A stretch of 64,000 bases of DNA from Candidatus Poribacteria bacterium (GTDB lineage: Bacteria; Poribacteria; WGA-4E; PCPOR2b), in contig OZ244042.1 in NCBI GenBank assembly GCA_965215015.1, forward strand, positions 288,001-352,000. Reading direction: 5' to 3'. A program made the translations under genes and the position numbers. Positions 1-64,000 of the stretch are shown piece by piece; positions within the stretch are counted from its first letter, which is position 1, and each line of letters opens with the position of its first letter. Below the pieces are notes generated by a model, which had not been told where the DNA came from, searched no databases, and saw nothing but the letters and a program-made list of their open reading frames with translations.

Positions 1-208
1 CAAAAGCAGTTGGGAAAGCACCGAGTAGGTTCTTGCCCGATAGAAGTTTCTCAATGACCTCACGTTGACCTGCGCGGAAGTCATCATACCCGAAATGCTT
101 TTTCAACGCTAGGCGTGGGTCTGGCAGGTTGTCTGGAGCATTATTTAGAACCGCGTCGCCTTGATTAAACAAGCTGTCAATTACTTTAGAGATAGCTTTG
201 ATAATCAA
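1..208 (-). CDS. RecQ-family ATP-dependent DNA helicase, N-terminal part (runs off the window edge; not in the ORF track)
   Basis: Manual translation from TTG at 208 (RBS GAGGAG upstream): MIIKAISK...ALKKHFGYDDFRAGQREVIEKLLSGKNLLGAFPTAF(G), matching RecQ motif 0 (LxxxFGxxxFRxxQ) and the start of Walker A. Confidence 0.8.
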   Translation of the reverse strand, partial: MIIKAISKVIDSLFNQGDAVLNNAPDNLPDPRLALKKHFGYDDFRAGQREVIEKLLSGKNLLGAFPTAF

Positions 209-557
209 TAGGAAACTCCTCTCTTTGGATAAACGGGCGATAAATCACTCAACTACCTCCGGGACGATTAAAATGCCACAAAATCAGTGAAAAATCAACA
301 CTTTTTTGGCGAAAGAAAATTTGTAACACATCTTAATGAGGAATTGGCATAATATCGTTAGGTGCTTACCATTACTCCCACCTATAGGAGCTACGGACTT
401 GAGTGTATCGTAACGCCATTCAACCCGCATCACCATAGACCATAAATCGCCCGACAGTACTTTGGGGTTCACTGTCGCCGCCCGATGAATCGCCGAGGAT
501 ACCATGACTAGAGCACAAGAGTCATGACTCCACCAATCATGAACATTGCACTCGTTC

Positions 558-919
558 GTAGTAGTGCAATTCATTGCACGTGGAGGCAGGTTTGTAGTAG
601 TGCAATTCATTGCACGTCCAACCACATAAGTACTAAACCACTTCAAACATAACTTCAGTTCGTAGTAGTGCAATTCATTGCACGTGGAGGCAGGTTTGTA
701 GCAGCGCAATTCATTGCACGTCCAACCACATAAGTACTAACCGAAACATGACTTCAGTTTGTAGTAGTGCAATTTATTGCACGTGGAGGCAGGTTTGTAG
801 TAGCGCAATTCATTGCATGTCCAACCACATAAGTACTAAACCACTTCAAACATGACTTCAGTTTGTAGTAGTGCAATTCATTGCACGTCCAACCCCATAA
901 GTACTAAACCACTTCAAAC
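558..919 (+). repeat. BIME-like array of 7 GTAG-type REP palindromes
   Basis: GTAGTAGTGCAATTCATTGCACG (or near copies) at 558, 594, 662, 698, 761, 797, 865, separated by alternating repeated 13-nt and 40-45-nt linkers. Confidence 0.9.
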
Positions 920-939
920 GCTAAAAAAGAGACTAAATT

Positions 940-968
940 TTGACAAATTAAAGTGGGTATGCTATGCT
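940..968 (+). promoter_or_regulatory. sigma70-type promoter with extended -10
   Basis: TTGACA(940-945), 17 nt, TATGCT(963-968) preceded by TG. Confidence 0.65.
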
Positions 969-1249
969 CTTGATGTGATTAACTCAAGCCGCTGCGAGTA
1001 AAGTAGGGAAGAATGAACATTGCATCCAACTCTTAGTGGATTAAGACTCACTCATAACCCCAGCGGGGTGAGATGGTGCTTTGGGTCGAGGTCCAACAGA
1101 TCGAGAAAATTACTGCACGTCGTTCAGCAACCCGAATCTTACGTAAATTTGGTCATTTCTAGTAGGGGTCGAATATGGAAACTCGACCTACGGCTTATCC
1201 AGCAACTTACGTGTGATTAGTATCCTTGTTTCAATATGGAGATCCACCT

Positions 1250-2140
1250 ATGGCAACAGACTCGACTGTAACCGTTGAAGATATTGAAGTATTTGCGGAC
1301 GCCCTAGACCCCCAAGCGGCTGCGGAAACATTTAAGAAGCACGGCGCGCTTGTCGTCCGTGGGCTGATGAAACCCTACATTGATGAAATCCACCGAGACA
1401 TTGAAGCGGCTGCCGCGGAGTCAATCGCTTCATTTGATTGTGCGGAAAAAATTGTGGAGGGGTGGCGAACGCCAAACGGTACACTTTTCCTGCCCGCACC
1501 AGCCGGCTACTCCCGTGATAAACAGATCATGGTCCTAGCAATCAACTACTTTACCAGTGCTGCGTTTTTCCGCTCTGCCCTTGATGAGCGCGCGTTGGAC
1601 ATTGTTGAGGCGATTCTGGGGCAGGCTGTCGAGGTTTACGGCAACGGACAGTGTCTCTATAAAGAGCCGGTCGGAGGACATCCGAAACATCTGCATCAGG
1701 ATTCCGCCTACTTTGAACACCGCTACGAAGGTCCTGTGGGGATTCTGAACTATGTGGTAGATACAGATCTGGTAAATGGAGCACTGCATGTCGTCCCCGG
1801 TTCACACCGCCTTGGTCAACTCAAACATATTGATACCTTTTCGCATCTCGGCTTAGATGATGATGAATGGCCCTGGGAACGAGCACTGCCGATTATTGGT
1901 AAAGCGGGAGACTCCATCTTTTTCCACGTTAAGATGATTCACGGCTCTAAGCAGAATCACTCGGACAAGCCGCGTCCGGTGTTTATTAACCGTTACCGAC
2001 GGGTGGACGATTACGTTGTTATTGGTGGAACCACCACCGCAAATCGTGCAGAAGCGGAGAAACGCGCTGCCGAGGCGAAGAAAACAAATGAACAACGTGG
2101 GCTGATGGTTCGCGGTTTCCGCCCCTACACCGAAGGGTAA
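1250..2140 (+). CDS. PhyH-family Fe(II)/2-oxoglutarate dioxygenase
   Basis: HQD motif, NGALHVVPGSH, distal IHGS; RBS GGAG before ATG 1250. Confidence 0.9.
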   Translation: MATDSTVTVEDIEVFADALDPQAAAETFKKHGALVVRGLMKPYIDEIHRDIEAAAAESIASFDCAEKIVEGWRTPNGTLFLPAPAGYSRDKQIMVLAINYFTSAAFFRSALDERALDIVEAILGQAVEVYGNGQCLYKEPVGGHPKHLHQDSAYFEHRYEGPVGILNYVVDTDLVNGALHVVPGSHRLGQLKHIDTFSHLGLDDDEWPWERALPIIGKAGDSIFFHVKMIHGSKQNHSDKPRPVFINRYRRVDDYVVIGGTTTANRAEAEKRAAEAKKTNEQRGLMVRGFRPYTEG

Positions 2141-2161
2141 AAAGATCTCTAGAAGTAAAAA

Positions 2162-3028
2162 ATGAAATCAATCGGCTTCGTACAGAAAAAAGCTGCCCCT
2201 GTCGTCGAGAGTCTTGCAAGACTGGAAGGCGTGCAGGCAATCTTGTGCTTCGGTTCCTATGCGATGGGTACGTTTGATGAATACTCAGATCTGGACCTTT
2301 TCGTGTTCTGCGAACCTGAGGTTGTTTCGGTATCGGAGAGGCGGCGAATCTTAGAGAGTGCCCAAGGTGTGACCCACTTTGAGGAGACCGACACCGCCGC
2401 GGGGTGGGATTCCCAGTGGTCCCCACAAGGCGACTCTCTCTGCGTGAACGGGGAGTTGTTTGAGATTTCGTACAACACAACAGACTGGATTAGAACCGTT
2501 GTCAGGCAAGTTACACAGGAGGGTGTGACATCTATTCCTGAACAAAAGTTCCGTCCCTATACGATGCTTGGGCTTTTGGAAAATGGAATCATTCTGTACG
2601 ATCCCGATTCATTATTGGGACATCTTATCGATTGTCTCTATCCTTATCCGATCCAGCTCAAGCAGCGGTTGATTTCAGATAGCCTGCCCACTCTGAAAGA
2701 TTGCATCGCAGAACTTAAAGACGGGGTCAAGAGAGGCTTGGGGCTTACATTTTTCCATTTCTTTTTTCACAGAATGTGTGATGCACTTCACACCCTTCTG
2801 TACGCCATAAATAAAAAATATGATCCAGCGGTCAAACGGCCTGAGGTGGAATACGAAAAGCTGAGTGTATTACCTCCCAATTTTCTTGAGAGATACGCCA
2901 AACTCCTTGAGGGGCCCTTCGATATGAACGGGAGGCGGCGAGCCATTGGTGAGCTAGAAACCCTCGTCACCGAGATTGAGATGCTGATTACTGAATCACA
3001 TGGAGGAAAGAACTATGGCAATGACTGA
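2162..3028 (+). CDS. Pol-beta superfamily nucleotidyltransferase with helical C-terminal (DUF4037-like) domain
   Basis: FGSYAMGTFDEYSDLD = GS...DxD signature. Confidence 0.75.
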   Translation: MKSIGFVQKKAAPVVESLARLEGVQAILCFGSYAMGTFDEYSDLDLFVFCEPEVVSVSERRRILESAQGVTHFEETDTAAGWDSQWSPQGDSLCVNGELFEISYNTTDWIRTVVRQVTQEGVTSIPEQKFRPYTMLGLLENGIILYDPDSLLGHLIDCLYPYPIQLKQRLISDSLPTLKDCIAELKDGVKRGLGLTFFHFFFHRMCDALHTLLYAINKKYDPAVKRPEVEYEKLSVLPPNFLERYAKLLEGPFDMNGRRRAIGELETLVTEIEMLITESHGGKNYGND

Positions 3029-3821
3029 GGAGGAACGTTTCCGTTTTGACTTAACCGGTTTTCTGGTACGTCCGGCTATCCTTACGCCAGAGGAGATTAC
3101 TGCGATTAAAGATCAGATATACCATATCAGGCACGATCTGGAATCTTTGCCGCCAGAACATCGCGCTGTACCGAGCGGGCCGTCGGGTGTGCTGATTGAT
3201 CATCCGAAGGTGATTGAAGTGCTGCACGAAATTATCGGACCCGATATTCGACTTGAGAATAGCTACTGTGTCTGGCGCCGGAAGGGGGAAGCGCACGGAG
3301 ACCTTCACGGTGGTGGCCCCCAACAGGCGGATCCCATCTTCGGTTATCGTGTTCGGAACGGACGGATTCACGCGGGGATGGTGCGTGTTGTCTTTGAGCT
3401 GACCGATGTCGGCAAGGAGGATGGCGGGACACATTTCATTGTCGGCAGCCACAAGGCGAATTTTCCGATGCACCCAGATCACCTATCGTTGGAGCCGGGA
3501 AAGCGGAGCCCGTTTTTGATGAGCTATGATTGCCCAGCCGGTAGTGCCGTCTTTTTCACAGAAAACGTCTGTCACGCCGGACCCGTGTGGCAACGGGCAG
3601 AACCGCGCGTCGCCGTGCTCAACGCCTACGCGCATCTTGCAACCCATTGGCATCGGTTGACCATTCCACCTGAAGTGATAGCCGGACTGCCACGAGAAAA
3701 GCAAGCATATTTCCGTGAGCCGTGGATTGCTGATTTCCGGACCCGCCCGGCGACTCACAATACAATGGAACGTTTTCTTAATAATGATGAGCCATCGGTG
3801 AATACCGATCGCCGTCCCTGA
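3015..3821 (+). CDS. PhyH-like dioxygenase (HGDLHGGG type), tandem paralog A
   Basis: EERFRFDLTGFLV N-terminus, GGTHFIVGSHKANF, distal CHAG; RBS GGAGG. Confidence 0.85.
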   Translation: MAMTEEERFRFDLTGFLVRPAILTPEEITAIKDQIYHIRHDLESLPPEHRAVPSGPSGVLIDHPKVIEVLHEIIGPDIRLENSYCVWRRKGEAHGDLHGGGPQQADPIFGYRVRNGRIHAGMVRVVFELTDVGKEDGGTHFIVGSHKANFPMHPDHLSLEPGKRSPFLMSYDCPAGSAVFFTENVCHAGPVWQRAEPRVAVLNAYAHLATHWHRLTIPPEVIAGLPREKQAYFREPWIADFRTRPATHNTMERFLNNDEPSVNTDRRP

Positions 3822-3844
3822 ACCCGACAGATGGAGGAAGCAAT

Positions 3845-4651
3845 ATGGCAATGACCGAAGAGGAACGTTTCCGATTTGATTTAGCCGGTTTTTTAGTCCG
3901 TCCAGCGATTTTGACGCCCGATGAGGTTGCTGCAATTGTTGACCAAGCCGACCGGATTCGGCACAATCCTAAGTCCCTGCCCCCGGAGCATCGGTCAATT
4001 CCGGGGGGAGCGGCAAGTCTGCTAATCAATCACCCAAAGGTGATTGAAGTGTTGCACGAAATTATCGGACCCGATGTTCGACTGGAGGCTTGTGGATTGA
4101 CTTGGCGACTGAAAGGGGAGGCGCACGGCGAGCTGCACGGTGGTGGCCCCCAACAGGCGGATCCCATCTTCGGCTATCGTGTCCAGAACGGACGGATCCA
4201 GGCGGGGATGGTACGGGTCGTTTTTGAACTGACCGATGTGAAGAAGGAGGACGGGGCAACCTGCTTTATTGTCGGCAGCCACAAGGCAAACTTCCCAATG
4301 CACCCAGATCACATGTCGTGGGAAGATGGGAAAGAGAGCGAGTTTTTGGTGCGTTATGAATGCCCGGCGGGCAGTGCCATCTTTTTTACAGAAAACCTCT
4401 GTCATGCCGGACCTATCTGGAAACGAGATACGCCGCGTATCGCCATTCTTCACGCTTATGCACATCTTGCCACCCACTGGCATCGCCTCAAGATTCCACC
4501 CGAAGTGATGGCGGGCTTACCGCGTGAAAAGCAAGCATATTTCCGTGAACCATGGGTTGCCGACTTCCGAACCGCTCCCGCAACCATCAACACAATTGAA
4601 CGTTTTATGGATAACGATGAACCGCCGGTAAATACAGACCATCAACCCTGA
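3845..4651 (+). CDS. PhyH-like dioxygenase (HGELHGGG type), tandem paralog B
   Basis: Same length (268 aa) and colinear with 3015-3821, with long identical DNA stretches. Confidence 0.85.
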   Translation: MAMTEEERFRFDLAGFLVRPAILTPDEVAAIVDQADRIRHNPKSLPPEHRSIPGGAASLLINHPKVIEVLHEIIGPDVRLEACGLTWRLKGEAHGELHGGGPQQADPIFGYRVQNGRIQAGMVRVVFELTDVKKEDGATCFIVGSHKANFPMHPDHMSWEDGKESEFLVRYECPAGSAIFFTENLCHAGPIWKRDTPRIAILHAYAHLATHWHRLKIPPEVMAGLPREKQAYFREPWVADFRTAPATINTIERFMDNDEPPVNTDHQP

Positions 4652-4692
4652 AGTGAAACGAAATGATGTATGAAACGTAATACAAGGAGATA

Positions 4693-5433
4693 TTGATGCT
4701 TACTGATGCAGAAAAAGCCCACCTTGATGAACACGGCTTTGTACTTTTGAAAAATGCTATCACAACCGATCACGCGGACGCACTCCGTGAGCGATCGCTG
4801 ACACTCGCTGAGCAGGAGCGAGAGGTCTTAAAAGAGCATGTGTATCTGGATGACAAGGGGCAACGGGTGTGGAATCTGGTGGACAAAGGCGAGTTGTTTG
4901 AAAGCGCAATTCAATACCCTCGCGTACTCAACGCAATAGAGTATCTGCTCGGTGAGGACTGTACGCTCAGTTCCTTTACTGTGAACATTATCGGCCCCGG
5001 TGCGCCGGAGGGCGGGCTTCACATTGACCATCCCTTGAGTGGGATGCCGACGCCTCGTCCAAGCTTTGCCCTGTCTGCTAATAGTGTTTGGTTTCTCGAT
5101 GATTTTACACTTGAGAACGGTGCGACCCGTTGTGTCCCCGGGAGTCACCGCCGACTGGAATCCCGGCCCGAACCGGGCGTTAGTTACAACGACGCAGTGC
5201 AGATCACCGGTCCGAAGGGTTCTGTGATGATTATCAACGGGTCCCTGTGGCACGCCTCATCTACGAACCATACCGATCGCGCTCGTGTTTGTCTGCTCGG
5301 TTTCTTCTGTCGTGCTTTTATGAAGCCACAACAAGATCAGCAGAAAATCGTTTCTGAAGAAGTTATTGCGCGTGCGACGCCAACGTTGAAGCGACTGCTC
5401 GGCTTTGATTCCATGCCGAATACCAACGCGTAA
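4693..5433 (+). CDS. PhyH-family dioxygenase
   Basis: LHID motif, DFTLENGATRCVPGSH, LWHA. Confidence 0.9.
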   Translation: MMLTDAEKAHLDEHGFVLLKNAITTDHADALRERSLTLAEQEREVLKEHVYLDDKGQRVWNLVDKGELFESAIQYPRVLNAIEYLLGEDCTLSSFTVNIIGPGAPEGGLHIDHPLSGMPTPRPSFALSANSVWFLDDFTLENGATRCVPGSHRRLESRPEPGVSYNDAVQITGPKGSVMIINGSLWHASSTNHTDRARVCLLGFFCRAFMKPQQDQQKIVSEEVIARATPTLKRLLGFDSMPNTNA

Positions 5434-5455
5434 ACCCGACGGGATAGATTTTGAT

Positions 5456-5919
5456 ATGAACATCAAAAGCGGAGATATTATACAATCCAATCGCTGGCCC
5501 GAACCTGTAGAAATTGAACTCGTGGAAGAGATGGAAGAGGTGGAGGGATACGTCCGTCTCGTTGGCTATCGTCATCAATTGCCTTTTCTGGATCTGAAGC
5601 GATTCTCCGAGAGGACCTCTGTATTGCCCAGAGTGGAATGAACCTAAAAGACCCACCGGAATCTATCCCTCCACCGGAGCCTATCCCTTCAACGAAGCCT
5701 CCCAAACCATCGCTAGACGGACGCGACAGTGTTCGACTGAAGTTCACAGTTCCGAAAGGGAAGGTGTCGGGCCTCCTGGGTATGATGAGTTTGCTGCAAT
5801 CGAATTTCAATAACCTTCAAATTGAGTTACTGGCGACAGAGGGGCAGATGTCTAATCAGGATTACGAAGATAAAATCAAAGAGACATTTGTGCAATTAGA
5901 GATTAATCCGGAGGAATAA
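5456..5919 (+). pseudogene. Fused gene remnants: start of an SNF2-type helicase joined to the end of a DUF499-type ATPase
   Basis: MNIKSGDIIQSNRWPEPVEIELVEE...YVRLVG, then a frame change into SIAFSGSEAILREDLC...KFTVPKGKVSGLLGMMSLLQSNF...DYEDKIKETFVQLEI; family assignment from recalled similarity only. Confidence 0.5.
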
Positions 5920-5972
5920 AACTTTAGAGGTCTATTTCCGAGAGCAGATTCGGAAAAAACAAGAAGGAAACG

Positions 5973-6371
5973 ATGATGCCAACCGCTTTTGAAGCAATTG
6001 ACAGATGGATTGACGAGGCACGCGCCAAACTAAAAGATGGAGGGCTTCAGCAGGGAGATCTGGATCAACTCCGCTGTATTATCAGCGCAAATCGGGTGCA
6101 CACACGACAACGGCTGCTCTATCTCCATGCGGCGACACCGAGCATCCGCTCTCAGGTCATCGGGATGGCGTTGCACGAACCTGTGCAGGGATTGGTGACG
6201 GAGATTGTAACAGAGGAGCAGGAGTGGCCCTACGATACGGTACACGACGCAATTCTGGACGGTTGGCAGGTCATCCACTTTCCGGATCAGCGAACAGAAT
6301 TTGATGACCGAGAAATTGACATCTTGGGCTACGAATTTATCCTACAAAAATTGGAGGTTTACAATGGCTGA
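5973..6371 (+). CDS. Conserved hypothetical protein coupled to the downstream PhyH
   Basis: RBS AAGGA, 132 aa, 8-nt overlap with the next gene. Confidence 0.7.
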   Translation: MMPTAFEAIDRWIDEARAKLKDGGLQQGDLDQLRCIISANRVHTRQRLLYLHAATPSIRSQVIGMALHEPVQGLVTEIVTEEQEWPYDTVHDAILDGWQVIHFPDQRTEFDDREIDILGYEFILQKLEVYNG

Positions 6372-7122
6372 CAAACCGTATCTATTGAGCGACGACGAAA
6401 TCATCTCTTTTATCATTCACGGTTCCCACATTGTTGAGCCTGATTTCCCCGAAGGCTTCAATGAATCGATTTACGCTGAGCTTGAGGCCTTGGATATTCA
6501 ACGAAACAATCCGGGCGATGGGATTTTGGACAAAGTTCCGAAACTTTATCAGGTATACGACCATCCCAAAGTACGCGGCGCATTGGTGAGTCTGCTCGGT
6601 GAAGATGTCCAGATGAACGGTCATCGACACTGTCACGTGAATCCGCCCGGCACGCGAAGTCAGTCATGGCATCAAGATGGCACTAACAAGCGGCATCATC
6701 ACATCCAAACTGTCTTGGCGATGTACTATCCCCAAGATGTGCCCGCAGAACTCGGACCGACGGTGATTATGCCCGGCACACACTTCCGCAATACCCCGAC
6801 CGATCGCATGGCGACCTATGCCAACTTCCGTGAGCAGGTACCCCTCACCGTCAAGGCAGGGACGGTGGCGATCACGCACTACGACATCTGGCACGCCGCA
6901 GCCGCGAATCGTGGGACGAAAACACGCTACATGCTTAAGTTCCTCTTTAGCCGTGGCAGCGAACCGAAATCGCCAAGTTGGAACCACCATCCGGAGGAGG
7001 CTGCCGCCTCGATGCGTCGCTTTACCTTTGAGCGGGCATGTGCCTGTTCCCAATCGGATCATTACAAGGAACGCGGGTTGCGTATGGAAATGTGGGAGCA
7101 TCTTGTTGGAAAAACGGCATGA
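6364..7122 (+). CDS. PhyH-family dioxygenase
   Basis: WHQD motif, GPTVIMPGTH, IWHA; RBS GGAGG before ATG 6364. Confidence 0.9.
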   Translation: MADKPYLLSDDEIISFIIHGSHIVEPDFPEGFNESIYAELEALDIQRNNPGDGILDKVPKLYQVYDHPKVRGALVSLLGEDVQMNGHRHCHVNPPGTRSQSWHQDGTNKRHHHIQTVLAMYYPQDVPAELGPTVIMPGTHFRNTPTDRMATYANFREQVPLTVKAGTVAITHYDIWHAAAANRGTKTRYMLKFLFSRGSEPKSPSWNHHPEEAAASMRRFTFERACACSQSDHYKERGLRMEMWEHLVGKTA

Positions 7123-7229
7123 TAACCACATGATAACCAATGGTTTTAATTTGCAAGCTGCTGATACGCTCTCCGGTCAAAGACAGAGAGTGAAACGTGA
7201 AACCGAATCGTCTCGTTTTCTCATTATGG

Positions 7230-7551
7230 CTCAATGAACTAGTGAAGCAATGAACTCCTGAACATCGCCGAGGCGGTGTTGTTTGCTGATGAGTTGTCGC
7301 AACCGAAAATCCAAGTGCTCGTTGACTTTTATCACCAGATGCTTAAGGGAGAGGTTTGATGAGATCGGCCGCACGGGAGATCGAATTGCACACCGGGCAG
7401 CGGCAAATACGATTATCAGCGTTTTGCCAGAAGCCTTGCTGATGCTGGACACAATCAGCGGGGCTCTGTGGAGTGCAATTTTAGGGATTTCGATAAGGAA
7501 GTATCTCAATCAATTCAGTTTCTGCACGAGGTATTCAACGCAGAGCAGTAA
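7230..7551 (+). pseudogene. Frameshifted C-terminal fragment of a sugar-phosphate isomerase/epimerase (xylose isomerase-like TIM barrel)
   Basis: Across three frames: LNIAEAVLFADELSQPKIQVLVDFYHQM / DEIGRTGDRIAH / PGSGKYDYQRFARSLADAGHNQRGSVECNF...*. Confidence 0.65.
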
Positions 7552-7615
7552 GACATTTCAGGGCTCATAGAGGCTTGAACTTACCTTTAAGCCTTGATAC
7601 AAAGGGATATTTTAC

Positions 7616-7644
7616 TTGACACGCTTATAGTCCAATGCTATAAT
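7616..7644 (+). promoter_or_regulatory. Consensus sigma70 promoter of the Pup-proteasome operon
   Basis: TTGACA(7616-7621), 17 nt, TATAAT(7639-7644) with extended TG. Confidence 0.85.
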
Positions 7645-7860
7645 CTACCCTATTCTTGAGCAGTATGGTGACGCCCGGGAGTCAGATTGCGATAGAAATT
7701 GATCGAATCTGCCCCCGGATGAATTTTCGGTTACAGATTCAAATCTTAGCAGCAAAATCCTTTGGGAGATAATAAGACGAGATGGTGCTCTACTCCCCGC
7801 CAGTATCGTGATAGAACCCATCCCGTAATTCTAAAAGATAGATACCGAGGTAAGGTTACT

Positions 7861-9681
7861 ATGGCTACCATCAAGAACCCATCCGAAAAGAAAGATTCGG
7901 GAAATACCTTTAAGGAAATGCAAGATCGGACGAATCTATCCGCACCTCCCTCAGAGCGGATTACCTCCGAAAGAAAGATTCGTGAGCTAACATTCACTAT
8001 CGAGTCGTTGGAGAGCGAGATTGATGATTTGAGAAGACGCTTAAACGCTGCTCCTTCCGACGATGTTGAAGTTCGTCTCTACGAAATGACCCGCGACTTA
8101 ATGCACGCCCACCGTAGAAATCGGAAGTTGACCAGCACCCTTCAAGAAGCCAAAGAGAAACTAGAACAGTTGAAGGAGAAGGTTGAACAGCTCAGTGCCC
8201 CACCGAATAACTACGGCGTTTTCCTTCAATCAAACGATGACGGAACCCTTGATATTGACCTTGGCGGCAAAAGGTGGCGCGTCAACGCCGATCCGGAGAT
8301 TAACGCCGATCAGCTTCAAAAAGGGCAAGAGGTCATCGTCAACGGTGTGATGAACGTTGTGAATGTTAGGGAATTTGAGCGGCAAGGTGAAGTGGTCAAA
8401 GTCAAGGAAATGCTTGACGATAACCGTGTGCTTGTGAATCTACGCGCCGATGAAGAGCGAGTTGTGGAAGTATCAGATCCGCTCAACCAAGAGGAACTTA
8501 AGTTTGGGGATAATGTCATGCTGAATCCAATCACCGGGATGGTTATGGAAAAATTGCCCAAACTTGAAGTTGAAGACCTGCTGCTCGAAGAGGTGCCGGA
8601 CATTAAATATTCGGATATTGGGGGATTAAATGAACAGATTGAGGCGATTCGGGACGCTATTGAAACGCCTTACCTCTATCCCAGTGAATACAAGGAATTC
8701 CAGTTAAAGCCTCCGAAAGGGGTGCTGCTTTATGGACCCCCCGGCTGCGGCAAAACGTTAATTGCCAAGGCGGTCGCCAATAGTCTAGCAGCTAGGGTCA
8801 GAGAACAGACAGGTAGAGATGATATAGAAAGTTATTTTATCAATATCAAGGGGCCCGAGCTACTCAATAAGTATGTTGGCGAAACGGAGCGAAAGATTCG
8901 AGAGGTCTTCCAGAAAGCCAAGGATAAGTCCAAAGAAGGAGTTCCGGTCATTATCTTCTTCGATGAGATGGATTCGCTTTTCCGATCCAGAGGTATGGGT
9001 ATTTCGTCCGATATGGAGTCAACGGTGGTGCCCCAATTCCTCGCTGAGATCGATGGCGTCGAGGGACTCAGAGATGTGGTTGTCATTGGTGCAAGCAACC
9101 GCCAAGACCTTCTGGACCCCGCCGTTTTACGCCCCGGCCGGTTAGATATCAAGATTAAGGTTGATCGCCCCGAAGCTGAGGGGGCAAAGGATATTTTCGC
9201 CATATACCTGACGCCGGACCTGCCGATTGCCCCTTCAGTGTTAGAAAAGTTTGAGGGCGATCGGGAAAAAGCGGTTCGGTCCCTCACCGACCAAGCGATA
9301 GAGAAGATGTATGCGACCACCGACGAAAACAAATTTATTGAGGTGACTTACAATCGTGGGGAACGTGAAACGCTCTACTTTAAGGATTTTGCGAGTGGGG
9401 CGATGATTGAAAACATCGTTGATCGTGCCAAAAAGATGGCGATCAAACGGCTGATCGATTCTGAAGGGAAAGAGAAGGGCATTACCCTTGATGACCTCGA
9501 ACGTGCAATCCAAGAAGAATATAAGGAGAATGAAGATCTGCCTAACACCACCAATCCCGACGATTGGGCGAAGATATCGGGACGGAAAGGCGATAGAATC
9601 GTCAACATTAAGGCATTGACCCACGAACCAGAGCCGAAAAGACGGGATGTAAGAACCGTCAAAGGTGGGGCTTACCTCTAA
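7861..9681 (+). CDS. arc: Proteasome-associated AAA+ ATPase ARC/Mpa
   Basis: N-terminal coiled coil, OB domains, GPPGCGKT, FFDEMD, DLPNTTNPDDWAKISG, C-terminal HbYX tail GAYL. Confidence 0.97.
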   Translation: MATIKNPSEKKDSGNTFKEMQDRTNLSAPPSERITSERKIRELTFTIESLESEIDDLRRRLNAAPSDDVEVRLYEMTRDLMHAHRRNRKLTSTLQEAKEKLEQLKEKVEQLSAPPNNYGVFLQSNDDGTLDIDLGGKRWRVNADPEINADQLQKGQEVIVNGVMNVVNVREFERQGEVVKVKEMLDDNRVLVNLRADEERVVEVSDPLNQEELKFGDNVMLNPITGMVMEKLPKLEVEDLLLEEVPDIKYSDIGGLNEQIEAIRDAIETPYLYPSEYKEFQLKPPKGVLLYGPPGCGKTLIAKAVANSLAARVREQTGRDDIESYFINIKGPELLNKYVGETERKIREVFQKAKDKSKEGVPVIIFFDEMDSLFRSRGMGISSDMESTVVPQFLAEIDGVEGLRDVVVIGASNRQDLLDPAVLRPGRLDIKIKVDRPEAEGAKDIFAIYLTPDLPIAPSVLEKFEGDREKAVRSLTDQAIEKMYATTDENKFIEVTYNRGERETLYFKDFASGAMIENIVDRAKKMAIKRLIDSEGKEKGITLDDLERAIQEEYKENEDLPNTTNPDDWAKISGRKGDRIVNIKALTHEPEPKRRDVRTVKGGAYL

Positions 9682-9689
9682 GATAGATT

Positions 9690-11180
9690 ATGACCATACC
9701 AACGATTATGGGGACCGAAACCGAATACGGCATTTCGGTCAAAAATGCGCGAGATCCCGATCCGGTGGCAGCCTCAACGCTTGTTGTCAATATCTATAAA
9801 GACCGGGGGATTAAGGGAATCACTTGGGACTATGATCAGGAAAGTCCCTTGATGGATGCCAGAGGGTTTGTTTCTGAAGGGGCAACGGACATCCCGGATC
9901 AGGAAAATAATAGCCTCATCAATGATGTCCTCGCCAATGGGGGGCGCTACTATGTCGATCACGCCCACCCAGAGTATTGTACCCCGGAATGCACCAATGC
10001 GCGCGATCTGGTCAAATATGAGAAGGCGGGAGAATTGATATTGGATTTGAGTCGTATGGCCGCCCAAGAGCTGTTGCCCACGAATCAGGAGATTATTATT
10101 TATAAGAACAACAGCGATTATAAGGGGCACAGCTACGGTGCTCACGAAAATTATCTAATGTCTCGGGATGTCCCCTTCCAAGACATTGTTGATGGCTTAA
10201 CGCCTTTTCTCGTGACGCGACAGCCCATCACAGGGAGTGGTAAAATCGGTGCTGAAAATGGCGCAGCGGAAACGGATTATCAAATCTCCCAACGTGCTGA
10301 TTTCTTCGAGACCGAAGTTGGATTAAGCACAATGGTGGCGCGCCCGATTATCAATACGCGGGATGAGCCACACGCTGATGAAATGCTATACCGTCGGCTG
10401 CACGTCATCGTCGGCGATTCCAACATGTCGGAATTTTCCATCTATTTGAAGGTGGGAATTACGTCAATTGTGCTGCAACTCATCGCAAAGGGGGTTATGG
10501 CGGATAAGTTCAGGCTCTCCGACCCTGTTTTGGCAATCAAAACGGTGTCCCGCGATCTTTCTTGTAAAGCACCTTTGGACTTAGAAGATGGTCGGAAATG
10601 GACACCCATTGAGATGCAGCGCGAATATCTTGAGCTAGCCCATAAGCACCTCTCCACAAAGGAATTGTCTGAGGTCGTGCGCGATGTCATAAAGACATGG
10701 GAATTTGTTCTCGACCGCCTCAACGAGGACCCGATGAGCCTAGATCGACACCTCGATTGGGTCATTAAGAAAAGACTGATTGATGCGTACCTGCGACGCC
10801 ACCGTTTAGCCCATTCAGACCACCAAGTTCGGATGTTAGACTTGCAGTATCACGACCTCCGCCCGAATAAAGGGCTTTACGCGAGGTTGCTGAAAAATGG
10901 ACGTGTTGAACGACTCCTCAAACATGAGGAAATCGTTCAAGCGATTAACAACCCACCTGTTGATACACGTGCCTATTTTCGGGGCATGTGTTTACAAAAG
11001 TATCCCAATGAAATTCACAGCGCAAGCTGGAATTCAATGATTTTTTGTACTGACAATTCTTCTTTAGATAAAATCTTAATGGATCGCCCCCACTTCGGGA
11101 CACAGGAGATGACGGGCAATCTACTGAGAGACTGCACGGCTGCAGAACTGGTTCAAGCCATTCTCACATCCAACCATTAG
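9690..11180 (+). CDS. dop: Depupylase/deamidase Dop
   Basis: MGTETEYGI, YVDHAHPEY, RPIINTRDEPHAD, TRAYFRG. Confidence 0.95.
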   Translation: MTIPTIMGTETEYGISVKNARDPDPVAASTLVVNIYKDRGIKGITWDYDQESPLMDARGFVSEGATDIPDQENNSLINDVLANGGRYYVDHAHPEYCTPECTNARDLVKYEKAGELILDLSRMAAQELLPTNQEIIIYKNNSDYKGHSYGAHENYLMSRDVPFQDIVDGLTPFLVTRQPITGSGKIGAENGAAETDYQISQRADFFETEVGLSTMVARPIINTRDEPHADEMLYRRLHVIVGDSNMSEFSIYLKVGITSIVLQLIAKGVMADKFRLSDPVLAIKTVSRDLSCKAPLDLEDGRKWTPIEMQREYLELAHKHLSTKELSEVVRDVIKTWEFVLDRLNEDPMSLDRHLDWVIKKRLIDAYLRRHRLAHSDHQVRMLDLQYHDLRPNKGLYARLLKNGRVERLLKHEEIVQAINNPPVDTRAYFRGMCLQKYPNEIHSASWNSMIFCTDNSSLDKILMDRPHFGTQEMTGNLLRDCTAAELVQAILTSNH

Positions 11181-11195
11181 AAGGAGGGAAGCAAC

Positions 11196-11393
11196 ATGCC
11201 AGCCGAAAAGCAACAGGAACAAAGAGACAAACAGACTCAGGATACTGAGGAAGTTCAACCGGATCAAGAAGTCGTAGAACAGGGCGAAGAGATTAAAGAA
11301 GATCTCGATCAACTCCTTGATGAAATCGACGAAATCTTGGAAGAAGACTCAGAAGAATTTGTCGAAAATTATATTCAGCGAGGAGGCGAATAG
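11196..11393 (+). CDS. pup: Prokaryotic ubiquitin-like protein Pup
   Basis: 65 aa acidic protein, LDQLLDEIDEILEEDSEEFVENYIQRGGE. Confidence 0.97.
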   Translation: MPAEKQQEQRDKQTQDTEEVQPDQEVVEQGEEIKEDLDQLLDEIDEILEEDSEEFVENYIQRGGE

Positions 11394-12232
11394 TGGTCTT
11401 TAGCCGCTCCGATCATAGAACCTCCGATTTCCTTGAGCTCTTGCAGAGGGAACGTCCGGAGCTTCTATCAAGGTTCGGTACAACGCCCGGGACGGACCCA
11501 CCCGCTCCAAACTGGAAAGGACAGCGTGTGCCAACTCCCAGTTTGATGGATCTTTACGATAACCTCCTTGAAGGAACCACCGTATTAGCCGCTGTCTACA
11601 ACGAGGGGGTTATCATCGCTGGAGACCGTCAGGCAACAGCAGGATTTCAAGTGGGGGAACGGCGTATACGGAAGGTCTATGAAGTAGATGCCTATTCAGC
11701 CATCGCAATTGCTGGCGTCGCCGGACCGGCCATGGAAATGGCGAAGCTCTTCCAGGTACAGGTGGAGTTTTATGAAAAAATAGAAGGCTCCCCCTTAAGC
11801 CTAGAGGGCAAAGCCAATTCTCTGTCAAACATGGTCAAATCCAATTTACCTATGGCGTTGCAAGGACTGGTGGTTGTTCCAATTTTCGCAGGATATGACC
11901 TCAAACGGAAACAGGGAAAGATCTTCAAATACGACGCGATAGGAGGGCAATACGAAGAAGGCGAATACTATGCCACCGGATCCGGCGGCAAAGATGCACA
12001 AGCGACACTAAAAAAATTGTATAGCCCCGATATCTCCCGCGATGACGTCCTGCAGATAGTTGTCGAGGCACTCTGGGATGCGGCCGATGAGGATGTGGCT
12101 ACAGGGGGACCTGATTTTATTCGGGAGATTTTCCCGACAATGAAGATTATTGATGCGACGGGAATCTCAGATATACCGGATTCAGAGGTCAAGGCACTCT
12201 ATACTGAGCTACTTGACAGACTCCGCGGTTGA
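11393..12232 (+). CDS. prcB: 20S proteasome beta subunit
   Basis: Propeptide followed by G|TTVLA, AGDRQATAG, ATGSG; GTG start overlaps the pup stop. Confidence 0.96.
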   Translation: MVFSRSDHRTSDFLELLQRERPELLSRFGTTPGTDPPAPNWKGQRVPTPSLMDLYDNLLEGTTVLAAVYNEGVIIAGDRQATAGFQVGERRIRKVYEVDAYSAIAIAGVAGPAMEMAKLFQVQVEFYEKIEGSPLSLEGKANSLSNMVKSNLPMALQGLVVVPIFAGYDLKRKQGKIFKYDAIGGQYEEGEYYATGSGGKDAQATLKKLYSPDISRDDVLQIVVEALWDAADEDVATGGPDFIREIFPTMKIIDATGISDIPDSEVKALYTELLDRLRG

Positions 12233-12296
12233 CTCCCGGTTTGAGCGGCTTTGAAAACTACTGATAATTAATACCTGCAATTTGAGGGAGGAGTAG

Positions 12297-13007
12297 ATGC
12301 CCGCACCGTATTACGTGTCGCCCGAGCAAATCATGCAGGAAAAAGAGGATTTTGCTCGGAAGGGGATTGAGAAGGCAAAAGAGGTTATTGTTCTAGAATA
12401 CCGAGATGGTATTCTGATGGTTGCAGAAAATCCGTTGGCGACGGTTTTCAAGATTTCGGAAATCTATGATCGGATCGCACTTGCAGCGACCGGACTCTAT
12501 CCGGACTACGAAGCCCTACGATATGCAGGGATTCAGGGTGCCGAAATCAAAGGGTTTACCTTTAACCGCGAAGATGTTACGGCAAAATGGCTCGCAAATC
12601 AGTATTCACAGCAGATTGGTGCAATCTATCGGCAACCTGATGCAAAACCCCTTGAGGTAGAACTCCTCCTCTGCGAAATCCGCGACGATTCTGCGTCGAA
12701 CAACAGAATCTATCACCTGTCTTTTGATGGTACGTTTTGGGAAGACAATGAATATACCGTCATCGGCGGAAGAGCGGATGAAATCGCAGGTATCCTCGAA
12801 AATGAGTATAGCAACGGTTTGGAGTTGAGCAGTGCTGTGAGGGTTGCTGCAAGGACTTTTGAAACGATAGAAGCCGAAGTCGGGGAAGCGGAACGATACC
12901 AAGTGACGGCTGAGACAATCGAAGTAGCCGTACTTGACCAAACTCTAAATCGGCGCAAATTTAGGCGGTTGCTGCCTGATGAACTGAGTGGGATCTTGAG
13001 CACATGA
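12297..13007 (+). CDS. prcA: 20S proteasome alpha subunit
   Basis: PYYVSPEQIMQEKEDFARKGI, KISEIYDRIA, KPLEVELL. Confidence 0.96.
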   Translation: MPAPYYVSPEQIMQEKEDFARKGIEKAKEVIVLEYRDGILMVAENPLATVFKISEIYDRIALAATGLYPDYEALRYAGIQGAEIKGFTFNREDVTAKWLANQYSQQIGAIYRQPDAKPLEVELLLCEIRDDSASNNRIYHLSFDGTFWEDNEYTVIGGRADEIAGILENEYSNGLELSSAVRVAARTFETIEAEVGEAERYQVTAETIEVAVLDQTLNRRKFRRLLPDELSGILST

Positions 13008-14362
13008 ACCGAAGGATTTATGGTCTGGAAAACGAATATGGAATTATCTGCACGTCGGATCGACGAGGTGGAAAAGCCTTGTCTATTCAAAATGCGGTGA
13101 TGTATCTGTTTCGAGAGATTATTTCCGGGCGGATGTATCCGGACGTTTTTCTAGAGAATGGTGCCCGGTTTTATCAGGATATCGGCTGCCACCCCGAATA
13201 TGCGACGCCTGAATGCGATAACGTGAGCGACCTTGTCAGCCACGATAAAGCCGGTGAGCGGATCATTGAACGGCTTTCTATTGCGGCAGAGCGGAAAATG
13301 CAAGCCGATGGATTTTTTGGACGGATTTCGGTCTTCAAGAATAATACCGATACACCCGGCAACACATACGGCTGCCATGAAAACTATCTGATGGATCGCC
13401 GTGTGAGCTTCCGTCAACTCGCTTCCCAACTCATCCCCTTCTTTGTGACCCGCCAAGTCTTTGCCGGGGCGGGGAAGGTCAAATCCACCAACCGAGGTGG
13501 ATACGCAATCTCCCAACGGGCGCAGCATATCCGTGAAGAAATCTCAATTGCAACGACAACAGCGCGAGGCATCATCAACACGCGAGATGAACCGCATGCT
13601 GACCGAGAAAAATATCGACGCCTGCACGTCATTGTCGGCGACTCCAACATGTCGGAGTTTGCTACCTACCTCAAGATTGGTACGACAGCAATCGTCTTGC
13701 GGATGATCGAAGATAACTTTATCAAGCAGCGTCTCGCGTTGCGCGATTCTGTCCGAGCAATTCAGCAAATCTCGGAGGATATCACCTGCACCCGGAAAAT
13801 TGAATTGGAAAATGGCAAGCGGCTTTCAGGCGTTGAGATGCAATGGGAATACCTTGAATGCGCCAAGCAGTATTTCGAGCAAGTCGAATCGGATCCAATC
13901 ACCGATCAGATTATGGCGCGGTGGGAATATGTGCTGACCTGTTTGGAAACCGATCCGATGCAGCTTGACCGAGAGCTTGATTGGGTCATCAAGAAGAAAT
14001 TGATTGAAATCTATGTGGCGAGCCGACAACTCAAGTGGAACTCCGCCAAAGTTATGATGCTCGACTTACAGTACCACAATATTCGGCCGGAGCTTGGATT
14101 ATATTACAAGCTCGAAAAAGAGGGGCGTGTTGAACGGATTGTCAGCGATAACGAGGTTGAACATGCGATGCATCACCCACCTGAAACTACCCGTGCCAAA
14201 TTCCGCGGCCGCTTTGTAAAGCTGGCAAATGAGCGAAAGATTCTGTGCGGCGTTAATTGGAGTTATATCCAACTTTACGAACCCTACCAAAAACTCTACC
14301 TTTCCACGGATCCCTTGCAAGCTGATTATGAAGAAGCTAGCCGAATGATTTATTCGATTTAG
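13004..14362 (+). CDS. pafA: Pup-protein ligase
   Basis: RRIYGLENEYG, FLENGARFY, HPEYATPEC, GCHENYL, PPETTRAKFRG. Confidence 0.96.
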   Translation: MNRRIYGLENEYGIICTSDRRGGKALSIQNAVMYLFREIISGRMYPDVFLENGARFYQDIGCHPEYATPECDNVSDLVSHDKAGERIIERLSIAAERKMQADGFFGRISVFKNNTDTPGNTYGCHENYLMDRRVSFRQLASQLIPFFVTRQVFAGAGKVKSTNRGGYAISQRAQHIREEISIATTTARGIINTRDEPHADREKYRRLHVIVGDSNMSEFATYLKIGTTAIVLRMIEDNFIKQRLALRDSVRAIQQISEDITCTRKIELENGKRLSGVEMQWEYLECAKQYFEQVESDPITDQIMARWEYVLTCLETDPMQLDRELDWVIKKKLIEIYVASRQLKWNSAKVMMLDLQYHNIRPELGLYYKLEKEGRVERIVSDNEVEHAMHHPPETTRAKFRGRFVKLANERKILCGVNWSYIQLYEPYQKLYLSTDPLQADYEEASRMIYSI

Positions 14363-14511
14363 CATAAGGTTCGGTTAACAACCAATTCGCCTCGCTATCC
14401 AAACAGGTAATGTCAGCCCCCGGAAACGTCATGCCCCGCCCAGATGTCTTGACAAATCTGCTGTTTATGCCAATCTGTCGTTAAGAGCTTTCTTGTTATG
14501 GAGGTGAATAG

Positions 14512-14931
14512 ATGCTCCCTAGGTATACGTTAAAAATAGGAATAGTGTTGTTAGTTGTTGTTGGGCTCATGATTGGGGTGTTTGGATGCGGAAGTGCTAT
14601 CAAGGACCTCGGTTTGGTATTTGACAACCCCGCGAGTGCTGGCAGATTAAGCCCCTCTTTTAACGCCGACATTTTGCCTATCCTTACCGATCGATGCGCT
14701 ATTGCAGAATGTCATGTCGTTGACGGACCGCACGATATTGATCTCCGCACGTATGAGACCCTCAGAGCGGGCGGGGAACACGGCCCAATCGTCATTGCAG
14801 GCGATGCCAGAGAGAGTGAAATGGTCGAAGAAATTGCGGAGGGCAAGATGCCCCCTGAGGGGCCTCCTTTGGAGGCAGCTCATATCCAACTCATCATCGA
14901 TTGGATCAATGAAGGTGCCAAGAATAACTAG
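14512..14931 (+). CDS. Lipoprotein c-type cytochrome (planctomycete cytochrome C-like domain)
   Basis: Lipobox FGC, FNADILPILTDRCAIAECH, GKMPP, IIDWINEGA. Confidence 0.75.
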   Translation: MLPRYTLKIGIVLLVVVGLMIGVFGCGSAIKDLGLVFDNPASAGRLSPSFNADILPILTDRCAIAECHVVDGPHDIDLRTYETLRAGGEHGPIVIAGDARESEMVEEIAEGKMPPEGPPLEAAHIQLIIDWINEGAKNN

Positions 14932-15046
14932 AACTTTTCGGTAGCATGGACGCGGTTCCTGTCCAAGATTTACCCAATATCTTCTGATAGAGGTGAACCA
15001 AAGGGTTCGCCGAATTGATGCACACGTAGGTTCAGTCCTATCAAGT

Positions 15047-15076
15047 ATCCCTCCCTTCGCGGAGGGATTTTCTTTG
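15047..15076 (+). terminator. Probable intrinsic terminator
   Basis: ATCCCTCC-CTTCGC-GGAGGGAT followed by TTTCTTT. Confidence 0.6.
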
Positions 15077-15141
15077 TTCAATCTCTAACGTAATTACATT
15101 GTTAAGCAAATGATATGACCAAAATATGACGGAGGTGTTTA

Positions 15142-17778
15142 ATGGCTCAAGATAAATACGTTTACTTCTTTGGCAGCGGTCAAACCGATGGCAGCGCGGA
15201 GATGAGAAGCCTGCTCGGCGGTAAGGGTGCTAACCTCGCTGAAATGACTAGTTTAGGAATCCCGGTCCCGCCCGGTTTCACTATATCGACTGAGGTTGGT
15301 AAGTTATATCATGAAAACAATAACCAGTATCCCGATGGACTGGACGAACAGATTGATGAAAATTTGGGAAAACTAGAAGCAGCGATGGAGGCGAAGTTCG
15401 GGGACACTGAGAACCCACTGCTCGTTTCTGTCAGATCCGGGGCAGCGGTTTCGATGCCCGGGATGATGGACACCATCCTCAACCTCGGCTTGAACGACGA
15501 CACCATCAAGGGGTTGACTGCAAAATCCGGGAATGAACGTTTCGCTTATGACGCCTACCGTCGATTTGTGCAGATGTTCGGGGATGTCGTCCTTGGCGTT
15601 GAGCACGATGCGTTTGAGCATCTCTTGGAAGCAAAGAAAGCAGCGAAAGGTACTACGCTCGATACGGAATTGGACGCGAACGATCTGGCGGAATTGGTTT
15701 CTGAGTTCAAGGCACTCGTCAAAGAGGAAACGGGATCGGATTTCCCCGATGATCCGCGTCAGCAGCTCGACAGGGCACGGGATGCAGTCTTTGAATCGTC
15801 AAACAATGAGCGGGCGACCATCTACCGTCGATTGAGTAACATCTCCGAAGAACTCGGACGAACGGCGGTCAATGTCCAAGCGATGGTTTTTGGGAATATG
15901 GGCGAAACATCGGGGACAGGGGTTGCGTTCACACGAGATCCCTCAACTGGCGAGAACTCTTTTTACGGCGAATTTCTGATGAACGCCCAAGGCGAGGATG
16001 TCGTTGCCGGGATCCGGACGCCGCTACCCATTGATGAACTCCAGCAGGTCATGCCGGCTGCGTATGAGCAGTTGACGGCGATTGGGGACACCCTAGAGGC
16101 GCATTACCGCGATATGCAGGATGTCGAGTTCACCATTCAGGACAAGCACCTTTATATGTTGCAAACTCGTAACGGCAAACGGACCGGTGCCGCTGCCGTG
16201 CGCACTGCCGTTGAAATGGTTAATGAGGGCCTCATTGACAAAGCAACGGCTCTGACCCGCATCCCACCGGATGATCTGGAGCAACTCCTCCACCCAATGA
16301 TTGATCCATCGGCGGCGGTGGAGCCGATTGCGAAGGGGCTACCCGCCTCCCCCGGTGCTGCTGTGGGCAAGGTGGTTTTCACGGCGAATCGTGCCGAAGA
16401 ACTGGCGGCTGACGGCGAAAAGGTGATTCTGGTCCGCACCGAAACGTCTCCAGAAGATATCGGGGGAATGCACGCCGCGGAGGGCATTTTAACTGCGCGG
16501 GGTGGGATGACCTCACACGCTGCTGTCGTTGCACGGGGTATGGGAAAATGCTGTGTCGCGGGGTGCAGTGACATCAGCGTCAACGAGGCATCGAACGAGT
16601 TTCAGGCGGGTAAACTTCGACTGACAGAGGGAGACTACATCACGCTCAACGGCTCCACCGGCGAGGTGATTGAGGGCGCGGTCAGGTTGATTGACCCTGA
16701 ATTGAGCGGCGACTTTGCCACACTCATGGAATGGGCAGACGAATTTCGTAAACTTGGGGTACGCACAAATGCGGATACGCCGAGCGACTCACAGACCGCG
16801 AGAGGATTCGGCGCGGAGGGGATCGGACTCTGTCGTACCGAGCACATGTTCTTTGAAAGCGAGCGGATCGATGCCGTCCGTGAAATGATCCTCGCAAAGG
16901 ATGAGGCAGGGCGCAAAGCAGCACTCGACAAACTCCTTCCATACCAACGTGAGGACTTCGTCGGTATCTTTGAGGCGATGGACGGTTATCCTGTTACCAT
17001 TCGGACACTTGATCCACCACTCCATGAGTTCTTGCCCCAAACCGATGAAGATGTCAAGGAACTTGCGGATAAGATCGGTGTCCCCGCTGAAACATTGTAC
17101 CAGCAAAGGGAGGCGTTGCACGAATTTAACCCGATGCTGGGCCATCGGGGATGTCGTCTCGGTATCATCTATCCGGAAATTACAGAGATGCAAGCGCAAG
17201 CGATTTTTGAGGCGGCTGTCGAAGTCACTAAACGCGGGGTTAAGGCAATCCCTGAGATTATGATCCCATTGGTTGGGCATGTTCAGGAATTAGCGTTGCA
17301 GCGTGAGGTGGTCGTCGATACAGCCAAAAAGGTGTTTGCGGAGACAGGCACTGAGGTCGAGTACCTTGTCGGGACGATGATTGAATTGCCGAGAGCCGCG
17401 ATTACCGCGAATGAAATCGCGCAGGAAGCGGAATTTTTCTCCTTCGGGACGAACGATCTCACACAGACTACCTTCGGGATGAGCCGCGACGATGCCGGCA
17501 AATTCTTGGGCGATTATGTAGATGGCGGCATCCTTGAACATGACCCGTTCCAGGTGCTGGATCAGCATGGCGTCGGTCAGTTGATACAGATCGGCACAAA
17601 CAAAGGACGTGAGACCCGCCCAGATCTCAAGGTCGGTATCTGCGGCGAACACGGCGGTGAGCCTAGCTCCGTTATCTTCTGCCACGATTCAGGTTTGGAC
17701 TATGTCTCTTGTTCGCCGTTCCGTGTACCCGTTGCACGGCTTGCTGCGGCACAAGCTGCCGTTGCTGATGAGTCCTGA
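15142..17778 (+). CDS. ppdK: Pyruvate, phosphate dikinase
   Basis: [38 protein letters not shown]. Confidence 0.98.
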
Positions 17779-17810
17779 AATGGTTAGGACAATTCACTGT
17801 GTAGGGGCAC

Positions 17811-18121
17811 CATCGCAGTTTGTAGTAGCGCAATTCATTGCGCGTTAGATCCTATGGCATGTAGTAGGCTTACTCAACCATATAAAGAAATAGTGCAAAC
17901 AAAACGAGTTGTTGCGGAAAAACTCGATCTCTCTAAGCTGCTCTGCACTTTCTTTCAAGCTCCCGTTGCTGAACATCGCAGTTTGTAGTAGCGCAATTCA
18001 TTGCGCGTTAAATGTTATGGCATGTCGTAGGCTTACTCAACCATATAAAGAAATAGTGCAAAGAAACCGAGTGTTTTCGGAAAAACTCGGTTTCTCTAAG
18101 CTGCTCTGCACTTTCTTTCAA
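17811..18121 (+). repeat. Two 148-bp direct repeats, each with a GTAG REP and a palindromic AGTGCA..CCGAG/CTCGG..TGCACT element
   Basis: 17811-17958 vs 17974-18121; related partial elements near 33490-33545 and 54403-54465. Confidence 0.85.
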
Positions 18122-18148
18122 CATGAACCAATTTTTTTATTATAGAAA

Positions 18149-21100
18149 ATGCCAACCCTCATCCTCAAACCCACCCACAAGCCCATCAAAGCCTACTACG
18201 CCGCAGTCAAGCAATTTGACCGGCTCGGCGTTACACACGAGACTGCTGTCCGATCGGCATTTCAATCCCTGCTTGAATATTGTGCACGACAGTTTAGCCT
18301 GACTCTGGTGCCTGAACATTCGATAACCGTCCATCGAAACAAGCGGATTGTGGTTGATGGTGCGTTGATCGACGATTTCCAACTGCCTCACGGCTATTGG
18401 GAGGCAAAGGATATCCACGACAACCTGCCAATCCAAGTCCAGCGCAAGTTTGAAGCAGGATACCCCCGCGACAATCTCCTCTTCCAAACGCCACAACGCG
18501 CCATTCTTTGGCAGAACGGTCAGCAGATGCTTGATGTCAATCTGAATGACCCGATGCAACTCATAGAGGTCCTCGAAACCTTCTTTTCCCACCGTTCGCA
18601 GGAATACACCCAATGGGAGGAGGCGGTTGCACAGTTCAAAGACAAAGTGCCCGCCCTCGGAGACAGTTTGGCAGCCCTGATCCAAAAGGAACGGGAGGCC
18701 AACCTCCACTTTACCACCGCGTTTGAGGATTTTTACGAGAAATGCCGTCAATCGATCAATCCCAACCTCTCCGAAGCTGCTGTTGAGGAGATGTTGATCC
18801 AACATCTGTTGACCGAGCGGATTTTCCGAACTGTCTTTAGCAACCCCGATTTCACTGACCGTAATGTCATCGCCCGCGAGATCGAGACCGTCATTAAGGC
18901 ACTCACAGAGCAAGCGTTTAGCCGGGACGATTTTCTGCGTAGCCTGGATCGCTTTTACCTCGCAATCGAACGGGCAGCCGCAACCATCAACGACTTCTCC
19001 CAAAAGCAGAGCTTCCTCAACACGGTTTACGAGCAGTTTTTTCAAGGCTTTTCGGTCCAGGTTGCCGATACGCACGGGGTAGTCTACACACCGCAACCGA
19101 TTGTCGATTTTATGGTGAGAAGCGTGGATCAGATATTAAAGACCGAATTTGGGAACGGGCACAGAGAACCGGCAGCCACGAGAGCTGCCACTACGATTTC
19201 GGATAGGGAGGTTCACATCATCGACCCGTTTGTGGGGACAGGCAATTTCATTGTGCGGATGATGCGGGAGATTCGCCCAACCGCACTTGAGGATAAATAC
19301 ACAGCAGAACTCCACTGCAACGAGGTGATGTTGCTGCCCTACTATATCGCCTCGATGAACATTGAGCATGAATTTTATGAGGCGATAGGCACGTATCGTC
19401 CCTTTGAGGGTATCTGCCTCGTGGATACCTTTGAACTGGCAGAGGACCGACAGTTGCCCCTATTCGCGCCGGAGAACACCCAACGCGTTGAGGCTCAGAA
19501 GAACACCCCGATGTTTGTCATTATCGGCAATCCACCCTATAACGTCGGTCAGGTCAACGATAGCGACAATAACAGGAATCGGAAATACCCAGCGATGGAC
19601 GCACGGGTTGCAGAAACCTATGCAAAAGATTCCAAGGCGAAGCTCAAAAGTAAACTCTACGATCCGTATGTAAAAGCAATTCGGTGGGCATCGGATCGGA
19701 TTGGGGAGAAAGGGGTTGTCGCCTTCGTGACCAACAACAGCTTTCTTGACGGTGTGGCGTTTGATGGAATGCGGAAACACCTTGCAGATGATTTCGACGC
19801 GATTTATATTTTGGACTTGGGCGGAAATGCACGGAAGGGATTGAAGGCCTCGGATGCCAATGTGTTCGGGATACGGGTCGGCGTGAGCATCAACCTATTT
19901 GTGAAGAACGGATGGGCGATGAATCGCCCTACTACAAACAGAGGGGGCTCGGTCTCTGCTCGTATCTTTTACTATCGCACCGATGACCAATGGAACAAAA
20001 AACGAAAGTTCGATTTTCTGAATGAGTATGGACATATAGGCAATGTAGATTGGCAGACTATTTGTCCCGACGCGCGCCACACATGGTTGACAGAGGGGCT
20101 CCACGCCGAATTTGAAACCTTTATCCCAATGGGAAGTCAGGAAGCGAAGGCAGGAAAAGGCGAGGCGGTAGGTGTGATTTTCAAAACTTATAGCCTCGGC
20201 ATCAACACTGCCCGGGACGCATGGGCGTACAACTTTAATCGAAACGCTTTGGCTGAAAACATAAGTGGAATGATTGATACCTACAATGCAGAAGTCGATC
20301 GATGGAAACGTCAAGTCAATTGGAACGCAAATGTCGATGATTTTGTGGTTTATGATGACAAGAAAATCAAGTGGGATCGGGAATTAAGACAGCACTTAAA
20401 ACGAGAGAGAATCGCCGAATATACCGAACACAAGGTGAGAAGTTCATTCTACCGTCCTTTCACAAAATCAAATCTCTACTTTGATCGGGTTATGAACAAT
20501 CGCGTGTATGTGTTTCCATCTATCTTCCCCACACCAGAGGCCGAAACAGAAAATCGGGTGATTTGTGTTGCTGGTATTGGTGATAGAAAAGGCTTTGGCT
20601 GTCTTATAACAAATAGGATTCCTGCCCTTGATTTGGCCTTTGAAAAGGCCCAATGCTTCCCCTTTTACACCTACGACGAGGACGGAACGAACCGCCGCGA
20701 AAACATCACCGATTGGGCGTTGGCACAATTCCGAACACATTACCGAGACGACACCATTACCAAGCACGACATTTTTCATTACGTCTACGCCCTCTTGCAT
20801 CACCCCGACTATCGGGAACGGTATCAAGCGAACCTCAAGCGCGACCTGCCGCGCCTGCCGTACACCCCCGACTTTTGGGGGTTTGCCAAAGCGGGACAAC
20901 GGTTAGGGGAAATCCACATCGGCTATGAGGAGATGCCCGAATATCAGCTCACATTCATCGAAAACCGTGAGGTGCCGCTCGATTGGCGTGTGGAAAAGAT
21001 GAAACTGTCCAAAGACAAAACGCAAATCAAATACAACGACTTCCTAACCCTCGACGGGATACCCGCGAAGGCGTTTGAGTATCGACTTGGGAATCGGTCC

Positions 21101-21277
21101 GCGTTGGAATGGGTAATCAACCAGTATTGCATCAAGACAGACAAACGCAGCAGCATCCTCAACGACCCGAACCGTCAGGAGGAGCCACAATATATTGTCA
21201 AGCTAATCGGAAAGGTGATCGCAGTCAGTTTGGAGACAGGGGCGATTGTCGATGGATTGCCGGGGCTTACATCGTGA
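18149..21277 (+). CDS. Single-chain restriction-modification enzyme (type IIG/ISP-like: nuclease, N6-adenine MTase, TRD; no helicase)
   Basis: VDG...WEAKD nuclease motif, GVVYTP, DPFVGTG, IGNPPY, ISP-type C-terminus YRLGNRSALEWVINQY. Confidence 0.88.
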   Translation: MPTLILKPTHKPIKAYYAAVKQFDRLGVTHETAVRSAFQSLLEYCARQFSLTLVPEHSITVHRNKRIVVDGALIDDFQLPHGYWEAKDIHDNLPIQVQRKFEAGYPRDNLLFQTPQRAILWQNGQQMLDVNLNDPMQLIEVLETFFSHRSQEYTQWEEAVAQFKDKVPALGDSLAALIQKEREANLHFTTAFEDFYEKCRQSINPNLSEAAVEEMLIQHLLTERIFRTVFSNPDFTDRNVIAREIETVIKALTEQAFSRDDFLRSLDRFYLAIERAAATINDFSQKQSFLNTVYEQFFQGFSVQVADTHGVVYTPQPIVDFMVRSVDQILKTEFGNGHREPAATRAATTISDREVHIIDPFVGTGNFIVRMMREIRPTALEDKYTAELHCNEVMLLPYYIASMNIEHEFYEAIGTYRPFEGICLVDTFELAEDRQLPLFAPENTQRVEAQKNTPMFVIIGNPPYNVGQVNDSDNNRNRKYPAMDARVAETYAKDSKAKLKSKLYDPYVKAIRWASDRIGEKGVVAFVTNNSFLDGVAFDGMRKHLADDFDAIYILDLGGNARKGLKASDANVFGIRVGVSINLFVKNGWAMNRPTTNRGGSVSARIFYYRTDDQWNKKRKFDFLNEYGHIGNVDWQTICPDARHTWLTEGLHAEFETFIPMGSQEAKAGKGEAVGVIFKTYSLGINTARDAWAYNFNRNALAENISGMIDTYNAEVDRWKRQVNWNANVDDFVVYDDKKIKWDRELRQHLKRERIAEYTEHKVRSSFYRPFTKSNLYFDRVMNNRVYVFPSIFPTPEAETENRVICVAGIGDRKGFGCLITNRIPALDLAFEKAQCFPFYTYDEDGTNRRENITDWALAQFRTHYRDDTITKHDIFHYVYALLHHPDYRERYQANLKRDLPRLPYTPDFWGFAKAGQRLGEIHIGYEEMPEYQLTFIENREVPLDWRVEKMKLSKDKTQIKYNDFLTLDGIPAKAFEYRLGNRSALEWVINQYCIKTDKRSSILNDPNRQEEPQYIVKLIGKVIAVSLETGAIVDGLPGLTS

Positions 21278-22242
21278 TCGATTGGAGGGTGGCAATCTGA
21301 AGATGCCCCCTCGCTTCCATTTCCCCACAACTAGTTATCCCGAAAATCCTTTAATCCAGTAAATCCTGATTCAGACAAGCTCAACCCTCCACGGGATACC
21401 CGCAAAGGCGTTTGACTATTTGGAGACAGGGGCGATTGTGAAAGGGTTGCCAGATTGGGCAATCTGAAGATCCGCCCTCCCTGCCATTTCCCCACAACTA
21501 GTTATCCTGAAAATCCGCTAATCCACTAAATCCCGATTCAGACAAGATATTATCAAAATTATCCGAAAGGTGATCACGGTCAGTTCGGAGACAGGGGCGA
21601 TTGTGAAAGGATTGCCAGATTGGGCAATCTGAAGAGGCACCCTCGCTTCCATTGCCCCACAACTAGTTATCCTGTAGTTATCCTGAAAATCCTTTAATCC
21701 AGTAAATCCTGATTCAGACAAGCTCAACCCTCCACGGGACACCCGCAAAGGCGTTTGACTATTTGGAGACAGGGGCGATTGTGAAAGGATTGCCAGATTG
21801 GGCAATCTGAAGAGGCACCCTCCCTGCCATTGCCCCACAATTAGTTATCCTGAAAATCCTTTAATCCACTAAATCCCGATTCAGACAAGATATTATCAAA
21901 ATTATCCGAAAGGTGATCACGGTCAGTTCGGAGACAGGGGCGATTGTGAAAGGATTGCCAGATTGGGCAATCTGAAGATCCGCCCTCCCTGCCATTGCCC
22001 CACAACTAGTTATCCTGAAAATCCGCTAATCCACTAAATCCCGATTCAGACAAGATATTATCAAAATTATCCGAAAGGTAATCACAGTCAGTTTGGAGAC
22101 GGGGGCGATTGTCGATGGATTGCCGGGGCTTACATCGTGATCGATTGGAGGGTAGCAATCTGAAGATGCCCCCTCGCTTCCATTTCCCCACAACTAGTTA
22201 TCCTGAAAATCCTTTAATCCACTAAATCCTGATTCAGACAAG
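21190..22242 (+). repeat. Six tandem 165-188 bp units, each an R-M gene 3' fragment plus an AATCC-rich repeat
   Basis: Units end in GATTCAGACAAG at 21379, 21546, 21722, 21889, 22054, 22242. Confidence 0.92.
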
Positions 22243-22243
22243 C

Positions 22244-22777
22244 TCAACCCTCCCGTCTAGCGCGACGCCGGGTGATTCGGCGTTGGGCTTTACGGTCTCC
22301 ATCATCCTCCGTGTTTGTCGTTCGTTGACGGTGTCGTAACCGTTCCCGTACACGGGGCCTATTGTCTGTGGACTCTGATGCTAGGTGATTTGAGCGAGCG
22401 TACCGGCTCCGGTTGAGCGTCCGTTGAATTGGGAGATGATCCTGACGTTCTCCAACACGACGATTGGGGGTTGTCCCTTGGATTGACCTTTGAGCAGGAG
22501 CACGTTGAACAGGCTTCTCATCCGCACGGTAACTATCATGCGGATTCGGATCGATATGCATCCGATAGTCCAATTCAGATACGTCGCCGTAATATTGGCG
22601 ATATTGGGACAGCTGCCAAGCGTCATAGAAGAAGCTTGGCGGGAGACTATCATAAAACTCCACATCGTTTTCATAGACCAACTGTTCCTCTTCAAGAGGG
22701 ACAGTGCGGATGCTGCACCCCGCCACAAACATGGCTGCAAGTGAAATCACCAACACAATATGAAAGCGAAATTTCAT
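22244..22777 (-). CDS. Hypothetical lipoprotein with Arg-rich disordered tail
   Basis: Signal peptide with VAGC lipobox; RBS GAGGA. Confidence 0.7.
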   Translation of the reverse strand: MKFRFHIVLVISLAAMFVAGCSIRTVPLEEEQLVYENDVEFYDSLPPSFFYDAWQLSQYRQYYGDVSELDYRMHIDPNPHDSYRADEKPVQRAPAQRSIQGTTPNRRVGERQDHLPIQRTLNRSRYARSNHLASESTDNRPRVRERLRHRQRTTNTEDDGDRKAQRRITRRRARREG

Positions 22778-22815
22778 GATAGTCCTCTATTTCGTCGGAT
22801 TTGCTGCCTGTACCA

Positions 22816-23739
22816 CTAATCTCCCCATACGGATCCACGTGGCACCCACAACCATTGCTGTCCCGGATAGAGTCGCTGCCGATCGAAGTCGTAGTCGTCC
22901 TGATTTGCTTCGGCGAGCCGGGGCCACAGTTCGGCATCGTCGTATACTTCTGGACGTGAGGCAATTATTGCAAGCGTATCTCCTTCACGTACAAGGTATC
23001 GGTCAACCTTCTCCGGGGAGACGATTGTAAAGCTAAAGGTGCGCCCCGAAGCCAAGGTATTGCCAGCGGCGGCGGTATCTTTGACACCCGATATATTGAC
23101 AGTATACTTACGCCCTGATCGATACGGTTCGTTGGAGGAAAATGTAATTGTGTTCCCACTGCCAGAAACAGTACCAGCAATCTCGCCAGATTGTTCGGTA
23201 GCAGAATCCGGCGTTGACTCAACGGAAACAGTTAAAGTACCAGAGGCGCTGTCAACATCTTCGCTGAAGGTGATTGAAATAGGAACACTCACACTCAACG
23301 AGTCTTCATACTCCGATATGACTGTCCCATCCGCGGGGCTGACTCCCGTGATTGTTGGAGCGGTTGCGTCGGTGTAGGTAAATTGCTGGCTTATTGTAAC
23401 AGTGCCCTCTGGTTTCGTATTGCCGTTGTTGGTTACAACGACTGAAACCGATTCGCCTGCCATCCCCGGCGGTGTCACTGCCGTAATCTCCATTGCACTG
23501 GGAACATTTACGCTTGTGGCATTCTTCCCGCCTATCTTCACCGTAACACCATTTTTCATATCAAACTTTTCACCCGTAATTCGGATGGTTGTCCCACCGG
23601 TCTCGGGGCCTTCCGTTGGACTGAAACTTGCTGGCTCAGGGGGCGGATTGCAGCCGCTGCATCCGGAAATCCCAACCAATATAAATGCAAATGCAATAAC
23701 CGTTGAAATATTTCTGAGTGTTTTCATTAGTGTTTTCAT
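22816..23739 (-). CDS. Lipoprotein with IPT/TIG, Ig-like (Big_5) and LysM domains
   Basis: ISGC lipobox; SPTEGPETGGTTIRITG; PTITGVSPADG..ITFSEDVD; YLVREGDTLAIIA. Confidence 0.85.
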   Translation of the reverse strand: MKTLMKTLRNISTVIAFAFILVGISGCSGCNPPPEPASFSPTEGPETGGTTIRITGEKFDMKNGVTVKIGGKNATSVNVPSAMEITAVTPPGMAGESVSVVVTNNGNTKPEGTVTISQQFTYTDATAPTITGVSPADGTVISEYEDSLSVSVPISITFSEDVDSASGTLTVSVESTPDSATEQSGEIAGTVSGSGNTITFSSNEPYRSGRKYTVNISGVKDTAAAGNTLASGRTFSFTIVSPEKVDRYLVREGDTLAIIASRPEVYDDAELWPRLAEANQDDYDFDRQRLYPGQQWLWVPRGSVWGD

Positions 23740-23938
23740 TTAGGTCATTCTCCTGAACGTTTGGACTACAATATCAAGTCGTCTGTTGAAACGCTGGAGG
23801 GCAGTCAAAACTCAGGCATTCTCGATAAAACAAAAAAGCGCGCCGTTGTGAGGACTTTCACTGCGTGGGGGATGACATTGTAGTATTGAAATTCAAAACC
23901 CTTGATACCAAAGATAAATTAAACAATAGCTTCTTACT

Positions 23939-23967
23939 AGTATACAGATTGATGGGCAGTTTGTCAA
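23939..23967 (-). promoter_or_regulatory. sigma70 promoter for the LysM lipoprotein operon
   Basis: Minus strand TTGACA, 17 nt, TATACT. Confidence 0.7.
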
Positions 23968-24421
23968 CACTTTTTATGAATGTGTAAAAATTTGCAATGG
24001 TCGTAATGGGGTTCATGGGCAGTGGAATACCGCTCAATGCAAAATCTACCATTACCACCCCTGTTAGCGTACGAACCACCGCACAGCGTAGTTGCCTGCG
24101 ATATCCTCAAATGCCAATGTGTACGGGGCGCACTTTGCAGCCTTGCGAGAAGGTATCGGCAAGGTCGTGACCCGATTCGGGCTAGACTGCTCCTTCGGTG
24201 TCGTGTGAGAGCACCTCGCGCCATTCGTCGCGCATATAAAAACTATACAGATCGAAGTCATAAATAAAATTCTGGCTTGGTGCATTGGTCCCACCTTGCG
24301 CTCGGTTAGAAATGCTGTCCAAAGTTTCTGAATGAGACATATACCACACAACGGCTTAAATATTGTGTTTAATTTTTGATAGAATCATGATACAATTGGA
24401 AAAAGCATCAGGGGAGGATAT

Positions 24422-25297
24422 ATGTTCATTCTTAGATTTGATGTTGAAAGCGCGTACGCGCTCCACCCAAGCATTGAATCCAACGGGAACTGGCAAATCT
24501 GGCTCGAGGAAACTCTCACTAGTGTTGAACAGATTACGCGGGTTTTGAAGCGATATGATGCGCCGGCAACCTTTTGTATCGTGGGGAAGGTGCTGGAAAG
24601 AGCAGGTGATGATCTCGCTGACTTGCTGAAAGACAATCCGCTTTTCGACATCGCGTCGCATACTTACAGCCACATGGGAATTTCAAGTACCGAACCCGCG
24701 GTACTTCGACAGTTCAGGGCCGAACTTGAGCAGACATCAGACCTTATCGCGCAATATTTTGGGATAGGTCCAATTGGTTTTTGTGCACCCGGTGGTTTCT
24801 ACAAAGGGCTACAGGGACATCCAAAGCAGCTCGGTATCTTGTCGGAGCAGGAATACCAGTTTATTATTACCGATGGCGTGGGACCACCAGAACAGCCGAT
24901 GCCTGCCCCTTTCACCCAGCCGTACTGGTACGTTGAAGATGGATACCCGGAACTGTTTGAAATACCAGTCACTGGGTGGCATTGTAATTTGCTATTCAAT
25001 ACGGGACACCAGAGTGATGGCTGGCAACCCGCTCCCGGATTTGCGGACGGAACGATTCTAGAGAGGTTGCCCGCGACGGTAGAAGAGGGGTTTCAAGCAC
25101 GAAAAAAGGAGTTTCAGTACGCCATTGAGCGCAATCTCGTTTATGCGCCCGCGATGCATCCGTGGTCGGTGTACCGCTTTGATTCGGAACTGAAGCACAT
25201 TGAATGGTTAATTGAAATGGCACAGGAAGAGAACGTACCAATTATGAACTGTTATCAGCTCTATGAGAAGTACCGGGATTTAGCAGCGGCAGCCTAA
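24422..25297 (+). CDS. Polysaccharide deacetylase family protein
   Basis: FDVE, ATFCIVG, IASHTYSH, GFCAPGG, MHPW. Confidence 0.85.
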   Translation: MFILRFDVESAYALHPSIESNGNWQIWLEETLTSVEQITRVLKRYDAPATFCIVGKVLERAGDDLADLLKDNPLFDIASHTYSHMGISSTEPAVLRQFRAELEQTSDLIAQYFGIGPIGFCAPGGFYKGLQGHPKQLGILSEQEYQFIITDGVGPPEQPMPAPFTQPYWYVEDGYPELFEIPVTGWHCNLLFNTGHQSDGWQPAPGFADGTILERLPATVEEGFQARKKEFQYAIERNLVYAPAMHPWSVYRFDSELKHIEWLIEMAQEENVPIMNCYQLYEKYRDLAAAA

Positions 25298-25388
25298 CAA
25301 GGATATCAGGTAGTCGCGCCAACAAGGGATAAGTTAGAGACCTTTGTTACAACATTTCACCATTTTTTCTTGGGAGGTGCCATCCATT

Positions 25389-26594
25389 ATGACTACGATT
25401 AATACTCCAATTCTCAACGATCAACAGATAGCGGACTTCCATGAGAACGGCTATGCGATTGTTCGCAATGTACTCTCCCCTGACGAAGCGGATAAATTTC
25501 GTCGTGTCGTCCAAGAACAAGCACAATACAATTCATACCCGGCTTCGCTGAAGTATCCCGAACCGGGGAAGTATACGATCAGCGGAAATAAGATGGCTGA
25601 GTCAAGTCTTGCCTCGATTGCCGAACATCCGACGGTTGTGAATGCCGTTGAGTGCGCGCTCGGTCAGCCAGCGCATCTGACCGCTTTCGTGGCGTACCTG
25701 CGGAGTCCGGGCGATCGAGGCTCTGGGGGGCACTGTGACTACAAACGTTGGCGTCCAGTCGGCTCATCCATGAACTGGGTGTTCGCTATCATTCCGCTGA
25801 CCGATTTCGATGAAGTGTATGGCCCCTTTATGGTGTCCCCCAAATCTCATAAGTTGGCTCAGGTTATCGACGAGGAAGCGCATATCTTGGATCTCACCCG
25901 TCCCGATGCCAAGCAACTCGCCCCCTTTATCGATCCGGAACTCAAGGCAGGTGATTTACTAATCACAAATCAGCATACGTGGCATAGAGCACCCGCTGGC
26001 ACGGCTACAGACGACCGTTGTGGAATTTTCCATAAATATTGTGCAGTCAATGCCCCTCCCTCCGCAGGCTACTATCCTTATAATTCCGCGGCCCTTAACG
26101 CACTAAGCGATGCCGGTAAACGCCTTATCCCTGTCTGTTTCGACAAGCCTATCGCAACCGCGCGCTTGCTGGTCGAATGTCCGTCTGACAATGAATCGAA
26201 ATACTTGCTGCTGCACGACGATGAGAGTGCCCGGTGGGAATTGCCCGGTGGGGAAGGCTGGGAAGAAGAAGGCGTCGGCTGGGACATCGGCGCGCGTATT
26301 GCTTCTCTGCAAGATCTTACAAAAACACAGCTCGGATTGGACGTTCCATGGATGTCCTATATCGAGGATGTTGAAAAGGCAGACGGTATATGCCGTGTGT
26401 ACGGCTACTCCGATGCGTCGTTGGGGTCTAAGCAACTCACCAATGGTTGTTACGACTGGGTTACGAAAGATCGCGTGGAACAGATGCTTGGTGATAACGA
26501 CTATATCTGTCACGCCATCCACACATGGCACCGAGAGGACATCATTCGGGGCAAAGGCAAAGCGTGTCGTCAGAGTAAAGAGCAATTCGACTAA
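25389..26594 (+). CDS. PhyH-family dioxygenase fused to a degenerate Nudix-like domain
   Basis: HCD motif, SPKSH, TWHRA; C-terminal YLLL...WELPGG. Confidence 0.8.
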   Translation: MTTINTPILNDQQIADFHENGYAIVRNVLSPDEADKFRRVVQEQAQYNSYPASLKYPEPGKYTISGNKMAESSLASIAEHPTVVNAVECALGQPAHLTAFVAYLRSPGDRGSGGHCDYKRWRPVGSSMNWVFAIIPLTDFDEVYGPFMVSPKSHKLAQVIDEEAHILDLTRPDAKQLAPFIDPELKAGDLLITNQHTWHRAPAGTATDDRCGIFHKYCAVNAPPSAGYYPYNSAALNALSDAGKRLIPVCFDKPIATARLLVECPSDNESKYLLLHDDESARWELPGGEGWEEEGVGWDIGARIASLQDLTKTQLGLDVPWMSYIEDVEKADGICRVYGYSDASLGSKQLTNGCYDWVTKDRVEQMLGDNDYICHAIHTWHREDIIRGKGKACRQSKEQFD

Positions 26595-26846
26595 ATTTGC
26601 GCCGGAGGCCTCCGGCGCAATCTCACGATACAAGGCATAAGTTGCTATCTATCATATTTGGGGAACGCAATGAGTAGATAGGGGCTTTTCTCTGAATTTA
26701 ACGCAAAGATGCCCCCTTACCCCCCTCGGTCCCCCCGCAAGCAGGGGGAGGTGCAAGGGGGGGACTAAAGGGGTCCAGTACCGCTTCGGTTGCCCTCCCA
26801 AGGGAATGCTTACCGCATCATGGATTCACAATTTCATCGGGAGAGC

Positions 26847-27363
26847 TGAAAAAACGAAACTAGAACCTTCCCTGACGAAGGGGAAGACGGTTGTCTCGTT
26901 TTCTTCTTTTTGCGTTCCCCTTCCCCCTGCTAAATACCCGGTGGGTTGTCCGTCAGTTCCTGGCTCATTGAGCCTACCCCCCTCAATCCCCCCCCAAGCA
27001 GGGGGAAGAGATACCGTGTGGGTATTCGGGCCTGAGGGGGGTGCGTCCAAGCGTTTTATTAAAAGCCAGTAATTCATTACTTATCCCCTTTGGGGAATAG
27101 CGGATTCGACAGTGCCGCCTGATAGGTTTGTCGTCTGCCGGACTGATCGCCGCCGAGCCATCGGTATTGCCTCGGATAGAGCGTCAGGGACCGGTCTTCC
27201 AGCGGCAGCTTCAGCGGGACACTGCCCCACAGGGCGGAATACTTGGCGGCGACCGCCGCTTCGAGGGACTGGCGTAGGTGAAGAAACGAAACTAGAACCT
27301 TCCCTGACGAAGGGGAAGACGGTTGTCTCGTTTTCTTCTTTTTACGTTCCACTTCCCCCTGCT
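26847..27363. repeat. Partial duplication of the oxidoreductase 3' end with interspersed palindromic repeats
   Basis: 27088-27279 matches 27389-27580; 26847-26931 matches 27279-27363; about 26929-27016 matches about 54218-54306. Confidence 0.9.
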
Positions 27364-28466
27364 TGCGGGGGGACTGAGGGGGGTGCCTCTTTGGGGAATA
27401 GCGGATCCGACAGTGCCGCCTGATAGGTTTGTCGTCTGCCGGACTGATCGCCGCCGAGCCATCGGTATTGCCTCGGATAGAGTGTCAGGGAGCGGTCTTC
27501 CAGCGGCAGCTTCAGCGGGACACTGCCCCACAGGGCGGAATACTTGGCGGCGACCGCCGCTTCGAGGGACTGGCGTAGGTCATGCCCCGATATGGCCAGC
27601 TCCCCTCCGTTTGACACCACGTCGAGGAAAGACATAATCGATGTTGCCATATAGGTGAAACGGGGATATTGCACCGGGGTGTAGAAAGTTTCCACCTTAA
27701 TCCGGGCCCCGTTCGGATCAAAACCACGATAGATTTCGGGGGGTGCCCAATCCCATCGAATGAGTGTATCGTCAGTCCATACGTCAACGCCCCGGTAAGG
27801 GGTCTCCTCACCGAAAACGGGACAGATGAGACCGTTGCTCAGACGAAATTGCCCGTTGATAATCAAACCATCGTCGTTGTCGCCTTGAAGTGCTGCTTCA
27901 GGTGTGCCCCAAGCGATTACCTCGGTTATCTCTGCCTGTGCTAGGAGCCGCAGCACAGCAATATGCTGACACCCGCCGCCCGATATCTCGCCGCCCCAGC
28001 GGTGGATGCAGGTGCCGCGTAGTTCACCGTAGTTACCAGCGCGGAGCCAACCAGCAACCTCTTGGACCTCCGAAAGTGCCCGCTGGAGGTTCCCCCCGGC
28101 AAAGACGACGCCGCGTTCCTCACATACCTCAACCATTTCATCGGCATCTGCCAGACACGCCCCAATTGGCTTGTCGGTGGACACGCCTTTGACTCCCGCT
28201 TCAGCACTTGCAATCACCGCGTCTTTTATATACTTGCCGGGCAAAACGACAGCGGCAATGTCCGGGACAATTTCGCGGTACATAGCTTCCGCGTCCGGGT
28301 ACAGTGCTTTGATGCCAAAACGTTCACCGACAGCGCGCCGCCGCTCCGGGTTGTGTTCAGCAATGGCAACCAACTCGGTATTCGGCAGTGTCTGATACAC
28401 CTCCGCGTAGTGCTGACCGAGGCGTCCGCAACCAATAATCGCAACGGTATATTTGGGATCAGCCAT
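27342..28466 (-). CDS. Gfo/Idh/MocA family oxidoreductase
   Basis: VAIIGCGRLG, STDKPI, GGGCQH; RBS AGGAGG. Confidence 0.9.
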   Translation of the reverse strand: MADPKYTVAIIGCGRLGQHYAEVYQTLPNTELVAIAEHNPERRRAVGERFGIKALYPDAEAMYREIVPDIAAVVLPGKYIKDAVIASAEAGVKGVSTDKPIGACLADADEMVEVCEERGVVFAGGNLQRALSEVQEVAGWLRAGNYGELRGTCIHRWGGEISGGGCQHIAVLRLLAQAEITEVIAWGTPEAALQGDNDDGLIINGQFRLSNGLICPVFGEETPYRGVDVWTDDTLIRWDWAPPEIYRGFDPNGARIKVETFYTPVQYPRFTYMATSIMSFLDVVSNGGELAISGHDLRQSLEAAVAAKYSALWGSVPLKLPLEDRSLTLYPRQYRWLGGDQSGRRQTYQAALSDPLFPKEAPPSVPPQAGGSGT

Positions 28467-28685
28467 GAATGCCTCCTTCTTGCTATGTCTCAGTAGGATA
28501 TCTTAAAATCATTATAGCACAACGGCATCAGCAGGTCTACAGAATTTGCGAGTCTATTCAGGGCAATCGTATGTAAATATTGTGCAGGATTGACGCACTT
28601 TGATTGCGAAAATCATCTCCCATTTCATACCCTCTACGACTATGACTTTGGCACATAGCAATGCAAAATCCAATCGTAGACATAG

Positions 28686-28790
28686 GTTTCCAACCTATGA
28701 TCGCCCGCAGAGCCCCGATGGATCAGGAATTCCGCTGCACTGCAACCTCCCTTGATGAAATCGGGGTTAGCAAACCTGCGCCACGAGGGG
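28686..28790 (+). repeat. Dispersed repeat of about 105 bp, second copy at about 39876-39978
   Basis: Shared GTTTCCAACCT..ATCGCCCGCAGAGCCCCGATGGATCAGGA..TCCGCTGC.CTGCAACCT...ATCGGGGT.AGCAAACCTGCGC. Confidence 0.85.
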
Positions 28791-29053
28791 TGAACCCACG
28801 GTTCTAATTGCTCAGTTGCCTAATTTCTATAACAAATGCAATTCCCCTATGAGTCCACCCGATTGCTAAATAAACGCAAAGTCACAAAGACGCAAGAGGT
28901 ATTCAGATTGAAAGGTTAGAAGTGTAGAAGGATAGGGCACTCAGATATATCGGTTTCTTTAGAGGTCAACTTGAATAAAATAATCCTGCCAATCCTTTCA
29001 GCCTGAAAGTCCTGATTCAGACAATAATTATGAGCACCTCTTAAATAAATCCG

Positions 29054-29143
29054 TAGGGACATTTAATTCCCCTGTAGGAGGGATTTCCCAATCCCGGCTC
29101 CATCGCTCAGACAGGGAGAAAACCGAAAACTAAATAGCCCCTA
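29054..29143. mobile_element. MITE-like element of about 90 bp, second copy at 33759-33846
   Basis: Imperfect TIRs TAGGGACATTTA.TT / AACTAAATAGCCCCTA and similar interiors in both copies. Confidence 0.65.
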
Positions 29144-29183
29144 GGAGTTATCCACTTCTCAGCTCGTAGTCGCGCGTTCGTAT

Positions 29184-29292
29184 AGTTCTCCCCTGCCTGT
29201 GGGGGAGTTAGAGGGGGTTTAGTTCTCCCCTGCTTGCGGGGGAGTTAGAGGGGGTTTGGTTCTCCCCTGCTTGCGGAGGAGTTGAGGGGTTT
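29184..29292 (+). repeat. Three tandem 37-bp palindromic units without spacers
   Basis: GTTCTCCCCTGCTTGCGGGGGAGTTAGAGGGGGTTT; related CCCCCGCAAGCAGGGGG palindromes near 26730, 26990, 27355, 54278, 54330. Confidence 0.85.
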
Positions 29293-29381
29293 CATTATTC
29301 CCGTCCCGATAAAGCAGCCGGAGTTGGTTTCAAGCGTTCAACTACGTAATTCCTATGGACCTAATAAATCTGAGAAAAAGG

Positions 29382-29410
29382 TTGACAGTTTTTAGCAGCT
29401 ACGATAGAAT
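29382..29410 (+). promoter_or_regulatory. sigma70 promoter
   Basis: TTGACA(29382-29387), 17 nt, TAGAAT(29405-29410). Confidence 0.7.
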
Positions 29411-29454
29411 AAAAAAGCATTTTTCACTCAACTATGATTGGACAGGATCAGCCA

Positions 29455-29588
29455 AAGTCGCCAAGGTTGTGATACAAGGCTGTTATCCAAGAGTAGATTT
29501 CGTTGCCCCGATGCCCAGACCAGGGCGTGCTAGCCTCCCCTACTGAGCCGGGGTAAGCGTCCCACGCTTTAGTATGGGAGCATGTCAC
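29455..29588 (+). mobile_element. IS200/IS605/IS607-family end remnant
   Basis: Hairpin TCCCACGC-TTTA-GTATGGGA followed by GCATGTCAC, resembling right ends of tnpB-carrying elements. Confidence 0.45.
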
Positions 29589-29661
29589 AGGGTAGCTGTA
29601 GCTTTTATCTAAACGCTTAGTGTTTTTGGGCGAGAATTATTCTCAATCAAAGGAGGAGAAA

Positions 29662-31050
29662 ATGTCGAACGCCGATTTTGCTTTAACCGCCCATCTGATG
29701 CGTCGTGCAGGGTTTGGCACGACCTTAACAGAGTTAGAGGAATACGTCAAGAAGGGCTACGAAAATGTTGTTGAAGACTTAGTAGACCCAGAACGTTGCC
29801 CGCCGGTCGACGAGGATATTTTGGATCGTTGCTTCGGCGGTTCTGAGGGAGGGTATAGGACAACGTGGATGTTTCGTATGATTAATAGTCCACGACCTCT
29901 CGAAGAAAAAATGGCACTTTTCTGGCACCATGTGTTCGCCACGGGTGTTGCGAAAAATCAGCATATTCTTTCTTCTGCCCTCCAGATTGATACGTTCCGG
30001 CGCGTGGGGCTTGCAAATATGCGAGAGATTTTGCTCGCGCTATCGAAAGATCCAGCGATGATTTTCTGGCTTGACAATAACGAGAACCGGAAAGGCGAAC
30101 CGAATGAGAACTACGGCAGGGAGTTATTAGAACTGTTCTCAATGGGCGTCGGTAATTACACAGAGGACGATATTAAGGATTGTTCACGCGCCTTTACAGG
30201 ATGGACATTCACCCAACCGGCGCCCTTGTACCCCCAAGGTTACTACCCTGCACACTTTGTGTTCATTGAAGAGGAACATGACAATGGCGAAAAGACGTTC
30301 TTGGGGCATACAGGTAATCTTAACGGTGATGATATAATCAACATCATCGTGAAGCAGCCGGCCTGCGCGAAGTTCATATCCAGACACCTTTACAACTTCT
30401 TCGTCGCGGACGAACCGCAGGTCCCGTCTTGGAACGTGACCCCTCCACAAGACCCAGACGCGATTGATACGCTGTCGAACGCTTTCTTGGATTCGGATGG
30501 GGATATGCCCCACATACTCAGAACGCTCTTCAACTCCGATTTCTTCAAGGAAGCACGATTCAAAAAGGTTAAGAGTCCTACAGAGCTTGTCACAGGTATC
30601 CTGAAGCTGGTAAGGACGTATCAGAGGCCCGAACCGGGCATGGGGAAATATCCGGCTGCCACCGCTTTGATGGGGCAGGAGTTATTGAATCCCCCAACTG
30701 TAGAAGGTTGGCACACCGGTAAAGAATGGATTGATGGCGGTACGCTTACCGAGCGCATTAACTTCTCCGTCGGTGAGGTCAGCGATTCCCAAAAGCCGGG
30801 TATCGAGCAAATCATCAGTCGGCTTAAAGCGGATGGGAGCCCTCTCTCTCCCGACGAGTTTGTGGATAAATGCCTCGAACTAGTGGGACCACTAGAGGTC
30901 GGTGATACGACGCGTGAGTCTTTGACCCGGTTTGCAGCGTCTCAGGGCGAGCTCGACATAGGTGCTGACGACACTGCGGAAGAGAACAAGGCTCGAGTGG
31001 TGCGTATGCTACAGTTGATTGTATCTTCGAGAGAGTATCAGTTTGCCTAA
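29662..31050 (+). CDS. DUF1800 family protein
   Basis: AHLMRRAGFG, EKMALFWHHVFAT, PNENYGRELLELFSMG, PPTVEGW. Confidence 0.92.
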   Translation: MSNADFALTAHLMRRAGFGTTLTELEEYVKKGYENVVEDLVDPERCPPVDEDILDRCFGGSEGGYRTTWMFRMINSPRPLEEKMALFWHHVFATGVAKNQHILSSALQIDTFRRVGLANMREILLALSKDPAMIFWLDNNENRKGEPNENYGRELLELFSMGVGNYTEDDIKDCSRAFTGWTFTQPAPLYPQGYYPAHFVFIEEEHDNGEKTFLGHTGNLNGDDIINIIVKQPACAKFISRHLYNFFVADEPQVPSWNVTPPQDPDAIDTLSNAFLDSDGDMPHILRTLFNSDFFKEARFKKVKSPTELVTGILKLVRTYQRPEPGMGKYPAATALMGQELLNPPTVEGWHTGKEWIDGGTLTERINFSVGEVSDSQKPGIEQIISRLKADGSPLSPDEFVDKCLELVGPLEVGDTTRESLTRFAASQGELDIGADDTAEENKARVVRMLQLIVSSREYQFA

Positions 31051-31142
31051 TTGGGTTCATTAGTGAACCAATTTTTTCACGCACACGTTTCAGGTTCTAT
31101 ACGCCGCAGGGCCGCATTCCCTGCGGGGAAGGAGTAGATCAC

Positions 31143-32282
31143 ATGGCTGTCAGTAAGAAAGATCCTGTCCTTGTCGTTGTCGAACTGAAGGGTGGCAACG
31201 ACTTTATGAATACAATTATCCCCTATACCGCGGGCGTGTATTACGATTCACGGCCAGTAGTAGGGCTCAAGGAGGAAGAAGTTCTCCCTCTCAACGATAC
31301 TTTAGCGTGGAACCCGAATATCGAACCCCTGAAGGATATGTACGACCAAGGCGATGTAGCCATTGTTCAGGGTATCGGTTATCCCGATTCCAGCCGTTCC
31401 CATTTCCGGGCGATGGATGTATGGCACACCTGCGAACCGATAGAAATCGGCTCAGAGGGGTGGGTCGGTCGAGTGATTCGGGAACTTGACCCCAATGGAG
31501 AGAACGTTTTAACGGGCGTCTCCTTCGGCAAGGGACTGCCGAGAGCACTCGCCCTCTCCGGCGTACCGGCTACCTCTATCGATAACCTTGACACCTACGG
31601 GTTGATGACCGATATCGAGGCAGACCCGCAGCGACTCCAAGCCCTGGAGATATTCAAGGAAATGTATAGTCCCGCTATCGGCACCGGTATTGTAATGGAT
31701 TACCTGTCGCAAACGGGACTTGATGTCATTAAAGGTTCTGATGCGCTGAAGAAAGCCCCAGCGATGTATACCTCTGAGGTTGAGTATGAGGAGAACCCAA
31801 TCGCCAAGAGCTTGCGGGACGTTGCGCGAGTGCATCTGGCCGACCTCGGAACGCGGGTCTTTTACACGCAGCACGGCGGCTATGACCACCATGCAAATGA
31901 GGTGCCATCGCATCCGAAGCTGCTCGCAGAGCTGTCCGGAGCGATTCGCGATTTCTTCAAGGATTTGCGCGACCACAACGCCTCCGATGAGGTGGTTATG
32001 CTCGTATTCTCAGAGTTCGGACGACGCATCAGGGACAACGCCAGCGGCACCGACCACGGCACAGGCGGAGGCGCGTTCATTGTTGGGGACCATGTCCAAG
32101 GAGGGCTATACGCAGAGTATCCATCCCTCGACCCCGCTCGATGGGCAAACGGCGAAGACCTTGAGCATACGATAGACTTCCGCGGCATATACGGAACGGT
32201 CCTTGAACAGTGGATGGGACTCGAACCCACCCCAATCGTAGATGGTACATTTGAACAGATCCATCCTTTTGGGAGCAAGTAA
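31143..32282 (+). CDS. DUF1501 family protein
   Basis: LKGGNDFMN, SRSHFRAMDVW, GGYDHHA, FSEFGRR, GTDHG. Confidence 0.92.
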   Translation: MAVSKKDPVLVVVELKGGNDFMNTIIPYTAGVYYDSRPVVGLKEEEVLPLNDTLAWNPNIEPLKDMYDQGDVAIVQGIGYPDSSRSHFRAMDVWHTCEPIEIGSEGWVGRVIRELDPNGENVLTGVSFGKGLPRALALSGVPATSIDNLDTYGLMTDIEADPQRLQALEIFKEMYSPAIGTGIVMDYLSQTGLDVIKGSDALKKAPAMYTSEVEYEENPIAKSLRDVARVHLADLGTRVFYTQHGGYDHHANEVPSHPKLLAELSGAIRDFFKDLRDHNASDEVVMLVFSEFGRRIRDNASGTDHGTGGGAFIVGDHVQGGLYAEYPSLDPARWANGEDLEHTIDFRGIYGTVLEQWMGLEPTPIVDGTFEQIHPFGSK

Positions 32283-32476
32283 GGCTTTGATGAGGCGAGG
32301 GGGCGAGTGTATGAGGAAGTGGAAAAACGAGCAGAATAAAACGCGAGGACGTTATGATACAATAAAAAATCCTTGCGTCTTTGTGCCTGTGCGTTAGATT
32401 TTCTGTCCGGTTTTCTTGTTTTTTCGCTTTCTCACATACTCGCTCATCCACCCACACAGATTTCAGGAGGTGAATC

Positions 32477-33472
32477 ATGGGTAGACCATACGGACTGCTA
32501 CGTGCAGGCTTCCCATTTTTCAAAACTGTAGGGATGCGGCGACACACCAACTTTCCTGTTGATGTTGCGCTTGGAAAGGGAAACAACCTGTACATATTGT
32601 GTCGAAGCGGCGACGCATCGATGATTAGAAAGTACACCGTAGATGAGGAGAACTTGGGCGAAATTGGCGGTGTAGCAACGTGGGGAGTTGCAATTATTGC
32701 TGACAATGAGGAGAATCTTTACATTTCTGATGAAGCGAAGCATTGTATTGCAGCGTTCAACACAGATGGTAAGCCCCTCAGCACTTGGGGGGAGTATGGC
32801 AACGGAGATGGACAACTCAATGCCCCTGCGGGTATCGCCTTCGATGCCGAAGAGAATATCTACGTTGCCGATAGTATGAACCACAGAGTCCAGAAGTTTA
32901 CCAAGGATGGCGAGTTTATCTCGAAGTGGGGCAGCTACGGCGATGGAGAGGGTGAATTTAATATGCCATGGGGCATCACTGTTGATGAGCTAGGAGATGT
33001 TTACGTCGTAGACTGGCGCAACGACAGGGTACAGAAGTTCAATGCTGAGGGGGAGTTTATCTTCGCATTCGGCAAGTCCGGTTGCGAGGATGGCGAGTTC
33101 AATAGACCCACTGACGTGGCGGTAGACAATCACGGCGATATTTACGTCGCTGACTGTGGAAATAACCGCGTACAACTGTTCAATTCCGAACCGAGGTACG
33201 TAGAAAAATTCCTAGGAGACGCAACACTCTCAAAAACCGCAATTGATTATATGATGACGAACGCTAGCCCCAATCGTATGAGGGATATGGCAAATCTTGA
33301 ACCACAGAAATTGTTGAGGCGTCCGACATCGGTGACAATCAATGGAGATGGACTACTGTTTATAGCGGACAACTGCTCATATCGAGTGCAAATCTACAAG
33401 AAGGAGGCCATTCCGTTAACAGAACAAGAGTTCGGTCCCCCGAGGCGGTCGCCGACACTCCACCAAGAGTAA
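32477..33472 (+). CDS. NHL-repeat beta-propeller protein
   Basis: Repeated GxGDGEFNxPxGIAxDxxGxIYVADxxNxRVQKF. Confidence 0.92.
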   Translation: MGRPYGLLRAGFPFFKTVGMRRHTNFPVDVALGKGNNLYILCRSGDASMIRKYTVDEENLGEIGGVATWGVAIIADNEENLYISDEAKHCIAAFNTDGKPLSTWGEYGNGDGQLNAPAGIAFDAEENIYVADSMNHRVQKFTKDGEFISKWGSYGDGEGEFNMPWGITVDELGDVYVVDWRNDRVQKFNAEGEFIFAFGKSGCEDGEFNRPTDVAVDNHGDIYVADCGNNRVQLFNSEPRYVEKFLGDATLSKTAIDYMMTNASPNRMRDMANLEPQKLLRRPTSVTINGDGLLFIADNCSYRVQIYKKEAIPLTEQEFGPPRRSPTLHQE

Positions 33473-33985
33473 TTTGAGGCACATGTTACAAAGAAAGTGC
33501 AAAACGCGAAGAAAAGCCGAGTCTTTTCTTAAAAATTTGGTTTCTGTTGAACCATTTCTTAACATGAGTCAGAAATAAAACGCAAGGACGCAAGGACGCA
33601 ATGAAAGACAAAGCGTCATAGCGTTAGATTGACTGTACGGCGGCACCTCCGCCCGTACCTGCCCAAAACTCGGCACCTGTTACACAGTTGTAGAGATTAA
33701 CGATTGTCAGCCCTTATGAATTAACCCTGATAAATTGCTATTACGAGGCATTGAAGCATAGGAGCATTTAGCTCTCCTGTAGAAGGAATTTCCGAATCCC
33801 GACCCATCGCTCAGGCAAGGAAAAAACCGAAAACTCAATGACCCTGATTGAAGCACTCAGCTGCAGTTAATTAGCTCTTAAATAATTCGACAATTCATCA
33901 TCGTAGTTCAGCGATGAATCGCCGAAAAACACATCTCTCGTCGCTCGGTGTATCCAGCGACTACAATCTAAAAGAGGTTTGAACG

Positions 33986-36900
33986 ATGTATAATTGGAAA
34001 TTAAGTGCACTTTTTGTTATCGGTTTGATGATGATTCTAGGAGTATTCAATAAAGCCGTGATGGCATCAGCAAATGACGGTCGGGGAACAGTAACGGTAG
34101 CTTGGTATGATCGGGACATAACAAGCGATACAATTGTTGGTGCTTCTAATACGGATACCCCTCTTAATGCTGGCAGTACACATAATATTCTGCAATTTAC
34201 CTACACAGCACAAGACAGTGATAATAACGCCATAAATATGGCTGGCGGGAGGGTCCAAATTAGGTTCCCCAGCGGTTGGAAAGTGTCTAATAAATTGATA
34301 CAAGTCCAGGATGGTAACGACGTAGTATACCAAACGGATAGCATGGGCAATCTTGATACCGACAATATCTTTATTGGCGAGGACCTTGATACCGATGAGA
34401 AGAAGGCCAAAGCAGATGCTACTGTGACATTTGAAGCCGACAGACGCATAACAGTCAACCTTAGCTCAGAGTGGAGCAGCTCAAGGAGCAACGCCGCCAG
34501 AGAACTTGTAATCATATTGAGTGATGTTACTGCCCCCATCCCTTCTCGCCTACCTGAAACTGATGATGAGAACGAAATCTATGTTGATTATGCAAATGAT
34601 TATGCTACGATTTCGTTCCAGTGCAGCTCCAGTGCCCGGAACGGCACACTGAGTCGGTTATCGGACACAGTTGAGGTCAAAGTTGGAAACATTTTGGGGA
34701 ATCGTGATTTGGCGACTGACCTCAATGAGGATGGGGAACCCGACGACCCTGAGACGCGGGACCCTCTCATAAGAGAGTTTAAGGTTACACCGGCGAGAGT
34801 ATTCACAGGAGATGAAAATATCTCCGTTCAAATTGTCTTTGAAGCCCCTGGGCCGATGTACGGTTCTGATCTCGACATAACCATTCCCCCCGCGCTCCAG
34901 GCAAGTCAGGCTAGTGATATTACAGTGTCAGGAAGAGGCGGTGCCACTATTGGTGATACGTCTAATATCACTGTCAACCCTACTATCCCCATTAATACGA
35001 TCGATAGGGGGCAGAGAGTTATTGTTTCATATCGAATAGCCACGGTTGGGGATGTTAGTGGTCATAGGGAATCCGTCACCGCGACGACAACACTTACGAG
35101 TACAGCGGGGGCAAAGGTCACAGGGGGAGTGGTAAGTGCAACAGCGGGGTCTGGAAGGATGGACATTTCGCCCACTTTTGTGGAGGCAAGTTCTCCGCGC
35201 AGAGATATTACCCTGACTTATACCGCGTATACCAAACTTGAGAACGTTGATATAGAGATTAATCCAGAGGGGATTGTTATAGATAGCAGCGACCAGGCAC
35301 TACAGAAAACTAGCTCTAGTGACTACGGTTATGTCTCTGGTTCCCGTAGCTCTGCTAATTTAGACGTTACAAACAATATAATTACTTGGGAGAATATCAC
35401 TCTTGAAAAAAATAAAACGTTGCGGACCACCATACGCAGGGTCAATATCTCACAGACAGCGGGCAACTATAGTTGGACAGTGAAGGTTGGACCAACCGGT
35501 GATACGCTTCAACCAATTGAGGACGATTTGATCACCAATGTTGATGAGCGCCCCGTCCTCTCCGTGGTGAGAACATCGGGGGACGCTGTTCGATTTGAAA
35601 TCGCTAGCAGCGAGAACATCTTCCCCGCCGGAAGTCAGGAAACAATCGTTTTCAGGTTTATAGCGGATTCCACCCCCATCCGGGATGGCAGGGTTTCGTT
35701 GATAATCCCCCCCGCCTTGGGCAGTGCCCCCACGACAGCGAAAGATACAGACGGGCGGGTGACCGCCACGAGTGATGGTACGCTTGCAGCGGATCAACCC
35801 ACCGTATCCGGGCGTACGGTCAACGTTGCAATCAAGCAGCTGGAGGTCGGTGAAACTGTAACAATCAAGTACGGTACCGATGAGGATGATAAAGCGAGTG
35901 AGAAGGCCGTGTTACATTATGCGGCAAATGATGCGGTCAGAGTTTCCGGCACTTTTCGTGTCTCATCAAGTGCGAGTACCCGGTCTGCAGGGTCCGTAAC
36001 GCTCAAACTGACCAACATCGCCGACGGCACGGGTTCTGCGACGCTAGTGCCGACCTCCATTGCAGCAGGCAGTAATAATCAGGCGATTGAGGTAGTGTTC
36101 ACCGCAGCCGGAACGATGAATGGGGGGCAGGTGAGTCTTGAAATTCCATCGGGGTGGGGGGCCATGCAGGAGGACCCCACAAAGCGTAACTATGTGACCG
36201 TTAGAGGTTCCGTATCCGCATTGGATGTCGGGAGCAGTAGAGCGATAGCGACGATTCGTACGCTTAGCAAGGGAGACAGCTTCCGATTTATCTATGGTGG
36301 TGGTACATCGAGTGTCAACAATGGGGTGGAGGTCCAGACCGGCATTGGGACTGCCCAATTCACGATTAAATCCGATGGGGATGGGGATGAAGTCTTCAAA
36401 CTAGTCACAAGCAATGTGGAGCACGAAGGCAGAGAAAAGATAAGAAATCCGAAAAAGCTGGGGCGGATTTATGCAGATGCCCCCGGTGTCTTACAAATTG
36501 AAGTGTCTGGCGCATTAGATGGCACGGGCATGGCAACCGTTAATCCCACAGAAGTTTCCGCTGCTGCGAACGATGTGCAGTTAGTATTTACCTACACACC
36601 GAGTCAGACTATTGTAGATGGTGCCCTGAGATTCACCGTTCCAGCAGGTTGGAGTAAACCTCAAGTGGATGAGTTGGGGAGTCCGGGGTATACCGAAGTG
36701 GATGGACTCGGGCTCGGCTCCTCCACGGATGATGATAAATCCTCTATCACCGTACCTATCTTTTCCCTCGACAACACACAGACCGTCAGAATCATCTACG
36801 GAGCGACTGACACCGGGCGTGCAGTTGCTGCCACCACGACGGGCACCAATTCATTCAGAATTGAGATTCAGGGACATGAAGGAGGGAGTCTTACAGCCAT

Positions 36901-39545
36901 TCAAAGGCAGCCCTCAGTGAGCGTCACAGGTCAAGGGAGTGGCGGAGGAAAAGCGATAATTACTGTGAGGCCCGTCAGTGGGGATACTTCCCTCTATGCC
37001 GGTGATACAAACCGTACGCTCACAATTGCTTATACCGCGGCGGGTCAAATGGTTGATGGCAGGATCCGCCTCACCATCCCTCCCGACTGGTCCGCGCCGA
37101 GTGCTAGCACCCTGATTGTCAGACCTTCAGCGTCCACCCGTTATGACGGTCGAATGGTGGTTGTCGAGGGTGTCAATTTGAATGCAAACAGTACAATGAA
37201 CTTCATCTATACCGGTGATGTGCAGCCAACGGTAGAAACAGATGTCACATTTGTTGTCGCGGTTCACAGCGGGCTTGCCGGAGATTCTTTCGCAGAGGTT
37301 TCGGGTGATGATACGATGCTCACGGTTGATGTCCAAGAGGCGAGACGGGGCTCCGGTTCAGGTGTAGTCACGCCAACGACTGTTAAAGCCGGGGCGACCG
37401 GGGTGAACCTCACCTTTACCTACACCGCGGTTGGTGAAATTTCTGGGCCGCGGGAGTTTCGCGTTCAAGTGCCCTCGAGTTGGACACCACCGAGTAACGC
37501 TGTAACCGCGCCTGAAAATAAGGGAACCTACAGGGTTGTGCATCGGCACGGTGGTGTAGAGACGAGGACAAGTGTGGAAAAACTCGCCCCGGTTGGCAGG
37601 GATATGGTTGCCCGTGTGAGATTGGGTGGGCTTGAGGTAGAGGCGGGAGATCAGATAATATTCACCTACGAGAATGCTGACGCACCTGCGGCCTCTGAAG
37701 TATCTGCTTTTAGGATAGTTTTTGATGGCCGGCAGATTCAAGACAACACGCAGGTGAGAGTCGGCACCGGCACCCCCCCCGCCCCCCGACGCCCCCGTAG
37801 TCCTCATTCTCACCGCTACGGTTGATAGGTCCATCGTGAAGGCAGGGGAGAGGGTAACCGTAACGGCCACCGGCACGGCAGGGCGGAGGGCTACCTTCTC
37901 GGTCGGCTCGGTTATCTCCAATGTCGCTATGAACGAGCTCCCGTCGGGGACATATACCGGCAGCTTTACTGTCGTTGACGACGTGCACGATGGGGTACAG
38001 ACTGTCACTGTCAATCTTGACGGGGCCCAAACAACGGCAGGGACTCTCACCATTGACACCGCCGAGCCAACCGTAACGGTTCAGGTCTCTCCTGCGAACG
38101 CTACCAATGGCGATACGGTTACCATCACCGCTACGGTGTCCGAGGCAGTGACTTCTGTAGAGGCGGATGTCTCCGCACTTGATACGACACAAACGGCACC
38201 GATTCGACTGACGCTATCCAATAGTACCTATAGTGGATCCTTCACTATCAGTAATGATAACCAAGCAGCCGATGGCCCGCAAACCATCACTGTAACAGCA
38301 ACAGACATCGCCGACAACAGCGGCATCGGGTCTACAACCGTGACCTTGACAAACATACTGAGATACACTTCAACGATATCGCCAGGAGTTAGCCTGCTCC
38401 ACGTGCCGTTGGATGTCGAAGGCCTCGACACCGTGGGTGATCTCCGCAGTATGCTTGGCAGTGCTGTCGCTCTGATAATTACCTATGATCCCGCTTCAGG
38501 GTCGTGGAATAGCCGTAGTAACGATGTGATAATTACAGCCGACCTCGGCATCATTGTTTCAATGATCTCCGAGAAGACAGTCACTTTCACAGGCGATGCG
38601 TGGGGGAACGGCACCTCGACGATAAGCCTCCACAGAGGAACAAATCTCATCGGGTTGCCCGTCAATGCTCCAGGGGTGACGAATGTCAGTGACATCATGG
38701 CTCTGTTTGGTAGGGGTGTAGTCACAAGCATGATTGTTTCGACAGGTCCCGGTCAATTCCACTCGGTCAGTCGAGCCGGAGCCCCAGGGGATATCCCCAT
38801 CATGGGGGATGTGGCATATCTTGTAACGGCGACCGCCAATAAGACCGTTACCCTCACGGGTACCGGTTGGCGTAATGGTGGCGCAGGTGCCGCGCCCATC
38901 CCGCTCGTTGGATACAAGGACGACAGCCAGACGCCTGTCCTGTCTGTTGAAGGTGCTGTCGTTGATGAAATCACCGGACTCGCAAAAGAGGGCTTCCGGG
39001 TCAAGGTGAAGAACCTATCAACAAAAGCATCACTCAGCAGCATCACCTCAGTCGAATCAGCAAATGGCTACAACATAACCTTTGTTAATCTGACCGACGG
39101 CTATACAGCACAGGTCGGAGATGTGCTGGAGGTTTCCGTTGATTCCCCAGATCCGCTAATTGGTGTCAAACCGGGGCACCACATCGTTACGGTTGATGAT
39201 GTGAAAAGTAGCCGTATCCAGTTGGAAGACCTCATCGCGTATGAGATTCCCGCGGAGACGCAGCTTCTGCGGAACTACCCGAATCCCTTCAATCCCGAAA
39301 CGTGGATTCCGTATCGTTTGGCAGAGGATGCCGACGTATCGTTGACCATTTACGATTCAAACGGAGGACTGGTCCGAACCATCCATGTGGGACATAAGAT
39401 CGCAGCAGTGTATGAGTCGAAAGCGAAAGCAATCTACTGGGATGGCCGTAACCGTTTCGGTGAACAAATTGCGAGCGGCGTGTACTTCTACAACCTGAGC
39501 GCAGGGGACTTCTCAGCCACCCGCAAGATGCTGATCCTGAAGTAG
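33986..39545 (+). CDS. Giant secreted Ig-like repeat protein with C-terminal FlgD/T9SS-like sorting domain, split by a frameshift at a poly-C tract
   Basis: ORFs 33986-37825 and 37836-39545 join in frame if one C is removed at 37773-37787; signal peptide; C-terminal NYPNPFNPETWIPY...YWDGRN...ASGVYFY...RKMLILK. Confidence 0.85.
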
Positions 39546-39703
39546 CCTCCGCAATAGTTCATTAGTTCATCAATTCATGAATCAACCGATGAACTAATGA
39601 ACAAATTGTTTTCATGCCGCCCGCCTCCTGTTTCACACATCACACCCACACCGTATACATCAAGTGATCTAAGATGCACCCACGCAACGACCAGTTTATA
39701 CCG

Positions 39704-40102
39704 CGGAGGTTGGGTTGAGCGGAACCGATGAAAAGCGTCAACATATTACCCAACGAGGCCGGGGGGGCTCTGATTGGAATTTTGTAAATTGAGTGAAACC
39801 CAACACTTGATCGTCGGTTAGATTGAGGCGTTGGGTTTCACTGTATCTATCTTAGGACTTACGCACGTATACACAAGTTTCCAACCTGTAATCGCCCGCA
39901 GAGCCCCGATGGATCAGGATTTCCGCTGCGCTGCAACCTGCCCTCGATTTTATCGGGGTCAGCAAACCTGCGCGACGATGGGGGATAATTCGACGTTCTG
40001 ACTACTAAACTGCGTAATCCCTTATAAAGTGCTGTTTTTGAAAGGTAAAACCTCTATTGTCTTTTATGGGTACTGGTGTCTAACCGTTCAACCCAACCTC
40101 CG
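39704..40102. mobile_element. REPIN-like element with a nested TIR element (39853-40023)
   Basis: CGGAGGTTGGGTTGAGCGG ... CCGTTCAACCCAACCTCCG inverted ends; inner GTGAAACCCAAC / GTTGGGTTTCAC pair. Confidence 0.7.
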
Positions 40103-40219
40103 TGATGTCAAATGTCAACAGAACCTACCAACTTCGGGTGGCTGGCTAACCGACCACAGATGGTCAGACGCTCTGCATCATCGAACCGTCCCGCATGAAC
40201 GCTGGTCAGTGAGAATGAT

Positions 40220-42133
40220 ATGTCTTTCAGAGCGATTGTCATCGGTCTCGCCTTGGTCATCATACAAACAGCGGTCACGCCGTATAATGACTATTATCTT
40301 CAAGGGACAGATATTTCCGGGAATCATTTCCCGTTGGGGGCGATATTTGTGCTGGTTGTCCTCACTTTAGGTATCAATCCCGCCCTCAAAAAGATAACGC
40401 CGAGAGCAGAGTTGAATCCCGGTGAATTGATGACCGTCTGGGTGATGCTAGTCGTCACTTCCGCTATTCCTTCCAAAGGGATGATGGGGTATCTACTTCC
40501 CTATCTGGTTGCACCACGCTATTTCGCTACGCCAGAAAACGAATGGGCTGATACGCTCTACCCCAACCTTCCAGAGTGGCTTGTGGTATGGGATAAACAA
40601 GCAGCCTCAGATTTCTACACTGGTGAAGTGTTTGTCCCATGGGTGGTGTGGGCAAAGCCACTTTTCGCTTGGACCATATTTATTATCGTTTTGTACTTCG
40701 TCACAATCTGTTTATCGGTCATTCTGCGGAAGCAGTGGGTTGAACACGAACGGTTCGTATTCCCGCTTGTTGCTGTCCCCGCCGAGATGGTTCAGCGTAC
40801 AAAGCCCAATACCTTGCTCAACGGCTTTTTCAAGAACAGAACAATGTGGATTGGATTCACAATTGCTGCCCTATTTCATCTGCTCAACGGCTCCCACGAA
40901 TACTTGCCCGCCCTGCCTCGCATTCCGAATCGCTACGACCTTTACGGACCATTCACCGAAAGACCGTGGGTCGTGATGCGCTGGTGGCCCCAACTCCGGT
41001 TATTCCTCTATTTCTCAGTTATCGGTATCACATATCTTCTTAGCCTGGAGGTTTCCTTTAGTTGCTGGTTCTTCTTCCTTTTCTTTAAAGCCCAATATAT
41101 GGCTATTAATGCTTTTTCCATCCCAATCAATCCCTGGATCTGTGCGCGGGGACAAACGATGGCGGTCTACGTAGTGCTTGCATTAGCGTTCATATACAAC
41201 AGCCGCAGCCATCTAAGGGATATACTGCAAAAGGCGTTTGCCGAAAGACACACAGCCAAAGCAATTGACGATTCCAACGAACCGCTCCCTTACAGATGGG
41301 CACTTCTGGGATTCGTTTTGGGATTTCTTCTATTGGGATTCCTCTGTGCCTACGCCGGGATGACGTTCTGGGTTGCGCTGAGTATTATCGCTTTTTTTCT
41401 CATCACCTCTACCGCCTTGACATGGATGGTCGTTAACGGTGGACTATTGCTCATCCAAGCTCCAATGTACCCCTCAGAATATTTCGAGACTACAGTCGGC
41501 ACGAGAATCATCGGAGCGAACAGTTGGAGCCTCTTGGGATTTCAACGGGTCATGATGCGCGATTGGGGTGGGATTTTGATGCCGAGTATTCTACACGGAT
41601 TCAAAGCCGCCGACCCTGTGCAACTCAATCGAAAGCGTCTATCTTGGGCGATCATGGTCGCCATTCTCTTTTCGATAGGTGTTTCCTATGTTGCGTCGTT
41701 ACCATTGATTTATGACAAAGGTGCGCTAAACTTACAACGCGGACCGTTCGTTGGGGCACCCAGATATTTTAATCACATAGCCTCGGTGATACAGTATCCA
41801 AAGGGACCAAAATGGGCTGAAATTTACAGCATGTTTGTCGGCACCGGAATTATCTCTTTTCTCCTTGTTATGCGCCATCAATTTATTTGGTGGAAGTTGC
41901 ATCCAATCGGCTATGTGATGGGGGCCGTCTATTCATCGTATTTTCTTTGGGCGTCAATGTTTATCGGTTGGCTGTTAAAGTATCTAATTATGAAGACCGG
42001 GGGGATTGGGAGTTACCGTAAACTCAGACCATTGTTCATAGGGTTGATTCTCGGCGAATATGGCATGGTCGGCTTGTGGATGGTCATCGGTATGTTTACA
42101 GGGGTAGACTATCGCGGCGCGTTGCCCGGGTAA
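40220..42133 (+). CDS. Multi-pass membrane protein, DUF6785/DUF6784 (OPT transporter-like)
   Basis: FATPENEW, LRKQWVEHERFVFPL, WWKLHPIGY, RKLRPLFIGLILGE. Confidence 0.8.
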   Translation: MSFRAIVIGLALVIIQTAVTPYNDYYLQGTDISGNHFPLGAIFVLVVLTLGINPALKKITPRAELNPGELMTVWVMLVVTSAIPSKGMMGYLLPYLVAPRYFATPENEWADTLYPNLPEWLVVWDKQAASDFYTGEVFVPWVVWAKPLFAWTIFIIVLYFVTICLSVILRKQWVEHERFVFPLVAVPAEMVQRTKPNTLLNGFFKNRTMWIGFTIAALFHLLNGSHEYLPALPRIPNRYDLYGPFTERPWVVMRWWPQLRLFLYFSVIGITYLLSLEVSFSCWFFFLFFKAQYMAINAFSIPINPWICARGQTMAVYVVLALAFIYNSRSHLRDILQKAFAERHTAKAIDDSNEPLPYRWALLGFVLGFLLLGFLCAYAGMTFWVALSIIAFFLITSTALTWMVVNGGLLLIQAPMYPSEYFETTVGTRIIGANSWSLLGFQRVMMRDWGGILMPSILHGFKAADPVQLNRKRLSWAIMVAILFSIGVSYVASLPLIYDKGALNLQRGPFVGAPRYFNHIASVIQYPKGPKWAEIYSMFVGTGIISFLLVMRHQFIWWKLHPIGYVMGAVYSSYFLWASMFIGWLLKYLIMKTGGIGSYRKLRPLFIGLILGEYGMVGLWMVIGMFTGVDYRGALPG

Positions 42134-42182
42134 TACGTTCCTCAAACGTCAAATAAATCTTCCGAAGGTTGCATCGGGCTTT

Positions 42183-44189
42183 TCACACCCACACCGTATA
42201 CATGGGACGATCTAAGATAATCCCAAGCAGCGACCAGCCGCACGCGAGGATGTAATCTCCCACAATCAGTCCTAAAAAAAACGGCAGCGATTGGCGATAT
42301 GCTCGGGCACCGCCACCCCGCAGAATCACCCATTTTAAGGTCGAGGCAAAAACTATCGTAAACCAGTAATCGTCAATGGCACGGCTCATCGCTAACGCAT
42401 AGCCCGCTGGATGAAGCGGCCACCAGAGTAATAGGCGACGTAAGAAGGTCAAGACGAATGTCAGTAACAACCCCAAAAGCAAAAAGCCATTGCCAATCCA
42501 ATCTGGCGGGAGCGGATGCTGCAACCAGTCGGACAATCGGTTGAAGGAATCCCACCCGACCGCCTTCATCCCACCGGCACGCGCTTCGGCACCGTAGCGA
42601 TAGAGAACCTGCGGAAAAATGATGAACGCCGAAAGGAGTCCCATTCCAGTTGCAAAGAGCAGAAACCAAAAAACAGAGCGGCTGGAAAAACTTGCCTGTT
42701 TGGCAATTTTGAAGCCTTCGAGTTGATGCGGCATCAGGTAGTTTCTCTTGCGATAGCTGAACCACACGAAAAGAGATAAGCCCGAAAGGTTACGGGGGCC
42801 GAAGCGGCGAGTTCCCAATAAGCTCACGAGCGAATCTTGCGGGGAAACCACGTGCATGATATGCTCCGGTACGCCGGATTCAGCGCGGATGCGTGCCATA
42901 GCAATGCACATCAGCAAAAAAACGAGAAAGAAGGCCCCAACTACCCAAAGGGACAATCCCATCTGTTGAGCGAAAATGCCAAGCAGTACACTACAAATCA
43001 CAATGCCAAAAACCGCACCACGATACCCCAACGGTTCGCCAGAATCGTCTATTCCTGTACCCAAGCAGACTTTTTTGATCACATCCCGCAGATGGCGGTT
43101 GATGGAGACTAGGGCAATTATACAGATGCCCAGCAAAGCCCCCATTGATTGTTGTCCTAAAAAAGGGTATCCCGGAATATTTGACCAGCCGGTAACATCA
43201 CCGGCAATCCGTTCGATTTTGCGGAGTATGTAGAAAAACCAGCAGGAGATGGACAGATCCAATGGGAGCAGATATGTCATACCAATCATGAAGAAGCGGA
43301 AACGGATGGGGGTCCAGCCGATGGCGTTCCACGGCTTTTCCGTGAAATAGTGATCCAGCCGGATGCCCCGCACCGGTATGTAGGGGACGCTAGGATAGAG
43401 ATAGTTTAGCCCGTTGATAATGTCAACGGCAGCCGCCACCCCAAAGCCAATCCAGAACAACCGGCTGTGAAACAGCCGGGTTTTGGAGTTACTCATCGAA
43501 AGCGGTAGCTGTATGATCGGATAGGTCAATTTCTCCTGTTCCGTCCAAGGACGGCGCAAGAGGACGGTGATACAGAGCAGCAAAATGGTTATAATTAACA
43601 CAAGAAATGTCCAACTGATTGACGGAATTAACCAATATTGCCAATAATTCGCCCCGTAAAAATCGACCTCTCCAACGTAAAAATCACGGACGGCTTCCCT
43701 GTTGGTGATGATTAACCATGTCGGTAGATTCCTTGCAAATAGATTTCCCCAATCGTTTTCGGGCGTTGCAAACCATGTTGTGTGTGGCAAAACGCCTATC
43801 AGTCCAACAAGGCTATCGTAGCCTGCAACCGCGCTCGATGTTGTTAGGATGATGTAAATCACCAAGAGATCTGTCTCTGAGAATGCTAGTTGAGGGGCGA
43901 TTCGACGCGCAAGGGCATTATAGCCAATGAGCAAAAACAGAATGAAGATTACATTCAGTGGCAGTGATACAGCGGTGAAATGCAATCCGGCCCACACCAT
44001 TTCGGCCACAGCGATCCAGTAGATGTTGGGTGGGATGAGCACGACAGCAAAGACGACAGCCTTCCATGAAATCCCTTGGGTTCGAGTGGGACCAAAAGCG
44101 TTTGGTTTCTCCTTCCGTTCTCCTGTTTGGGATTGAGAGTCAGCGAGTTTTCCCGCATTCCAAGCTCCCATTGGTGCTCCCCTTTTCAC
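42183..44189 (-). CDS. Multi-pass membrane protein, DUF6785/DUF6784 paralog
   Basis: FATPENDW, LRRPWTEQEKLTYP, RIRAESG, WWPLHPAGY. Confidence 0.8.
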   Translation of the reverse strand: MKRGAPMGAWNAGKLADSQSQTGERKEKPNAFGPTRTQGISWKAVVFAVVLIPPNIYWIAVAEMVWAGLHFTAVSLPLNVIFILFLLIGYNALARRIAPQLAFSETDLLVIYIILTTSSAVAGYDSLVGLIGVLPHTTWFATPENDWGNLFARNLPTWLIITNREAVRDFYVGEVDFYGANYWQYWLIPSISWTFLVLIITILLLCITVLLRRPWTEQEKLTYPIIQLPLSMSNSKTRLFHSRLFWIGFGVAAAVDIINGLNYLYPSVPYIPVRGIRLDHYFTEKPWNAIGWTPIRFRFFMIGMTYLLPLDLSISCWFFYILRKIERIAGDVTGWSNIPGYPFLGQQSMGALLGICIIALVSINRHLRDVIKKVCLGTGIDDSGEPLGYRGAVFGIVICSVLLGIFAQQMGLSLWVVGAFFLVFLLMCIAMARIRAESGVPEHIMHVVSPQDSLVSLLGTRRFGPRNLSGLSLFVWFSYRKRNYLMPHQLEGFKIAKQASFSSRSVFWFLLFATGMGLLSAFIIFPQVLYRYGAEARAGGMKAVGWDSFNRLSDWLQHPLPPDWIGNGFLLLGLLLTFVLTFLRRLLLWWPLHPAGYALAMSRAIDDYWFTIVFASTLKWVILRGGGARAYRQSLPFFLGLIVGDYILACGWSLLGIILDRPMYTVWV

Positions 44190-44483
44190 TCACTCGGCTT
44201 GATGTAATTATTTAACCGCCGACGCTGCTTTTCAGAACTTACGCTGCATGACATTCTAACATGGCATTCCCTTGATCAACATCAAAAATGATTTTTCAGT
44301 CCCGAGCCCGTTCCTTTGGAATTCTTTGGAAATGGAATTCGCATTACCTTTCTGGTTTACAGGTGTGGTGGAATCTGATATAATATATGGCACGTATGAG
44401 TGTGCCGTAGGCTGATAGATTGTCTGCTGTCTTGTCACAGTCAAGGTTGCACAGAAGAATGAGCGATAAATCAAGGAGGTAGT

Positions 44484-45389
44484 ATGGACACGGCGTGTTT
44501 TGATTATTGCTTGACTGAAGATGAACATCGCGAATTTGAGAAGAACGGTTTTTTTGCGGTTGAGAATGCTATACCATCACAGATGGTCAAAGACCTCACG
44601 ACTGTAGTAGACCGGCTCGATGGCCAATACCGGAGCACGGAGACGTCGCCAGATCAGAAACCCCCTGGCACCATAGACCCTAACCGGCCCCCAACGGAAT
44701 TAGTCGGGCCTCACGATCGACTGAACTTGATGGACTTTGTGGGGAAGGACGAAATTTTCCTGGAACTGCTCGATTGGTACAAGACGTTCCCAAAAGTATG
44801 GGGAATCTTGGGATGGAACATCCAGCTCTACCACTCCCATATGACGGTTACCCCACCGGGCCCCCCTGGCGAAGCTGAGGTGAAAAAGCGTTTGGGGTGG
44901 CATCAGGATAGTGCGCGTTTGAACGCCGAGTTGGAGACCACTCCCCAACCGCGCATCTCCCTCAAAGTGGGTTTCTTTCTGACCGATACCACAGAAGAAG
45001 GCAGAGGTAATTTCTATGTCCTCCCCGGCAGCCAGCTACAGAAAACACCGGACTTGCCCCCAGATGGTGTTTCAGAACCGGAAGGGGCGTTAGCCGTGAA
45101 GGTGCCACCCGGCACCGCGGTATTTTTCGATCGGCGGCTCTGGCATTCCGCCAGTCCAAATTATTCCAATATCCCACGAAAGGTACTTTTTTACGGCTAC
45201 AGCTACCGGTGGCTACGACCGAGAGATGACATGACCGTAAATCATTTTATGGATCGCTGCGATCCGATTCGACAGCAATTGCTCGGTGCCAGCACAGGTG
45301 GACACGGGTATACGTCACCGACTGATGAAGATGTCCCGCTGAAGCTTTGGTTGGCAGAGCATCTCGGCGAGGCAGCAGTGGCGGCTTGA
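44484..45389 (+). CDS. PhyH/ectoine hydroxylase-like dioxygenase
   Basis: WHQD, LKVGFFLTD, RLWHSA, YGYSYRWLRP. Confidence 0.9.
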   Translation: MDTACFDYCLTEDEHREFEKNGFFAVENAIPSQMVKDLTTVVDRLDGQYRSTETSPDQKPPGTIDPNRPPTELVGPHDRLNLMDFVGKDEIFLELLDWYKTFPKVWGILGWNIQLYHSHMTVTPPGPPGEAEVKKRLGWHQDSARLNAELETTPQPRISLKVGFFLTDTTEEGRGNFYVLPGSQLQKTPDLPPDGVSEPEGALAVKVPPGTAVFFDRRLWHSASPNYSNIPRKVLFYGYSYRWLRPRDDMTVNHFMDRCDPIRQQLLGASTGGHGYTSPTDEDVPLKLWLAEHLGEAAVAA

Positions 45390-45436
45390 CGTTCAGCGTC
45401 CGATCTCGACTTTCGGAAGAAGATTCATCCGCCTCT

Positions 45437-45898
45437 TCATGTATCCTTCTCCAGATCTTCTTCCGTCATAATTTCTATCCCATGCCGACGAAACAATGCC
45501 GCAGTGACCCCATCACCATTGATGAGGTTGCCGGTGAAAGAGCCATCATATATCTTTCCACAGCCGCAGGATGGACTTTTCGACTTGAGGAGGGAGTGGG
45601 TCGCACGATGCGCTTGAGCGATTTCTAATGCACGATACGCGCCAGCTAGGAATGCCTCGGTTTTGTCCTCACCATTTGCTGTGACGACTCGCGCCCTCCC
45701 GTTGAGGACAGCCTCTCCATCTCCGCCAACAATTTCGGCAGCGGGTCGAGGGGTCGGAAGCCCACCCAGCTGCTCCGGACAGATCTGAATCCTGGAATCT
45801 GCTTCAAATCTGTCCGTGACCGCCTCGCTTTTGCTGCCGAGACCGTTATAACGGCACTTTTCACCGATGAGACACGCGCTGATGATGATTTTTTTCAT
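45437..45898 (-). CDS. DUF523 / 2-thiouracil desulfurase (TudS) family protein
   Basis: ISACLIGEKCRYNG, CPEQLGGLPTPRP, KSKSPSCG, GDGVTA. Confidence 0.9.
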   Translation of the reverse strand: MKKIIISACLIGEKCRYNGLGSKSEAVTDRFEADSRIQICPEQLGGLPTPRPAAEIVGGDGEAVLNGRARVVTANGEDKTEAFLAGAYRALEIAQAHRATHSLLKSKSPSCGCGKIYDGSFTGNLINGDGVTAALFRRHGIEIMTEEDLEKDT

Positions 45899-45972
45899 AG
45901 TAATTTCTCGATTGAAACCTTGTGCAGCTTCCAACCCTTCCGATTAAGCCTATCTTTGAATTAAGACTACAG

Positions 45973-47814
45973 ATGTCAACCCAATTTTCTCAACTCAGCA
46001 GCCAAATTTTCATTCATCACAGTTCTATCAATGTTGGCATTTTGCGCGACGATAATCGCGCTCTGCTGATTGACTGTGGGGACGGTAGTGTGCGTTCAAC
46101 CCTCAACACGCTCGGAATTACAACCGTTGATACCATACTATTCACACATCACCACCGCGATCAAGCCTCGGGCACCGGAATCGTAGCGTCAGAGGACACA
46201 CGCATTGGCGTCCCAACGCAAGAGCGTCAATGGTTTGAATCGGTCGAAACCTTCTGGAATGACCCACAAATGCGCTGGCATCTCTACAACTATCACCCCC
46301 ACAATCTGATGCTTGCTGAATCGATCCCCGTGACCGATAGCTATGCCGAAGGGGATTCCCTCCAATGGGGAAACGCAAAAATCCGCGTAATTGATACACC
46401 CGGTCACACGGATGGGAGTGTATCTTATACCGTTGAAGTTGATGGACTCTGTTTCGCTTTTTGCGGCGACCTGATTTATGATAGGGGACAGATTTGGGAA
46501 TTATACAGTCTCCAAAAAGGCGAAGAAACAACGGATTATCACGGTTTCCTCGGTGATAGACAACGATTGACCTATAGCCTCAAAAAACTACGGCAACGGT
46601 ATCCCGAAGTCCTCATCCCTTCACATGGGAAGATTATGCGCGAGCCGGTGGACGCAATTGACGCGCTCAGCGAGCGGCTCGATGCCTGCTACGATAAGTA
46701 TGTCGCTATCTCCGCACTCCGATACCACTTTCCGAAGCTATTTACCGCGTTTGAGGGTAGCACAGGGCACATGTCCATCCGCGAAGGCAAAACGGTGCCA
46801 GCATTTCTGCGCCACTACGGAACGACGTGGATGATTATCTCGGAAAATAGAGAGGCGTTTGTCATGGACTGCGGTAGCCCCGGCATCTTAAAACAGATTC
46901 AGAGTCTCAAAGCCGAGGGAGAGATCTCCGACCTGACAGAGTTCTGGATTACCCACTACCATGACGATCATGTGGACGCCAGCCCTGAATTTCAGCAGAG
47001 CTTCCCGTGCACAACGCGAACCGATTCAACTGTGGCTGAGGTCTTGGAAAACCCACGCAGATTCCGACTCCCCTGCATCTCACCCGCTGTCGCCCGAATT
47101 GATCATCGCACCCAAGACGGTGATTCGTGGACGTGGAACGAATTTAAGATGACTGCTTACCACTTCCCCGGTCAGACCTACTATCACGGCGGATTGCTCG
47201 TTGAGGGGCGAGGTGTCCGGATGTTCTTTGCCGGCGATTCTTTCACAATGGCAGGTATTGATGATTACTGCTCCGGGAACCGTAACCTACTTGGTGAAGG
47301 AGTGGGATATGATCGGTGCCTTGCTTGGATTGCCGAACTCAAACCGACCCATATCTTCAACTGCCACGTACCATGTGCCTTCACTTTTAGTGACGAAGAG
47401 ATTCATCAGATGCGCACAAACCTTGCTGAAAGGGAGCGTCTCTATGCCGATCTCTTTCCGTGGGACCATCCCAACTACGGGATGGACGAACACTGGGTAC
47501 GCCCGTACCCCTACGAGCAAAATGTCACCGCCGGCGAGACAGCAACCTTGCGTCTGGATTTTACAAACCACTCCTCACAAGCCCGAATTGCGAGTTGCCG
47601 CCCAATCCTTCCTGAATTGTGGGGCCTCAACATCCCCGAACAGGGGGTGACCATTCCACCGAAACAGGATGGGCACATCACCTTTTCGATTCCAATTCCG
47701 ACACACGCCAACGGCGCACAACGCACCGTTATTCCCCTAGATGTAACTTATGATGGACAATCGCTTGGACAGTTCCGTGAAGCGGTTTTCGTCTTCCCAT
47801 CTAACGCCCAATAA
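45973..47814 (+). CDS. Tandem metallo-beta-lactamase-fold hydrolase
   Basis: THHHRDQ...TPGHT...GD and THYHDDH...FPGQT...GD. Confidence 0.85.
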   Translation: MSTQFSQLSSQIFIHHSSINVGILRDDNRALLIDCGDGSVRSTLNTLGITTVDTILFTHHHRDQASGTGIVASEDTRIGVPTQERQWFESVETFWNDPQMRWHLYNYHPHNLMLAESIPVTDSYAEGDSLQWGNAKIRVIDTPGHTDGSVSYTVEVDGLCFAFCGDLIYDRGQIWELYSLQKGEETTDYHGFLGDRQRLTYSLKKLRQRYPEVLIPSHGKIMREPVDAIDALSERLDACYDKYVAISALRYHFPKLFTAFEGSTGHMSIREGKTVPAFLRHYGTTWMIISENREAFVMDCGSPGILKQIQSLKAEGEISDLTEFWITHYHDDHVDASPEFQQSFPCTTRTDSTVAEVLENPRRFRLPCISPAVARIDHRTQDGDSWTWNEFKMTAYHFPGQTYYHGGLLVEGRGVRMFFAGDSFTMAGIDDYCSGNRNLLGEGVGYDRCLAWIAELKPTHIFNCHVPCAFTFSDEEIHQMRTNLAERERLYADLFPWDHPNYGMDEHWVRPYPYEQNVTAGETATLRLDFTNHSSQARIASCRPILPELWGLNIPEQGVTIPPKQDGHITFSIPIPTHANGAQRTVIPLDVTYDGQSLGQFREAVFVFPSNAQ

Positions 47815-47890
47815 CCTTTGGTGCTAGTTGGTGAAGATATTAAGTTCAGCTAGTTCATTAATGAACCAATTACGTTTCACGCGCTGCCTT

Positions 47891-48709
47891 TCAAAATTGG
47901 CCTCGGCGGAATCCGTAGCGAATTTCGCCTGTCAAAAACTGCTGTTGCTCCGGTGTCACCCGTTCAAGCAAATCCGCCGGCGGATCATAGCGTCGCCATG
48001 TTTGCATGAATGGCGGTGTATACCCGTAGACCAGTGAATAGCGCGGAGACGCACCAGCTTTGAGTTGAGGTCCGGCATGAATCAGTGTTTCGCTCAAGAT
48101 AAGGACATCCCCCGCTTGGGATCGTAGTTGCTTCGCTAAGGTGTCATCCATGAACTCGCGGAGCGTTTTCGTGGGGGTGTTCATCCGATGACTACCCGGC
48201 ACCACCCAAGTGCCCTCGCCCGGACCGTTGTCGGTCAGGTAGATGAAGGACTTGCTAAACATACAGTGGTAGTGTCCCTCCGCCTCAAAACTACCGAAAT
48301 TCGGGGCAGTGCCCCGGTGCCAACCTTCGTCCTTGACATGAGAAACTTCGCTGGAGTTTCCGTTTTCAGTCCCATTTGGATAGTTAATCAGGTATTGATG
48401 CTCCTCAAGGCGCACGTCACCGCCGACCACATCCTGAATAATCGGGAGCAGGATCGGGTGCATCGCCGTTTCTAGCAGATGCGGATGATACCAAGCGCAT
48501 CTTGAGAGAACGGTTAGCGTCGGAGTTTTTGGATAGCCATCGTGCTTGTAAGTACACCTGTCATCAGCGTCCATCTGATCTGCCAAATCGATGAGACGTT
48601 GACATTCTGCTGGACTGAAAATCTCCTTGAGTAGAACGTAGCCGTTGACGTCGTAGAAGTAGCGTTGTGCCGGGTCCAATTTGGCTTTTACTTCTGTGTC
48701 GGTTTGCAT
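47891..48709 (-). CDS. PhyH-family dioxygenase with HxG motif
   Basis: YFYDVNGY, GWHRG, TWVVPGSH, LIHAG. Confidence 0.85.
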   Translation of the reverse strand: MQTDTEVKAKLDPAQRYFYDVNGYVLLKEIFSPAECQRLIDLADQMDADDRCTYKHDGYPKTPTLTVLSRCAWYHPHLLETAMHPILLPIIQDVVGGDVRLEEHQYLINYPNGTENGNSSEVSHVKDEGWHRGTAPNFGSFEAEGHYHCMFSKSFIYLTDNGPGEGTWVVPGSHRMNTPTKTLREFMDDTLAKQLRSQAGDVLILSETLIHAGPQLKAGASPRYSLVYGYTPPFMQTWRRYDPPADLLERVTPEQQQFLTGEIRYGFRRGQF

Positions 48710-48746
48710 TTGAATCTACCTCTCCTTAGTTCGATTAGCTCATCCC

Positions 48747-49670
48747 TTATTTAATGGGAGCTGCGTTGCCGGCGATATACTGCTCGACCTCTTCTTGTTC
48801 CACACAACCCACAAAGGTCCCTCCCGGACCCACATGGTAGAAATTCTCCGCATACCCAAGCCCGTACTCCCGACCGATTTCTCTGTATGCCTTTAAGCCA
48901 AACAGCTTGATATACGCACGATCGGCTGTCTCGTCATCGCCATCAAGTGCCGGCAGGTGTAACCCCTGTTTTTCGAGCCGTGCCTTAAGCCTCGATCCGC
49001 TTGAGCCTGCCGGTCCCTGCGATTTATTAACGCTCATCGAAGCGACCTTCTCCTCCATATAATTGCTGATATCCACCACCCGATTGTACGGCTGCCCCTG
49101 ACGCGCAACCCAGTAATACTGCTCTGTCACCGTTTGAGGTGCAATGCCGAGTGCCACCTGTTCTGGATAATCCTTGCTCATGCCAGCCATCCAGCGCGCA
49201 GCTTCGACCGCCCGGGCGGTTATATAGTGATCTGGGTTCTCCTCGCTGGGTCCCCAAGGATTGAAGGTGAATACGGTGTTAACCTTTAGCATACGAAAGA
49301 GAAAGACCAACCGAGCCCGCAGTTCTAAGGGAGATGCTTCGTCAAGGCGGTGATTCCGGTATCCAAGATTGAAAACCTGTTTGAATCCCAACACTTTCGT
49401 CAATTCGTCAACCTCGCGCTCGTTGCTCAAGATAGTTTCACCGATACTTGATGTCGGTCCGCACTTTTCATCATTAGTGGTCTGGATAAGATAGCCGGTG
49501 TAACCCTCTGCGATGAGTTTGGCGATTGTGCCGCCACAAAAAAGCGGGATGTCGTCCGCATGTGGTTGGACTGCAGCCAGCACCTTGCCCTTATGGGGTT
49601 GACCCTCCGCAGGGCGTTCGATGGTGACATTCCCGAATTCCATCTCTTTATTTTCCGTAGTCGTGGACAT
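48747..49670 (-). CDS. PIG-L/LmbE family deacetylase
   Basis: QPHADD, GGTIAKL, ENPDH. Confidence 0.88.
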   Translation of the reverse strand: MSTTTENKEMEFGNVTIERPAEGQPHKGKVLAAVQPHADDIPLFCGGTIAKLIAEGYTGYLIQTTNDEKCGPTSSIGETILSNEREVDELTKVLGFKQVFNLGYRNHRLDEASPLELRARLVFLFRMLKVNTVFTFNPWGPSEENPDHYITARAVEAARWMAGMSKDYPEQVALGIAPQTVTEQYYWVARQGQPYNRVVDISNYMEEKVASMSVNKSQGPAGSSGSRLKARLEKQGLHLPALDGDDETADRAYIKLFGLKAYREIGREYGLGYAENFYHVGPGGTFVGCVEQEEVEQYIAGNAAPIK

Positions 49671-49873
49671 TGTTCACTCCTCAATTGTGCGCGAGCGGAT
49701 AGACATATCTTGAAATGACGAAAGATTTATTGACAACGAGGTAAGAGGCTCCGAGTAGTTTACAGATTTGTTGCACCGCCGGTGCTTTAGTCCATTCCAA
49801 AAGGGCTTGTGGAGGCCTTCTTATAAAAAAAACAGTGAACACATCGAGCAGATTGAGCAAGAGATTAAAAACT

Positions 49874-50021
49874 TAGGAGTTACGCAGTTGAACGCCCGAA
49901 GCCCCGTAGTTCCGACGATTTTCGGGCAACTACAGTAAGGTCTGTTTGTAGTAGGGCGATTTATCGCCCGTCGTGACGCGCAATGGATTGCACGACTACG
50001 AGTTGAAATGTGTAAGTCCTA
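49874..50021. mobile_element. MITE with AGGA(C/G)TTACGCA TIRs carrying REP palindromes
   Basis: TAGGAGTTACGCA ... TGTGTAAGTCCTA; its end contains the TAG stop of dacB. Confidence 0.7.
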
Positions 50022-51542
50022 TTCCAATTCTTCATAAGGAGCCTGTCTGCTGAACCGCGTGAGTATATCGCCAATTTTATCTTGTAAGGCGCGCCGCGGA
50101 CTCACAGAACCGAGATAATTGCTCATTATAATCGAGAACGCCACCGTTTCCCCATCCGCAGTCGCGGTATAGCCAGCAAGTGCTGTTAGCCCCCTCAACG
50201 TTCCGGTTTTGGCGCGTAAAATCCCTTCCGCTGTCATGCCCCGCATCCGCCGTGTCAGCGTTCCGTCCACCCCTCCAACCGGCAGGGATGCAAGATATTC
50301 CGGCATCACCGCAAAATTATGGAACATATAGACCAGCAAATCCGTCAGGAGAGAAGCCGTTACTAAATTATAGCGGGATACCCCCGAACCATCGGCAAAG
50401 GTATAATGTCCTCTATCCATCCCAATTTCACCCAGAAATTGACTAATCGCTTCTAATCCTTTCTCTCCTGTCCCCGGCGTTCCTCCTAATTCAGCACCTA
50501 TTGTTTTTAACAAAAGTTCGGCAATCAGATTATCACTCGGCTTGTTCATCTCCCAGAGGATGCGGGATAGCGGCGGGGATACATGCTGGATAATTACCAC
50601 TGCCTCTTCAGGGACTTCACCATAACGAACTGTTCCCTGAAGGGGCACACCCCGCTTTGCAAGCATTTCCCGTAATAGGGTGCCGCAGTAAAGTGCTGGG
50701 TCAAGTACGTCTACACGTCGGTTCATCTCGACTTGACCGATTGCCATCACTCCATCAATCATCAGGATGTTTTCCTCGGTGGATCCCTCCTTTCGTTTAA
50801 TCGTCAGTCCTGTTTTTTCCGATACCCCTACTGTAACGGCATCATTAACAGTTTTCATATACTGTGTAGGAGGGTCAAGATGGACGCGAACAGACTCGTC
50901 AACTTTACTGCCGGGCAAAATGCGAACAAGCACACCGTTATGATTAATCGTCAGTGCGCTCAGATGCGAGTAGTGCCCACCGATGGGACCATCGTCCCAC
51001 ATCCAACCTTTGCCCCGCCGAATAGCATCAAAACGAGTTTCGTCCACCACAATATCGCCCTGCAAATCTTTCGTACCCATTTCCACCAATTTTTCGACCA
51101 TCTTCTCTAAGTCATTGCTATCAAACACCGGATCGCCGCCCCCTTTGAGATAGATATTCCTCAAGATCTGACGGTTTTCAACGGGATCCGCGTAAAGCGT
51201 GGTACGGAAACGGTAGTTTGGGTTGAGTTTAACTAGTGCCGTTGCTGCGGTGATTAATTTCATCGTTGAGGCTGGGTGATACAATTTCTCGGCATCTTTC
51301 TCGTAAAGTACCTCTCCCGTTTCAAGTGAAACAACCTTTACCCCGACATTTGAGGAGGCAAAGAGTGGATCGTTCAGTGTGGCTTCGATTTTTGCCTGTA
51401 AACGCTGGACAGGCCTTGACAACTGTGGCAGGGCAGGCGGTAAAATTTCCACTGTTGAAGACGTTCCACAACTGTATAATACGGCACACCAGAATAGTGT
51501 GCAAAACCAGAGACCAGTTTTCGCTATCTTCCACATTTTCAA
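50019..51542 (-). CDS. dacB: D-Ala-D-Ala carboxypeptidase/endopeptidase PBP4 (peptidase S13)
   Basis: PASTMK, SDN, DGSG.SR, AKTGTL. Confidence 0.92.
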   Translation of the reverse strand: MKMWKIAKTGLWFCTLFWCAVLYSCGTSSTVEILPPALPQLSRPVQRLQAKIEATLNDPLFASSNVGVKVVSLETGEVLYEKDAEKLYHPASTMKLITAATALVKLNPNYRFRTTLYADPVENRQILRNIYLKGGGDPVFDSNDLEKMVEKLVEMGTKDLQGDIVVDETRFDAIRRGKGWMWDDGPIGGHYSHLSALTINHNGVLVRILPGSKVDESVRVHLDPPTQYMKTVNDAVTVGVSEKTGLTIKRKEGSTEENILMIDGVMAIGQVEMNRRVDVLDPALYCGTLLREMLAKRGVPLQGTVRYGEVPEEAVVIIQHVSPPLSRILWEMNKPSDNLIAELLLKTIGAELGGTPGTGEKGLEAISQFLGEIGMDRGHYTFADGSGVSRYNLVTASLLTDLLVYMFHNFAVMPEYLASLPVGGVDGTLTRRMRGMTAEGILRAKTGTLRGLTALAGYTATADGETVAFSIIMSNYLGSVSPRRALQDKIGDILTRFSRQAPYEELE

Positions 51543-52741
51543 ATAACTCCATCCCGACGCAAGTCTGCAATCGCCTTGTCATTCAACCCAAGCAGATTGG
51601 TAAGAATTTGATCGGTGTGCTCTCCGAGCAGCGGCGGCGGCATCCGCATCTGCGTTGGAGTTCCTGACAAATTGAGTGGTGTTCCTGCCAATCGCACGGT
51701 TTCTGCCGTTGGGTGGGGCATTTCCACCCACATTTCTCGCGCTAATGCCTGTGGGTCGGCGAACACCTTATCAAGAGAGTTGACCGGTCCGGCGGGCACA
51801 TCAGCATCAGCGCAGCGTCTCAGCCATTCAGCGACAGGTTTTTGGCAAAATAACTCCTCCAGCATCGGGATTAACACCGCTCGGTGAGCAACGCGCTGCG
51901 GATTGGTAGCAAACCGTTCGTCCCCTGCCCACGCGCTTACCCCCGCCGCTGCACAGAAACGTTTCCACTGCCCATCGTTGCCGATGGCAAGGATGAGGTA
52001 ATCGTCCATCGCCTGAAACGCTTGATACGGCACAATGCTGGAATGTGCGTTACCCCAGCGTCCCGGCACCTCGCCTGAACAGAGATAATTGCTGCCAACA
52101 TTTGCTAGCAGCGCAATTTGTGAGTCGAGGAGTGCTATGTCAATGTGCTGTCCTTCGCCAATACGCTCGCGGGCAAATAACGCAGCCAAAATAGCGTTAC
52201 ACGCAAACAGTGCCGAAGCGACATCCACGATCGCCACGCCAATTTTCATGGGGGTGCCGTCGCGTTCACCGGTGATGGACATGAAACCACCACGGCCCTG
52301 AATCAAGAAGTCATAGCCCGGCAACTCATGGTCGGGGCCCGTGTGTCCAAAGCCACTGATAGAACAGTAAATCAGACGCGGGTTAATTTCCTTGAGCGAT
52401 GCGTAATCCAGACCGACTGCGTCCAAACCGCCGATACGGAAGTTCTCAATTAACACATCGCTTTGTGCTGCGAGTTTTCGCGCAACGGCAATCCCCTGTT
52501 CGTCCTTGAGGTTCAGTGTAAGGCTTTTTTTGTTCCGATTGCAGCAGAGATAATACGCAGATTCACCACCGAGGAATGGGGGACCCCACTGACGGGTTTC
52601 ATCGCCGACGCCGGGGCGTTCAACTTTGAGGACTTCCGCACCCAAATCGCCCAGCATCATGGCGCAGTAGGGGCCTGCCAAATGCCGAGACAGATCCAGA
52701 ACATGGATGCCGTCCAATGGACTCAAGGCCATTATGTACAC
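51539..52741 (-). CDS. Family III CoA transferase (CaiB/BaiF)
   Basis: LAGPYCAMMLGDLGAEV, NRNKKS, ENFR, PPLLGEHT. Confidence 0.93.
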   Translation of the reverse strand: MYIMALSPLDGIHVLDLSRHLAGPYCAMMLGDLGAEVLKVERPGVGDETRQWGPPFLGGESAYYLCCNRNKKSLTLNLKDEQGIAVARKLAAQSDVLIENFRIGGLDAVGLDYASLKEINPRLIYCSISGFGHTGPDHELPGYDFLIQGRGGFMSITGERDGTPMKIGVAIVDVASALFACNAILAALFARERIGEGQHIDIALLDSQIALLANVGSNYLCSGEVPGRWGNAHSSIVPYQAFQAMDDYLILAIGNDGQWKRFCAAAGVSAWAGDERFATNPQRVAHRAVLIPMLEELFCQKPVAEWLRRCADADVPAGPVNSLDKVFADPQALAREMWVEMPHPTAETVRLAGTPLNLSGTPTQMRMPPPLLGEHTDQILTNLLGLNDKAIADLRRDGVI

Positions 52742-52765
52742 CTGCCTTCTTGTGCTATCGAGGTA

Positions 52766-53956
52766 CTACTCAAACGGATAGGCTGGCAGCGGTTGCGTTA
52801 CAGGTTTGTCAACCCGATCGCCTAGCGCATACCCCGCCTGAATCAACTGGTGAATTTCCTGCGTTCCCTCATAGATCAGTGCCCCGCGTGCATTACGGAA
52901 ATAACGCTCTACCGGATATTCGTCACTATAGCCGTATGCCCCATGAATCTGTACCGCATCGTCCGCAGCTTGAAAAGCGTTCTGGCAGTTTGTCCATTTG
53001 GCGAGACCTACTTCTCGTGTACAGCGCATTCCCTGATTCTTCATCCAACCGACCTGATAGTAAAGCAGCCGCCCAATGTCGCGTCCGGCAACCATATTGG
53101 CGATTTTTTGCTGGACAAGCTGGTGTTTGCCGATGGGCTGCCCGAAGGTCTCACGTTTCTTTGCATAAGCTACACTTGCCTCAAGACACGCTTCTATCAA
53201 ACCAACCGCGCCTGACGCAACCGTGTAGCGTCCGTTATCCAACGCACTCATCGCGATTTTGAAACCGTCGCCTTCCAAGCCGACGCGATTTGCAGCGGGC
53301 ACACGCACGTCCTGCAAGTTGATGCTACCCACGTTACCGATACGACCCCCTAATTTGTGGTGGATGCTGGAAGTGGTCACGCCATCGAAGGACCGCTCAA
53401 CGATAAACGCAGAGATGCCGCGATGTTTCGCCTCACAGTCGGTGTAGGCAAAGATGAGGAAATGATCTGCGATATCAGCACAACCGATCCACATTTTCTT
53501 ACCGTTGAGGAGGTAAATGTTGCCATCGTGACAGGCAGTCGTGCTGATGCCGGCGACATCGCTGCCCGCGCCCGGCTCGGTCAGTCCAAAGGCCCCCAAT
53601 TTCTCGCCACGCGCCTGCGGTACAAGATACTGCTGTTTTTGCGCTTCGCTTCCCCACTGAAACAACGCCAACGAATTAAGCCCAAGGTGGACAGCAATCA
53701 ACACGCGGAACGCGCTGTCGGCACGCTCTAGCTCTTCGGAGACGATGCCGAGGCTCAAGTAATCGAAGCCTAACCCGCCGTAAGACCGGGGAATACAAAC
53801 CCCCAACAGACCCTCTGCCCCCATCTTCTGGATGACCTCGCGCGGAAGCCGCTGGGCACGATCCCAGCCCCGGAGGTGTGGTACCAGCTCGCGCTGACAG
53901 AATTCTTGTGCCGTCTTACGGATAGCATCATGGTCTGCGGTCAATGTGAAGTCCAT
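52766..53956 (-). CDS. Acyl-CoA dehydrogenase
   Basis: FGLTEPGAGSD, LNGKKMWI, QIHGAYGY, IYEGTQEI. Confidence 0.93.
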   Translation of the reverse strand: MDFTLTADHDAIRKTAQEFCQRELVPHLRGWDRAQRLPREVIQKMGAEGLLGVCIPRSYGGLGFDYLSLGIVSEELERADSAFRVLIAVHLGLNSLALFQWGSEAQKQQYLVPQARGEKLGAFGLTEPGAGSDVAGISTTACHDGNIYLLNGKKMWIGCADIADHFLIFAYTDCEAKHRGISAFIVERSFDGVTTSSIHHKLGGRIGNVGSINLQDVRVPAANRVGLEGDGFKIAMSALDNGRYTVASGAVGLIEACLEASVAYAKKRETFGQPIGKHQLVQQKIANMVAGRDIGRLLYYQVGWMKNQGMRCTREVGLAKWTNCQNAFQAADDAVQIHGAYGYSDEYPVERYFRNARGALIYEGTQEIHQLIQAGYALGDRVDKPVTQPLPAYPFE

Positions 53957-54096
53957 AAGTGTTGCTCCCAGAAAAAGTTTCATTTCGGTTCATTCATGGG
54001 TTACAATATACCAGATTTTGACGTGTTGGTAAACTCAAAAAACCATTTCCCCCATATCGAAGAATCTTCAACATGGGAACCCGTTTTTACTCATAT

Positions 54097-54395
54097 TAGG
54101 AGTTACGCCCTTGAGTGTGTTGTCGCACCCTTCAACCCGCGTCTTTAAGGGAGTAGGCATACGCCGTATGCCCTCAATTCCCGTTTGCGGGTTGCGTCTC
54201 CACTCGCGTCCTCCCTCCGCTAAACATCCTGCGGGTTGCCCGTCAATTCCTGGCTCATTGAGCCTACCCCCCTCAATCCCCCGCAAGCAGGGGGAAGAGA
54301 TACCGTAGGGGTAGTTGGGGCTTCTTTTCCCCTCCCCGCTTGCGGGGAGGGGCTAGGGGTGGGGTCCTTGCGAGGGGTCAACTGCGTAAGTCCTA
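54097..54395. mobile_element. MITE with AGGA(C/G)TTACGC TIRs and palindromic cargo
   Basis: TAGGAGTTACGCC ... TGCGTAAGTCCTA. Confidence 0.7.
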
Positions 54396-54562
54396 TGAAA
54401 TAAAAAGAAAGTGCAAAGCACGAATAGCCCCCGAGTTTTTCCGAAAAAAAAACTCGGGGGCTATTGCCCGATTTCCTAACACGAGTGGCAGTTTTTTGTC
54501 CACGTTCCGTAACAACCATTTCAAGTGTCTTATGAAAAATGGCAATTAAAAGGAGAAACAAA

Positions 54563-55615
54563 ATGGCAATTGGATTAGGAGTGATTGGAATGAACCCTAC
54601 CAATATGGGGTCAACCGCAACGTTGCTCAAGGATGTGCCCGACCTCAAATACGAACTCAGGGCAATATGTGCCAAAAGGGCAGATGTCCTAGAAAATTAT
54701 GCGGTACAGATTGGGTTAGAATTTTGGACAACCGACTATCAAGAGTTGGTGTCTCGTGACGATATTGACGTGGTTGCGGTCTATTCGCCTGACCACCTTC
54801 ATGCCGAGCACTGTGCCGCCGCAATTGAAGCAGGAAAGCACGTCGTCTGCACGAAACCGATGGTAACGAACCTTGAAGATGCGAAGCAACTGGTCGGATT
54901 GGTCCGAGAAAAAGGGGTTAAGTTTCTGGTGGGTCAAACGATGCGCTTCGATTTACAATTCCAGACCATGCACCGCTTCTTCGATGATGGAGAACTCGGG
55001 GAAATTATGGCGGCAGAAGCGTATTACGCGCATGACCTCCGCGATGTCTACGATTTTACCCCTTGGAGATTGCATGTTCCGCAAGACCTGATGTTCGGCG
55101 GCGTGGTGCATCCCGTTGATATCTTACGCAGTTTTTTGGGCGATGTCGAAGAGGTACACGCCTACGGTGCAAAAGGAAAACTCACCCCCGAATACCCGAA
55201 GATGAACAACTTCTTCCTCAATCTGAAATTCGTCGGTGGACAAATTGCGCGGGCGATGGGGCTGTATGACATCGTTCATCCGCCTATGCCGATGATGCAG
55301 GTTTCGATTTACGGCACAGGGGGCACAATGATTGGAGATTTCACCGACAACAAAGGTGGGCAGGTCAAGCTAATCATGGATAAGATGGCGGCGAAAGAAC
55401 CATTGGAAATGACCTGCCCACCGGAGATCGATACGAGCGTTTACGGACACGGTCAAACCGTCATCCGTTACATGCGGCATTTCCAGAATTGTATCGAAGA
55501 AGATCTGGAACCATCACCGAATGTAATTGATGGGGCAAAATCGGTCGCTGTCGGCGTTGCGGCGTGGGAATCAATTCACACAGGACAGCCGGTGAAGGTA
55601 TTCAATGACTTTTAG
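54563..55615 (+). CDS. Gfo/Idh/MocA family oxidoreductase
   Basis: DVVAVYSPDHLHAEH, AGKHVVCTKPM, GVVHPVD. Confidence 0.9.
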   Translation: MAIGLGVIGMNPTNMGSTATLLKDVPDLKYELRAICAKRADVLENYAVQIGLEFWTTDYQELVSRDDIDVVAVYSPDHLHAEHCAAAIEAGKHVVCTKPMVTNLEDAKQLVGLVREKGVKFLVGQTMRFDLQFQTMHRFFDDGELGEIMAAEAYYAHDLRDVYDFTPWRLHVPQDLMFGGVVHPVDILRSFLGDVEEVHAYGAKGKLTPEYPKMNNFFLNLKFVGGQIARAMGLYDIVHPPMPMMQVSIYGTGGTMIGDFTDNKGGQVKLIMDKMAAKEPLEMTCPPEIDTSVYGHGQTVIRYMRHFQNCIEEDLEPSPNVIDGAKSVAVGVAAWESIHTGQPVKVFNDF

Positions 55616-55618
55616 CCA

Positions 55619-56383
55619 TCAGTGAAGTCCCATCTCCTTGAGATTTCTCAGGCTGATCCCTAAGCTCTCAAATGGATCGCGTTGGCAGGTATCCTGTTCA
55701 ACGATATACCACTCCACATCGGCCTCTTTACAGGCATCAAGGATCGCGTGCCAATTCAGATTCCCTTCCCCGACCTCTGCAAACAGTTGGGTGCGACCAT
55801 CCATCGCCATATCTTTTAGGTGAACGATATAGGCGCGCCCTTTCAGTTGTCGTATCCACGCCGCCGGATCGCCTCCGCCGTGTTGGATCCAGTATGTGTC
55901 GAGTTCGCTGTTGAAATATTTTGGATCGCTATCCTGATATAAGATTTCCAATCCGGTACGCCCGTTGAACTTCTCCAACTCAAAACTGTGGTTGTGGTAA
56001 GAAAAAATCAGTCCACCCTCCGCAAGCCGTTTGGCAACTTCCGAGGCTTCTCTGGCAAATCGCGCGTAGCCTTCAGCGTTGCGATATTCTTGGGGCAAGC
56101 CGCCGATTGCGGCATGTTTGCAGCCCCAGAGGTTGTGCTCGTCGATGACCGCTTGCGGTTCGTCCCGCATACGCTCGTAGTCTGTATGCGTAGCGCAGAT
56201 TGTTAAGCCTTCGCCATCGACAATCCTTTTCAGTTCATGTGAGTCAATAGCACCAAGTGCTGAACATTGCACAGCGTCGTAGCCGAGTTGTTTGACCTTC
56301 TTCATCGTTGTAGCAATATCGGTTGGAGTGTTTGTGAAATCACGGACCGTATACAGTTGTGCCGCCAATTGTGATGCCGCCAT
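55619..56383 (-). CDS. Sugar phosphate isomerase/epimerase
   Basis: QLYTVRD, YHNHSFE, ELDTYW, VHLKD, VGEG, IVEQD. Confidence 0.92.
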   Translation of the reverse strand: MAASQLAAQLYTVRDFTNTPTDIATTMKKVKQLGYDAVQCSALGAIDSHELKRIVDGEGLTICATHTDYERMRDEPQAVIDEHNLWGCKHAAIGGLPQEYRNAEGYARFAREASEVAKRLAEGGLIFSYHNHSFELEKFNGRTGLEILYQDSDPKYFNSELDTYWIQHGGGDPAAWIRQLKGRAYIVHLKDMAMDGRTQLFAEVGEGNLNWHAILDACKEADVEWYIVEQDTCQRDPFESLGISLRNLKEMGLH

Positions 56384-56410
56384 AAATGTACTCCTCCTGA
56401 ATTGATTATT

Positions 56411-56563
56411 CAGGACTTACACAAAATCCCTTCCTTTGTCGGGGCGATTGGAAGGTTGCTTTGAATCCCGATCTTATCAGGATGGGAAGAATGGAAGGGT
56501 GCCCCCATCCTTCCATCTTTCCGTCCAAAACGCGCCGATTGAGCTACGGGTGTGTAAATCCTG
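56411..56563. mobile_element. MITE with AGGACTTACACA TIRs
   Basis: CAGGACTTACACA ... TGTGTAAATCCTG. Confidence 0.6.
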
Positions 56564-56756
56564 TATTATTGGGTTATGGCTGATATTTTAACACAAATTG
56601 CTAGGATGTGTTGACATTTATGTGAGTTATATCCGTAATTCAAGGCACAACCCCGCTCGATGCTAATGCGTACCCAAACAGATAGACTGTATGCAATCCA
56701 AAATCAACCGCCCCGATAAGATCGGAATTTCACCAAGCTAACAGCAAACGGAGCAT

Positions 56757-56797
56757 AAAAAAAGGGTGTATCCTTGGAAATCCAAAGATACACCCCG
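56757..56797 (-). terminator. Probable intrinsic terminator
   Basis: GGGTGTATC..GATACACCC hairpin with an adjacent A run (U tract on the minus strand). Confidence 0.55.
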
Positions 56798-56959
56798 ATT
56801 CTGATTCGATTGAGATTGCCTCTACGGTGTTCCCCACCTGATAATACCTATCTGATTGTGAACGGTAACACGATTGGCAACTTCACTAGTGTGTAACAGT
56901 ACCGCAGGCTCACCCGACTTATCAGCGACAGCGACACTGTATTGTTATAAACACTTTCA

Positions 56960-57982
56960 TCATTCATACTCCTCGCTGTCCTTTCGATCGCGTTGCTGTT
57001 CCTCTCCGTTCCGAGCGGCTTCAATCTGCCTCGCAAGTTCTGGATCGCTTTCTCTCAGACGACGAAGGCCCTCCTCGGGACCATGCCGATCCAAAGTGGA
57101 CATCGCCTGCTCGAAACGCTCTGATGAAAACCGTTCTTTCAGTGAGGCTTCAAATGTCTCCTCGGTAGGAGGCCCCTCAGGGGCCGAGGGCACTTCAGTG
57201 GTAACCTTTTCTCGTTCAACAACCGATGTTGCTCTCCTATGATTGTAGGTGTCAGCGCGTGTGGGCTCTTCCCACAAGTTTGTCGGGACTTGGTCAGACG
57301 GTGCGGTTTCTGCCATAGGAACTTGTACATGCTCAGGCCTAAAAAACTCATCGCCGCTTTCTTCTGCCTGGCGCGTGGCTTCACGCATTTTCTCGGCAGC
57401 TTCAAAGTCTCCCATTTTTTCAAAATAATCCGCGAGGCGTGGCCCAATCGAGACTGGCATCCCCTGCTCAGTCATGTGTGTCGCTGCGAATTTCATCATT
57501 TCTAGTCCGATGAAAGGATCGGTGCCTTCCTCTACATGGAGTCGGCCAATATCTTGATAAAGCCTTCGACTTTCCTCTTCGAGCTCAAGTAAACGAGGAA
57601 ACAATTTTATATCCTCATTGGCTTTGGGACCCAATACTTCCATTTCCGCTGCAATTTCTTGGAGGCGTGCTTCTATACGCTCTATCCGTTCCCGTTCCGC
57701 CGGATCTATTTCTATAACTTCTGCCTCTTGGAATTTCTGCGCTGGAGAAGCGTCATGGACCTGGTGGTCTGTGATATGTTTAATTGAAGTTTGTTTTTCG
57801 ATGCGTTGTTGTGCCCTTGGAGGCACCTTATATATTTTGGTCTGTCTTGGTTGTTGTCCCAACTGTAAGATTACATAACCGATTATACCAATTCCTACGC
57901 CAATTAGGCTAACAACTATAAAGCCCCGGTTGAAAAATATATCCCAGAATGCTATCTTCAGAAATTTCAAAAATGGAGACAT
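56960..57982 (-). CDS. Hypothetical membrane-anchored protein
   Basis: RBS AGGAGG, one N-terminal TM helix, charged helical remainder. Confidence 0.75.
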   Translation of the reverse strand: MSPFLKFLKIAFWDIFFNRGFIVVSLIGVGIGIIGYVILQLGQQPRQTKIYKVPPRAQQRIEKQTSIKHITDHQVHDASPAQKFQEAEVIEIDPAERERIERIEARLQEIAAEMEVLGPKANEDIKLFPRLLELEEESRRLYQDIGRLHVEEGTDPFIGLEMMKFAATHMTEQGMPVSIGPRLADYFEKMGDFEAAEKMREATRQAEESGDEFFRPEHVQVPMAETAPSDQVPTNLWEEPTRADTYNHRRATSVVEREKVTTEVPSAPEGPPTEETFEASLKERFSSERFEQAMSTLDRHGPEEGLRRLRESDPELARQIEAARNGEEQQRDRKDSEEYE

Positions 57983-58288
57983 GATATTCCTCCTTGTGGC
58001 AACAAGCCCAGAAGCGTGTTGCCAAAGTTGTGATTGACCGAGGCGTCATTTCAATTGAAACCTATGAACGGGAGCTTTGACTTGGTTATCATTACGAACT
58101 TCGCAAGGACATGTGGTTTGTATGCCAGCTGGACAATTACAATTAGTAGTGTTACTGACATGGTCGGGGCAACCGCATTGATGTTGGGGCTTTGGCTTCA
58201 GCGGGTTTATTCCATATTTGCCAAAACTTGTCAAGTACTTTTCCCGATAAAAAACAACACCTCCCGATATTTAGGAATTTTTCCCCTT

Positions 58289-60073
58289 TCAGTCATCCGC
58301 TTTGGTCTCTCCGACGAACCGCTCATAGATACCTGCATCCCGAAAAAATCCCGTGATACGCCGCTTGAAAACCGATGCCAACATGAGCTGAATCAGTCCC
58401 AGAGCAGCCATTACAAATATGATGAGGATGATTGAGAGCGCAGCCGCCTGCGAAAAGTCGCTGTTTTCAACAAATCCCAGAATCGCCACGGTGATCAGAT
58501 TCCATCGACCGGAGACAACAAAGATGACTGCACTGATGGCGGTCATACAGCGGACGAAGCTATAAGCGAGCCCAGCGAAAAACGCCGGAGCGATCAGCGG
58601 CAACAGTATCCGCCGAAACGTGGTCAGGCTGCCCGCACCTAAATTAGTAGAAGCCTCCTCCAGCGACAGATCTATCTGGTCCAGTGAAGCGGCGGCGGCA
58701 CGGATTCCGACGGGCATGTTACGGAAGATGAACAGCAGCACAATGATGGCGGCCGTTCCTCTCAACATGAAGGGTTTCTGATTAAAAGCGAGGATGTAGC
58801 CGATGCCGACCACCGTTCCCGGCACGGCAAAATTCAACATGGATGTCACATCAATTAGCCCACGCCCCACAAACTGTTTCCGCTTAACCAGAAATGCAAC
58901 GACCATTCCTAGCAGCCCCGTCAACGGCGTAGCAATTGCCGCAAGCAGTAGAGAGTCCAGAATGTAATCTACTCCCAGTCGAAAAGCTTCCACGTAGTTG
59001 TTCAGCGTCAGCGAATAATCAACGCCCCACAACCGAGTGAATGACCCAACCAGCACCAATCCGTAGAAAAGAAAGACACATCCAACCGTTCCCCAGCAGA
59101 TAACTATCAGTGGATACTTCATCCGCTTATCCCCCGTTTGTATCTCCGGCCCTGATGCCCGTCCCGTCAGTGAGGCAAAGACTCGTTGACGCAGGAGATA
59201 GTACTGTAGCAAATAGATGGCGAGCGAAGGAAGTAGCAATGCCATTGCCAGCGTCGTACCACCGGGCAGGTTATCGTTGCCAGTAATCTGGAGATACGCC
59301 TGCACGGAGAGGACGTTGAATCGCCCCGCCAAAATAAGCGGATTGCCAAAATCCGCCATTGATTCAATGAACAGCAGCAGCACCGCACTTACAATCCCCG
59401 GCAACGAAAGGGGGACTGTAACGGTTCGGAAAACTTTCCACCGAGATGCACCGAGATTTGACGCGGCTTCCTCCAACGCTGGTTCAATGGACGACAACAC
59501 GCCCACCAACACCAAGTAGGCAGTGGGGAAGTACGCGAGCGTCTCAACGATGACTAGCCCGGTCAGACCGTAGATGTCGAAGCCGGCTGCGTAGAGATCA
59601 ATGCCGAGCCCTTCGTGGAGAAGTTTCCGGGTGATGAGGCCATTTCGACCAAGCAGGAGGATCGCGGAAAGCGCAATAACGAAGGGCGGGGAAATAATCG
59701 GCAAGAGTGTGCTGGCTTGGAGAAATCTTTTGAATCGCATATCCGTCTTTGTGACGGCATAAGCAAAAGCAAATCCGATGAATGTGCCGAGCAACGCGAC
59801 GCAGATGCCCAAGATGATACTGTTGTAGAGCGGCTGTCGATTGTACGATTTGGCAAACAGTTCCCAGACATGCTGCAAAGTGAGTATTGTGCCCGCCTTC
59901 GTGATGAAGCAGGTTTTGAACACCTGAAACAGCGGAAACACCACGAATAGGATAAGCAGCAGGCTGATGAGAATAACGGTTATAAGGACGGAGGGTTCAC
60001 GCCACAAGCTTTTCCAATCAATGAGAGATTTTCGCGGCATCATAGAAAAGGAAGCTGTACCACTACCAATCAA
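58289..60073 (-). CDS. ABC transporter permease, Fe3+ (FbpB) type
   Basis: Two EAA loops (LEEAASNLGAS, LEEASTNLGAG), ADFGNP. Confidence 0.9.
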   Translation of the reverse strand: MIGSGTASFSMMPRKSLIDWKSLWREPSVLITVILISLLLILFVVFPLFQVFKTCFITKAGTILTLQHVWELFAKSYNRQPLYNSIILGICVALLGTFIGFAFAYAVTKTDMRFKRFLQASTLLPIISPPFVIALSAILLLGRNGLITRKLLHEGLGIDLYAAGFDIYGLTGLVIVETLAYFPTAYLVLVGVLSSIEPALEEAASNLGASRWKVFRTVTVPLSLPGIVSAVLLLFIESMADFGNPLILAGRFNVLSVQAYLQITGNDNLPGGTTLAMALLLPSLAIYLLQYYLLRQRVFASLTGRASGPEIQTGDKRMKYPLIVICWGTVGCVFLFYGLVLVGSFTRLWGVDYSLTLNNYVEAFRLGVDYILDSLLLAAIATPLTGLLGMVVAFLVKRKQFVGRGLIDVTSMLNFAVPGTVVGIGYILAFNQKPFMLRGTAAIIVLLFIFRNMPVGIRAAAASLDQIDLSLEEASTNLGAGSLTTFRRILLPLIAPAFFAGLAYSFVRCMTAISAVIFVVSGRWNLITVAILGFVENSDFSQAAALSIILIIFVMAALGLIQLMLASVFKRRITGFFRDAGIYERFVGETKADD

Positions 60074-60128
60074 TTGCTACTAAACCCCCAGGCTCTTTAG
60101 GTCTGGAGTTGAGCCGAAAAGTGAAAAT

Positions 60129-60163
60129 AAAAAAAGCAGGGAATGGCTTTCCCTGCTTTTTTT
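60129..60163. terminator. Bidirectional intrinsic terminator
   Basis: A7-GCAGGGAA-TGGCT-TTCCCTGC-T7. Confidence 0.8.
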
Positions 60164-60191
60164 GCTGATTTATGAGGTAATATATTGCCCT

Positions 60192-61652
60192 CTACATACC
60201 ACCAGGAGGCGCCTTTTCGGCTTCAGCCTGTTGTCTCTTAACATCAGGATTGTCGTTGGGATCTTTATCAGAAGTGCCGGCTTCCTGTTCGACATAGAAC
60301 TCGAAGCCATCTCCATCCTGATCCAGCTCATACTGACGGACAATCTGCTCTGCCTCACGGTAGTATTTGCCTTCTTTGTCTAAACTCATATAAGCCTTGA
60401 AACCTCTGTACGCTTCCTCAAACTCACGGATAGCGCGATAACAAACGGCTTGCTGGTAAACCGCTTCATCCCGCCAAGTGGATTCAGGGGCTTTGTCTAG
60501 CATATCCTGAAAGGCGGTAATTGCGCGCTGATACTGCCCGTCTTTTTGATACAAGTCGCCAATTCGGAACAGCGCATCTGCAGCATGGAATTTTTTGTAT
60601 GACAGGTTTTCCGCCAATTTGCGATAAGCAGCAATCGCAAACGGGTAGTTTCTCATCTGCACCCAACCAGATCCAATGTTCTGAAAATTCTGGGCGATAC
60701 GCTCCGCATACCCTGCGACATACAGATCGCTTGGGAGTATTTCCCGTCCTGCTTTTTTATATTCCAGTGCTTTCTTGCTTGTATACTTCTGAATATCATC
60801 CTGATCTTGCTTAATCTCTGTCAGGATATCCGCGGACTTCTTCAGCAGGGTTTCCGCATCGGAGGCTTCGTAAGAATCTGGAAACTTCTCAATGACCTTG
60901 ACAAATGCTCCCCAGCCACCGCTGTTGGAATAGTCATAAAGATCGTAAAAGTAGATGTTACCAATTTGGAATTGTGCTTGAGGTGCCAGTTTATGTTCAG
61001 GAAACTCTGCGACCACTCGTTCAAACTGCTTAATTGCTTCTTCGGAATTGCCGAGCGTTTGGTAAGCCCGCGCTTCCTCGTAAAGGGCGCGCACGGCTGT
61101 ATCTCGGCTCTCCACCGCTTGTTGATTGAGAATCTCTATCTCTGCAGGGTCACTGGTCTCCTTCGCACGCATGGCTAAATCTTTACTGAGAGGAGCGTGG
61201 TTTTGATAGGTACGCCTGTTCTCTTGGATGACTTGGCGGTTTTTACGGATATCAGCAATACTACTCTTTGCCCGCCCACCCAAGTAGCCGGTGGGCGCAA
61301 GATCCACAATGGCTTGATAATGCTCTGTGGCTTTATCCCATCCAAAACGTCTTTTGTAGATTGCTGCTACCTGAAAGTGTGAATAGAGTGCATATTTTCC
61401 GGTCGGATCTCCCTCGATAATTGCCAGATACTCTGCAAGTGCAGCATCAAACAATTCTTTCCGTTTGGCGAGGTCTTCTTTTTGATTTTCCACAGTGTCT
61501 GTACGAATGCGCAGAGTTTCAGCAGCCTCATATTTACGGTCTGCATTTTGGACCTTTATACTCGCTGGCATCACACTCGCACACCCGGTAATCACCGCTG
61601 CTACAGCTACAAGTGCGGTATAGTAGGCAAGGTTTACAAAACGGCGACTCAT
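60192..61652 (-). CDS. TPR-repeat lipoprotein (BamD/CpoB-like repeats)
   Basis: ITGC lipobox; EFPEHKLAPQAQFQIG, AADALFRIG. Confidence 0.85.
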   Translation of the reverse strand: MSRRFVNLAYYTALVAVAAVITGCASVMPASIKVQNADRKYEAAETLRIRTDTVENQKEDLAKRKELFDAALAEYLAIIEGDPTGKYALYSHFQVAAIYKRRFGWDKATEHYQAIVDLAPTGYLGGRAKSSIADIRKNRQVIQENRRTYQNHAPLSKDLAMRAKETSDPAEIEILNQQAVESRDTAVRALYEEARAYQTLGNSEEAIKQFERVVAEFPEHKLAPQAQFQIGNIYFYDLYDYSNSGGWGAFVKVIEKFPDSYEASDAETLLKKSADILTEIKQDQDDIQKYTSKKALEYKKAGREILPSDLYVAGYAERIAQNFQNIGSGWVQMRNYPFAIAAYRKLAENLSYKKFHAADALFRIGDLYQKDGQYQRAITAFQDMLDKAPESTWRDEAVYQQAVCYRAIREFEEAYRGFKAYMSLDKEGKYYREAEQIVRQYELDQDGDGFEFYVEQEAGTSDKDPNDNPDVKRQQAEAEKAPPGGM

Positions 61653-61726
61653 GATTATTCCTCCTAGCTTTAACTAAATTGGTGGATTAATAGGATTCTC
61701 AAATGCAATCCTGCTTTTATCTGTTC

Positions 61727-61755
61727 ATTATAATCGTTTTCCCAAAAATTGTCAA
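61727..61755 (-). promoter_or_regulatory. Consensus sigma70 promoter
   Basis: Minus strand TTGACA, 17 nt, TATAAT. Confidence 0.8.
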
Positions 61756-61824
61756 CAACCATTTTCAATTTCCCAAAGAAATGGTCTATATTGCTGGGAT
61801 AGCGTGATAGCACGCAAGTAAACC

Positions 61825-62721
61825 TCAATCACTTAGTTGCGTTGTAAAATTAATGAAAATTTCCCCAGACTGATCAACCTGTGGTGCCTTCTTGGGCAAA
61901 GTGTTGAATCGAATCCTTTCGACGTATCGTTTGGCTTGTTCTTTGAGCCGAACTTCCCCCACCGTCGTTAGAAAACCGGGTTTCACCCGAACATCGTATA
62001 TCGTGCCATCCGGCCTCACTTTGAAGCTAATCTGGACGCCTCCGCCTTGTTTACCTTCTGTCTGAATGGGTTTTCCCAAACGATAACCGCGTCCACTGAC
62101 TTCACCGGAGATTTCAAACTCAAAACCGACACCATCAGTAACGCGACTTTGCCCGGTACGGCGCACAGTTCCCGTAGACACGTTCCGGGTCAAATTATGT
62201 CCACGCTCCCCTCTTGCTTTCAGTCGATCCGTATCTCGCACGCCTCGACGCACTGACGCACCCTGATATCCTTCCTCATCAACCAGGGGTTTCTCTCGGA
62301 CCCTTGCATTCGTTGCTTCCAAATCGTCGAGCAGGGACTGATTTCGCCCTTTTGAAGGGGCTCCCCCCAACGCCAAACGGTCTGAATCTTGATTGGTAGT
62401 TCGCGCTAGGGCCCGGGCAGGTAAGCCACCTGATGGGCCACCGGGATTTAGATATCGATGAACATTGTGGGTCAATTCAATTGGGGGCAATTCGTTGGGC
62501 ATTTCAGGTTGGCGAGTTGGAGGGATAGCGATAGAAATTTCTTCCTCAATGCGCTTCTGCTCCGGTTCATTGATCAGAATGTCTACAGTTATGGGGGTGT
62601 TATTCACCTTTGGCACAGGGGTTGTATAGGCTGCCATGGCTAACACCAGGATCAGAACCAGATGCTCGATGATTGCAATCCCAAAAAAGGCACTGAGTTT
62701 AACCTCGCTTCGCGTGCGCAT
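61825..62721 (-). CDS. TonB-like energy transducer
   Basis: TM helix with conserved His (IEHLV), disordered linker, C-terminal GGVQISFKVRPDGTIYDV...QSGEIFINF. Confidence 0.7.
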   Translation of the reverse strand: MRTRSEVKLSAFFGIAIIEHLVLILVLAMAAYTTPVPKVNNTPITVDILINEPEQKRIEEEISIAIPPTRQPEMPNELPPIELTHNVHRYLNPGGPSGGLPARALARTTNQDSDRLALGGAPSKGRNQSLLDDLEATNARVREKPLVDEEGYQGASVRRGVRDTDRLKARGERGHNLTRNVSTGTVRRTGQSRVTDGVGFEFEISGEVSGRGYRLGKPIQTEGKQGGGVQISFKVRPDGTIYDVRVKPGFLTTVGEVRLKEQAKRYVERIRFNTLPKKAPQVDQSGEIFINFTTQLSD

Positions 62722-63425
62722 CAGCTCGCCTCCTTTTGAGTCAAACGCTGAATATCTTCAAACTCTTCCTGAAACAGCTTGTGTTCTTCAGCGACAAGAA
62801 AGCGAACCAGAGACATGCCGTGTCTTTCCAACTCGGTTAAAAAGAGTTGTGCCTTACTATTGAAATAGTAATACGCGACATACGTTGGCAGCGCGACCAT
62901 TAATCCAGCAGCTGTTGTGATTAAAGCTTGCGAAATACCACCAGCAATCTCACTTGATTGACCTACCTGTCCTCCCGCTTCGTAAAGGTTGCCAAATGAG
63001 ATAATCATGCCGAGAAATGTGCCAAGTAAACCTGTATATATCGCGACAGCAGACAGCAGTCCCAAAATAGGGAGGTATCGCGTTAATTTTGGTTTTTCGC
63101 CGCTGATGGATAAACGGACGACCCGTTTGAGCGTTTCCTCATTGGCATCTCTGCGCTCTATTCCAGCGCGGAGGACATTTGTCAGCGGCCCCGGCCGCTG
63201 CTCACACAGCTGGATTGCGATTTCGGGGTTGCCCTGCACCAGTTCACGGTAAATGCTACGAGTCACAAACTGTGATGGGATAATTCGCTCCCGACGCAGA
63301 TAGTAAGTCCGTTCCATAATAATTGTATGTGCACAGATTGAACAACCGATTAGGGGAATGAGAAGGATCCCGCCCCCGCTCAACTGTTCTAATCCTGAAA
63401 CGATCATCTCAATCGGATTGCCCAT
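62721..63425 (-). CDS. MotA/TolQ/ExbB proton channel family protein
   Basis: GLLGTFLGMI, GGISQALITTAAGL. Confidence 0.92.
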   Translation of the reverse strand: MGNPIEMIVSGLEQLSGGGILLIPLIGCSICAHTIIMERTYYLRRERIIPSQFVTRSIYRELVQGNPEIAIQLCEQRPGPLTNVLRAGIERRDANEETLKRVVRLSISGEKPKLTRYLPILGLLSAVAIYTGLLGTFLGMIISFGNLYEAGGQVGQSSEIAGGISQALITTAAGLMVALPTYVAYYYFNSKAQLFLTELERHGMSLVRFLVAEEHKLFQEEFEDIQRLTQKEAS

Positions 63426-63528
63426 GACGCGTCTATTTTCCTCTTCTGTTTTTTATTCCAACGGATGGATCGATTCGCACAACGGGTTGACTCTCACCCA
63501 CAAATAGGTTTGACTGCCATCAAAGCGA

Positions 63529-64000
63529 TCAGAATTTTAACTCAATTCCGAAATCAAAATTGCTCTGCGAGAGTTCATACATCTCTAATAAACGATACTC
63601 TCCAATCGCAAACGCCCCACCGACAAAGGCATCAATATAGTTTCCAATCGTTTTGCTCAGTTTAGGTTTTAGCAAAAGATAGTTCTTCAATGGTTCCTCA
63701 GTCGTTGTATCAACATGCCGGGGACCCTGAAATTCTGCTTTAAGCGCGACGCGAAACTCCGATGGGAGATGATATACCATATCCAGGTCAATCCGATCCG
63801 CCGCCCTATAAGGGATTTGCTCAACTATCTCTGGCACATGAACCTCATGCGTGTACTGAAACCGCAAGTCCAGAAGGTCAACAATGCGAGCGGAAATAAG
63901 CAGTTGCCCACCGTAGATTGACGCATCAATGTTGGTCGGGGTCCATGTAAGCTCTTCTGCAGGTTGCACACCAGTTTCTTCGAGATGTTCCGCTTGAGAA
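63529..64000 (-). CDS. Outer-membrane beta-barrel protein, C-terminal part (frame open to the window edge)
   Basis: Alternating beta-strand pattern, terminal FDFGIELKF, upstream of exbB/tonB-like genes. Confidence 0.65.
   Translation of the reverse strand, partial: SQAEHLEETGVQPAEELTWTPTNIDASIYGGQLLISARIVDLLDLRFQYTHEVHVPEIVEQIPYRAADRIDLDMVYHLPSEFRVALKAEFQGPRHVDTTTEEPLKNYLLLKPKLSKTIGNYIDAFVGGAFAIGEYRLLEMYELSQSNFDFGIELKF

Follow-up and report, generated by a model that had tools for sequence, protein, structure and literature searches.

Why is the end of an R-M gene followed by further copies of itself? The question arises in Candidatus Poribacteria (contig OZ244042.1), where the last few dozen bases of such a gene, together with the non-coding DNA behind them, are copied and shuffled into a six-unit array. 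The copies could be a store of alternative ends for the enzyme, the trace of its repeated replacement or a product of recombination without function. The window, meaning the whole analysed stretch of 64,000 nucleotides, was examined together with related loci, and its features are listed in Table 1.

The R-M protein contains a PD-(D/E)xK nuclease, an ISP coupler, an N6 methyltransferase and Type_ISP_C, with Pfam matches to PF22240 (residues 166-282), PF02384 and PF18135 (Type_ISP_C, 677-1019). Its best solved relative is PDB 7LO5 (E=8e-198, residues 27-1040), which, by name and length, we take to be DrdV; the nuclease motif region aligns with it and NPPY is present. Nuclease, methyltransferase and TRD lie in one chain with no ATPase, as expected of Type IIL/IIG. 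The match to LlaGI/LlaBIII begins at residue 189, and no helicase match was found by Pfam in the R-M protein, so the enzyme is not Type ISP proper. It is a predicted DrdV-like nuclease-methyltransferase-TRD fusion. According to the accessible part of its preprint, DrdV is a Type IIL enzyme of 1029 residues whose TRD contacts the bases through N673, R721, Y764, D803 and K807 (10.1101/2021.01.06.425610). Counted by hand on the alignment of the window protein with 7LO5, these contacts fall on A688, R744, Y787, D828 and K833.

The gene also carries two in-frame insertions (~19150-19200 and 19910-19942, residues ~335-350 and 590-600), both of which differ in length among orthologues; the one at 19910-19942 is an inverted match to an intergenic GTAGTAG repeat. 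Elsewhere in the window, a Pup-proteasome gene cluster (7762-14362) was recognized by Pfam through a proteasomal ATPase and a member of the Pup-ligase family, its proteasome subunits and second ligase being named from sequence and not from the scan.

Table 1. Positions of the R-M gene, the array units and the convergent gene in the window
Feature	Position	Strand	Evidence
DrdV-like Type IIL/IIG R-M gene, 1042 aa	18149..21277	+	Pfam, PDB match, PADLOC REase_MTase_IIG
Specificity-bearing part of TRD, aa 688-833; without copy in array	20210..20647	+	Mapped DrdV contacts; most variable among orthologues
Gene-internal segment, aa 966-977; copied from allele B at the start of units 2 and 4	21046..21082	+	
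Unit 1: end of the gene itself (allele A), followed by the 3' non-coding stretch and the AATCC repeat	21187..21379	+	
AATCC-rich dispersed repeat, first of six array copies	21337..21378	+	Lone copy at 28983-29024
Unit 2: J1 (CTCAACCCTCC), then the internal segment, a skip of 146 bp, the end of allele B, the 3' stretch and the repeat	21380..21546	+	
Unit 3: J2, allele-B tail (L1019I, G1021R, L1028S, LPDW end), 11-bp local duplication, repeat	21547..21722	+	
Unit 4: copy of unit-2 type (343-bp dimer repeat)	21723..21889	+	
Unit 5: copy of unit-3 type	21890..22054	+	
Unit 6: 5' part from allele B, 3' part from allele A; differs from unit 1 at 4 sites of their shared part	22055..22242	+	
Truncated seventh unit start, fused to convergent gene; marks deletion of native 195-aa gene and terminator	22243..22253	+	
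Convergent gene, 177 aa, predicted lipoprotein-like; final two residues and stop array-derived	22244..22777	-	N-terminal sequence; no Pfam match

The initial annotation, made from the letters alone, had described a six-unit tandem array that includes the gene end, and this description holds. GATTCAGACAAG closes six units (at 21379, 21546, 21722, 21889, 22054 and 22242), those after the gene-end unit measure 167, 176, 167, 165 and 188 bp, and TRF reports a period of 165 with a score of 1000 as well as a 343-bp dimer at 95%. The tail translations had also been read correctly: before its stop codon the gene ends in VSLETGAIVDGLPGLTS, while units 3 and 5 read IIKIIRKVITVSSETGAIVKGLPDWAI and unit 6 reads IIKIIRKVITVSLETGAIVDGLPGLTS, its leading D coming from a junction codon. 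An internal gene segment is indeed copied at the start of units 2 and 4 (34/37 and 33/37 matches, respectively). Behind these 37 bases they omit 146 bp of the gene and rejoin it at TTTGGAGAC, so that residues 966-977 are joined to 1028 onward. Units 3, 5 and 6 begin at codon 1015-1016 and are open in the tail frame, with a 25-base core in common with the gene, and the gene part of the copies comprises residues ~1015-1042. Units 1 and 6 differ at 4 sites and units 2 and 5 at 3. The array is closed by the 11-base start of a seventh unit, CTCAACCCTCC. No unit carries a gene, and no excess of promoters or terminators was found in 21000-22900.

Two other statements stood in part. The lone AATCC-rich repeat exists, but it is 83% identical and ends in GATTCAGACAAT instead of sharing the ending of the array copies. 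The AACCCTC at the stop of the convergent gene is also there, but as array-derived sequence and not as native flank: all 8 orthologues printed have their stop two residues earlier, and the array supplies the last two codons and the stop.

Regarding this right edge, ten loci have the same PPDK and convergent-gene flanks as the window. None of them carries the array (0/10). A 195-aa gene sits in the interval in 8/10, and in 9/10 a terminator-like AAAAGCCATGTAGAA..TTCTACATGGCTTTT stands shortly before the stop of the convergent gene; the window has neither. Because of this gene, this terminator and the shorter protein end in the orthologues, the edge is a deletion join, with the start of a unit on one side and the convergent gene on the other. 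At the PPDK locus, the two genes natively found downstream are the unannotated 195-aa gene and a weak HEPN gene (L002 +2701..+3749, L006 +370..+1413), possibly a toxin-antitoxin pair; the window has lost them.

Mis-assembly of strain variants into a false tandem is highly improbable, since concatenating variants does not create new junctions, an internal deletion, an 11-bp duplication or a fusion to the next gene, and similar structures are present in single-contig chromosome records (L002, L023, L025, L035, L057 and L064). In its favor, the source is probably a metagenome-derived genome and the units resemble alleles.

To compare the gene end among relatives, the last 225 residues were used in a scan that confirmed 328 stretches. 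The best 80 of the 328 were kept, all of them from metagenome-derived genomes (62 Poribacteria, 16 from one Caldilineaceae chromosome and 2 Latescibacterota, with several loci per genome). The Caldilineaceae chromosome, OY282381.1 (L027, L031, L035 and 13 more), shows a large dispersed expansion of this R-M family. After dropping 6 of the 80 as broken or cut, 74 full-length relatives remained, and in these, residues 700-830 vary most within the C-terminal half. The TRDs (residues 701-800) of nine orthologues are 42-71% identical in protein sequence to that of the window, whose nearest TRD is found in L014, a non-syntenic copy. Variation among relatives, which the initial annotation had expected, is thus strong in the TRD; the tail is conserved, with I1016, L1019, V1023 and L1028 invariant (74/74), and the syntenic orthologues have no array.

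Pairs with upstream synteny (n=119) show a nucleotide identity of 0.87-0.89 in the N-terminal region, 0.68-0.69 in the TRD and 0.86-0.87 over residues 871-1000, versus 0.73, 0.64 and 0.76 in unrelated pairs (n=2647). Since the dip in the syntenic pairs is confined to the TRD, specificity changes by exchange inside the gene, and since identity is high again at residues 871-1000, the gene end stays with its locus. The crossovers that swap TRDs lie within the gene, and no tail is left behind by them.

This speaks against the idea that every unit records a single event in which an incoming allele or paralogue replaced the TRD-bearing 3' half and pushed the old end downstream. TRD variation at one locus is indeed strong, the nearest TRD is a non-syntenic one, and in one relative, L025, two stacked remnants of the gene end correspond to the arrangements of the syntenic loci L024 and L013, all of which such replacement would explain. 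It is an unlikely origin for the array, however, where six events are not seen, the units being made up of just two alleles with two or three junctions, and TRD swaps inside the gene leave no tail.

The array had also been taken as a possible cassette reservoir of alternative C-terminal tails. Its copies cover residues 966-977 and 1015-1042, whereas the base readers map to 688-833, and the copied tail starts ~180 residues beyond the last of them. Moreover, the allele-B tail of units 3 and 5 alters L1019 and L1028, both invariant in 74/74, and reaches a score of 41 on the tail profile, whereas the 79 natural tails that are in register score at least 50, with a median of 89 (L040 is out of register). 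The stored tail is a degraded version of a conserved region. A programmed reservoir, in which repeats drive the exchange of stored tails into the gene and so vary the enzyme, is extremely unlikely. The tail frame and the 25-base core of units 3, 5 and 6 would allow a crossover to yield a new in-frame end, but collapse onto unit 6 would give the same protein and collapse onto unit 3 or 5 would change ~7 terminal residues, in a region that lies beyond all listed base-reading residues and among the conserved parts. Furthermore, the orthologous loci are without the array, the 36 window ORFs scanned include no recombinase, transposase or reverse transcriptase, and the differences are not confined to adenines (4/7 in the 5' part, by eye), unlike those of diversity-generating retroelements.

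The history of the array can be followed in its repeat variants: TCCTGATTC is followed by CTCAACCCTC in 3/3 cases and TCCCGATTC by ATATTATC in 3/3. As the variant predicts the start of the next unit each time, the joins J1 and J2 each arose once and were copied afterwards, and the six units trace to two or three junctions. In a four-gamete test over 18 informative sites, 27/153 pairs showed all four combinations (the sites are linked in blocks, so the pairs are not independent), which indicates that a single tree of duplications is insufficient and that the units are mosaics. The ETGAIV motif is common to all units and occurs in 0/80 relatives, and the first half of the 3' stretch has no match among the matches listed for the 80 loci; the units therefore derive from the lineage of this locus. 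The internal segment, being closer to three relatives (36, 35 and 35 of 37; L016 has 36) than to the resident gene (34/37), points to another allele. Allele B is a sister or earlier state of the same R-M gene. The scar reading of the initial annotation is supported by the origin of units 2-5 from a second allele of the same gene end and, in relatives, by displaced gene ends that stand before the very gene which an intact copy of the R-M gene has behind it at the same locus. Its other half, repeated replacement of the TRD part by paralogous alleles, is not, given the copied junctions, ETGAIV in every unit and a C-terminal region that is locus-specific. Since none of the relatives (0/80) has an array of this size, the history is reconstructed from one sequence.

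The AATCC-rich repeat that closes each unit has 24 matches in 19/80 loci, versus 0-2 in five shuffles. Fifteen of the 24 lie within ~0.9 kb of an R-M gene end, several of these being orthologous or from one genome. In other loci the similarity stops at GACAA, in L053 and L080 the repeats stand inverted on both sides of the R-M gene, and the allele-A 3' stretch lies between the arms of an imperfect inverted pair, GGAGGGT...ACCCTCC. J1 and J2 are both found no more than 11 bases from the natural end of the repeat, and against a scar it can be argued that this siting could reflect an enzyme acting there. The repeat would then be a REP-like site of cleavage or the terminus of some small mobile element, and a trans-acting transposase or HUH nuclease would have made the joins. 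The dispersal, the common stop, the inverted copies and the proximity to R-M genes fit such an element, which is nevertheless very unlikely. Folding of the unit ends is not stronger than in shuffles (z -1.05 to +1.1), no Rfam match was obtained for the repeat or the unit, no such enzyme appeared among the ORFs scanned, and several of the 15 near-gene matches are not separate cases. In addition, the joins of L002, L023, L025, L035 and L057 occur without the AATCC repeat, and joins fall at differing positions of the tail profile (127, 127, 143, 158, 158 and 162).

Tandems with a period of at least 60 are common, numbering 19 in 1.6 Mb of loci and three in the window; the one in L049 likewise ends in GATTCAGACAA and holds no R-M tail. 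Just upstream of the R-M gene, in repeat-rich intergenic DNA, there is a tandem of 163 bp x1.9 (17811-18121), and further intergenic tandems were located at 554-919 (104 bp x3.3) and 29180-29290 (37 bp x2.9). A Gfo/Idh/MocA gene (27342-28466), 5 kb away, has a 195-bp, 98% duplicate of its 3' end (26844-27580) beside a CCCCCTGCTTGCGGGGG repeat and now ends in repeat-derived residues; this duplicate is missing in 7/7 syntenic copies.

The array is real, and we consider it quite probable that it is neutral, a non-functional recombination scar at the 3' end of the DrdV-like R-M gene. In a first step, microhomologies would have joined the repeat-rich 3' non-coding stretch to the last 90-230 bases of the gene, giving J1, J2 and the 146-bp deletion behind J1, so that allele B, once a gene end, came to stand behind the gene. 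A tandem duplication within the chromosome could have done this, or the integration of the gene end of a sister strain through one homologous and one illegitimate crossover. Unequal homologous recombination would then have amplified and shuffled the 165-343-bp direct repeats, a process suggested by the mosaic pattern. Finally, as comparison with the orthologous loci shows, a deletion from the seventh unit start into the convergent gene removed the native gene and terminator. Short matches at joins are consistent with the first step: the paralogues L027 and L071, without a gene-end tandem, match the gene end over 10-11 bases where the join would lie, and the joins of L025 and of the second remnant in L023 show imperfect 4-7-base matches between cargo end and tail start, although such microhomologies were assessed visually, with no model of chance matches, and the match at J2 is weak. 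The copies would be neither expressed alternatives nor able to change specificity. For the window itself this has little consequence, as the array cannot retarget the enzyme; more generally, tail fragments beside R-M genes are not by themselves spare specificity cassettes.

Displaced gene ends were also sought in the relatives with blastn and nhmmer (tblastn with the last 75 residues merged short copies and missed some). The tail profile gave six remnants in 3/80 loci, L002, L023 and L025, with E-values from 1e-16 to 2e-3, the best reversed-sequence match having E=1.5. All six follow the R-M gene on its own strand and fall within its last 95 conserved bases. In L035, L057 and L064, gene-less tandems of ~113-120 bp hold the last 20-24 bases of the R-M gene. 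When one test was applied to all genes, with 53 genes that have a whole paralogue nearby excluded, a downstream copy of the gene end was found for 6/79 R-M genes versus 3/724 other genes (Fisher p=5e-5, an optimistic value, given that one genome supplies three of the six and that orthologues enter the count more than once), so gene-end duplication does not look like a uniform background. A stricter control with a 28-base minimum, which misses short tandems, gave orphan ends for 3/78 R-M genes versus 0/778 others.

Three of the six remnants continue into the gene that directly follows the intact copy at a syntenic locus. The continuation of the second remnant in L023 matches L016 (82% over 397 bp), and those of the first and second in L025 match L024 (78%) and L013 (87%, also the non-syntenic L032), respectively; no source was found for the continuations of both L002 remnants and the first of L023. 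Between the remnants lie genes for TIR_2, ThsB-TIR, Nmad2, SIR2 and NACHT (PADLOC PDC-M54A), DUF4062 (PDC-S60), UPF0150 and DUF2806, and in all three loci the displaced ends bound TIR, SIR2-NACHT, Nmad2 or DUF4062 genes. L023 has, moreover, a 96-bp, 96% repeat around a 6.2-kb insert. These tail-bounded, defence-like genes would be the outcome where displacement of the gene end carried genes and not just non-coding DNA.

At +789 in L002 and +6211 in L023 (from the R-M stop), the last cargo gene ends in a tail remnant, whose first bases overlap the stop codon of that gene, and in L073 a QueC-TIR fusion gene (5410-7329) lies directly 5' of the R-M gene. Two broader patterns found no support. Enrichment of defence families among first downstream genes was not significant (PADLOC matches in 11/55 downstream versus 4/54 upstream family representatives, p=0.09, partly spurious on both sides through a response regulator, TnpB and an ABC transporter). 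Nor did the data support downstream genes travelling with the tail between non-syntenic loci (9 pairs, tail identity 0.75 versus 0.77 in unrelated pairs), L013/L032 with 0.84 being the sole suggestive case. On plasmids, a tail-only tblastn search gave seven chance-level matches, and the 225-residue query matched 243 records at <60% identity.

A broader reading, which we put forward tentatively and with some doubt, is that in sponge-symbiont genomes with many paralogous DrdV-like R-M genes the conserved gene end may serve as a shared homology handle. Defence genes might be added blockwise behind the enzyme, pushing the old end and its passenger downstream, in integrase-free arrays whose order is readable from the stubs; the window would be a gene-less, amplified form. 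If this is true, the stubs mark cargo edges and arrival order, defence islands can grow without integrase or transposase, and unannotated defence candidates (the 181-aa, 300-aa and DUF2806 genes) are pointed out.

Several known systems resemble the array in part. Pneumococcal tvr-type phase-variable Type I loci likewise have spare pieces of R-M genes adjoining the gene, with repeats, but they store whole TRDs and use a recombinase. The window array stores no TRD, none of its silent copies holds the specificity region, and neither a linked recombinase (36 window ORFs scanned) nor a fixed crossover site was seen, as the starts of remnants vary. Integron-like arrays differ as well, since there is no integrase among the 36 ORFs, unit ends fold like shuffles and Rfam gave no match. 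Diversity-generating retroelements leave adenine-specific differences; here 3/7 differences are off adenines (by eye) and the scanned ORFs include no reverse transcriptase. Microhomology-mediated tandem duplication, with tandem units bounded by 3-10-base microhomologies, is a general mechanism. DrdV (7LO5) shares with the window enzyme the single-chain nuclease-connector-methyltransferase-TRD plan over its full length, and LlaGI/LlaBIII of Type ISP share the Type_ISP_C domain and differ by their helicase. No description of tail arrays at IIL/ISP-like genes turned up in searches of an open-access library; the accessible parts of the DrdV preprint (10.1101/2021.01.06.425610) and of a paper on defence hotspots (PMC12707154) do not mention them.

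Closer likenesses come from recombination without integrase, here as far as the accessible text of each source goes. R-M insertions with long target duplications, together with allelic TRD diversity in Type IIG genes, have been described (PMC2853133). As in L023, direct repeats of tens to ~100 bp are linked to R-M genes without a mobile element, although there the R-M genes are the insert flanked by repeats and here it is the R-M end that is duplicated as the target. Illegitimate integration at a homologous anchor, with microhomologies of 3-10 bases (HFIR), and single-crossover integration of circularised fragments, which duplicates 109-950 bp of the homologous end (PMC3240628), give comparable end duplications as general mechanisms. 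In Rhs/CDI and Vibrio T6SS arrays, old 3' ends are shifted back, and homology-facilitated illegitimate recombination without an integrase has been proposed (PMC5361080). As in L002, L023 and L025, a conserved gene is the anchor there and the old end is shifted back; in those systems it moves together with its downstream gene, which in the relatives was seen for 3/6 remnants, and former 3' ends are stacked downstream on the same strand in the window units and in the six remnants of 3/80 loci. The displaced end in those systems, however, is a variable functional toxin tip with its immunity gene, able to re-fuse, whereas at these R-M loci it is a conserved stub of 10-30 codons, with a degraded copy in the window, and exchange of the variable domain is a separate process; the units of the window, moreover, are without a gene. 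Lacking such a functional tip, and standing outside the TRD-shuffling, integron and retroelement families, the array works like a displacement or duplication scar.
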